Below are positions 1 to 40,176 of a stretch of DNA of 40,176 nt, in pieces; position 1 is the first letter of the stretch, and each line of letters starts with the position of its first letter. A program made the translations under genes and the position numbers. Source of the DNA: Escherichia phage EmilieLinder_Bas103; the sequence record PQ850602.1, one strand, 5' to 3'. The notes below the pieces were generated by a model. The model worked only from the letters and a program-made list of their open reading frames with translations. It searched no databases and had not been told where the DNA came from.

Positions 1-204
1 ATGCTGTCTTTAGATTTTAACAACGAGGTAGTGAAGGCTGCTCCGATTGTAGGGACTGGTGTAGCAGATGGTGCTGCCAGACTATTTTGGGGGCTTTCAT
101 TAAACGAGTGGTTCTATATTGCTGCTATCGCCTACACAGTGGTTCAGATTGGTGCCAAGGTAGTCGATAAGATGATTGACTGGAAGAGAGCAAATAAGGA
201 GTGA
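1..204 (+). CDS. 17.5: Holin (T7 gp17.5-like, class II holin)
   Basis: 67-aa ORF with hydrophobic segments; near-identical to T7 gp17.5 from memory; stop TGA 202-204; RBS aggagg lies at window end (circular permutation). Confidence 0.9.
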   Translation: MLSLDFNNEVVKAAPIVGTGVADGAARLFWGLSLNEWFYIAAIAYTVVQIGAKVVDKMIDWKRANKE

Positions 205-209
205 TACGT

Positions 210-479
210 ATGGAAAAGGATAAGAGCCTTATTACATTCTTAGAGATGTTGGACACTGCGATGGCTCAGCGTATGCTTGCGGACCTTTCGGACCCTGAGC
301 GCCGCTCTCCGCAACTCTATAACGCCATCAACAAACTGTTAGACCGCCACAAGTTCCAGATTGGTAAGTTGCAGCCGGATGTTCACATCTTGGGTGGCCT
401 TGCTGGTGCTCTTGAAGAGTACAAAGAGAAAGTCGGTGATAACGGTCTTACGGATGACGATATTTACACTTTACAGTGA
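210..479 (+). CDS. 18: Terminase small subunit / DNA maturation protein A (gp18)
   Basis: 89-aa ORF starting MEKDKSLITFLEML at ATG 210 (ORF track starts at upstream GTG 201); matches T7 gp18. Confidence 0.9.
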   Translation: MEKDKSLITFLEMLDTAMAQRMLADLSDPERRSPQLYNAINKLLDRHKFQIGKLQPDVHILGGLAGALEEYKEKVGDNGLTDDDIYTLQ

Positions 480-481
480 TA

Positions 482-545
482 TACTCAAGGCCACTACCTA
501 TAGTGGTCTTTATGGATGTCATTGTCTATACGAGATGCTCCTACG
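482..545 (+). promoter_or_regulatory. RNase III processing hairpin R18.5
   Basis: Imperfect hairpin ACTCAAGGCCACTACCTATAGTGGTCTTTATGGATG typical of T7 RNase III sites; position between genes 18 and 18.5. Confidence 0.5.
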
Positions 546-573
546 TGAAATCTGAAAGTTAACGGGAGGCATT

Positions 574-1017
574 ATGCTGCAATTTTTACGTAAGCTAATC
601 CCTTGGGTTCTCGCTGGGATGCTATTCGGGTTAGGATGGCATCTAGGGTCAGACTCAATGGACGCTAAATGGAAACAGGAGGTACACAATGAGTACGTTA
701 AGAGAGTTGAGGCTACGGCGAGCACTCAAAGAGCAATCAATGAAATATCGGCTAAGTATCAAGAAGACCTTGCCGCGCTGGAAGGGAGCACTGATAGGAT
801 TATTTCTGATTTGCGTAGCGACAATAAGCGGTTGCGCGTCAGAGTCAAAACTACCGGAGCCTCCGATGGTCAGTGTGGATTCGAGCCTGATGGTCGAGCC
901 GAACTTGACGACCGAGATGCTAAGCGTATTCTCGCAGTGACCCAGAGGGGCGACGCATGGATTCGTGCGTTACAGGATACTATTCGTGAACTGCAACATA
1001 AGCAGGAAATCAAGTAA
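574..1017 (+). CDS. 18.5: Inner-membrane spanin / Rz-like lysis protein (gp18.5)
   Basis: 147-aa ORF with N-terminal TM segment and coiled-coil; matches T7 gp18.5. Confidence 0.9.
   Translation: MLQFLRKLIPWVLAGMLFGLGWHLGSDSMDAKWKQEVHNEYVKRVEATASTQRAINEISAKYQEDLAALEGSTDRIISDLRSDNKRLRVRVKTTGASDGQCGFEPDGRAELDDRDAKRILAVTQRGDAWIRALQDTIRELQHKQEIK
689..940 (+). CDS. 18.7: Outer-membrane spanin / Rz1-like lipoprotein (gp18.7), embedded in 18.5 in another frame
   Basis: 83-aa ORF fully inside 18.5 in +1 frame; lipobox-like ...ATISGC followed by Pro-rich region; T7 gp18.7 is 83 aa. Confidence 0.75.
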   Translation: MSTLRELRLRRALKEQSMKYRLSIKKTLPRWKGALIGLFLICVATISGCASESKLPEPPMVSVDSSLMVEPNLTTEMLSVFSQ

Positions 1018-1026
1018 GGAGGCAAC

Positions 1027-2787
1027 GTGTCTACTCAAGCCAATCGTAATGCGCTCGTAGTGGCGCAACTGAAAGGAGACTTCGTGGCGTTCCTGTTCGT
1101 CTTATGGAAGGCGTTAAACCTTCCGGTGCCAACTAAGTGTCAGATTGACATGGCTAAGGTACTGGCGAATGGAGAAAACAAGAAGTTTATCCTACAGGCT
1201 TTCCGTGGTATCGGTAAGTCATTCATCACATGTGCGTTCGTTGTGTGGTCCTTATGGAGAGACCCTCAGTTGAAGATACTTATCGTATCAGCCTCTAAGG
1301 AACGTGCAGACGCTAACTCCATCTTCATTAAGAACATCATTGACCTTCTACCGTTCCTAGCTGAGTTAAAGCCAAGACCCGGACAGCGTGATTCTGTAAT
1401 CAGCTTTGACGTTGGCCCAGCTAAACCTGACCACTCTCCTAGTGTTAAATCGGTGGGTATCACTGGTCAGTTAACTGGTAGCCGTGCTGACATTATCATT
1501 GCGGATGACGTTGAGATTCCGTCGAATAGTGCAACTATGGGTGCCCGTGAGAAGCTATGGACTCTGGTTCAGGAGTTCGCTGCGTTACTTAAACCGCTGC
1601 CTTCCTCTCGCGTTATCTACCTTGGTACACCTCAGACCGAGATGACTCTCTATAAGGAACTTGAGGATAACCGTGGGTACACCACTATCATCTGGCCTGC
1701 TCTGTACCCAAGGACGCGTGAAGAGAACCTCTATTACGCACAGCGTCTTGCTCCTATGTTACGCGCTGAGTACGATGAGAACCCTGAGGCACTCGCTGGG
1801 ACTCCTACGGACCCTGTGCGCTTTGACCGTGATGACCTGCGTGAGCGTGAGTTGGAATACGGTAAGGCTGGCTTCACACTACAGTTCATGCTTAACCCGA
1901 ACCTGAGTGATGCCGAGAAGTACCCTCTGAGGCTCCGTGACGCTATCGTAGCGGCCTTAGACTTAGAGAAGGCCCCAATGCATTACCAGTGGCTTCCGAA
2001 CCGTCAGAACATCATTGAGGACCTTCCTAACGTGGGTCTTAAAGGTGATGACCTGCATACCTATCATGATTGTTCCAACAACTCAGGTCAGTATCAACAG
2101 AAGATTCTGGTCATTGACCCTAGTGGTCGCGGTAAGGACGAAACAGGTTACGCTGTGCTGTACACCTTGAACGGTTACATCTACCTTATGGAAGCTGGAG
2201 GTTTCCGTGATGGCTACTCCGATAAGACCCTTGAGTTGCTCGCTAAGAAAGCGAAGCAATGGGGAGTCCAGACGGTTGTCTATGAGAGTAACTTCGGTGA
2301 TGGTATGTTCGGTAAGGTATTCAGTCCTATCCTTCTTAAACACCACAACTGTGCGATGGAAGAGATTCGTGCTCGTGGTATGAAGGAGATGCGTATTTGT
2401 GATACCCTTGAGCCAGTCATGCAGACTCACCGCCTTGTCATTCGTGATGAGGTCATTAGGGCCGACTATCAGTCCGCTCGTGATGTAGACGGTAAGCATG
2501 ACATTAAGTATTCACTGTTCTACCAGATGACCCGTATCACCCGTGATAAAGGCGCTCTGGCTCACGATGACCGATTAGATGCCCTTGCGTTAGGCGTTGA
2601 GTATCTCCGTGAGTCCATGCAGTTGGATTCCATTAAGGTCGAAGGTGAAGTGCTTGCTGACTTCCTTGAGGAGCACATGATGCGTCCTACAGTGTCTGCC
2701 ACGCACATCATTGAGATGTCTGTGGGAGGGGTTGATGTGTACTCTGAGGACGATGAGGGTTACGGTACGTCTTTCATTGAGTGGTGA
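1027..2787 (+). CDS. 19: Terminase large subunit / DNA maturation protein B (gp19)
   Basis: 586-aa ORF, GTG start after RBS taaggagg; Walker-type ATPase and nuclease regions; near-identical to T7 gp19 (586 aa). Confidence 0.95.
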
Positions 2788-2866
2788 TTTATGCAGTAGG
2801 ATTGCATAGGGATTCATTAGAGACCACGGAAGGTCGATTTTTAAGTTATTGAATATAAAGAGAAAT

Positions 2867-2889
2867 CAATTCGACTCACTATAGGGAGA
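2867..2889 (+). promoter_or_regulatory. T7 RNAP promoter phiOR
   Basis: CAATTCGACTCACTATAGGGAGA, close match to 23-bp T7 promoter consensus; +1 G about 2884; upstream of gene 19.5. Confidence 0.8.
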
Positions 2890-3043
2890 GGAGGGACGAA
2901 AGGTTACTATATAGATACTGAATGAATACGTATAGAGTGCATAAAGTATGCATAGTAGTGTACCTAAAGTGACCTCTAAGAATGGTGATTATATTATATT
3001 AATATCACCTTAACTTAAAGACCAACATAAAGGGAGGAGACTA

Positions 3044-3193
3044 ATGTTCCGCTTATTGTTGAACCTATTGCGGCATAGAGTCACCTACCGCTTTCTTATG
3101 GTACTTTGTGCTGCCATTGGGTACGCATCGCTTACTGGAGACCTCAGTTCACTGGAGTCTACCGTTTGCTCTTTACTCACTTGTAGCGATTAG
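3044..3193 (+). CDS. 19.5: gp19.5-like small protein
   Basis: 49-aa ORF MFRLLLNLLRHRVTYRF... with RBS agggaggag; absent from ORF track (<60 aa); matches T7 gp19.5 from memory. Confidence 0.7.
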   Translation: MFRLLLNLLRHRVTYRFLMVLCAAIGYASLTGDLSSLESTVCSLLTCSD

Positions 3194-3432
3194 GGTCTTC
3201 CTGACCGACTGATGGCTCACCGAGGGATTCAGCGGTATGATTGCATCACACCACTTCATCCCTATAGAGTCAAGTCCTAAGGTATACCCATAAAGAGCCT
3301 CTAATGGTCTATCCTAAGGTCTATACCTAAAGATAGGCCATCCTATCAGTGTCACCTAAAGAGGGCCTTAGAGAGGGCCTAAGGAGTCCCTAGAGGGTCC
3401 TTTAAAATATACCATAAAAATCTGAGTGACTA

Positions 3433-3591
3433 TCTCACAGTGTACGGACCCAAAGTTCCCCCATAGGGGTCCCTAAAGCCCAGCCAATCACCTTGAGTCA
3501 ACTTTCAGTTGACTTTGAGGGTCCCTAAGGGTTGGGGTTGGTCCTTTGGGTTTGTCTTTGAGTGTTGCTTTGAGTGTCTCTTTGTGTCCCT
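3433..3591 (+). repeat. Terminal repeat (single copy, as at a concatemer junction); mature genome ends predicted here
   Basis: Begins TCTCACAGTGTACGGACC and ends ...GTGTCTCTTTGTGTCCCT, matching T7 160-bp direct terminal repeat from memory; only one copy in window, so repetition is inferred. Confidence 0.6.
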
Positions 3592-3602
3592 ATCTGTTAC
3601 AA

Positions 3603-3732
3603 CCTCCTAAAGTCACCTCCTAAAGTCACCTCCTAAAGTCACCTCCTAAAGTCACCTCCTAAAGTCACCTCCTAAAGTCACCTCCTAAAGTCACCTCCTA
3701 AAGTCACCTCCTAAAGTCACCTCCTAAAGTCA
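3603..3732 (+). repeat. Perfect tandem array: 10 x 13-bp unit CCTCCTAAAGTCA
   Basis: Directly counted 10 identical head-to-tail 13-bp units immediately right of the terminal repeat; T7 has irregular CCTAAAG-containing repeats here. Confidence 0.95.
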
Positions 3733-3893
3733 TTCCTACCGTCTACAGCCTAAAGCCTAAACCTAAAGACCCATCAAGTCAACGCCTATCTTAAAGTATC
3801 CTCTAAAGACCAGCCTAAAGCCTATCCCTAAAGCCTATCCTATAGATGCCCTGTTGTTGCCTATAAAGAGATAATCTTCAATCATTGTCTTTC

Positions 3894-3916
3894 TAATACG
3901 ACTCACTATAGAGAGA
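3894..3916 (+). promoter_or_regulatory. T7 RNAP promoter phiOL (variant, GAG at +1..+3)
   Basis: TAATACGACTCACTATAGAGAGA; one change from consensus in the initiating region. Confidence 0.7.
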
Positions 3917-3979
3917 CAGACAGAGAGAGACTACTTAAAGAGCCTTAAAGAGAGAAATTAAAGTTTTTAAAAAAGAGTA

Positions 3980-4008
3980 TTGACTTAAAGGGTCATAGGG
4001 TTTACTAT
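3980..4008 (+). promoter_or_regulatory. Host sigma70 early promoter A1
   Basis: -35 TTGACT, 17-bp spacer, -10 TACTAT; upstream AAAAAGAGTA A-tract; corresponds to T7 A1. Confidence 0.75.
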
Positions 4009-4105
4009 TCATCTCGTCAACGGGACAACGGCCCAAAGCCACTCCCTGAGATACCGGAGTCAACCGGATAAGTAGGCAGCCTGTAAGCCATACGAAAAAC
4101 AGGCA

Positions 4106-4135
4106 TTGACAACATGCAGTAACATGCAGTAAGAT
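4106..4135 (+). promoter_or_regulatory. Host sigma70 early promoter A2
   Basis: -35 TTGACA, 18-bp spacer, -10 TAAGAT; corresponds to T7 A2. Confidence 0.7.
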
Positions 4136-4213
4136 ACACAGCGTCAATCGGTAGCACACGGTGTCTTCTAGGTGACTTAAGCGCACCACGGCACATAAGG
4201 TGAAACAAAATGG

Positions 4214-4242
4214 TTGACAACATGAAGTAAACACGGTACGAT
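4214..4242 (+). promoter_or_regulatory. Host sigma70 early promoter A3
   Basis: -35 TTGACA, 17-bp spacer, -10 TACGAT; corresponds to T7 A3. Confidence 0.75.
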
Positions 4243-4335
4243 GTACCACATGAAACGACAGTGAGTCACCACACTGAAAGGTGATGCGGTCTAACGAAAC
4301 CTGACCAAAGACGCTCTTTAACAATCTGGTAAATA

Positions 4336-4398
4336 GCTCTTGAGTGCATGACTAGCGGATAACTCAAGGGTATCGCAAGATGCCCTTTATGATATCCA
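4336..4398 (+). promoter_or_regulatory. RNase III processing hairpin R0.3
   Basis: Hairpin ...ACTCAAGGGTATCGCAAGATGCCCTTTATGAT... upstream of gene 0.3, as in T7. Confidence 0.5.
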
Positions 4399-4424
4399 CT
4401 AACAACACTATGAGGTAACACAAG

Positions 4425-4772
4425 ATGGCTATGTCTAACATGACTTACAAAAACGTTTTCGGCCACGCTTACGAAATGCTGAAAGAAAACATCCGTTATG
4501 ATGACATCCGCGACACTGATGACCTGCACGATGCTATTCACATGGCTGCCGATAGCGCCGTTCCGCACTACTACAGCGACATTTTCAGCGTAATGGCAAG
4601 TGAAGGCATTGACCTTGAGTTCGAAGACTCTGGTCTTATGCCGGACACCAAGGACGTGACCCGCATTCTACAGGCTCGCATCTATGAGCAACTCACACTC
4701 GACCTCTGGGAAGACGCTGAGGACTTACTGAACGAGTACCTTGAGGAAGTCGAGGAAGAGGAAGAAGAGTAA
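4425..4772 (+). CDS. 0.3: Ocr, DNA-mimic anti-restriction protein (gp0.3)
   Basis: 115-aa highly acidic [25 protein letters not shown]..., near-identical to T7 Ocr; first early gene after A1-A3. Confidence 0.95.
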
Positions 4773-4924
4773 TGACTAATAGCACGCAATACGGTCTGAC
4801 CGCTCAAACTGTGCTGTTCTATAGTGACATGGTGCGCTGCGGGTTTGATTGGTCGCTCGCAATGGCACACCTTAAGGAACTGTACGAAAACAACAAGGCA
4901 ATAGCTTTGGAATCTGCTGAGTGA
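4772..4924 (+). CDS. 0.4: gp0.4-like small early protein (T7 gp0.4 is reported to inhibit FtsZ)
   Basis: 50-aa [35 protein letters not shown]..., start overlaps 0.3 stop (TAATG); matches T7 gp0.4; absent from ORF track (<60 aa). Confidence 0.8.
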   Translation: MTNSTQYGLTAQTVLFYSDMVRCGFDWSLAMAHLKELYENNKAIALESAE

Positions 4925-4967
4925 TAGACTAAAGGTCGCTCCTAGCGAGTGGCCTTTATGATTATCA
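4921..4967 (+). promoter_or_regulatory. RNase III hairpin R0.5, copy 1 of a 47-bp direct repeat
   Basis: GTGATAGACTAAAGGTCGCTCCTAGCGAGTGGCCTTTATGATTATCA; stem GTCGCTC/GAGTGGC; repeated at 5227-5273. Confidence 0.6.
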
Positions 4968-4992
4968 CTTAACTTGCAATAGGACTAACATC

Positions 4993-5193
4993 ATGAGTAA
5001 ACTTCTGGCAACCTCTAAAATCAAAGGCCAATGCACTGTAACACTGCGCGAGTATGAGCACGGGGCAATGGGGAGCACCTATGTTGTTCGGTACGGTAAA
5101 CAGGTCACGCATTGGGTAAACCTTGTTTTGGCGCAAGAAGAGTATCAAGCCTGTGTGATACACCAAGCAACATGTGCAGGCTGGAATGATTGA
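4993..5193 (+). CDS. Hypothetical early protein (66 aa), cassette ORF between duplicated RNase III sites
   Basis: ORF with RBS (agga) 8 nt upstream; Cys-containing soluble protein MSKLLATSKIKGQCTV...; no resemblance to T7 proteins I can recall. Confidence 0.6.
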   Translation: MSKLLATSKIKGQCTVTLREYEHGAMGSTYVVRYGKQVTHWVNLVLAQEEYQACVIHQATCAGWND

Positions 5194-5226
5194 CACGCAC
5201 TGGACAATAGACTTCGAGTCTACCCA

Positions 5227-5273
5227 GTGATAAACTCAAGGTCGCTCCTAGCGAGTGGCCTTTATGATTATCA
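5227..5273 (+). promoter_or_regulatory. RNase III hairpin R0.5, copy 2 of the 47-bp direct repeat
   Basis: GTGATAAACTCAAGGTCGCTCCTAGCGAGTGGCCTTTATGATTATCA; 45/47 identical to copy at 4921-4967, 306 bp downstream of it. Confidence 0.6.
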
Positions 5274-5292
5274 TTCTATGAGGATTAAACGC

Positions 5293-5463
5293 ATGACGAC
5301 TGGAATCTTTATGGCAACCGTTGCAGTATTCGTAGCGATGGGATGGCGTAGCACCGCGTTGGAGCGCTCAAAGTTCCTTAAGCAACGTGATGCACTACTA
5401 GAGAAGTTTGACTCTGAGGGGCGCGGTCAGGAAGCTCTGGAGGCAATAAAGTGCTATCGCTAA
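5293..5463 (+). CDS. Hypothetical small membrane protein (56 aa), positional analog of T7 gene 0.5
   Basis: ATG with RBS gagga; one predicted TM helix (GIFMATVAVFVAMGW) then charged tail; sequence unlike T7 gp0.5 from memory. Confidence 0.55.
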   Translation: MTTGIFMATVAVFVAMGWRSTALERSKFLKQRDALLEKFDSEGRGQEALEAIKCYR

Positions 5464-5648
5464 TTATCATCACTGGTTACGCTCTAATCCTATACGTGTT
5501 CCTTAGAGACTTCCGCAAGGGTATAAAGGTTCACAAAGCAACGCTAAGTTACTTTAAATACGGATTCCTACCACGGTTTACGGTACGTGAACACAACGGG
5601 CGCTTTAAGGCGAACAAAGTAGGCATCTTTTACGTAGCAACTCATTAA
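5451..5648 (+). CDS. Hypothetical small membrane protein (65 aa), positional analog of T7 gene 0.6
   Basis: GTG start 6 nt after GGAGG, overlapping the previous ORF end; N-terminal TM segment [17 protein letters not shown] then basic tail. Confidence 0.45.
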
Positions 5649-5670
5649 TCACACTTGGAGAATACATAAA

Positions 5671-6750
5671 GTGAACATCACCGACATCATGAACGCTATC
5701 GACGCAATCAAAGCACTGCCAATCTGTGAACTTGACAAGCGCCAAGGTATGCTCATCGACTTACTGGTAGAGATGGTCAACAGCGAAACATGCGATGGAG
5801 AGCTAACCGAACTGAATCAGGCACTTGAGTTTCAAGACTGGTGGACTACCTTGAAGTGTCTCACGGCTGACGCAGGGTTCAAGATGCTCGGTAATGGTCA
5901 CTTCTCGGCTGCTTATAGCCACCCGCTGCTGCCTAACAGAGTGATTAAGGTGGGCTTTAAGAAAGAGGATTCAGGCGCAGCATACACCGCATTCTGCCGC
6001 ATGTATCAGGGCCGTGCCGGTATCCCTAACGTCTACGATGTACAGCGTCACGCTGGATGCTATACGGTTGTACTCGATGCACTGAATGATTGTGAGCGTT
6101 TCAACAATGATGAACATTATAAATACGCTGAGATTGCAAGCGACATCATTGACTACAAATCAGATGAGCACGATGAGCTAACTGGGTGGGATGGCGAGTT
6201 CGTTGAGACTTGCAAGCTAATCCGCAAGTTCTTTGAGGGTATCGCTTCGTTCGACATGCACAGTGGGAACATCATGTTCGATGATAATGATGTACCATAC
6301 ATTACCGACCCTGTATCGTTCTCACAGAAGAAAGACGGTGGCTCGTTCAGTATTGACCCTGAGGAACTCATCAAGGAAGTCGAGGAGGTCGCACGTCAGA
6401 AGGAAATTGACCGCGCTAAGGAACGTAAAGCACGTCATGTGGGTCGATTGGAGGCACGCAGATTCAAACGTCGCAACCGCAAGGCACGTAAAGTACACCA
6501 AGCGAAGCACAAGCGAATGGTCGCTGCGTGGCGAATGGCTGAACGTCAAGAACGACGTAACCATGAGAGAGCTGTAGATGTACTAGGAAGAACCGATAAC
6601 GCTATGCTCTGGGTCAACATGTTCGCTGGGGACTTTAAGGCGCTTGAGGAACGAATCGCAGCGCACTGGTGTAAAGCTGACCGAATGGCTATCGCTAATG
6701 GTCTTCCGCTTAACATCGACAAGAAACTTGACGCAATGCTAATGGGCTGA
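5671..6750 (+). CDS. 0.7: Ser/Thr protein kinase / host transcription shutoff protein (gp0.7)
   Basis: 359-aa ORF, GTG start; near-identical to T7 gp0.7 including the basic C-terminal region. Confidence 0.95.
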
Positions 6751-6805
6751 TAGTCTTATCTTACAGGTCATCTGCGGGTGGCCTGAATAGATACGATTCA
6801 CTAAC
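6751..6805 (+). promoter_or_regulatory. RNase III processing hairpin R1
   Basis: Hairpin TCTTATCTTACAGGTCATCTGCGGGTGGCCTGAATAGATACGA upstream of gene 1, as in T7. Confidence 0.5.
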
Positions 6806-6820
6806 CGGAAGAGGCACTAA

Positions 6821-9472
6821 ATGAACACGATTAACATCGCTAAGAACGACTTCTCTGACATCGAACTGGCTGCTATCCCGTTCAACACTCTGGCTGACCA
6901 TTACGGTGAGCGTTTAGCTCGCGAACAGTTGGCCCTTGAGCATGAGTCTTATGAAATGGGTGAAGCACGCTTCCGCAAGATGTTTGAGCGTCAACTTAAA
7001 GCGGGTGAGGTTGCGGATAACGCTGCCGCTAAGCCTCTCATTACTACTCTGCTCCCCAAGATGATTGCACGCATCAACGATTGGTTTGAGGAAGTGAAAG
7101 CTAAGCGCGGTAAGCGCCCGACAGCCTTCCAGTTCCTGCAAGAAATCAAGCCGGAAGCGATAGCGTACATCACCATTAAGACAACTCTGGCTTGCCTAAC
7201 GAGCGTAGACAATACAACCGTTCAGGCTGTAGCAAGTGCAATCGGTCGAGCTATTGAGGACGAGGCGCGCTTTGGTCGAATCCGTGACCTTGAAGCTAAG
7301 CACTTCAAGAAAAACGTTGAGGAACAACTTAACAAGCGCGTAGGGCACGTCTACAAGAAAGCATTCATGCAGGTTGTAGAAGCGGATATGCTCTCTAAGG
7401 GTCTACTTGGTGGCGAGGCGTGGTCTTCGTGGCATAAGGAAGACTCCATTCACGTTGGTGTGCGCTGCATTGAGATGCTCATTGAGTCCACCGGAATGGT
7501 TAACTTACATCGTCAAAATGCTGGCGTAGTAGGGCAAGACTCGGAGACTATCGAACTTGCACCGGAATACGCTGAGGCTATCGCAACCCGTGCAGGTGCG
7601 CTTGCTGGTATCTCTCCGATGTTCCAGCCTTGCGTAGTTCCTCCTAAACCGTGGACTGGTATTACTGGTGGTGGATATTGGGCTAACGGTCGTCGTCCTC
7701 TGGCACTGGTGCGTACTCACAGCAGGAAAGCACTGATGCGCTACGAAGACGTTTACATGCCTGAGGTGTACAAGGCGATTAACATTGCGCAAAACACCGC
7801 ATGGAAAATCAACAAGAAAGTCCTAGCGGTAGCCAACGTAATCACCAAGTGGAAGCATTGCCCTATAGAGGACATCCCAGCGATTGAACGTGAAGAACTC
7901 CCGATGAAACCGGAAGACATCGACACGAATCCTGAGGCTCTCGCTGCATGGAAACGTGCTGCTGCTGCTGTGTACCGCAAGGACAAGGCTCGCAAGTCTC
8001 GCCGTATCAGCTTAGAGTTCATGCTTGAGCAAGCCAACAAGTTCGCTAACCATAAGGCCATCTGGTTCCCTTACAACATGGACTGGCGCGGTCGCGTTTA
8101 CGCTGTGTCAATGTTCAACCCGCAAGGTAACGACATGACCAAAGGACTGCTGACGCTGGCTAAAGGAAAACCAATCGGCAAGGAAGGTTATTACTGGCTG
8201 AAAATCCACGGTGCAAACTGTGCTGGTGTCGATAAGGTTCCGTTCCCTGAGCGCATCAAGTTCATTGAGGACAACCATGAGAACATCATGGCTTGCGCTA
8301 AGTCTCCACTGGAGAACACTTGGTGGGCTGAGCAAGATTCTCCGTTCTGCTTCCTCGCGTTCTGCTTTGAGTACGCTGGGGTACAGCACCACGGCTTAAG
8401 CTACAACTGCTCTCTTCCGCTGGCGTTCGATGGGTCTTGCTCTGGCATTCAGCACTTCTCCGCTATGCTCCGAGATGAGGTTGGTGGTCGCGCTGTTAAC
8501 CTTCTGCCTAGCGAAACCGTTCAGGACATCTACGGGATTGTCGCTAAGAAAGTCAATTTGATTCTGCAAGAAGACGTAATCAACGGAACCGACAACGAAG
8601 TAGTTACCGTGACTGATGAGAACACTGGTGAAATCTCTGAGAAAGTCAAGCTGGGCACTAAGGCGCTGGCTGGTCAGTGGTTGGCTTACGGTGTAACACG
8701 TAGCGTGACTAAACGTTCAGTAATGACTCTGGCTTACGGGTCCAAAGAGTTCGGCTTCCGTCAACAAGTGCTGGAGGACACCATTCAGCCAGCAATTGAT
8801 TCCGGTAAGGGTCTGATGTTCACGCAACCGAATCAGGCTGCTGGATACATGGCGAAACTGATTTGGGAAGCTGTTAGCGTTACGGTGGTAGCCGCTGTGG
8901 AGGCAATGAACTGGCTCAAGTCCGCTGCTAAGCTGCTGGCTGCTGAGGTCAAAGATAAGAAGACTGGAGAGATTCTTCGCAAGCGTTGCGCTGTACATTG
9001 GGTAACTCCTGATGGGTTCCCAGTGTGGCAGGAATACAAGAAGCCAATTCAGACTCGCTTGAACCTGATTTTCCTCGGTCAGTTCCGCTTACAGCCAACC
9101 ATTAACACTAACAAGGATAGCGAGATTGATGCACACAAACAGGAGTCCGGTATTGCTCCTAACTTTGTACACAGCCAAGACGGTAGTCACCTGCGTAAGA
9201 CTGTAGTGTGGGCGCATGAGAAGTACGGCATCGAGTCTTTTGCATTGATTCACGACTCCTTCGGGACCATTCCGGCTGACGCTGCTAACCTGTTCAAAGC
9301 TGTTCGCGAAACTATGGTGGACACCTATGAGTCTTGTGATGTACTGGCTGACTTCTATGACCAGTTCGCTGACCAGTTGCATGAGTCTCAACTTGACAAA
9401 ATGCCAGCACTTCCGGCTAAAGGTAACTTGAACCTCCAAGACATCCTTAAGTCAGACTTCGCGTTTGCGTAA
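6821..9472 (+). CDS. 1: T7-type single-subunit DNA-dependent RNA polymerase (gp1)
   Basis: 883-aa ORF, about 98 percent identical to T7 RNAP from memory; specificity-loop ...QPNQAAGYM... (Asn as in T7), consistent with the T7-type promoters in this window. Confidence 0.98.
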   Translation: MNTINIAKNDFSDIELAAIPFNTLADHYGERLAREQLALEHESYEMGEARFRKMFERQLKAGEVADNAAAKPLITTLLPKMIARINDWFEEVKAKRGKRPTAFQFLQEIKPEAIAYITIKTTLACLTSVDNTTVQAVASAIGRAIEDEARFGRIRDLEAKHFKKNVEEQLNKRVGHVYKKAFMQVVEADMLSKGLLGGEAWSSWHKEDSIHVGVRCIEMLIESTGMVNLHRQNAGVVGQDSETIELAPEYAEAIATRAGALAGISPMFQPCVVPPKPWTGITGGGYWANGRRPLALVRTHSRKALMRYEDVYMPEVYKAINIAQNTAWKINKKVLAVANVITKWKHCPIEDIPAIEREELPMKPEDIDTNPEALAAWKRAAAAVYRKDKARKSRRISLEFMLEQANKFANHKAIWFPYNMDWRGRVYAVSMFNPQGNDMTKGLLTLAKGKPIGKEGYYWLKIHGANCAGVDKVPFPERIKFIEDNHENIMACAKSPLENTWWAEQDSPFCFLAFCFEYAGVQHHGLSYNCSLPLAFDGSCSGIQHFSAMLRDEVGGRAVNLLPSETVQDIYGIVAKKVNLILQEDVINGTDNEVVTVTDENTGEISEKVKLGTKALAGQWLAYGVTRSVTKRSVMTLAYGSKEFGFRQQVLEDTIQPAIDSGKGLMFTQPNQAAGYMAKLIWEAVSVTVVAAVEAMNWLKSAAKLLAAEVKDKKTGEILRKRCAVHWVTPDGFPVWQEYKKPIQTRLNLIFLGQFRLQPTINTNKDSEIDAHKQESGIAPNFVHSQDGSHLRKTVVWAHEKYGIESFALIHDSFGTIPADAANLFKAVRETMVDTYESCDVLADFYDQFADQLHESQLDKMPALPAKGNLNLQDILKSDFAFA

Positions 9473-9480
9473 CGTCAAAT

Positions 9481-9503
9481 TAATACGACTCACTATAGAG
9501 GGG
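9481..9503 (+). promoter_or_regulatory. T7 RNAP promoter phi1.1A
   Basis: TAATACGACTCACTATAGAGGGG. Confidence 0.85.
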
Positions 9504-9556
9504 ACAAACTCAAGGTCATTCGCAAGAGTGGCCTTTATGATTGACCTTCTTCCGGT
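9503..9556 (+). promoter_or_regulatory. RNase III processing hairpin R1.1
   Basis: ACTCAAGGTCATTCGCAAGAGTGGCCTTTATGATTGACC hairpin between the two 1.1 promoters. Confidence 0.5.
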
Positions 9557-9579
9557 TAATACGACTCACTATAGGGGAA
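9557..9579 (+). promoter_or_regulatory. T7 RNAP promoter phi1.1B
   Basis: TAATACGACTCACTATAGGGGAA. Confidence 0.85.
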
Positions 9580-9657
9580 CCTTAAGGTTTAACTTTAAGA
9601 CCCTTAAGTGTTAATTAAAGATTTAAATTAAAGAATTACTAAGAGAGGACTTTAAGT

Positions 9658-9789
9658 ATGCGTAACTTCGAAAAGATGACCAAACGTTCTAACAGTAACG
9701 CTCATGACAGCTTCGAGGCAACCAAGGGCCGCAAGTTTAATAAACCATTACGCACCCGTGCTCATAAACGCTGCTGGGAGAGTCAATAA
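9658..9789 (+). CDS. 1.1: gp1.1-like small basic protein
   Basis: 43-aa ORF MRNFEKMTKRSNSNAH... with RBS gagagga; matches T7 gp1.1; absent from ORF track. Confidence 0.75.
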   Translation: MRNFEKMTKRSNSNAHDSFEATKGRKFNKPLRTRAHKRCWESQ

Positions 9790-9790
9790 G

Positions 9791-10063
9791 ATGGGACGTT
9801 TATATAGTGGCAATCTGGCAGCATACAAAGATGCTATCAAGCGCCTAAGAGAAGACCATGCCGTCGATGTGGTCACTGAGACTTATCGACGTGAAGACTA
9901 CGCACAGCGCCGATGGGTAGCTGGCGAGACTCTTCGAGTGGTCTTGCGGAATGGCGTAGAGCTAACATCCAAGAGGTTCGAACAGTCAGACGAAGACGTT
10001 CGCTGTAACGCACAGACGGAATGGCTCCGTAAGGTACACAGTGATTTGAAGCACTGGAAGTAA
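9791..10063 (+). CDS. 1.2: gp1.2-like protein (T7 gp1.2 inhibits host dGTPase Dgt); conserved termini, divergent core
   Basis: 90-aa ORF from ATG 9791 (MGRLYSGNLAA... ...DLKHWK); ORF track frame extends upstream to 9704 but the T7-like start is at 9791. Confidence 0.75.
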   Translation: MGRLYSGNLAAYKDAIKRLREDHAVDVVTETYRREDYAQRRWVAGETLRVVLRNGVELTSKRFEQSDEDVRCNAQTEWLRKVHSDLKHWK

Positions 10064-10083
10064 TACGACTCAGTATAGGGACA
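10061..10083 (+). promoter_or_regulatory. T7 RNAP promoter phi1.3
   Basis: TAATACGACTCAGTATAGGGACA (the characteristic G at -5 of T7 phi1.3). Confidence 0.85.
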
Positions 10084-10122
10084 ATGCTTAAGGTCGCTCA
10101 TTGAGTGGCCTTAGTCATTTAA
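10084..10122 (+). promoter_or_regulatory. RNase III processing hairpin R1.3
   Basis: TTAAGGTCGCTCATTGAGTGGCCTTAGTCATT hairpin upstream of ligase gene. Confidence 0.5.
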
Positions 10123-10143
10123 CCAAACATGGAGATAAACATT

Positions 10144-11205
10144 ATGATGAACATTAAGACCAGCCCATTTAAAGCCGTGTCTTTCGTAGAGTCTGCCATT
10201 AAGAAAGCTCTGGATAACGCTGGGTATCTTATTGCTGACATTAAGTACGATGGTGTGCGTGGTAACATCTGCGTAGACAATACTGCTAACTGCTGCTGGC
10301 TCTCTCGTGTGTCTAAAACGATTCCGGCACTGGAGCACTTAAACGGATTCGATGTTCGCTGGAAGCGTCTGCTGAACGATGACCGTTGCTTCTACAAAGA
10401 TGGCTTTATGCTAGATGGTGAACTCATGGTCAAGGGCGTAGACTTTAACACAGGGTCTGGCCTACTGCGCACCAAGTGGCTCAACAAGAATAACTTTGAG
10501 TTCGACGTTGGCGGTGTACCTCCGCTCAAGGGGTCCAAGGTTGAGTTCGCGTTGGACACCAAACGTCTGAGTGTCAAACTGTACGCTATCCTCCCTCTGC
10601 ACATCGTGGAGTCTGGGGAAGACTATGATGTCATGACGTTGCTCATGCAGGAACACGTTAAGAACATGCTGCCTCTGCTACAGGAATACTTCCCTGAAAT
10701 CGAATGGCAAGCGGCTGAATCTTACGAGGTCTACGATATGGTAGAACTACAGCAACTGTATGAGAAGAAGCGTGAAGAAGGCCATGAGGGTCTCATTGTG
10801 AAAGACCCGATGTGCATCTATAAGCGAGGCAAGAAGTCCGGCTGGTGGAAAATGAAGCCTGAGAACGAGGCTGATGGTGTTATCCAAGGTCTTGTATGGG
10901 GTACGAAAGGTCTGGCTAACGAAGGAAAAGTGATTGGCTTTGAGGTGCTTCTTGAGAGTGGTCGTGTAGTAAACGCCACAAACATCTCTCGCGCCTTAAT
11001 GGACGAGTTCACGGCTAAGGTTAAACAGACCATTAGCTTCCGTGAGGACTTTGAGGACTTCGGGGCCGAACCCGAAGACACCAACCCATACCACGGGTGG
11101 CAGTGCCAGATTAGCTACATGGAGGAAACACCTGATGGCTCTCTGCGTCACCCATCGTTCGTAATGTTCCGTGGTACCGAGGATAACCCTAAAGAGAAAA
11201 TGTAA
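10144..11205 (+). CDS. 1.3: ATP-dependent DNA ligase (gp1.3)
   Basis: 353-aa ORF from MMNIKTSPFKAV...; adenylation lysine motif DIKYDGVRG; matches T7 ligase; ORF track offers upstream ATG 10129. Confidence 0.93.
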   Translation: MMNIKTSPFKAVSFVESAIKKALDNAGYLIADIKYDGVRGNICVDNTANCCWLSRVSKTIPALEHLNGFDVRWKRLLNDDRCFYKDGFMLDGELMVKGVDFNTGSGLLRTKWLNKNNFEFDVGGVPPLKGSKVEFALDTKRLSVKLYAILPLHIVESGEDYDVMTLLMQEHVKNMLPLLQEYFPEIEWQAAESYEVYDMVELQQLYEKKREEGHEGLIVKDPMCIYKRGKKSGWWKMKPENEADGVIQGLVWGTKGLANEGKVIGFEVLLESGRVVNATNISRALMDEFTAKVKQTISFREDFEDFGAEPEDTNPYHGWQCQISYMEETPDGSLRHPSFVMFRGTEDNPKEKM

Positions 11206-11209
11206 TCAC

Positions 11210-11243
11210 ACTGGCTCACCTTCGGGTGGGCCTTTCTGCGTTT
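11210..11243 (+). terminator. Early transcription terminator TE (intrinsic, host RNAP)
   Basis: GC-rich hairpin GGCTCACC-TTCG-GGTGGGCC followed by TTTCTGCGTTT; identical in form to T7 TE. Confidence 0.85.
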
Positions 11244-11258
11244 ATAAGGAGACACTTT

Positions 11259-11414
11259 ATGTTTAAGAAGGTAGGTAAATTCCTTGTGGCTTGGGCAGCT
11301 ATCCTTACGTTTGCATATCTTCTGGCGGTATACCCTCAAGCAGCACTTGTAGTAGTGGGCGCTTGTTGTCTAGCGGCAGCGTGTGCTTGCGTGTGGTGCT
11401 TCGTCAATTGCTAA
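11259..11414 (+). CDS. 1.4: gp1.4-like small hydrophobic protein
   Basis: 51-aa ORF MFKKVGKFLVAWAAILTFAYLLAVYPQ... with RBS aaggag; matches T7 gp1.4. Confidence 0.75.
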   Translation: MFKKVGKFLVAWAAILTFAYLLAVYPQAALVVVGACCLAAACACVWCFVNC

Positions 11415-11434
11415 TACGACTCACTAAAGGAGGT
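11412..11434 (+). promoter_or_regulatory. T7 RNAP promoter phi1.5
   Basis: TAATACGACTCACTAAAGGAGGT. Confidence 0.85.
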
Positions 11435-11441
11435 ACACACC

Positions 11442-11534
11442 ATGATATACTTAATGCCATTACTCATTGTCATCTTAGGATGCCTTGCGCTTCACTATAC
11501 TGACGATGATGATATGCCAGATGGTCACGCTTGA
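11442..11534 (+). CDS. 1.5: gp1.5-like mini-protein (30 aa): hydrophobic N-terminus plus acidic tail
   Basis: MIYLMPLLIVILGCLALHYTDDDDMPDGHA; RBS within phi1.5 (aaggagg); matches T7 gp1.5. Confidence 0.65.
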   Translation: MIYLMPLLIVILGCLALHYTDDDDMPDGHA

Positions 11535-11557
11535 CGACACCACTAAGGAGATACCTT

Positions 11558-11674
11558 ATGACGTACTTAATGCCACTACTGATGCTATTCTTGGTGTCAT
11601 TACTCATTCTCATCCCTGTATATGCTGTACTGCGTGATGATGACGATGATGACACACAAGATGACCACGCTTAA
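11558..11674 (+). CDS. Second gp1.5-like mini-protein (38 aa), tandem paralog
   Basis: MTYLMPLLMLFLVSLLILIPVYAVLRDDDDDDTQDDHA; RBS taaggag 7 nt upstream; same N-terminal MxYLMPLL and poly-Asp tail as 1.5; not in T7 as I recall. Confidence 0.55.
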   Translation: MTYLMPLLMLFLVSLLILIPVYAVLRDDDDDDTQDDHA

Positions 11675-11694
11675 TACGACTCACTAAAGGAGGT
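11672..11694 (+). promoter_or_regulatory. T7 RNAP promoter phi1.6
   Basis: TAATACGACTCACTAAAGGAGGT overlapping the stop of the preceding mini-ORF. Confidence 0.85.
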
Positions 11695-11699
11695 ACTAT

Positions 11700-11960
11700 A
11701 TGTTTCGACTTCATTACAACAAAAGTCTTGAGAATTTCACGGTTCGCCGTGTTGACCGTTCAATCGTATGTGCGAGCGAGCGCCGAGCTAAGTTACCTCT
11801 TATTGGTAACACAGTTCCTTTGGCACCGAGCGTCCACATCATTATCACCCGTGGTGACTTTGAGAAAGCAATAGACAAGAAACGTCCGGTTCTTAGTGTG
11901 GCAGTGACCCGCTTCCCGTTCGTCCGTCTGTTACTCAAACGAATCAAGGAGGTGTTCTGA
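11700..11960 (+). CDS. 1.6: gp1.6-like protein
   Basis: 86-aa [34 protein letters not shown]...; matches T7 gp1.6. Confidence 0.85.
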
Positions 11961-12499
11961 TGGGATGCATAGCTTGCTTAGAGAAAGACGACCGTTATCC
12001 ACACACCTGTAATAAAGGAGCTAACAATATGACCGAACGTGAACAAGATATTATCATTAAGTTGATAGATAATAACGAGGGTCGTACTGGCGACACGTCT
12101 GGTTGCGGCCTGTTCTGTGCTGGAGTACCTTGTGGTGAGTGCCCTGTAACAAACGATGAGAACATTACCTTAGGTGAAATCCGAGCGATGGACCCACGTA
12201 AACATCATCTGAATAAACTTGAGGTAACTCCTACAGACGACCAGCCTTCCTCTGAGCCAATCGAAGGTGTCACTAAGCCTTCCCATTACATGCTGTTCGA
12301 CGACATTGAGGCTATCGAGGTGATTGCCCGCTCAATGACTTGTGAGCAGTTCAAAGGTTACTGCTTCGGGAACATCCTTAAGTACCGACTGCGTGCTGGT
12401 AAGAAGTCCGAACTGGCTTACTTAGAGAAAGACATGGCGAAAGCTGACTTCTATGGGGAACTGTACGAGAAACATAAGGATAAGTGCTATGACGCGTGA
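11960..12499 (+). CDS. 1.7: Nucleoside monophosphate kinase-like protein (gp1.7), N-terminally shorter than T7
   Basis: 179-aa ORF starting [22 protein letters not shown]; start overlaps 1.6 stop; T7 gp1.7 (196 aa) has 17 extra N-terminal residues. Confidence 0.85.
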   Translation: MGCIACLEKDDRYPHTCNKGANNMTEREQDIIIKLIDNNEGRTGDTSGCGLFCAGVPCGECPVTNDENITLGEIRAMDPRKHHLNKLEVTPTDDQPSSEPIEGVTKPSHYMLFDDIEAIEVIARSMTCEQFKGYCFGNILKYRLRAGKKSELAYLEKDMAKADFYGELYEKHKDKCYDA

Positions 12500-12708
12500 A
12501 GAACTTCAAGCCGCATCGGTGAAGCGTAGAGCGCACAGGTTCTATCGGGCATACAAGGCTCTGCGCATGGGTATGCTGATGTTCTCGTTAGGACACAGTG
12601 AATATTGTGATAGTGACCTCCTACCGTTTGCTTATAAGAAGACACCCAGTCTGATTATCAAGGTAGAGGAGTATGAATATTCTGACGACTGTGTTATGGT
12701 GAACCGCT

Positions 12709-12716
<8 letters not shown>
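12489..12716 (+). CDS. Hypothetical protein (75 aa), extra gene between 1.7 and 1.8
   Basis: ORF from ATG 12489 (MTREELQAASVKRRAHRFYRAYKALRMGMLMFSLGHSEY...), overlapping the 1.7 stop and the 1.8 start; no T7 counterpart recalled. Confidence 0.5.
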
Positions 12717-13021
<305 letters not shown>

Positions 13022-13024
<3 letters not shown>

Positions 13025-13044
13025 TACGACTCACTATTAGGGGG
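13022..13044 (+). promoter_or_regulatory. T7 RNAP promoter phi2.5 (A-initiating)
   Basis: TAATACGACTCACTATTAGGGGG; +1 A at about 13039 as in T7 phi2.5. Confidence 0.85.
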
Positions 13045-13093
13045 GGAAGCCTCCCTTTGAGAAACCAAATGAAACCTAAAGGAGATTAACATT

Positions 13094-13792
13094 ATGGCTA
13101 AGAAGATTTTCACCTCTGCGCTGGGTACTGCTGAACCTTACGCTTACATCGCTAAGCCGGACTACGGCAACGAAGAGCGTGGCTTCGGGAACCCTCGCGG
13201 TGTCTACAAAGTTGACCTGACTATTCCCAACAAAGACCCGCGCTGCCAACGCATGGTCGATGAAATCGTGAAGTGTCACGAAGAGGCTTATGCTGCTGCC
13301 GTTGAGGAATACGAAGCGAATCCACCTACGGTAGCCCGTGGTAAGAAACCACTGAAACCGTATGAAGGCGAAATGCCGTTCTTCGATAACGGTGACGGCA
13401 CGACTACCTTTAAGTTCAAATGCTACGCGTCTTTCCAAGACAAGAAGACCAAAGAGACCAAGCACATCAATCTGGTTGTGGTTGACTCCAAGGGTAAGAA
13501 GATGGAAGACGTTCCGATTATCGGTGGTGGCTCTAAGCTGAAAGTCAAATACTCTCTGGTTCCGTACAAGTGGAACACCGCTGTAGGTGCAAGCGTTAAG
13601 CTGCAACTGGAATCCGTAATGCTGGTCGAACTGGCTACCTTTGGTGGCGGTGAAGATGATTGGGCTGACGAAGTTGAAGAGAACGGCTATGTTGCCTCTG
13701 GTTCTGCCAAAGTGAGCAAACCACGCGACGAAGAAAGCTGGGACGAAGACGACGAAGAGTCCGATGAAGTAGACGAAGACGGAGATTTCTAA
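13094..13792 (+). CDS. 2.5: Single-stranded DNA-binding protein (gp2.5)
   Basis: 232-aa ORF with acidic C-terminal tail ...DEDDEESDEVDEDGDF; near-identical to T7 gp2.5. Confidence 0.96.
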   Translation: MAKKIFTSALGTAEPYAYIAKPDYGNEERGFGNPRGVYKVDLTIPNKDPRCQRMVDEIVKCHEEAYAAAVEEYEANPPTVARGKKPLKPYEGEMPFFDNGDGTTTFKFKCYASFQDKKTKETKHINLVVVDSKGKKMEDVPIIGGGSKLKVKYSLVPYKWNTAVGASVKLQLESVMLVELATFGGGEDDWADEVEENGYVASGSAKVSKPRDEESWDEDDEESDEVDEDGDF

Positions 13793-14248
13793 GTGGCTGG
13801 CGCATACGCTGCGCGTGGTATCCGAAAGGTCGGGACATTCCGTTCCGGCCTAGAAGATAAGGTCTCTAAGCAGCTAGAGGGTAAGGGCATTCAGTTCGAC
13901 TATGAACTATGGAAAATCCCTTACGTTGTCCCTGCGAGCAACCATGTGTATACTCCAGACTTCCTGCTGCCTAACGGAATCTTTATTGAAACCAAGGGTT
14001 TATGGGAGAGTGACGACCGAAAGAAACACTTATTGGTTCGCGAACAGTTCCCCGAACTGGACATCAGACTGGTGTTCTCAAGCTCACGCACAAAGCTGTA
14101 TAAAGGGTCTCCGACCAGTTATGGCGAGTTCTGCGAAAAGCACGGTATTCTGTTTGCTGACAAATTAATTCCTGTAGAATGGCTCAAAGAACCCAAAAAG
14201 GAGGTGCCATTTGACAAGCTGAAACAATCGAAGGGAGGAAAGAAATAA
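13793..14248 (+). CDS. 3: Endonuclease I, Holliday junction resolvase (gp3)
   Basis: 151-aa ORF, GTG start immediately after 2.5 stop; matches T7 gp3; no gene 2.8 lies between 2.5 and 3. Confidence 0.92.
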   Translation: MAGAYAARGIRKVGTFRSGLEDKVSKQLEGKGIQFDYELWKIPYVVPASNHVYTPDFLLPNGIFIETKGLWESDDRKKHLLVREQFPELDIRLVFSSSRTKLYKGSPTSYGEFCEKHGILFADKLIPVEWLKEPKKEVPFDKLKQSKGGKK

Positions 14249-14703
14249 TGGCTCGTGTACAGTTTAAACAACGTGAATCTACTGACGCAATCTTTGTTCA
14301 CTGCTCGGCTACCAAGCCAAGTCAGAATGTAGGTGTCCGTGAGATTCGTCAGTGGCATAAAGAGCAAGGTTGGCTTGATGTCGGGTATCACTTTATCATC
14401 AAGCGCGATGGTACTGTAGAGGAAGGCCGAGATGAGACGGCTGTAGGCTCTCACGCTAAGGACTACAATCACAACTCTATTGGTGTCTGCCTTGTAGGTG
14501 GTATCGACGATAAAGGTAAGTTTGACGCTAACTTTACGCCAGCCCAAATGCAATCCCTCCGCTCACTGCTTGTCACACTGCTGGCTAAGTACGAAGGCGC
14601 TGTGCTTCGCGCGCATCACGATGTGGCACCTAAGGCTTGCCCTTCGTTCGACCTTAAGCGTTGGTGGGAGAAGAATGAACTTGTAACTTCTGACCGAGGG
14701 TAA
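14248..14703 (+). CDS. 3.5: Lysozyme / N-acetylmuramoyl-L-alanine amidase and RNAP inhibitor (gp3.5)
   Basis: 151-aa ORF MARVQFKQRESTDAIFVHCSATKP..., near-identical to T7 lysozyme. Confidence 0.96.
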   Translation: MARVQFKQRESTDAIFVHCSATKPSQNVGVREIRQWHKEQGWLDVGYHFIIKRDGTVEEGRDETAVGSHAKDYNHNSIGVCLVGGIDDKGKFDANFTPAQMQSLRSLLVTLLAKYEGAVLRAHHDVAPKACPSFDLKRWWEKNELVTSDRG

Positions 14704-14706
14704 AAC

Positions 14707-14793
14707 ATGATTATTCACGAAATGGGTTTATACGATTTGATTTATCATCTTGCTTTCTTACTGGCAATGGTGTACGTACTGACCCGTAATTAA
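14707..14793 (+). CDS. Very small hydrophobic ORF (28 aa) between 3.5 and phi3.8
   Basis: MIIHEMGLYDLIYHLAFLLAMVYVLTRN; the same sequence region exists in T7 as I recall; coding status uncertain. Confidence 0.25.
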   Translation: MIIHEMGLYDLIYHLAFLLAMVYVLTRN

Positions 14794-14810
14794 TTGAACT
14801 CACTAAAGGG

Positions 14811-14813
<3 letters not shown>
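14791..14813 (+). promoter_or_regulatory. T7 RNAP promoter phi3.8
   Basis: TAATTGAACTCACTAAAGGGAGA (characteristic TTGAA variant of T7 phi3.8). Confidence 0.8.
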
Positions 14814-16619
<1,806 letters not shown>

Positions 16620-16622
<3 letters not shown>

Positions 16623-16642
16623 TACGACTCACTAAAGGAGAC
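16620..16642 (+). promoter_or_regulatory. T7 RNAP promoter phi4.3
   Basis: TAATACGACTCACTAAAGGAGAC. Confidence 0.85.
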
Positions 16643-16647
16643 ACATC

Positions 16648-16860
16648 ATGTTCAAACTGATTAAGAAGTTAGGCCAACTGCTGGTTCGCATGTACAACGT
16701 GGAAGCCAAGCGTCTGAACGATGAGGCTCGTAAAGAGGCCACACAGTCACGCGCTCTGGCTATTCGAGCCAACGAACTGGCTGACAGCGCATCCACTAAA
16801 GTTACCGAAGCTGCCCATGTAGCAAACCAAGCTCAGCAACTTTCCAAATTCTTTGAGTAA
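16648..16860 (+). CDS. 4.3: gp4.3-like protein
   Basis: 70-aa ORF MFKLIKKLGQLLVRMYNVEAKRLNDEARK...; matches T7 gp4.3. Confidence 0.85.
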   Translation: MFKLIKKLGQLLVRMYNVEAKRLNDEARKEATQSRALAIRANELADSASTKVTEAAHVANQAQQLSKFFE

Positions 16861-16879
16861 TCAAACAGGAGAAACCATT

Positions 16880-17149
16880 ATGTCTAACGTAGCTGAAACA
16901 ATCCGTCTATCCGATACCGCTGACCAGTGGAACCGTCGAGTCCACATCAACGTGCGCAACGGTAAGGCGACTATGGTTTACCGCTGGAAGGACTCTAAGT
17001 CCTCTAAGAATCACACTCAGCGCATGACGTTGACAGATGAGCAAGCACTGCGTCTGGTCAATGCGCTTACCAAAGCTGCCGTGACAGCAATTCATGAGGC
17101 TGGTCGCATCAATGAAGCTATGGCTATCCTCGACAAGATTGATAGCTAA
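16880..17149 (+). CDS. 4.5: gp4.5-like protein (T7 gp4.5 is reported to inhibit Lon protease)
   Basis: 89-aa ORF MSNVAETIRLSDTADQWNRRVHINVRNGK... with RBS aggaga; ORF track starts at upstream ATG 16853. Confidence 0.85.
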   Translation: MSNVAETIRLSDTADQWNRRVHINVRNGKATMVYRWKDSKSSKNHTQRMTLTDEQALRLVNALTKAAVTAIHEAGRINEAMAILDKIDS

Positions 17150-17193
17150 GAGTGGTATCCTCAAGGTCGCCAGAGTGGTGGCCTTCATGAATA
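17149..17193 (+). promoter_or_regulatory. RNase III processing hairpin R4.7
   Basis: GAGTGGTATCCTCAAGGTCGCCAGAGTGGTGGCCTTCATGAATACT hairpin. Confidence 0.5.
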
Positions 17194-17216
17194 CTATTCG
17201 ACTCACTATAGGAGAT
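17194..17216 (+). promoter_or_regulatory. T7 RNAP promoter phi4.7
   Basis: CTATTCGACTCACTATAGGAGAT. Confidence 0.8.
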
Positions 17217-17222
17217 ATTACC

Positions 17223-17630
17223 ATGCGTGACCCTAAAGTTATCCAAGCAGAAATCGCTAAGTTGGAAGCTGAACTGGAGGACGTTAAGTACCATGAGGCC
17301 AAGACACGCTCCGCTGTTCATATCTTGAAGAACTTAGGCTGGACTTGGACAAGACAGACTGGCTGGAAGAAACCAGAAGTCACCAAGCTGAGCCACAAGG
17401 TGTTCGATAAGGACACTATGACCCACATCAAGGCTGGTGATTGGGTTAATGTTGACACTGGGGCCATCGCTCGTTATGGCTACGTCCGTAGATTGATAGG
17501 TAAGATTGCTCACGTATCATACATCACAGGTGTAACTCCACGAGGTGCAATAGTTGAGGATAGTGCCCACCAGTTTCATACAAACTTCTTGACAGTTGTC
17601 TCGTATGAAGAGATTGTTAAGTCACGATAA
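17223..17630 (+). CDS. 4.7: gp4.7-like protein
   Basis: 135-aa ORF MRDPKVIQAEIAKLEAELEDVKYHEAK...; matches T7 gp4.7. Confidence 0.85.
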   Translation: MRDPKVIQAEIAKLEAELEDVKYHEAKTRSAVHILKNLGWTWTRQTGWKKPEVTKLSHKVFDKDTMTHIKAGDWVNVDTGAIARYGYVRRLIGKIAHVSYITGVTPRGAIVEDSAHQFHTNFLTVVSYEEIVKSR

Positions 17631-17648
17631 TCAATAGGAGAAATCAAT

Positions 17649-19607
17649 ATGATCGTTTCTGACATCGAAGCTAACGCCCTCTTAGAGAGCGTCACTAAGT
17701 TCCACTGCGGGGTTATCTACGACTACTCCACCGCTGAGTACGTAAGCTACCGTCCGAGTGACTTCGGTGCGTATCTGGATGCGCTGGAAGCCGAGGTTGC
17801 ACGAGGCGGTCTTATTGTGTTCCACAACGGTCACAAGTATGACGTGCCTGCATTGACCAAACTGGCAAAGTTGCAATTGAACCGAGAGTTCCACCTTCCT
17901 CGTGAGAACTGTATTGACACCCTTGTGCTGTCACGCTTGATTCACTCTAACCTGAAAGACACCGATATTGGTCTCCTGCGTTCCGGTAAGTTGCCGGGGA
18001 ACCGCTTTGGGTCTCACGCTTTGGAGGCGTGGGGTTATCGCTTAGGCGAAATGAAGGGTGAATACAAGGACGACTTTAAGCGTATGCTTGAAGAGCAAGG
18101 TGAAGAATACATTGATGGAATGGAGTGGTGGAACTTCAACGAAGAGATGATGGCCTATAACGTTCAGGACGTTGTGGTCACTAAAACTCTCCTTGAGAAG
18201 CTACTCTCTGACAAACATTACTTCCCTCCTGAGATTGACTTTACGGACGTAGGATACACTACGTTCTGGTCAGAATCCCTTGAGGCCGTTGACGTTGAAC
18301 ATCGTGCTGCATGGCTGCTCGCTAAGCAAGAGCGCAATGGGTTCCCGTTTGACACGAAAGCAATCGAAGAGTTGTACGTAGAGTTAGCTGCTCGCCGCTC
18401 TGAGTTGCTCCGTAAATTGACCGAAACGTTCGGCTCGTGGTATCAGCCTAAAGGTGGCACCGAAATGTTCTGCCATCCGAGGACTGGTAAGCCATTGCCT
18501 AAATACCCTCGCATTAAGATACCTAAAGTTGGTGGTATCTTTAAGAAGCCTAAGAACAAGGCACAGCGAGAAGGCCGTGAGCCTTGCGAACTGGACACCC
18601 GCGAGTACGTTGCTGGTGCTCCTTATACGCCAGTTGAGCACGTAGTGTTTAACCCATCGTCTCGTGACCACATTCAGAAGAAACTCCAAGAGGCTGGGTG
18701 GGTCCCCACGAAGTACACCGATAATGGTGCGCCTGTGGTGGACGATGAGGTACTCGAAGGAGTACGTGTAGATGACCCTGAGAAGCAAGCTGCCATCGAC
18801 CTCATTAAAGAGTACCTGATGATTCAGAAGCGAATCGGACAGTCTGCTGAGGGAGACAAGGCGTGGCTTCGTTACGTTGCTGAGGACGGTAAGATTCATG
18901 GTTCTGTTAATCCCAACGGCGCTGTTACTGGGCGCGCTACTCACGCTTTCCCTAACCTCGCACAAGTACCCGGTGTCCGTTCTCCTTATGGTGATAAGTG
19001 CCGCGCTGCTTTTGGCGCTGAACATCACCTAGACGGTATTACTGGTAAGCCTTGGGTTCAGGCTGGCATCGACGCATCCGGTCTGGAGCTACGCTGCTTG
19101 GCCCACTTCATGGCTCGCTTTGATAACGGTGAGTACGCTAGAGAGATTCTTCATGGCGACATCCACACTAAAAACCAGCTAGCTGCTGAATTACCTACCC
19201 GTGATAACGCAAAGACGTTCATCTATGGGTTCCTCTATGGTGCTGGCGATGAGAAGATTGGGCAGATTGTTGGTGCTGGTAAAGAGCGCGGTAAGGAACT
19301 CAAGAAGAAATTCCTTGAGAACACCCCCGCGATTGCAGCACTCCGCGAGTCTATCCAACAGACGCTTGTCGAGTCCTCTCAGTGGGTAGCTGGTGAGCAA
19401 CAAGTCAAGTGGAAACGCCGCTGGATTAAAGGTCTGGATGGTCGTAAGGTACACGTTCGTAGTCCTCACGCTGCCTTGAATACACTACTGCAATCTGCTG
19501 GTGCTCTTATCTGCAAACTGTGGATTATCAAGACCGAAGAGATGCTAGTAGAGAAAGGCTTGAAGCATGGCTGGGATGGGGACTTTGCGTACATGGCATG
19601 GGTGCAT
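17649..19607 (+). CDS. 5: DNA polymerase (gp5), exon 1 (codons 1-653, ends ...FAYMAWVH)
   Basis: Near-identical to T7 DNA polymerase residues 1-653 incl. exonuclease motifs and thioredoxin-binding region; reading frame is broken after His653 (motif C HDE) by an inserted element. Confidence 0.93.
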
Positions 19608-20208
19608 AAACTATCTCATTGTGCACATTAAATCTGGTGAACTCGGTGAAACCCTTCTGGGGCAATACCGAGCCAAGCCATAGGGAGGATATATGAGAGG
19701 CAAGAAGTTAATCCTTGCGGCCACAGAGAGTGGTTGTATCATCCCTACGTCGCACAAACTTAATGCTGATGGTTATTTCCGAAAGAAGACGAACGGTGTC
19801 CTAGAGATGTATCACAGGACAGTCTGGAAGGAACACTACGGAGATATACCAGAAGGGTATGAAGTAGACCACAAGTGTAGGAACAGGGCGTGCTGTAACG
19901 TAGAGCACCTCCGGTTACTAGAAGGTTCTGAGCATACAGTCAAGACAAACAGGGAACGCTACGCTGACCGTAAAGAGTCCGCGAAGGAATACTGGTTGGA
20001 GACTGGATGTACAGGGACACACTTAGGTGAGAAGTTTGGTGTAACGTTCTCTGCCGCTTGTAAGTGGATTAGAGAGTGGAAGGCGTAGAGACTATCCGAA
20101 AGGAGTAGGGCCGAGGGTGAGATTCCCTCGTTACCCGAAGCGCCAGACAGTCAACTCAAAGGCTGATGATATAGTCCGACACTCCTAGTAATGGGAGAAT
20201 ACAGAAAG
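19608..20208 (+). mobile_element. Group I intron (601 nt) in DNA polymerase gene 5, carrying an HNH homing endonuclease ORF
   Basis: Insertion exactly between codons His653 and Asp654 of an otherwise T7-colinear gp5; 5' exon ends in U, intron ends in G; intron GUGCAC (19621-19626) can pair with exon GUGCAU to form P1; 601 nt restores frame. Confidence 0.85.
19693..20088 (+). CDS. Intron-encoded HNH homing endonuclease (131 aa)
   Basis: Strong RBS gggagg 6 nt upstream; HNH motif EVDHKCRNRACCNVEHLRLLEGSEHTVKTN; C-terminal helix-turn-helix-like region. Confidence 0.85.
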   Translation: MRGKKLILAATESGCIIPTSHKLNADGYFRKKTNGVLEMYHRTVWKEHYGDIPEGYEVDHKCRNRACCNVEHLRLLEGSEHTVKTNRERYADRKESAKEYWLETGCTGTHLGEKFGVTFSAACKWIREWKA

Positions 20209-20364
20209 GATGAGATTCAAGTAGGTTGCCGTACCGAAGAGATTGCTCAGGTGGTCATTGATACCGCACAAGAAGCAATGCGCTGGGTTGGAGACCACTG
20301 GAACTTCCGGTGTCTTCTGGATACCGAAGGTAAGATTGGTCCTAACTGGGCCGTATGTCACTGA
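20209..20364 (+). CDS. 5: DNA polymerase (gp5), exon 2 (codons 654-704, DEIQVGCRTEEIAQVV...GPNWAVCH)
   Basis: Matches T7 gp5 C-terminus; joins exon 1 in frame once 19608-20208 is removed, giving 704 aa as in T7. Confidence 0.9.
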   Translation, partial: DEIQVGCRTEEIAQVVIDTAQEAMRWVGDHWNFRCLLDTEGKIGPNWAVCH

Positions 20365-20383
20365 TACTATAGGAGAAATTATT

Positions 20384-20686
20384 ATGGCTATCACCAAGAA
20401 ATTTAAAGTGTCCTTTGATGTTACCGCTGTAATTACTAGTGAAGGTGAACGAAACCTACAAGACTACGTCATGCGAGTTGCCAAGGCAGTAGCCGCTGGT
20501 GAACAAGTTGATGACTTTAAGAAAGAGTTGCTTGTCCAAGCGTTGACGAATGGTCCTGAGGGCCTCGCTACGTTCCTGATTAAGCATGGACTTCGCTCCT
20601 TCGTTAAGGATAGCTACAATGACATGAGCGAGTCTGAGCGTAAACTGATTCGACTCTCTCCTGCAACTGTACGGGAGGTGTTCTGA
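20384..20686 (+). CDS. 5.5: gp5.5-like protein (T7 gp5.5 binds host H-NS); divergent core
   Basis: 100-aa ORF MAITKKFKVSFDVTA... ...SPATVREVF with RBS aggaga; termini match T7 gp5.5, middle differs; ORF track starts in gene 5 exon 2 at 20243. Confidence 0.8.
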   Translation: MAITKKFKVSFDVTAVITSEGERNLQDYVMRVAKAVAAGEQVDDFKKELLVQALTNGPEGLATFLIKHGLRSFVKDSYNDMSESERKLIRLSPATVREVF

Positions 20687-20895
20687 TGTCTGACTACTTG
20701 AAAGTGCTGCAAGCAATCAAAAGTTGCCCTAAGACTTTCCAGTCCAACTATGTACGGAACAATGCGAGCCTCGTAGCGGAGGCCGCTTCCCGTGGTCACA
20801 TCTCATGCCTGACCACAAGTGGACGTAACGGTGGTGCTTGGGAAATCACTGCTTCTGGTACTCGCTTTCTTAAACGAATGGGAGGGTGTGTATAA
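20686..20895 (+). CDS. 5.7: gp5.7-like protein
   Basis: 69-aa ORF MSDYLKVLQAIKSCPKTFQSNYVRNNASLVAEAASRGH..., near-identical to T7 gp5.7. Confidence 0.9.
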   Translation: MSDYLKVLQAIKSCPKTFQSNYVRNNASLVAEAASRGHISCLTTSGRNGGAWEITASGTRFLKRMGGCV

Positions 20896-21053
20896 TGCCT
20901 AGCGACCTTGTGACTATTCCTCGCGATGTGTGGAACGATATGCAGGGCTACATCGACTCTCTTGAACGTGAGAACGATAGCCTTAAGAATCAACTAATGG
21001 AAGCTGACGAATACGTGGCTGAGCTAGAGGAGAAACTTAATGGCGCTTCTTGA
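20895..21053 (+). CDS. 5.9: gp5.9-like protein (T7 gp5.9 inhibits RecBCD)
   Basis: 52-aa ORF MPSDLVTIPRDVWNDMQGYIDSLERENDSLKNQLMEADEYVAELEEKLNGAS; start overlaps 5.7 stop; matches T7 gp5.9. Confidence 0.85.
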   Translation: MPSDLVTIPRDVWNDMQGYIDSLERENDSLKNQLMEADEYVAELEEKLNGAS

Positions 21054-21942
21054 CCTTAAACAATTCTACGAGTTACGTGAAGGCTGTGACGACAAGGGTA
21101 TCCTTGTGATGGATGGAGACTGGCTGGTCTTCCAAGCGATGAGTGCTGCTGAGTTTGATGCCTCATGGGAGGAAGAGATTTGGCACCGCTGCTGTGACCA
21201 CGCTAAGGCACGTCAGATTCTTGATGATTCCATTAAGTCCTATGAGACCCGTAAGAAGGCTTGGGTAGGTGCTCCGATTGTACTTGCGTTCACCGATAGT
21301 GTTAACTGGCGTAAAGAACTGGTTGACCCGAACTACAAGGCTAACCGTAAGGCCGCTAAGAAGCCTGTAGGTTACTTTGAGTTCCTTGATGCCCTCTTTG
21401 AGCGAGAAGAGTTCTATTGCATCCGTGAGCCTATGCTTGAGGGTGATGACGTTATGGGAGTTATTGCTTCCAATCCGTCTGCCTTCGGTGCTCGTAAGGC
21501 GGTAATCATCTCGTGCGATAAGGACTTTAAGACCATCCCTAACTGTGACTTCCTGTGGTGTACCACTGGTAACATCCTGACTCAGACCGAAGAGTCCGCT
21601 GACTGGTGGCACCTCTTCCAGACAATCAAAGGTGACATCACCGATGGTTACTCAGGGATTGCCGGATGGGGTGATACCGCCGAGGACTTCTTGAATAACC
21701 CGTTCATAGTCGAGCCTAAAACGTCTGTGCTTAAGTCTGGCAAGAACAAAGGCCAAGAGGTTACTAAATGGGTTAAACGCGACCCTGAGCCTCATGAGAC
21801 GCTTTGGGACTGCATTAAGTCCATTGGCGCTAAGGCTGGTATGACCGAAGAGGATATTATCAAGCAGGGCCAGCTGGCTCGCATCCTTCGGTTCAACGAG
21901 TACAACTTTATTGACAAGGAGATTTACCTGTGGAGACCGTAG
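21040..21942 (+). CDS. 6: 5'-3' exonuclease (gp6)
   Basis: 300-aa ORF near-identical to T7 gp6; overlaps 5.9 end. Confidence 0.96.
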   Translation: MALLDLKQFYELREGCDDKGILVMDGDWLVFQAMSAAEFDASWEEEIWHRCCDHAKARQILDDSIKSYETRKKAWVGAPIVLAFTDSVNWRKELVDPNYKANRKAAKKPVGYFEFLDALFEREEFYCIREPMLEGDDVMGVIASNPSAFGARKAVIISCDKDFKTIPNCDFLWCTTGNILTQTEESADWWHLFQTIKGDITDGYSGIAGWGDTAEDFLNNPFIVEPKTSVLKSGKNKGQEVTKWVKRDPEPHETLWDCIKSIGAKAGMTEEDIIKQGQLARILRFNEYNFIDKEIYLWRP

Positions 21943-22043
21943 CGTATATTGGTCTTGGTCTTTGTGGTCTCGGAGTGTGCCTCATTTCGTGGGGCCTTTT
22001 GGACTTAGCCAGAATAATCAAGTCGTTACACGACACTAAGTGA
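21930..22043 (+). CDS. 6.3: gp6.3-like small protein
   Basis: 37-aa ORF (GTG start) METVAYIGLGLCGLGVCLISWGLLDLARIIKSLHDTK overlapping gene 6 stop; T7 gp6.3 is 37 aa. Confidence 0.55.
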   Translation: METVAYIGLGLCGLGVCLISWGLLDLARIIKSLHDTK

Positions 22044-22106
22044 TAAACTCAAGGTCCCTAAATTAATACGACTCACTATAGGGAGATAGGGGCCTTTATG
22101 ATTATT
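22041..22106 (+). promoter_or_regulatory. RNase III processing hairpin R6.5 (encloses phi6.5)
   Basis: GATAAACTCAAGGTCCC...GGGGCCTTTATGATTAT arms flank the promoter. Confidence 0.5.
22064..22086 (+). promoter_or_regulatory. T7 RNAP promoter phi6.5 (class III)
   Basis: TAATACGACTCACTATAGGGAGA, perfect consensus. Confidence 0.9.
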
Positions 22107-22140
22107 ACTTTAAGATTTAACTCTAAGAGGAATCTTTATC

Positions 22141-22395
22141 ATGTTAACACCTATTAACCAATTACTTAAGAACCCTAATGATGTTCCAGACGTGCCTCGT
22201 GCAACCGCTGAGTATCTACAGGTTCGATTCAACTATGCGTATCTCGAAGCGTCTGGTCATATAGGACTTATGCGTGCTAATGGTTGTAGTGAAGCCCACA
22301 TCTTGGGTTTCATTCAGGGCCTACAGTATGCCTCTAACGTCATTGATGAGATTGAGTTACGCAAGGAACAACTAAGAGATGATGGGGAGGATTGA
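22141..22395 (+). CDS. 6.5: gp6.5-like protein
   Basis: 84-aa [36 protein letters not shown]...; matches T7 gp6.5. Confidence 0.88.
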
Positions 22396-22399
22396 CCTT

Positions 22400-22666
22400 A
22401 TGTGTTTCTCACCGAAAGTTAAAGTTCCGAAGATGGATACCAATCAGATTCGAGCCGTTGAGCCAGCGCCTCTGACCAAAGAAGTGTCAAGCGTGGAGTT
22501 CGGTGGGTCCTCTGATGAGACGGATACCGAAGGAACCGAAGTGTCTGGACGCAAAGACCTCAAGGTCGAACGCGACGATTCCGTAGCGAAGTCTAAAGCC
22601 AGTGGTACTGGTTCCGCTCGTATGAAATCTTCAATCCGTAAGTCCGCATTTGGAGGTAAGAAGTGA
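22400..22666 (+). CDS. 6.7: gp6.7-like virion protein
   Basis: 88-aa ORF MCFSPKVKVPKMDTNQIRAVEPAPLTKEV...; matches T7 gp6.7; ORF track starts at 22379. Confidence 0.85.
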   Translation: MCFSPKVKVPKMDTNQIRAVEPAPLTKEVSSVEFGGSSDETDTEGTEVSGRKDLKVERDDSVAKSKASGTGSARMKSSIRKSAFGGKK

Positions 22667-23067
22667 TGTCTGAGTTCACATGTGTGGAGGCTAAGAGTCG
22701 CTTCCGTGCAATCCGGTGGACTGTGGAACACCTTGGGTTGCCTAAGGGATTTGAAGGACACTTCATAGGTTACAGCCTCTACGTGGATGAAGTAATGGAT
22801 ATGTCTGGTTGTCGTGAAGAGTACATTCTGGACTCTACCGGAAAACATGTAGCGTACTTCGCGTGGTGCGTAAGCTGTGACATTCACCACAAGGGAGACA
22901 TTCTGGACGTTACGTCAGTTGTTATTAATCCTGAGGCAGACTCTAGGGGCTTACAGCGATTCCTAGCGAAACGCTTTAAGTACCTTGCAGAACTCCACGA
23001 TTGCGATTGGGTGTCTCGTTGTAAGCATGAAGGCGAGACAATGCGTGTATACTTTAAGGAGGTATAA
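22666..23067 (+). CDS. 7: gp7-like protein (T7 host-range protein gp7)
   Basis: 133-aa ORF MSEFTCVEAKSRFRAIRWTVEHLGLPKGF...; start overlaps 6.7 stop; matches T7 gp7. Confidence 0.88.
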   Translation: MSEFTCVEAKSRFRAIRWTVEHLGLPKGFEGHFIGYSLYVDEVMDMSGCREEYILDSTGKHVAYFAWCVSCDIHHKGDILDVTSVVINPEADSRGLQRFLAKRFKYLAELHDCDWVSRCKHEGETMRVYFKEV

Positions 23068-23070
23068 GTT

Positions 23071-23391
23071 ATGGGTAAGAAAGTTAAGAAGGTAGTGAAG
23101 AAAGTCACCAAGCCAGTTACGAAAGCTGTGAAGAAAGTTACCAAGGAAGTGACTCGTCCTATTAAACAGGTCGCTGGTGCGCTGGCAGGTGGTGCTGGTG
23201 AAGCACAGGTGGTTGAAGTTCCACAACCAACAGCCGCTGCTACTCCTGCTGCACAAATTGTTGACGTACCTGAGAAAGAGGTTTCCACTGAGGACGAAGC
23301 ACAGACCGAAAGCGGACGCAAGAAAGCTCGTTCTGGCGGTAAGAAGTCCTTGAGTGTAGCCCGTAGCTCCGGTGGCGGCATCAACATTTAA
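23071..23391 (+). CDS. 7.3: gp7.3-like tail-associated virion protein
   Basis: 106-aa Lys/Ala/Val-rich ORF MGKKVKKVVKKVTKPVTKAVKK...; matches T7 gp7.3. Confidence 0.88.
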   Translation: MGKKVKKVVKKVTKPVTKAVKKVTKEVTRPIKQVAGALAGGAGEAQVVEVPQPTAAATPAAQIVDVPEKEVSTEDEAQTESGRKKARSGGKKSLSVARSSGGGINI

Positions 23392-23405
23392 TCAGGAGGT
23401 GACAC

Positions 23406-25016
23406 ATGGCTGAGAAGCGTACAGGTCTAGCCGAGGAAGGCGCAAAGTCGGTCTATGAGCGATTAAAGAACGACCGTGCTCCTTATGAGACTCGTGCCCA
23501 AAACTGCGCTCAGTACACCATTCCGTCCCTCTTCCCAAAGGATTCCGATAACTCATCCACAGACTACACAACTCCGTGGCAAGCTGTGGGTGCTCGCGGT
23601 CTCAATAACTTGGCCTCCAAGCTCATGCTGGCTCTCTTCCCGATGCAAACGTGGATGAAACTTACCATCTCTGAGTATGAGGCCAAACAGTTACTGAACG
23701 ACCCCGATGGACTCGCTAAGGTCGATGAGGGTCTCTCGATGGTAGAGCGTATCATCATGAACTACATTGAGTCTAACAGCTACCGAGTGACTCTCTTTGA
23801 GGCTCTCAAACAGTTAGTCGTAGCGGGTAACGTCCTGCTGTACCTACCGGAGCCGGAAGGGTCAAACTATAATCCCATGAAGCTGTACCGATTGTCTTCT
23901 TATGTGGTCCAACGAGACGCATTCGGCAACGTTCTGCAAATGGTGACTCGTGACCAGATAGCTTTTGGTGCTCTCCCTGAGGACATCCGTAAGGCTGTAG
24001 AAGGTCAAGGTGGTGAGAAGAAACCTGATGAGACCATTGATGTGTACACTCACATCTACTTGGACGAAGAGTCAGACGAATATCTCCGCTACGAAGAGGT
24101 TGAAGGTATGGAGATACAAGGCTCCGATGGGGCGTATCCTAAAGATGCTTGCCCATACATCCCGATTCGAATGGTTCGTCTGGACGGTGAATCCTACGGT
24201 CGTTCGTACATTGAGGAATACTTAGGTGACTTACGGTCCCTTGAGAATCTCCAAGAGGCTATCGTCAAGATGTCCATGATTAGCTCTAAGGTTATCGGCT
24301 TAGTGAATCCTGCTGGTATCACCCAGCCACGCCGACTGACCAAAGCTCAGACTGGTGACTTCGTTACTGGTCGTCCAGAAGACATCTCGTTCCTCCAACT
24401 GGAGAAGCAAGCAGACTTTACTGTAGCCAAGGCTGTAAGTGACGCTATTGAGGCTCGACTTTCGTTTGCCTTTATGTTGAACTCTGCGGTTCAGCGCACA
24501 GGTGAACGTGTGACCGCCGAAGAGATTCGGTATGTCGCTTCTGAACTTGAAGATACTTTAGGTGGTGTCTACTCTATCCTTTCTCAAGAATTACAATTGC
24601 CTCTGGTACGAGTGCTCTTGAAGCAACTACAAGCCACGCAACAGATTCCTGAGTTACCTAAGGAAGCAGTAGAGCCAACCATTAGTACAGGTCTGGAAGC
24701 AATCGGTCGTGGTCAAGACCTTGATAAGCTGGAGCGTTGTGTCGCTGCGTGGGCTGCTCTTGCTCCTATGCGTGATGACCCTGACATCAACCTTGCGATG
24801 ATTAAGTTGCGCATTGCGAACGCTATCGGCATTGACACTTCTGGTATCCTTCTTACCGAAGAACAGAAGCAACAGAAGATGGCTCAGCAGTCTATGCAAA
24901 TGGGTATGGATAGTGGTGCTGCTGCGCTTGGTCAAGGTATGGCTGCACAGGCTACGGCTTCACCTGAGGCTATGGTTGCTGCTGCTGATTCCGTAGGTTT
25001 ACAGCCTGGCATTTAA
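23406..25016 (+). CDS. 8: Portal (head-tail connector) protein (gp8)
   Basis: 536-aa ORF near-identical to T7 gp8. Confidence 0.97.
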   Translation: MAEKRTGLAEEGAKSVYERLKNDRAPYETRAQNCAQYTIPSLFPKDSDNSSTDYTTPWQAVGARGLNNLASKLMLALFPMQTWMKLTISEYEAKQLLNDPDGLAKVDEGLSMVERIIMNYIESNSYRVTLFEALKQLVVAGNVLLYLPEPEGSNYNPMKLYRLSSYVVQRDAFGNVLQMVTRDQIAFGALPEDIRKAVEGQGGEKKPDETIDVYTHIYLDEESDEYLRYEEVEGMEIQGSDGAYPKDACPYIPIRMVRLDGESYGRSYIEEYLGDLRSLENLQEAIVKMSMISSKVIGLVNPAGITQPRRLTKAQTGDFVTGRPEDISFLQLEKQADFTVAKAVSDAIEARLSFAFMLNSAVQRTGERVTAEEIRYVASELEDTLGGVYSILSQELQLPLVRVLLKQLQATQQIPELPKEAVEPTISTGLEAIGRGQDLDKLERCVAAWAALAPMRDDPDINLAMIKLRIANAIGIDTSGILLTEEQKQQKMAQQSMQMGMDSGAAALGQGMAAQATASPEAMVAAADSVGLQPGI

Positions 25017-25036
25017 TACGACTCACTATAGGGAGA
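25014..25036 (+). promoter_or_regulatory. T7 RNAP promoter phi9 (class III)
   Basis: TAATACGACTCACTATAGGGAGA overlapping gene 8 stop. Confidence 0.9.
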
Positions 25037-25115
25037 CCTCATCTTTGAAATGAGAGATGGCAAGAGGTTGGAGTCCTCGGTCTTCCTGTAGTTCAACTTT
25101 AAGGAGACAATAATA

Positions 25116-26039
25116 ATGGCTGAATCTAATGCAGACGTATATGCATCTTTTGGCGTGAACTCCGCTGTGATGTCTGGTGGTTCCATTGAGGAACATGAAC
25201 AGAACATGCTGGCTCTTGATGTTGCTGCCCGTGATGGCGATGATGCAATCGAGTTAGCGTCCGACGAAGTGGAAACAGAACGTGACCTGTATGACAACTC
25301 TGACCCGTTCGGTCAAGAGGATGACGAAGGTCGCATTCAGGTTCGTATTGGCGATGGCTCTGAGCCGACCGATGTGGACACTGGTGAAGAAGGCTTTGAG
25401 GACACCGAAGGTTCCGAAGAGTTTACACCGCTGGGTGAGACTCCAGAAGAACTGGTAGCTGCCTCTGAGCAACTTGGTGAGCACGAAGAGGGCTTCCAAG
25501 AGATGATTAACATTGCTGCCGAGCGTGGTATGAGCGCCGAGACCATCGAGGCCATCCAGCGTGAGTACGAGGAGAACGAAGAGTTGTCCGCTGAGTCCTA
25601 CGCTAAGCTGGCTGAAATTGGCTACACTAAGGCTTTCATTGACTCGTACATTCGTGGTCAAGAAGCTCTGGTGGAGCAGTATGTAAACAGTGTCATTGAG
25701 TACGCTGGTGGTCGTGAACGTTTTGATGCACTGTATAATCACCTTGAGACGCACAACCCTGAGGCTGCACAGTCGCTGGACAATGCGTTGACCAATCGGG
25801 ACTTAGCGACCGTTAAGGCTATCATCAACTTGGCTGGTGAGTCTCGCGCTAAGGCGTTCGGTCGTAAGCCAACTCGTAGTGTGACTAATCGTGCTATTCC
25901 GGCTAAACCTCAGGCTACCAAGCGTGAAGGCTTTGCGGACCGTAGCGAGATGATTAAAGCTATGAGTGACCCTCGGTATCGCACAGATGCCAACTATCGT
26001 CGTCAAGTCGAACAGAAAGTAATCGACTCGAACTTCTGA
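25116..26039 (+). CDS. 9: Capsid assembly scaffolding protein (gp9)
   Basis: 307-aa acidic ORF near-identical to T7 gp9. Confidence 0.96.
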   Translation: MAESNADVYASFGVNSAVMSGGSIEEHEQNMLALDVAARDGDDAIELASDEVETERDLYDNSDPFGQEDDEGRIQVRIGDGSEPTDVDTGEEGFEDTEGSEEFTPLGETPEELVAASEQLGEHEEGFQEMINIAAERGMSAETIEAIQREYEENEELSAESYAKLAEIGYTKAFIDSYIRGQEALVEQYVNSVIEYAGGRERFDALYNHLETHNPEAAQSLDNALTNRDLATVKAIINLAGESRAKAFGRKPTRSVTNRAIPAKPQATKREGFADRSEMIKAMSDPRYRTDANYRRQVEQKVIDSNF

Positions 26040-26052
26040 TAGACTCTGAAAT

Positions 26053-26075
26053 TAATACGACTCACTATAGGGAGA
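26053..26075 (+). promoter_or_regulatory. T7 RNAP promoter phi10 (class III) with gene 10 leader
   Basis: TAATACGACTCACTATAGGGAGA followed by the familiar leader GGTTTCCCTCTAGAAAT...TTTAACTTTAAGAAGGAGA. Confidence 0.92.
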
Positions 26076-26133
26076 CCACAACGGTTTCCCTCTAGAAATC
26101 ATTCTTGTTTAACTTTAAGAAGGAGACATACAC

Positions 26134-27165
26134 ATGACTACTATGACTGGTGGACAGCAACTGGGTACTAACCAAGGTAAAGGTGCAAGTGCTTCTGATA
26201 AACTGGCGTTGTTCTTGAAGGTATTTGGTGGTGAAGTTCTGACTGCATTCGCTCGTACCTCTGTGACCACTTCTCGCCACATGGTCCGTTCCATCTCCAG
26301 CGGTAAATCCGCTCAGTTCCCTGTACTGGGTCGCACTCAGGCAGCTTACTTGTCTCCGGGTGAGAACCTCGATGATAAACGTAAAGACATCAAACACACC
26401 GAGAAGACCATCACCATTGATGGCCTCCTGACGGCTGACGTTCTGATTTACGATATTGAGGACGCGATGAACCACTATGACGTTCGCTCTGAGTATACCT
26501 CTCAGTTGGGTGAATCTCTGGCTATGGCTGCTGATGGTGCGGTTCTGGCTGAGATTGCTGGCCTGTGTAACTTGGCGGGCGCCTCTAATGAGAACATTGA
26601 TGGCTTGGGTACTGCTACCGTAATTGAGACCACTCAGGACAAGGCGGCACTTGCCGACCAAGTTGCTCTGGGTAAGGAGATTATTGCGGCTCTGACTAAG
26701 GCTCGTGCGGCTCTGACTAAGAACTATGTTCCGGCTGCTGACCGTGTGTTCTACTGCGACCCAGATAGCTACTCTGCGATTCTGGCAGCACTGATGCCTA
26801 ATGCTGCAAACTACGCTGCTCTGATTGACCCTGAGAAGGGTTCTATCCGCAACGTTATGGGCTTTGAGGTTGTAGAAGTTCCGCACCTCACCGCTGGTGG
26901 GGCTGGCACTACTCGTGATGATACTACTGGTCAGAAGCATGCCTTCCCTGCCACTAAGAGTGGTAACGACAAGGTTGCTAAGGACAACGTTATCGGCCTG
27001 TTCATGCACCGCTCTGCGGTAGGTACTGTTAAACTGCGTGACTTGGCTCTGGAGCGCGCCCGCCGTGCTAACTTCCAAGCAGACCAGATTATCGCTAAGT
27101 ATGCAATGGGCCACGGTGGTCTGCGCCCAGAAGCTGCTGGTGCAGTGGTTTTCAAGGGGAAGTAA
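26134..27165 (+). CDS. 10: Major capsid protein 10A
   Basis: 343-aa ORF MTTMTGGQQLGTNQGKG... near-identical to T7 gp10A. Confidence 0.97.
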   Translation: MTTMTGGQQLGTNQGKGASASDKLALFLKVFGGEVLTAFARTSVTTSRHMVRSISSGKSAQFPVLGRTQAAYLSPGENLDDKRKDIKHTEKTITIDGLLTADVLIYDIEDAMNHYDVRSEYTSQLGESLAMAADGAVLAEIAGLCNLAGASNENIDGLGTATVIETTQDKAALADQVALGKEIIAALTKARAALTKNYVPAADRVFYCDPDSYSAILAALMPNAANYAALIDPEKGSIRNVMGFEVVEVPHLTAGGAGTTRDDTTGQKHAFPATKSGNDKVAKDNVIGLFMHRSAVGTVKLRDLALERARRANFQADQIIAKYAMGHGGLRPEAAGAVVFKGK

Positions 27166-27323
27166 TGCTGGGAGTGGCCTCAACGGTCGCTGCTAGTCCC
27201 GAAGAGGAGAGTGTTACTTCAACAGAAGAAACCTTAACGCCAGCACAGAAGGCCGCACGCACCCGCGCTGCTAACAAGGCCCGAAAGGAAGCTGAGTTGG
27301 CTGCTGCCACCGCTGAGCAATAA
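26134..27323 (+). CDS. 10: Minor capsid protein 10B, made by -1 ribosomal frameshift near end of 10A
   Basis: Slippery G GTT TTC at about 27147-27153; -1 frame stays open for 57 codons to TAA 27321-27323 and encodes ...VASTVAASPEEESVTSTEETLTPAQKAARTRAANKARKEAELAAATAEQ as in T7 10B. Confidence 0.7.
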
Positions 27324-27324
27324 C

Positions 27325-27372
27325 TAGCATAACCCCTTGGGGCCTCTAAACGGGTCTTGAGGGGTTTTTTGC
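27325..27372 (+). terminator. Tphi, T7 RNAP late terminator
   Basis: CTAGCATAACCCCTTGGGGCCTCTAAACGGGTCTTGAGGGGTTTTTTG, the canonical Tphi hairpin plus U-run. Confidence 0.95.
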
Positions 27373-27388
27373 TGAAAGGAGGAACTAT

Positions 27389-27979
27389 ATGCGCTCTTAC
27401 GATATGAACGTTGAGACTGCCGCTGAGTTATCCGCTGTGAACGACATTCTGGCATCTATCGGGGAACCTCCGGTATCGACGCTGGAAGGTGATGCTAACG
27501 CAGACGTGGCGAACGCTCGACGTATTCTCAATAAGATTAACCGACAGATTCAGTCTCGTGGTTGGACGTTCAACATTGAGGAAGGTGTAACGCTCTTACC
27601 TGATGTTTACTCCAACCTGATTGTATACAGTGATGACTATTTATCCTTAATGGCTACTTCCGGTCAGTCCATCTACGTGAACCGAGGAGGCTATGTGTAT
27701 GACCGAACGAGTCAAACAGACCGCTTTGACTCTGGCATTACAGTGAACATTATCCGTCTTCGAGACTACGATGAGATGCCTGAGTGCTTCCGCTACTGGA
27801 TAGTAACAAAGGCTTCCCGTCAGTTCAACAACCGATTCTTTGGGGCACCAGAAGTAGAGGGTGTACTCCAAGAAGAGGAAGATGAGGCTAGACGCCTCTG
27901 TATGGAGTACGAAGTGGACTACGGTGGGTACAATATGCTGGATGGCGATGCGTTCACTTCTGGTCTACTGACTCGCTAA
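27389..27979 (+). CDS. 11: Tail tubular protein A (gp11)
   Basis: 196-aa ORF near-identical to T7 gp11. Confidence 0.96.
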
Positions 27980-27999
27980 TAATCAATAAGGAGGCTCTA

Positions 28000-30387
28000 A
28001 TGGCACTCATTAGCCAATCAATCAAGAACTTGAAGGGTGGTATCAGCCAACAGCCTGACATCCTTCGTTATCCAGACCAAGGGTCACGCCAAGTTAACGG
28101 TTGGTCTTCGGAGACCGAGGGCCTCCAAAAGCGTCCACCTCTGGTTTTCCTTAAGACACTGGGAGGAAGCGGTGACTTAGGGCAAGCACCTTTAATCCAC
28201 TTGATTAACCGTGATGAGAACGAACAGTATTACGCTGTGTTCACTGGTACAGGAATCCGTGTGTTTGACCTTGCCGGAAACGAAAAGCAGGTACGCTATA
28301 CCACTGATGGTTCTACGTACATACAAACGCAGAACCCTAGGAATGACCTAAGGATGGTAACGGTGGCTGACTATACGTTCATCGTAAACAGAAACATCCG
28401 TGTCACGCGAAATACCAACGCAGTGAACCTAGCAGGATTTAACCCTAAGAAGGACGCATTAATCAACGTTCGTGGTGGTCAGTATGGTCGTACCTTACAG
28501 ATTATGATTAACGGTGGTTTACAAGCCTCCTATCAGATTCCTGATGGTTCACAGCCAGCACACGTTAATAACACGGACGCTCAGTGGTTAGCAGAAGAGT
28601 TGGCTCGCCAGTGTAGAGCAAATGCTCCGGGATGGGCCTTCAATGTTGGGCAGGGTTTTATCCACATCATAGCACCTGCGGGTCAACAGATTGATTCCCT
28701 GATGACGAAGGATGGCTATGCTGACCAATTGATTAACCCTGTTACTCACTACGCTCAGTCATTCTCTAAGTTGCCACCTAACGCTCCTGACGGGTACATG
28801 GTGAAAATCGTAGGGGATTCTTCCAAGTCTGCTGACCAGTACTACGTTCGCTATGACGCTACTCGTAAAGTCTGGGTTGAAACATTAGGCTGGAATGTTA
28901 ACAATCAGCTTCTGTATGAAACGATGCCTCACGCATTGGTTCGCGCTTCTGACGGTAACTTTGAGTTCAGGTGGATTGAGTGGAGTCCTAAAACCTGTGG
29001 TGATGATGACACAAACCCGTGGCCTTCCTTCATGGACTCCACAATCAACGATGTGTTCTTCTTCCGTAACCGTTTAGGTTTCCTTAGTGGAGAGAATATC
29101 ATCTTGAGTAGAACCGCTAAGTACTTCAACTTCTACCCAGCGTCAATCGCAAACTTAAGTGACGATGACCCTATCGACGTAGCTGTGAGTACCAACCGAA
29201 TCGCAATCCTTAAGTACGCCGTTCCGTTCTCTGAGGAGTTACTCATCTGGTCCGATGAAGCACAATTTGTCCTGACTGCTTCCGGTACTCTCACGTCGAA
29301 GTCAGTTGAGTTGAACCTAACGACTCAGTTTGACGTACAGGACCGAGCGAGACCTTATGGGATTGGTCGCAATGTCTACTTTTCTAGTCCGAGGTCCAGC
29401 TTCACGTCCATCTACAGATATTACGCTGTGCAGGACGTAAGTTCCGTTAAGAACGCTGAGGACATTACAGCACACGTTCCTAACTATATCCCCAATGGTG
29501 TGTTCAGTATATGCGGTAGTGGTACGGAAAACTTCTGTTCTGTACTATCTCATGGGGACCCAAGTAAAATCTTCATCTACAAATTCCTGTACCTGAACGA
29601 AGAGTTGAGACAACAGTCGTGGTCTCATTGGGACTTTGGGGAAAACGTACAGGTTCTGGCTTGTCAGAGTATCAACTCAACTATGTATGTGATTCTTCGC
29701 AATGAGTTCAATACGTTCCTAGCTAAAATAGCTTTTACTAAGAATGCCATTGACTTACAAGGTGAACCATATCGTGCCTTTATGGATATGAAGGTTCGCT
29801 ACACGATTCCTAGAGGAACATACAACGATGACTCATTCACTACCTCTATTCATCTTCCAAACATTTATGGCGCTAACTTCGGGAGAGGCAAAATCACTGT
29901 ACTCGAACCTGATGGTAAGATAACAGTGTTTGAGCAGCCTGCTGCGGGGTGGAATAGTGACCCTTGGCTGAGACTCAACGGTAACTTAGAGGGACGAACG
30001 GTGTACATTGGGTTCAACATTAACTTCGTCTATGAGTTCTCTAAGTTTCTCATCAAGCAGACTGCCGACGATGGGTCAACCTCAACGGAAGACATTGGTC
30101 GCTTGCAGTTACGCCGAGCGTGGGTTAACTATGAGGAGTCTGGTACGTTCGACATTTATGTTGAGAACCAATCGTCAAACTGGAAGTACACAATGGCTGG
30201 TGCCCGCTTAGGCTCTAACGCTCTGAGGGCTGGGCGATTGAACTTAGGGACAGGACAATACCGATTCCCTGTGGTTGGTAACGCCAAGTTCAATACAGTG
30301 TCTATCTTGTCTGACGAGACTACCCCGCTGAACATCATTGGGTGTGGCTGGGAAGGTAATTACTTACGTAGAAGTTCAGGTATTTAA
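28000..30387 (+). CDS. 12: Tail tubular protein B (gp12)
   Basis: 795-aa ORF near-identical to T7 gp12. Confidence 0.96.
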   Translation: MALISQSIKNLKGGISQQPDILRYPDQGSRQVNGWSSETEGLQKRPPLVFLKTLGGSGDLGQAPLIHLINRDENEQYYAVFTGTGIRVFDLAGNEKQVRYTTDGSTYIQTQNPRNDLRMVTVADYTFIVNRNIRVTRNTNAVNLAGFNPKKDALINVRGGQYGRTLQIMINGGLQASYQIPDGSQPAHVNNTDAQWLAEELARQCRANAPGWAFNVGQGFIHIIAPAGQQIDSLMTKDGYADQLINPVTHYAQSFSKLPPNAPDGYMVKIVGDSSKSADQYYVRYDATRKVWVETLGWNVNNQLLYETMPHALVRASDGNFEFRWIEWSPKTCGDDDTNPWPSFMDSTINDVFFFRNRLGFLSGENIILSRTAKYFNFYPASIANLSDDDPIDVAVSTNRIAILKYAVPFSEELLIWSDEAQFVLTASGTLTSKSVELNLTTQFDVQDRARPYGIGRNVYFSSPRSSFTSIYRYYAVQDVSSVKNAEDITAHVPNYIPNGVFSICGSGTENFCSVLSHGDPSKIFIYKFLYLNEELRQQSWSHWDFGENVQVLACQSINSTMYVILRNEFNTFLAKIAFTKNAIDLQGEPYRAFMDMKVRYTIPRGTYNDDSFTTSIHLPNIYGANFGRGKITVLEPDGKITVFEQPAAGWNSDPWLRLNGNLEGRTVYIGFNINFVYEFSKFLIKQTADDGSTSTEDIGRLQLRRAWVNYEESGTFDIYVENQSSNWKYTMAGARLGSNALRAGRLNLGTGQYRFPVVGNAKFNTVSILSDETTPLNIIGCGWEGNYLRRSSGI

Positions 30388-30460
30388 TTAAATGTTCTCC
30401 CTGTGGTGGCTCGAAATTAATACGACTCACTATAGGGAGAACAATACGACTACGGGAGGG
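30385..30460 (+). promoter_or_regulatory. RNase III processing region R13 (approximate)
   Basis: Position and sequence TAATTAAATGTTCTCCCTGTGGTGGCTCG...ACGACTACGGGAGGG correspond to T7 R13; structure not verified. Confidence 0.35.
30418..30440 (+). promoter_or_regulatory. T7 RNAP promoter phi13 (class III)
   Basis: TAATACGACTCACTATAGGGAGA. Confidence 0.9.
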
Positions 30461-30467
30461 TTTTCTT

Positions 30468-30884
30468 ATGATGATTATAAGACCTACTAAAAGTACAGAC
30501 TTTGAGGTATTCACTCCGGCTCACCATGACATTCTTGAAGCTAAGGCTGCTGGTATTGAGCCGAGTTTCCCTGATGCTTCCGAGTGTGTCACGTTGAGCC
30601 TCTACGGGTTCCCTCTAGCTATCGGTGGTAACTGTGGGGGCCAATGCTGGTTCGTTACTAGCGACCAAGTGTGGCGACTTAGTGGAAAAGCTAAGCGAGA
30701 GTTCCGTAAGTTAATCATGGAGTATCGCGATAAGATGCTTGAGAAGTATGATACTCTTTGGAATTACGTATGGGTAGGCAATACGTCCCACATTCGTTTC
30801 CTCAAGACTATCGGTGCGGTATTCCATGAAGAGTACACACAAGATGGTCAATTTCAGTTATTTACAATCACGAAAGGAGGATAA
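30468..30884 (+). CDS. 13: Internal virion protein A (gp13)
   Basis: 138-aa ORF near-identical to T7 gp13. Confidence 0.93.
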   Translation: MMIIRPTKSTDFEVFTPAHHDILEAKAAGIEPSFPDASECVTLSLYGFPLAIGGNCGGQCWFVTSDQVWRLSGKAKREFRKLIMEYRDKMLEKYDTLWNYVWVGNTSHIRFLKTIGAVFHEEYTQDGQFQLFTITKGG

Positions 30885-30886
30885 CC

Positions 30887-31479
30887 ATATGTGTTGGGCA
30901 GCCGCAATTCCTATCGCTATATCTGGCGCTCAGGCTATCAGTGGTCAGCACACTCAGGCCAAAATGATTGCCGCTCAGACCGCTGCTGGTCGTCGTCAAG
31001 CCTTTGAACTTATGAAGCAGACGAACATCCAGAATGCTGACCTATCGTTGCAAGCTAGAAGTAAACTTGAGGAAGCGTCCTCTGAGTTGACCGCTCAGAA
31101 CATGCAGAAGGTCCAAGCTCTGGGGTCTATCCGAGCGGCTATCGGGGAGAGTATGCTTGAGGGTTCCTCAATGGACCGCATTAAGCGAGTCACAGATGGA
31201 CAGTTCATTCGGGAAGCCAATATGGTGACTGAGAACTATCGTCGTGACTATCAAGCAATATTCGCACAGCAACTTGGCGGTACTCAAAGTGCTGCAAGCC
31301 AGATTAGAGAAATCTATAAGGGCGAACAGAAGCAGAAGAGTAAGCTACAGATGGTTCTGGACCCACTGGCTATCATGGGGTCTTCCGCTGCGAGTGCTTA
31401 TGCATCCGGTGCGTTCGACTCTAAGCCCACAACTAAGGCACCTATTGTTGCCGCTAAAGGAACCAAGACGGGGAGGTAA
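30887..31479 (+). CDS. 14: Internal virion (ejection/core) protein B (gp14)
   Basis: 196-aa ORF from MCWAAAIPIAISGAQAISGQ...; RBS aaaggagg; ORF track frame extends upstream to 30814. Confidence 0.93.
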
Positions 31480-31485
31480 TAAGCT

Positions 31486-33729
31486 ATGAGTAAAATTGAA
31501 TCTGCCCTTCAAGCGGCACAACCGGGACTCTCTCGGTTACGTGGTGGCGCTGGTGGTATGGGCTATCGTGCGGCAACAACTCAAGCTGCACAGCCAAAGT
31601 CAAGCCTATTGGACACCATTGGTCGGTTCGCTCAGGCTGGTGCTGATATGTATACCGCTAAGGAACAGAGAGCACGAGACCTAGCTGACGAACGCTCCAA
31701 CGAGATTATTCGTAAGCTGACCCCTGAGCAACGTCGAGAAGCTCTCAACAATGGGACCCTTCTGTATCAGGATGACCCATACGCTATGGAAGCACTGCGA
31801 GTCAAGACTGGTCGTAACGCTGCGTACCTTGTGGACGACGACGTTATGCAGAAGATCAAAGAGGGTGTCTTCCGTACTCGTGAAGAAATGGAAGAGTATC
31901 GTCACAGTCGTCTTCAAGAGGGCGCTAAGGCATACGCTGAGCAGTTTGGTATTGACCCTGATGACGTTGACTATCAGCGTGGTTTCAACGGGGACATCAC
32001 CGAGCGTAACATCTCGCTGTATGGCGCACATGATAACTTCTTGAGCCAGCAAGCTCAGAAGGGTGCCATCATGAACAGCCGAGTGGAACTCAACAGTGTC
32101 CTTCAAGACCCTGATATGCTGCGTCGTCCAGACTCTGCGGACTTCTTTGAGAAGTACATCGACAACGGTCTGGTTACTGGAGCAATCCCGTCGGACGCTC
32201 AGGCTACACAGCTTATAAGCCAAGCGTTCAGTGACGCTTCTAGCCGTGCTGGTGGTGCTGACTTCCTGATGCGAGTCGGTGACAAGAAGGTAACACTTAA
32301 CGGAGCCACTACGACTTACCGAGAGTTGATGGGTGAAGAACAGTGGAATGCTCTCATGGTCACAGCACAACGTTCTCAGTTTGAGAATGACGCTAAGCTG
32401 AACGAGCAGTACCGCTTGAAGATTAACTCTGCGCTGAACCAAGAGGACCCTCGTATTGCATGGGAGATGCTTCAAGGTATCAAGGCTGAACTAGATAAGG
32501 TTCAACCTGATGAGCAGATGACACCACAACGTGAGTGGTTAATCTCGGCACAGGAGCAAGTTCAGAATCAGATGAACGCATGGACGAAAGCTCAAGCAAA
32601 AGCTCTGGATGACTCAATGAAGTCTATGAACAAACTTGACGTAATAGACAAGCAGTTCCAGAAGCGAATCAACGGTGAGTGGGTCTCAACGGACTTTAAG
32701 GACATGCCAACAAACGAGAACACTGGTGAGTTCAAGCATAGTGATATGGTTAACTATGCCAATAAGAAGCTCGCGGAGATTGACCGCATGGATATTCCAG
32801 ATGGCGCTAAGGACGCTATGAAGTTGAAGTACCTTCAAGCGGACTCTAAGGACGGAGCATTCCGTACAGCTATCGGGACTATGGTCACTGATGCTGCTCA
32901 GGAGTGGTCTGCCGCTGTGATTAACGGTAAGTTACCAGAACGAACACCAGCTCTGGACGCTCTCCGTAGAATCCGTAATGCCGACCCTCAGTTGATTGCT
33001 GCGCTATATCCAGACCAAGCTGAGTTGTTCCTGACGATGGACATGATGGACAAGCAGGGTATTGACCCTCAGGTTATTCTTGATGCCGACCGACTGAGTG
33101 TTAAGCGGTCCAAAGAGCAACGCTTTGAGGACGATAAAGCATTCGAGTCTGCACTGAACGCGTCTAAGGCTCCTGAGATTGCCCGTATGCCAGCGTCACT
33201 ACGTGAATCTGCGCGTAAGATTTATGACTCGGTTAAGTATCGCTCAGGTAACGAAAGTATGGCTATGGAGCAGATGACCAAGTTCCTTAAGGAATCTACC
33301 TACACGTTCACTGGTGACGATGTTGATGGTGATACCATTGGTGTAATTCCGAAGAACATGATGCAAGTCAACTCTGACCCGAAATCGTGGGAGCAAGGTC
33401 GTGATATTCTGGAGGAAGCACGTAAGGGAATCATTGCGAGCAACACTTGGATAACTAATAAGCAACTGACCGTATATTCACAAGGTGATTCCATTTACCT
33501 TATGGACACAACTGGTCAAGTCCGAGTACGATACGACAAAGAGTTACTCTCGAAGGTCTGGAGTGAGAACCAGAAGAAACTCGAAGAGAAAGCTCGCGAG
33601 AAGGCTCTGGCTGATGTTAACAAGCGAGCACCTATAGTTGCCGCAACGAAAGCCCGTGAAGCTGCTGCTAAACGAGTCAGAGAGAAACGTAAACAGACTC
33701 CTAAGTTCATCTATGGACGTAAGGAGTAA
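31486..33729 (+). CDS. 15: Internal virion core protein C (gp15)
   Basis: 747-aa ORF near-identical to T7 gp15. Confidence 0.96.
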   Translation: MSKIESALQAAQPGLSRLRGGAGGMGYRAATTQAAQPKSSLLDTIGRFAQAGADMYTAKEQRARDLADERSNEIIRKLTPEQRREALNNGTLLYQDDPYAMEALRVKTGRNAAYLVDDDVMQKIKEGVFRTREEMEEYRHSRLQEGAKAYAEQFGIDPDDVDYQRGFNGDITERNISLYGAHDNFLSQQAQKGAIMNSRVELNSVLQDPDMLRRPDSADFFEKYIDNGLVTGAIPSDAQATQLISQAFSDASSRAGGADFLMRVGDKKVTLNGATTTYRELMGEEQWNALMVTAQRSQFENDAKLNEQYRLKINSALNQEDPRIAWEMLQGIKAELDKVQPDEQMTPQREWLISAQEQVQNQMNAWTKAQAKALDDSMKSMNKLDVIDKQFQKRINGEWVSTDFKDMPTNENTGEFKHSDMVNYANKKLAEIDRMDIPDGAKDAMKLKYLQADSKDGAFRTAIGTMVTDAAQEWSAAVINGKLPERTPALDALRRIRNADPQLIAALYPDQAELFLTMDMMDKQGIDPQVILDADRLSVKRSKEQRFEDDKAFESALNASKAPEIARMPASLRESARKIYDSVKYRSGNESMAMEQMTKFLKESTYTFTGDDVDGDTIGVIPKNMMQVNSDPKSWEQGRDILEEARKGIIASNTWITNKQLTVYSQGDSIYLMDTTGQVRVRYDKELLSKVWSENQKKLEEKAREKALADVNKRAPIVAATKAREAAAKRVREKRKQTPKFIYGRKE

Positions 33730-33755
33730 CTAAAGGCTACATAAGGAGGCCCTAA

Positions 33756-36700
33756 ATGGATAAGTACGATAAGAACGTACCAAGTGAGTATGATGGTCTG
33801 TTCCAGAAGGCGGCTGATGCCACAGGGGTCTCTTATGACCTTTTACGTAAAGTCGCCTGGACGGAATCACGATTTGTACCTACAGCTAAATCTAAGACTG
33901 GACCGCTAGGGATGATGCAATTCACCAAGGCTACCGCTAAGGCTATGGGGTTGCGAGTTACCGATGGTCCAGACGATGACCGACTGAACCCTGAGTTAGC
34001 TATTAATGCTGCCGCTAAGCACCTTGCTGAACTGGTGCGTAAATTTGATGGGGACGAACTCAAAGCTGCCCTTGCGTACAACCAAGGCGAGGGACACTTG
34101 GGTAATCCACAACTTGAGGCGTACTCCAAGGGAGACTTCGCGTCCATCTCTGAGGAAGGACGCAATTACCTGCGTAACCTTCTGGATGTTGCTAAGTCAC
34201 CTATGGCTGGGCAGTTGGAAACTTTTGGAGGTATCACCCCAAAGGGTAAAGGCATTCCGGCTGAGGTAGGATTGGCTGGAATCGGTCACAGTCAGAAAGT
34301 AACGCAGGAACTTCCTGAGTCCACAAGTTTTGACGTTAAGGGTATCGAACAGGAGGCTCCGGCGAAACCATTCGCCAAGGACTTTTGGGAGACCCACGGA
34401 GAAACACTTGACGAGTACAATAATCGTTCAACCTTCTTCGGATTCAAAAATGCTGCCGAAGCTGAACTCTCAAACTCAGTAGCTGGGATGGCTTTCCGTG
34501 CTGGTCGTCTCGACAATGGTTTTGACGTGTTTAAAGACACCATTACGCCGACTCGCTGGAACTCTCACATCTGGACTCCAGAAGAGTTAGAGAAGATTAG
34601 AAAAGAGGTTAAGAACCCTGCGTACATCAACGTGGTAACTGGTGGTTCCCCTGAGAATCTTGACGACCTCATAAAGCTGGCTAACGAGAACTTTGAGGCT
34701 GACTCCCGCGCTGCCGAAGCTGGCCTAGGTGCCAAACTGAGTGCTGGCGTTATTGGCGCTGGTGTGGACCCACTTAGCTATGTTCCTATGGTCGGTGTAA
34801 CTGGTAAGGGCTTTAAGTTAATCAATAAGGCTCTTGTAGTTGGTGCAGAAAGTGCTGCGCTGAACGTTGCATCCGAAGGTCTCCGTACCTCCGTAGCTGG
34901 TGGTGACGCTGACTACTCAGGGGCTGTTTTAGGTGGCTTTGTGTTTGGTGCTGGTATGTCTGCAATCAGTGACGCTGTAGCTGCTGGCCTGAAACGTAGT
35001 AAACCAGAAGCTGAGTTCGACAATGAGTTCATCGGTCCTATGATGCGATTGGAAGCCCGTGAGACCGCACGCAATGCCAACTCTACGGACCTCTCTCGGA
35101 TGAACACTGAGAACATGAAGTTTGAAGGTGAACATAATGGTGTCCCTTATGCGGAATTACCAACAGAGAGAGGTGCCGTGGTGTTACATGATGGCTCCGT
35201 ACTAAGTGCAAGCAACCCAATCAACCCTAAGACTCTCAAAGAGTTCTCAGAGGTTGACCCTGAGAAGGCCGCACGAGGAATCAAACTTGCTGGGTTCACC
35301 GAGATTGGTTTGAAGACCTTGGGGTCTGACGATGCTGACATCCGTAGAGTGGCTATCGACCTCGTTCGCTCTCCTACTGGTATGCAGTCTGGTGCCTCAG
35401 GTAAGTTCGGTGCAACAGCTTCTGACATCCACGAGAGACTTCATTGTACTGACCAGCGTACTTATAATGACTTGTACAAAGCAATGTCTGACGCTATGAA
35501 AGACCCTGAGTTCTCTACTGGCGGTGCTAAGATGTCCCGTGAAGAAGTTCGCTACACTATCTATCGTAGAGCGGCACTGGCTATTGAGCGTCCAGAGTTA
35601 CAGAAGGCACTTACTCCGTCTGAGAGAATCGTTATGGACATCATTAAGCGTCACTTTGACACCAAGCGTGAACTTATGGAAAACCCAGCAATCTTCGGTA
35701 ACACAAAGGCTGTGAGTATCTTCCCTGAGAGTCGTCACAAAGGGACTTACGTTCCTCACGTATACGACCGTCACGCCAAGGCGCTGATGATTCAACGCTA
35801 CGGTGCCGAAGGTTTACAGGAAGGTATTGCTCGTTCGTGGATGAACAGCTACGTCTCCAGACCTGAGGTCAAGGCCAGAGTCGATGAGATGCTTAAGGAA
35901 GTACACGGGGTGAATGAAGTAACGCCAGAGATGGTAGAGAAGTACGCTATGGATAAGGCTTACGGTATCTCCCATTCAGACCAGTTCACCAATAGTTCCA
36001 TAATCGAAGAGAACATTGAGGGCTTAGTAGGTATCGAGAACAACTCATTCCTTGAGGCGCGTAACTTGTTTGATTCGGACCTATCCATCACTATGCCAGA
36101 CGGACAGCAATTCTCAGTGAACGACCTAAGGGACTTCGATATGTTCCGCATCATGCCAGCGTATGACCGCCGTATCAACGGTGACATCGCCATCATGGGG
36201 TCTACTGGTAAAACCACTAAGGAACTTAAGGATGAGATTCTAGCTCTCAAAGCGAAAGCTGAGGGAGACGGTAAGAAGACTGGCGAGGTTCATGCCCTAA
36301 TGGATACCGTTAAGATTCTTACTGGTCGCGCTAGACGCAATCAGGACACTGTGTGGGAAACAGCACTGCGTTCCATCAATGACCTAGGGTTCTTCGCTAA
36401 GAACGCCTATATGGGTGCTCAGAACATTACGGAGATTTCTGGGATGATTGTCACTGGTAACGTGCGCGCTCTTGGTCACGGTATCCCAATTCTGCGCGAT
36501 ATACTCTACAAGTCTAAACCAGTCTCCGCTAAGGAACTCAAGGAACTCCATGCGTCTCTGTTCGGGAAGGAGGTGGACCAGTTGATTCGGCCTAAACGTG
36601 CTGACATTGTGCAGCGCCTAAGGGAAGCAACTGATACCGGACCTGCTGTGGCGAACATCGTAGGGACCTTGAAGTATTCCACACAGGAACTGGCTGCTCG

Positions 36701-37712
36701 CTCTCCTTGGACGATGATGTTGAATGGCACTACTAACTACCTTCTGGATGCTGCGCGTCAAGGGATGCTTGGGGATATTATTAGTGCCACCTTAACAGGT
36801 AAGACTACCCGCTGGGAGAAAGAAGGATTCCTTCGGGGTGCCTCCGTAACTCCTGAGCAGATGGCTGGCATCAAGTCTCTCATCAAGGAACATATGGTAC
36901 GTGGTGAGGACGGTAAGTTTACCGTTAAGGACAAGCAAGCGTTCTCTATGGACCCACGGGCTATGGACTTATGGCGACTTGCTGACAAGGTAGCTGATGA
37001 GGCAATGCTGCGTCCACATAAGGTGTCCTTACAGGATTCCCATGCGTTCGGAGCACTAGGTAAGATGGTAATGCAGTTTAAGTCTTTCACTATCAAGTCC
37101 CTTAACTCTAAGTTCCTGCGAACCTTCTATGATGGATACAAGAACAACCGAGCGATTGACGCTGCGCTGAGTATTATCACCTCAATGGGTCTCGCTGGTG
37201 GTTTTTATGCTATGGCCGTACACGTCAAAGCGTATGGGATGCCTAAGGAGAAACGTAAGGAGTACTTGGAGCATGCATTGGACCCAACCATGATTGCCCA
37301 CGCTGCGTTGTCTCGTAGTTCTCATTTAGGTGCTCCTTTGGCTATGGTTGACCTCATTGGCGGTGTCTTAGGGTTCGAGTCATCCAAGATGGCTCGCTCT
37401 ACGATTCTACCTAAGGACACCATGAAGGAACGTGACCCAAACAAGCCGTACACCTCTAGAGAGGTAATTGGCGATATGGGTTCAAACCTTCTGGAACAGA
37501 TGCCTTCTGCTGGCTTTGTGGCTAACGTAGGGGCGACCCTGATGAATGCTGCTGGTGTGGTTAATTCACCTAACAAAGCAACCGAGCAGGATTTCATGAC
37601 TGGCTTAATGAACTCTACAAAAGAGTTAGTACCGAACGACCCATTGACTCAACAGCTTGTGTTGAAGATTTATGAGGCGAACGGTGTTAACTTGAGGGAA
37701 CGTAGGAAATAA
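33756..37712 (+). CDS. 16: Internal virion core protein D with N-terminal lytic transglycosylase domain (gp16)
   Basis: 1318-aa ORF; N-terminal SLT-like motif ...AWTESRFVPTAKSKTGPLGMMQF; near-identical to T7 gp16. Confidence 0.97.
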   Translation: MDKYDKNVPSEYDGLFQKAADATGVSYDLLRKVAWTESRFVPTAKSKTGPLGMMQFTKATAKAMGLRVTDGPDDDRLNPELAINAAAKHLAELVRKFDGDELKAALAYNQGEGHLGNPQLEAYSKGDFASISEEGRNYLRNLLDVAKSPMAGQLETFGGITPKGKGIPAEVGLAGIGHSQKVTQELPESTSFDVKGIEQEAPAKPFAKDFWETHGETLDEYNNRSTFFGFKNAAEAELSNSVAGMAFRAGRLDNGFDVFKDTITPTRWNSHIWTPEELEKIRKEVKNPAYINVVTGGSPENLDDLIKLANENFEADSRAAEAGLGAKLSAGVIGAGVDPLSYVPMVGVTGKGFKLINKALVVGAESAALNVASEGLRTSVAGGDADYSGAVLGGFVFGAGMSAISDAVAAGLKRSKPEAEFDNEFIGPMMRLEARETARNANSTDLSRMNTENMKFEGEHNGVPYAELPTERGAVVLHDGSVLSASNPINPKTLKEFSEVDPEKAARGIKLAGFTEIGLKTLGSDDADIRRVAIDLVRSPTGMQSGASGKFGATASDIHERLHCTDQRTYNDLYKAMSDAMKDPEFSTGGAKMSREEVRYTIYRRAALAIERPELQKALTPSERIVMDIIKRHFDTKRELMENPAIFGNTKAVSIFPESRHKGTYVPHVYDRHAKALMIQRYGAEGLQEGIARSWMNSYVSRPEVKARVDEMLKEVHGVNEVTPEMVEKYAMDKAYGISHSDQFTNSSIIEENIEGLVGIENNSFLEARNLFDSDLSITMPDGQQFSVNDLRDFDMFRIMPAYDRRINGDIAIMGSTGKTTKELKDEILALKAKAEGDGKKTGEVHALMDTVKILTGRARRNQDTVWETALRSINDLGFFAKNAYMGAQNITEISGMIVTGNVRALGHGIPILRDILYKSKPVSAKELKELHASLFGKEVDQLIRPKRADIVQRLREATDTGPAVANIVGTLKYSTQELAARSPWTMMLNGTTNYLLDAARQGMLGDIISATLTGKTTRWEKEGFLRGASVTPEQMAGIKSLIKEHMVRGEDGKFTVKDKQAFSMDPRAMDLWRLADKVADEAMLRPHKVSLQDSHAFGALGKMVMQFKSFTIKSLNSKFLRTFYDGYKNNRAIDAALSIITSMGLAGGFYAMAVHVKAYGMPKEKRKEYLEHALDPTMIAHAALSRSSHLGAPLAMVDLIGGVLGFESSKMARSTILPKDTMKERDPNKPYTSREVIGDMGSNLLEQMPSAGFVANVGATLMNAAGVVNSPNKATEQDFMTGLMNSTKELVPNDPLTQQLVLKIYEANGVNLRERRK

Positions 37713-37732
37713 TACGACTCACTATAGGGAGA
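37710..37732 (+). promoter_or_regulatory. T7 RNAP promoter phi17 (class III)
   Basis: TAATACGACTCACTATAGGGAGA overlapping gene 16 stop. Confidence 0.9.
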
Positions 37733-37784
37733 GGCGAAAGAATCTTCTCCCTGTAGTCTCTTAGATTTACTTTAAGGAGGTCAA

Positions 37785-39581
37785 ATGGCTAACGTAATTA
37801 AAACCGTTTTGACTTACCAGTTAGATGGCTCCAAGCGTGATTTTAATATCCCGTTTGAGTATCTAGCCCGTAAGTTCGTAGTGGTAACTCTTATTGGCGT
37901 AGACCGAAAGGTACTTACGATTAATACAGACTACCGTTTTGCTACGCGTACTACCATATCACTGACCAAGGCTTGGGGTCCAGCCGATGGCTACACGACC
38001 ATCGAGTTACGTCGAGTAACCTCCACGACCGACAGATTGGTTGACTTTACGGATGGTTCAATCCTCCGTGCGTATGACCTCAACGTTGCTCAGATTCAAA
38101 CAATGCATGTAGCAGAAGAGGCCCGTGACCTTACTGCTGATACCATCGGTGTCAATAATGATGGTCACTTGGATGCCCGTGGTCGTAAGATTGTGAACCT
38201 AGCGTTCGCTACTGGCGACTATGATGCTGTTCCTCTGAAGCAGATTAAGGAACGTGAGAACTCTGCGTGGAACGCTGTTATTAAATCTGACGAACACGCT
38301 AACCGCTCCAACAGGGAAGCCAACCGCTCACACGACGAAGCTGACCGCGCGAAACGTGAAGCTGACCGCTCAACCCAACAGGCAGGTGCCTCTACGGCAC
38401 AGGCAGTTGAGTCCAAAACGCAAGCTGACCGTTCCAACTCTGAGGCCAACCGTGCTAAAGGTTATGCCGATAGTATGACCGCAAGTGTCGCTGAGGCCAA
38501 GAAGCAAGCTGACCGTTCCAACTCTGAGGCCAATCGTGCCCGTGATGAGGCAAATCGTGCTGCCGGAGAAGTGACTAAGGCTGCTGCTGAGGTTGCTAAA
38601 GCTGCTGCACATGTTGAGACAGCTAATGGACATGCTGACCGTGCTAACACTGAGGCAAACCGCTCTAAGAGTGAAGCTGACCGAGCCACTAACGAGGCCA
38701 ACAAGCTAGGTAGTATGAATGCACTTGCAGGGGCGGTTAGGGGAGTAAGTCCAGACCACTCCGTAGAGTGGGCATCTAATGCCGCGTTTAATGGCGAAAT
38801 TTCTAATAAGCGATCTATAACCTTAATGTCACCTGCTACTACTAACTCTATGGGTCAGATGGTTCATGAGTATGATGGTACTGACGGGCAATACGTATCA
38901 AATACATATTGGGCCATTAAGCACCCACACAGAGGGGATTGGCACATTCCGTATAAGGTTATAAACATACCTAACGACTCTACAGCATGGGAGATGCACT
39001 TCGGGGACTTAATGCGTTGTTTTAATGGATTGAGGGTCGAAGCATATAATAAACCACTAGGTGTTCACAATGGGGCTAATACAGGAGTGAATACCATCAC
39101 GTATGGACCGGGTGATTTAGGCCAAGGTGTGTGGGTATGCAACACCAGATGGAGTTTCTACGACGCAGGGTTAGAAATTGGATGGGTTCGCGGCGGCTCT
39201 ACTAATGGTAACGGCCTAATCAGGTGGAAACCAGAATCATCGCAATCCACGTATCACGATATTTGGCTAAACCCCAATGGCGAGGTGCAATTCCCAGCTG
39301 CGATTAAGGCAGGTGGTGCCACGGTCGCCGTTGATGGTAACATTGGCGGCTCTATCTGGGGTGGTCATCTATACGGATGGCTTAGAGAAAACACAGTCAA
39401 CCACATTTCGATGGGTGGTGTTAACTTGTCGCAGCTATGGAGGGCTGGAGGTGTTTCTGATGGCGGTGGTAAGGTGATAACTGGTATTATAAACTCGAAC
39501 GGCGATGAGCTGGTTGATGTATGCCAATGGCGAGTAATGCAATACGTCCGTAATAATGGACAACGTTTCAATATTTACTGA
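37785..39581 (+). CDS. 17: Tail fiber protein (gp17), chimeric: T7-like N-terminal domain, non-T7 shaft and distal domain
   Basis: 598-aa ORF; residues about 1-150 match T7 gp17 (MANVIKTVLTYQLDGS...DARGR), remainder differs and is 45 aa longer; shaft has repeated ADRSNSEANRA motifs. Confidence 0.93.
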   Translation: MANVIKTVLTYQLDGSKRDFNIPFEYLARKFVVVTLIGVDRKVLTINTDYRFATRTTISLTKAWGPADGYTTIELRRVTSTTDRLVDFTDGSILRAYDLNVAQIQTMHVAEEARDLTADTIGVNNDGHLDARGRKIVNLAFATGDYDAVPLKQIKERENSAWNAVIKSDEHANRSNREANRSHDEADRAKREADRSTQQAGASTAQAVESKTQADRSNSEANRAKGYADSMTASVAEAKKQADRSNSEANRARDEANRAAGEVTKAAAEVAKAAAHVETANGHADRANTEANRSKSEADRATNEANKLGSMNALAGAVRGVSPDHSVEWASNAAFNGEISNKRSITLMSPATTNSMGQMVHEYDGTDGQYVSNTYWAIKHPHRGDWHIPYKVINIPNDSTAWEMHFGDLMRCFNGLRVEAYNKPLGVHNGANTGVNTITYGPGDLGQGVWVCNTRWSFYDAGLEIGWVRGGSTNGNGLIRWKPESSQSTYHDIWLNPNGEVQFPAAIKAGGATVAVDGNIGGSIWGGHLYGWLRENTVNHISMGGVNLSQLWRAGGVSDGGGKVITGIINSNGDELVDVCQWRVMQYVRNNGQRFNIY

Positions 39582-39593
39582 TAGGAGGACAAT

Positions 39594-40121
39594 ATGGGAA
39601 CTTTACGTCACTATAAGAATTTCGTAAATTATACTCCAGAACGCACCAAAGAGAATGCAGACCTTCTAGACCACGGAGTCGGTTTCTCAAAGGACGAGAA
39701 TGGAAATGACTGGTATGAACTTCGCGAGACATTTCGCGAGGACACATGGAAACTTGTCTATGCTAAAGATGGGTCAGTTATCCAGTGTGAACAGGATGTT
39801 CAGGAGTTAGCCGTTCAGGGTTCTGCTGGGGTAGTTGAACTTGAGGAAATCCCTGCTGAGTACTCTCGGCATACTATGATGCAGTGGTGGTGGGACGGTG
39901 AGAAGCTCACTTGGTATCCAAGATACTTTGAGTACCAGAAGGCTCGTCTAATCGCTATGGCCTCCAAGAAGATTGAGCAGTATGCTGACTTTATGGCACT
40001 TGGGGAGGAGGGATTAGAAGGTCTACTAAATGCGTGGCGAGCCTATCGCCTTGCTGTATATAAAGTGGACCTAAGTGTTCTACCTTTTTACGATTGGCCT
40101 GAGAAGCCTGAGGACTTATAA
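39594..40121 (+). CDS. Tail fiber assembly chaperone (lambda Tfa / Mu gpU family)
   Basis: 175-aa ORF with RBS taggagg; C-terminal motif LLNAWRAYRLAVYKVDLSVLPFYDWPEKP resembles lambda Tfa ...[29 protein letters not shown] and Mu U (recalled); no T7 equivalent. Confidence 0.8.
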   Translation: MGTLRHYKNFVNYTPERTKENADLLDHGVGFSKDENGNDWYELRETFREDTWKLVYAKDGSVIQCEQDVQELAVQGSAGVVELEEIPAEYSRHTMMQWWWDGEKLTWYPRYFEYQKARLIAMASKKIEQYADFMALGEEGLEGLLNAWRAYRLAVYKVDLSVLPFYDWPEKPEDL

Positions 40122-40176
40122 CAACAACACAAGGAAAGACATGTAGTCCACGGAGGGACTCATTTAGGAGGATACA

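Follow-up and report, generated by a model that had tools for sequence, protein, structure and literature searches.

The tail fibre of phage T7, gp17 (NP_042005; PDB 4A0T and 7BOZ), carries as its tip a larger, chaperone-independent domain, and the receptor of T7 is the rough LPS core. The documented role of the Mu protein U is in assembly. North et al. are said to have described, in 2019, the Mu tail fibre S/S' together with the assembly protein U/U' (PDB 5YVQ and 8JU3). A comparable arrangement has been annotated in the T7-like phage Kvp1 (NC_011534) since 2008, where the chaperone gene is gene 17.2 (Lingohr et al., PMC2579914), and Cedecea phage Yanou (ON568193) encodes a tail fiber protein (ORF47) followed by a tail fiber assembly protein (ORF48). 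For Escherichia phage EmilieLinder itself (Bas103, PQ850602), a Mu-like Tfa (Gp60) downstream of the fibre Gp59 was described by Humolli et al. (2025, PLoS Biol; S7 Fig legend, PMC11990801); the published Gp59 has 598 aa, and fibre and then Tfa are the last two genes of the record (PMC11990801). The same paper provides an AlphaFold-Multimer heterohexamer of Gp59 residues 313–598 with Gp60 (pLDDT 74.1, score 0.78; supplementary file 7) and the dependence of this phage on O16-type O-antigen (PMC11990801), as anticipated by a preliminary description of the sequence, which had proposed a receptor specificity unlike that of T7. The cassette is thus already known for EmilieLinder, and our additions are a fine map of the mosaic and evidence from codon usage.

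EmilieLinder belongs to Teseptimavirus, and its fibre is a four-part mosaic (Table 1) composed of a T7 N-terminal adaptor, a shaft of the Bas64/Bas104 type, a rare middle domain, and a collar with a Mu S'-like tip. We consider it very probable that this T7-like mosaic fibre, with its Mu S'-like tip and Mu U-type Tfa, retargets the phage to the O16-type O-antigen. As in Mu, the fibre gene is followed immediately by the chaperone gene, but whereas the Mu fibre sits on a myovirus baseplate, this one is held by a T7 podovirus N-domain, and no invertible G segment is present. T7 shares the PF03906 N-domain, the heptad shaft, the hinge, the collar, the phi17 promoter and the flanks of the cassette, formed by gene 16 and the pre-holin region, but has a shaft 45 aa shorter and no downstream tfa. 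Kvp1 is also T7-like, with a Tfa 83% identical and a collar plus tip 62% identical to those of EmilieLinder; it differs in being a Berlinvirus of Kluyvera with another middle domain and another shaft. The whole cassette is colinear with that of Yanou (93.3% nucleotide identity; fibre 91.5%; Tfa 97.7%), which was isolated on Cedecea davisae and shows 51 amino acid differences, mostly towards the tip (98, 94, 90, 86.5 and 82% identity by segment).

Table 1. Features of the tail fibre cassette and its surroundings in the window, i.e. the whole stretch of 40,176 nt analysed here (PQ850602.1).
Feature	Position	Strand	Evidence
phi17 class III T7 RNA polymerase promoter, for gene 17 and tfa	37710..37732	+	23/23 match to TAATACGACTCACTATAGGGAGA
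Gene 17, tail fibre protein, 598 aa (Gp59 of EmilieLinder)	37785..39581	+	ORF; PF03906, 1.5e-66; 91.5% identity to Yanou fibre
N-terminal tail-attachment domain, aa 1–155	37785..38249	+	PF03906 (E 1.5e-66) over aa 1–155; near-identical to T7
Coiled-coil shaft with 21-nt (heptad) periodic repeats, ~45 aa longer than T7 shaft	38250..38650	+	Repeats; shared with Bas64 and Bas104
Hinge/junction motif, aa 290–315, ...ADRATNEANKLGSMNALAGAV, first recombination joint	38651..38728	+	Kvp1 88%; Bas67 homology begins and Bas64 homology ends (38721)
Middle domain, aa 316–516, probable receptor-binding body	38729..39332	+	Restricted relatives; codon-usage outlier
Collar motif DGNIGGSIWGGHLYGWL and Mu S'-like C-terminal tip, aa 517–598, predicted Tfa docking site	39333..39581	+	Homology to Leclercia phage 10164-302, PDB 8JU3_A and Mu S'
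tfa Shine-Dalgarno AGGAGG	39583..39588	+	Read from sequence; ATG 5 nt on
tfa, Mu U-type tail fibre assembly protein, 175 aa (Gp60 of EmilieLinder; = Kvp1 gene 17.2)	39594..40121	+	PF02413, PHROG 136, PDB 5YVQ_B
Conserved region 5' of holin gene, right-hand homology arm of cassette	40128..40176	+	T7 homology restarts at 40128; alignment
Holin gene 17.5 (context)	1..204	+	ORF; follows tfa once the circularly permuted record is joined end to end

The ORFs of gene 17 and of the 175-aa protein are those of the preliminary description, lie on the same strand and are separated by 12 nt between the gene 17 stop codon and tfa. No T7-type promoter was found between them, the sole one being phi17 upstream of gene 17, at the same location as in T7; tfa, which is preceded by a strong ribosome-binding site (RBS) of its own, is co-transcribed with gene 17 from phi17. 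The window is a circular permutation beginning at the holin gene, so that the placement of the 175-aa ORF between gene 17 and holin 17.5, where T7 was said to have no gene, is true by wrap-around only, the holin not lying 3' of tfa in the linear window; the absence of a gene in T7 was borne out by a gap of only 58 nt. The order fibre, tfa, holin is the same in Yanou, PGX1, Leclercia phage 10164-302 and Kvp1. The right-hand arm includes the holin RBS and a small hairpin (40145–40160; dG −7.9 kcal/mol, z = −1.6, not significant alone). Scans for sigma-70 promoters and terminators gave nothing exceeding shuffle expectation, and an Rfam search of 37600–40176 gave no match. Minus-strand ORFs in the shaft (38219–38704) were set aside as by-products of the periodic repeat.

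The N-terminal PF03906 domain places the protein among the T7-type gp17 fibres, and its shaft aligns with T7 gp17 residues 151–296 with about 45 extra residues. The whole of the 45-aa excess over T7 that had been reported (598 versus 553 aa) sits in this heptad-repeat shaft, in which seven in-register copies were found at multiples of 21 nt (38282–38701). DNA homology to T7 (94%) ends at 38233 and restarts at 40128, 6 nt past the tfa stop codon. The earlier statement that gene 17 is unrelated to T7 from about 38235 is therefore accurate for DNA but overstated for the protein, since BLASTP aligned fibre residues 1–339 with T7 gp17 1–296, and the hinge and collar are common to both. The shaft had also been thought to be replaced, which we did not find: Bas64 is 96% identical in DNA up to 38721 and 92.5% identical in amino acids over residues 1–321, and the shaft is also common to Bas104. 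Compared with the nearest relatives, the shaft is not a replacement but the usual one of Bas64/Bas104-type Teseptimaviruses, and the junction with respect to those relatives lies at ~38721 instead of 38235.

The middle domain is rare and confined to the Studiervirinae. Its only relatives were found in Yanou (86–90% identity), Bas67 ErnstBeyeler (71%), one metagenome fragment and, distantly, Erwinia phage pEa_SNUABM_57. Searched alone, it matched no Pfam or PHROG family (including PHROG 4242), and the IMG/VR scans returned no relative of it; NCBIfam holds no specific model for either the fibre or the 175-aa ORF. No Pfam match at E <= 1 was obtained in gp17 for a C-terminal intramolecular chaperone of the type present in Bas102, T5 pb1 and K1F. 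An AlphaFold2 monomer of gp17 residues 313–598, made from 3 sequences, had a pLDDT of 30.6 and was unusable for fold searches.

Composition also sets the middle domain apart. The preliminary description had considered 38760–39581 more AT-rich than the neighbouring DNA. Its bulk GC is not significantly low (46.5% compared with 48.5% for the genome, sd 2.1; 16th percentile), but its GC3 (0.443 against 0.516 ± 0.029) is the most extreme among runs of the same size. As bulk GC shows no break and the dinucleotide signature, which is marginal (top 3.7%), may reflect amino acid composition, codon usage was examined by an amino-acid-normalised, leave-out test; in this test, synonymous codon usage of 38760–39581 was again the most extreme among same-size runs (z = −3.7). 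The signal is driven by the middle domain, the strongest outlier of the genome (z = −3.9), while the shaft is normal (z = +0.8). The discontinuity starts at ~38721 and not at 38235.

One reading of these data, which we regard as tentative and rather improbable, is that the middle domain (aa 316–516) is a fast-evolving vertical descendant of T7 gp17 299–430, with only the tip and tfa acquired. Its profile does match T7 gp17 colinearly and with similar spacing at both borders, i.e. at the hinge (T7 238–298) and at the collar (T7 431–453), with an overall E of 1.6e-5, and every detectable relative of the middle domain has a T7 N-terminal domain or belongs to the Studiervirinae. However, similarity to T7 between these borders was undetectable, with hinge and collar motifs alone matching T7 and nothing resembling the T7-type C-terminal pyramid and tip (as in PDB 4A0T), and both the outlying codon usage and the patchy distribution across Teseptimavirus and Berlinvirus point to lateral exchange.

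The collar motif DGNIxGxxWGG is, like the hinge motif, common to the fibre and T7 gp17, but the C-terminus beyond it is a 65-aa Mu S'-like tip, which aligns with Mu S' and not with the T7 tip. The fibre tip matched PDB 8JU3_A (Mu S/S') with an E of 3e-7, and its final ~55 aa share 43% identity with the Mu S' tip over 53 aa; unlike S', Mu S gave no significant similarity. The tip is a promiscuous module. Among 1.84 billion representatives we found 44 relatives, 40 of which cover the collar plus tip only, while the other four extend into the middle domain; those of full length have the tip at their C-terminus. It is also C-terminal in fibres of the P2, lambda Stf and gp37 types, and the fibres that bear it carry PF03906, PF08400, PF12571 or gp37/gp34-type regions. 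The Salmonella 70-kb phage PCSE1, for example, has the same tip with a PF02413 gene downstream. These homologies support a fibre tip of the putatively Tfa-dependent kind.

The C-terminal signature of lambda Tfa/Mu U chaperones that had been noticed in the 175-aa ORF was confirmed by matches to two families and to a protein in the PDB. The protein matched PF02413 (Caudo_TAP) with 39.4 bits (cut-off 22.1; E 7.9e-10; aa 45–173 versus profile positions 4–131 of 131), PHROG 136 'tail fiber assembly protein' with an E of 1.2e-38, and Mu U (PDB 5YVQ_B) with an E of 1.4e-10, residues 5–173 being colinear over the full length with 2–175. Identity is 28% to Mu U and 31% to Mu U', with the C-terminal motif W..Y...V..VD...WP.KPE conserved. 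PHROG matches fall into N-terminal families (aa 6–107) and C-terminal families (aa 111–174), consistent with two domains. The profile match above threshold, the full-length homology, the position of the gene directly 3' of the fibre gene and the presence of a matching cognate tip support its assignment, as a predicted chaperone, to the Tfa family (PF02413; Mu U, P2 G and lambda Tfa). An AlphaFold2 monomer built on a 4-sequence alignment reached a pLDDT of 41.3 and could not be used for fold comparison. In sequence, this Tfa is 83–98% identical to those of Yanou, PGX1, Leclercia 10164-302 and Kvp1; in the IMG/VR scans Kvp1 was its only close relative, besides seven distant matches, and searches for homologous proteins of the cassette gave only 2 and 3 close matches. 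No experiment on the EmilieLinder Tfa was found in the searchable literature.

Tip and tfa are inherited as one homology block starting at 39333. DNA homology that includes tfa and runs into the holin gene begins at 39333 in Leclercia phage 10164-302, at 39378 in PGX1 and at 39525 in Kvp1. The tip was found in 14 T7-size records and a Tfa of at least 80% identity in 14, and Tfa is in every case accompanied by its cognate tip; in Bas67, the same middle domain is combined with a T7-type tip and tfa is missing, and T7 and Bas64 likewise have T7-type tips without tfa. The nearest relatives of the cassette are other T7-like phages, i.e. Yanou (93% nucleotide identity) and the 14 records in Teseptimavirus, Teetrevirus and Berlinvirus. 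When tip plus tfa was compared by blastn with 5,426 complete E. coli genomes, no match was obtained, which argues against a recent prophage donor. Only the last 82 aa of the fibre and tfa, i.e. the region from 39333, make up a module that recurs in Mu, P2 and lambda-type fibres, at ~30–43% amino acid identity. The idea of a receptor-binding module imported from an unrelated lineage thus holds for tip plus tfa, which at this level of identity is an old import and not a recent one; it does not extend to the shaft, which is ordinary, or to the middle domain, which occurs only in the Studiervirinae.

By analogy with the Mu S–U complex, three Tfa molecules would use their N-terminal domains to bind the C-terminal tips of three gp17 chains, forming a 3:3 complex, and this binding would let trimerisation begin at the gp17 C-terminus and zip towards the shaft, so that Tfa would be needed in folding. 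If Tfa acts on the C-terminal tip in trimerisation, tip and tfa should for that reason be transferred together. Swapping this unit and, independently, swapping the middle domain at the joints formed by hinge and collar would retarget the phage, here to the O16-type O-antigen, with one sub-domain of the fibre presumably contacting O16. The cassette would then explain the need of this T7 relative for O16 O-antigen rather than rough LPS core. Among the points against this model, Tfa resembles its Mu counterparts at only 28–31% and the tip at 43% over 53 aa, and the middle domain is 86–90% identical in Yanou, a Cedecea isolate. For host-range engineering in the T7 family, the joints suggest that fibre parts be swapped at the hinge (~aa 290–315) and at the DGNIxGxxWGG collar (~aa 517), and the sequence comparisons suggest as a rule that a Mu S'-type tip would have to move with its tfa gene.

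Tfa might instead stay on the virion fibre tip as a co-adhesin, a role proposed for Mu Tfa, being part of the receptor-binding surface and adding to O16 specificity. According to the literature as summarised in PMC10579305, TfaMu stays attached to the tip of the fibre, and binding to the same LPS has been suggested for it, and the published prediction for EmilieLinder is that of a stable heterohexamer (PMC11990801). We nevertheless consider this unlikely, because a determinant of host specificity would be expected to be more variable than Tfa: Tfa is 83–98% identical among T7-like phages from Cedecea, Leclercia, Kluyvera, Serratia, Salmonella and E. coli, whereas the fibre tip (62–82%) and especially the middle domains diverge more. 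We hold as similarly doubtful a broader version in which Tfa on the six short virion fibres is a co-adhesin or removable cap modulating O16 binding and, separately, the middle domain is a new glycan-binding fold.

It is even less probable, and in our opinion quite improbable, that Tfa is mainly a transient cap, shielding the tips of progeny fibres from O-antigen on debris, later shed and dispensable for folding. The concept was proposed for fibre chaperones of Alteromonas phages (PMC10579305) and has been brought up by the BASEL authors for phages that target glycans, but the Alteromonas chaperones belong to another family and the EmilieLinder ORF is a full-length homologue of Mu U. That the 175-aa ORF is no more than a remnant, decaying or without function, is scarcely credible, given its intact frame, its strong RBS and its 83–98% full-length conservation in 14 T7-like records, always with the cognate tip.

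The tail fibre gp17 of Escherichia phage EmilieLinder (Bas103) is a colinear four-part mosaic, the parts of which share DNA with different relatives, as mapped by blastn against seven phages (see table). The preliminary description had let the likeness to T7 end at about 38235, which holds for DNA (38233) but not for the layout: a profile of the middle domain matched both of its borders in T7 gp17, the hinge (T7 238-298) and the collar (T7 431-453), with nothing matched in between, so that the overall architecture is colinear with that of T7 gp17 even where the sequences differ. The 45-aa surplus over T7 was confirmed and falls entirely within the shaft. Relative to the nearest relatives the shaft is not a replaced part, as had been thought, but the usual one, with 92% of its amino acids identical in Bas64 and Bas104. 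Seven copies of its repeat lie multiples of 21 nt apart within 38282-38701, and a pair of 48-nt copies at 38408-38455 and 38492-38539 is 92% identical. Gain and loss of repeats probably alter the length of the shaft. Minus-strand ORFs in the same interval were rejected as genes, being by-products of the repeat. Searched alone, the middle domain gave no Pfam or PHROG match. The tip shared 43% identity over 53 aa with Mu S' (the G(-) fibre) and matched PDB 8JU3_A (E 3e-7), while no significant match to Mu S was obtained.

Features of the fibre/tfa cassette and extent of DNA shared with relatives
Feature	Nucleotides	Residues	Codon-usage z	Remarks
phi17 promoter	37710-37732			T7 class III, perfect match, upstream of gene 17
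Gene 17, tail fibre	37785-39581	598 aa		+ strand; ORF scan
Part 1, tail attachment		1-155		PF03906
Part 2, shaft	38235-38720	~156-289	+0.8	21-nt (heptad) periodic repeats; nucleotides are those of the codon-usage segment
Part 3, middle domain	38721-39332	316-516	-3.9	after hinge (290-315); nucleotides are those of the codon-usage segment
Part 4, collar and tip	39333-39581	517-598	-1.3	collar DGNIGGSIWGGHLYGWL, then small tip
tfa	39594-40121	175 aa	-1.2	same strand as gene 17; ORF scan
Holin gene	1-204			then small terminase subunit, spanins, large terminase subunit
Shared with T7	to 38233; from 40128
Shared with Bas64	to 38721; from 40144			96% (to 38721)
Shared with Yanou	entire cassette			colinear
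Shared with Bas67 ErnstBeyeler (Berlinvirus)	only 38651-39382			75%
Shared with Leclercia phage 10164-302 (Teetrevirus)	from 39333
Shared with PGX1	from 39378
Shared with Kvp1	from 39525; 38651-38728			second segment is the hinge

The 175-aa ORF behind gene 17 encodes a Tfa-family protein, in agreement with its earlier assignment to this chaperone family. Residues 45-173 matched Pfam PF02413 (Caudo_TAP; 39.4 bits, cut-off 22.1 bits), the ORF matched PHROG 136 'tail fiber assembly protein' (1.2e-38), and its sole match among all PDB sequences was Mu Tfa U (5YVQ_B, E 1.4e-10; residues 5-173 aligned with Mu U 2-175). It shared 28% identity with U and 31% with U', and the conserved C-terminal motif reads W..Y...V..VD...WP.KPE. 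A tblastn search returned 14 phage records at 80% identity or above, those displayed or inspected all being T7-like (Yanou, PGX1, LL2, Seera, SPLA4, Leclercia 10164-302 and Kvp1), and a further 181 records below 60% identity (Mu, D108, P1, P2-like, BP63-like and 4MG/PVP-SE1-like myoviruses).

The 12 nt between gene 17 and tfa hold an AGGAGG Shine-Dalgarno sequence, with the ATG 5 nt further. As a T7-type promoter scan found no second promoter between the two, phi17 being the single one, both genes share one transcript. Only 55 nt follow tfa; since tfa stands at the right end and the holin gene at the left, the window is a complete genome in circular permutation. Across the ends of the record the ORF is thus located between genes 17 and 17.5, as first described, where T7 has merely 58 non-coding nt. 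Like other BASEL phage records, the window (1-40176) starts at the holin gene and not where the T7 sequence does, at its left end; positions ~2790-4420, with T7-promoter-like sites and no long ORF, probably contain the genome ends and early control region. A conserved element at 40128-40176, CACAAGGAAAGAC(A/G)TGTAGTCCACGGA(G/T)GGACTC, includes a small hairpin (40145-40160; folding energy z = -1.6, not significant alone) directly 5' of the holin RBS. This element, common to T7 and the tfa-bearing Yanou, PGX1 and Leclercia 10164-302 and reduced to its hairpin part in Kvp1, is the cassette's right-hand homology arm.

Tip and tfa formed a single homology block in blastn; fourteen T7-size records carried the tip, and likewise fourteen a closely related Tfa. 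Bas67 (L007, Escherichia phage ErnstBeyeler, MZ501064; 2431-3490, corresponding to 38651-39382 of the window) also carries this rare middle domain, at 71% amino-acid identity, but past the collar motif DGNIxGxxWGG its tip is of the T7 type (48% identity with T7 439-553), with no gene behind the fibre gene within the 44 bp left before the record end. Bas67 is thus a natural domain swap, suggesting that a requirement for Tfa goes with the tip. T7 and Bas64 also have T7-type tips and no tfa; Tfa presence therefore tracks tip type and not the middle domain, and tip and Tfa appear functionally coupled.

An exhaustive HMMER search of aa 313-598 against 1.84 billion representative proteins yielded only 44 relatives, 40 of them covering collar and tip alone; the tip was C-terminal in full-length relatives. 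Matches to the middle domain were confined to a Yanou-like representative and a 545-aa pEa_SNUABM_57-like protein, with partial ones in three others. Tip-bearing proteins differed in their N-terminal anchors, namely PF03906 (T7 type), PF08400 (as in lambda side tail fibres), PF12571 with PF03406 (as in P2 H) and trimerisation regions of the gp37/gp34 type. Salmonella phage vB_SeEM_UALMA_PCSE1 (PQ314491; L012 943-4006), of 70 kb and not T7-like, exemplifies the module in another lineage: its 835-aa tail protein has this collar and tip at its end (33% identity) and is directly followed by a PF02413 Tfa gene, then endolysin and holin genes. The varied anchors and PCSE1 mark the last 82 aa and tfa as the promiscuous module common to contractile- and long-tailed phages. 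Similarity to those phages is only 30-43%, and among 5,426 complete E. coli genomes none had a close copy of tip plus tfa; the import is old, with recent exchanges among Studiervirinae. The proposed import from an unrelated lineage is hence upheld for this module.

The AT-richness proposed for 38760-39581 was not significant in bulk GC (46.5% versus 48.5 +/- 2.1% for the genome; 16th percentile). A discontinuity was found at synonymous sites: over 38721-40121, GC3 was 0.443 (versus 0.516 +/- 0.029) and the amino-acid-normalised, leave-out codon-usage score (z = -3.7) was below every other same-size codon run in the genome. The segment values thus place the break at the Bas64 junction (~38721) and not at 38235, and it concerns mainly the middle domain, the most deviant among same-size stretches; tip and tfa deviate only mildly.

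Homology, synteny, co-inheritance and expression signals are established here for the fibre/tfa cassette. Mu S-U, reportedly the subject of North et al. 2019, serves as the model for its assembly. By this analogy, three Tfa would bind the C-terminal tips of three gp17 chains via their N-terminal domains, and trimerisation would begin at the gp17 C-terminus; the AlphaFold monomer models were both of very low confidence. A pure chaperone role is most likely. TfaMu has been reported still bound, possibly binding LPS (PMC10579305), but among the T7-like phages compared Tfa varies less (83-98% identity) than collar and tip (62-82%), which argues against Tfa as the main specificity determinant, and we consider it unlikely that Tfa stays on the virion as a co-adhesin. 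Even less probable is that Tfa acts as a transient cap, although chaperones of other phages have been suggested to serve as 'caps' (PMC10579305).

The cassette is correctly identified but not new, having already been published for EmilieLinder itself (Teseptimavirus, 40176 bp, GC 0.485, receptor O16-type O-antigen; PQ850602; Humolli et al. 2025, supplementary table, PMC11990801), where Gp59 is entered as 'predicted 1-598' and its model as 'Gp59 313-598 + Gp60 heterohexamer'; dependence on O16 is likewise taken from that literature (PMC11990801). The window agrees in GC (0.4851), in having the 598-aa fibre and tfa as its last two genes, and in an exact occurrence of the printed gp1.2 protein at nt 9791. 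The backbone is 98% identical to Bas104 and Bas64, and the best match to the cassette region in the searched phage collection was Yanou (93%). What is added here is the map of the joints, the natural swap in Bas67 and the evidence from codon usage; the searchable literature yielded no work on Tfa function in a T7-like phage. The fibre-tfa order is also annotated in Yanou, Leclercia phages, LL2, PGX1, SPLA4 and Kvp1, whose gene 17.2 is labelled 'tail fiber assembly protein' (17-17.2 region mentioned in PMC2579914). In two other T7-like phages the site that tfa occupies here, from gene 17 to the holin gene, holds a small unannotated ORF, of 127 aa in Bas104 (Escherichia phage AnnaIndermaur, PQ850595; L003 4301-4684), the fibre of which has a T4 gp37-like segment (PHROG 1699), and of 158 aa in Erwinia phage pEa_SNUABM_57 (L013 3406-3882); both lack Pfam or PHROG matches and may be unrecognised fibre chaperones.
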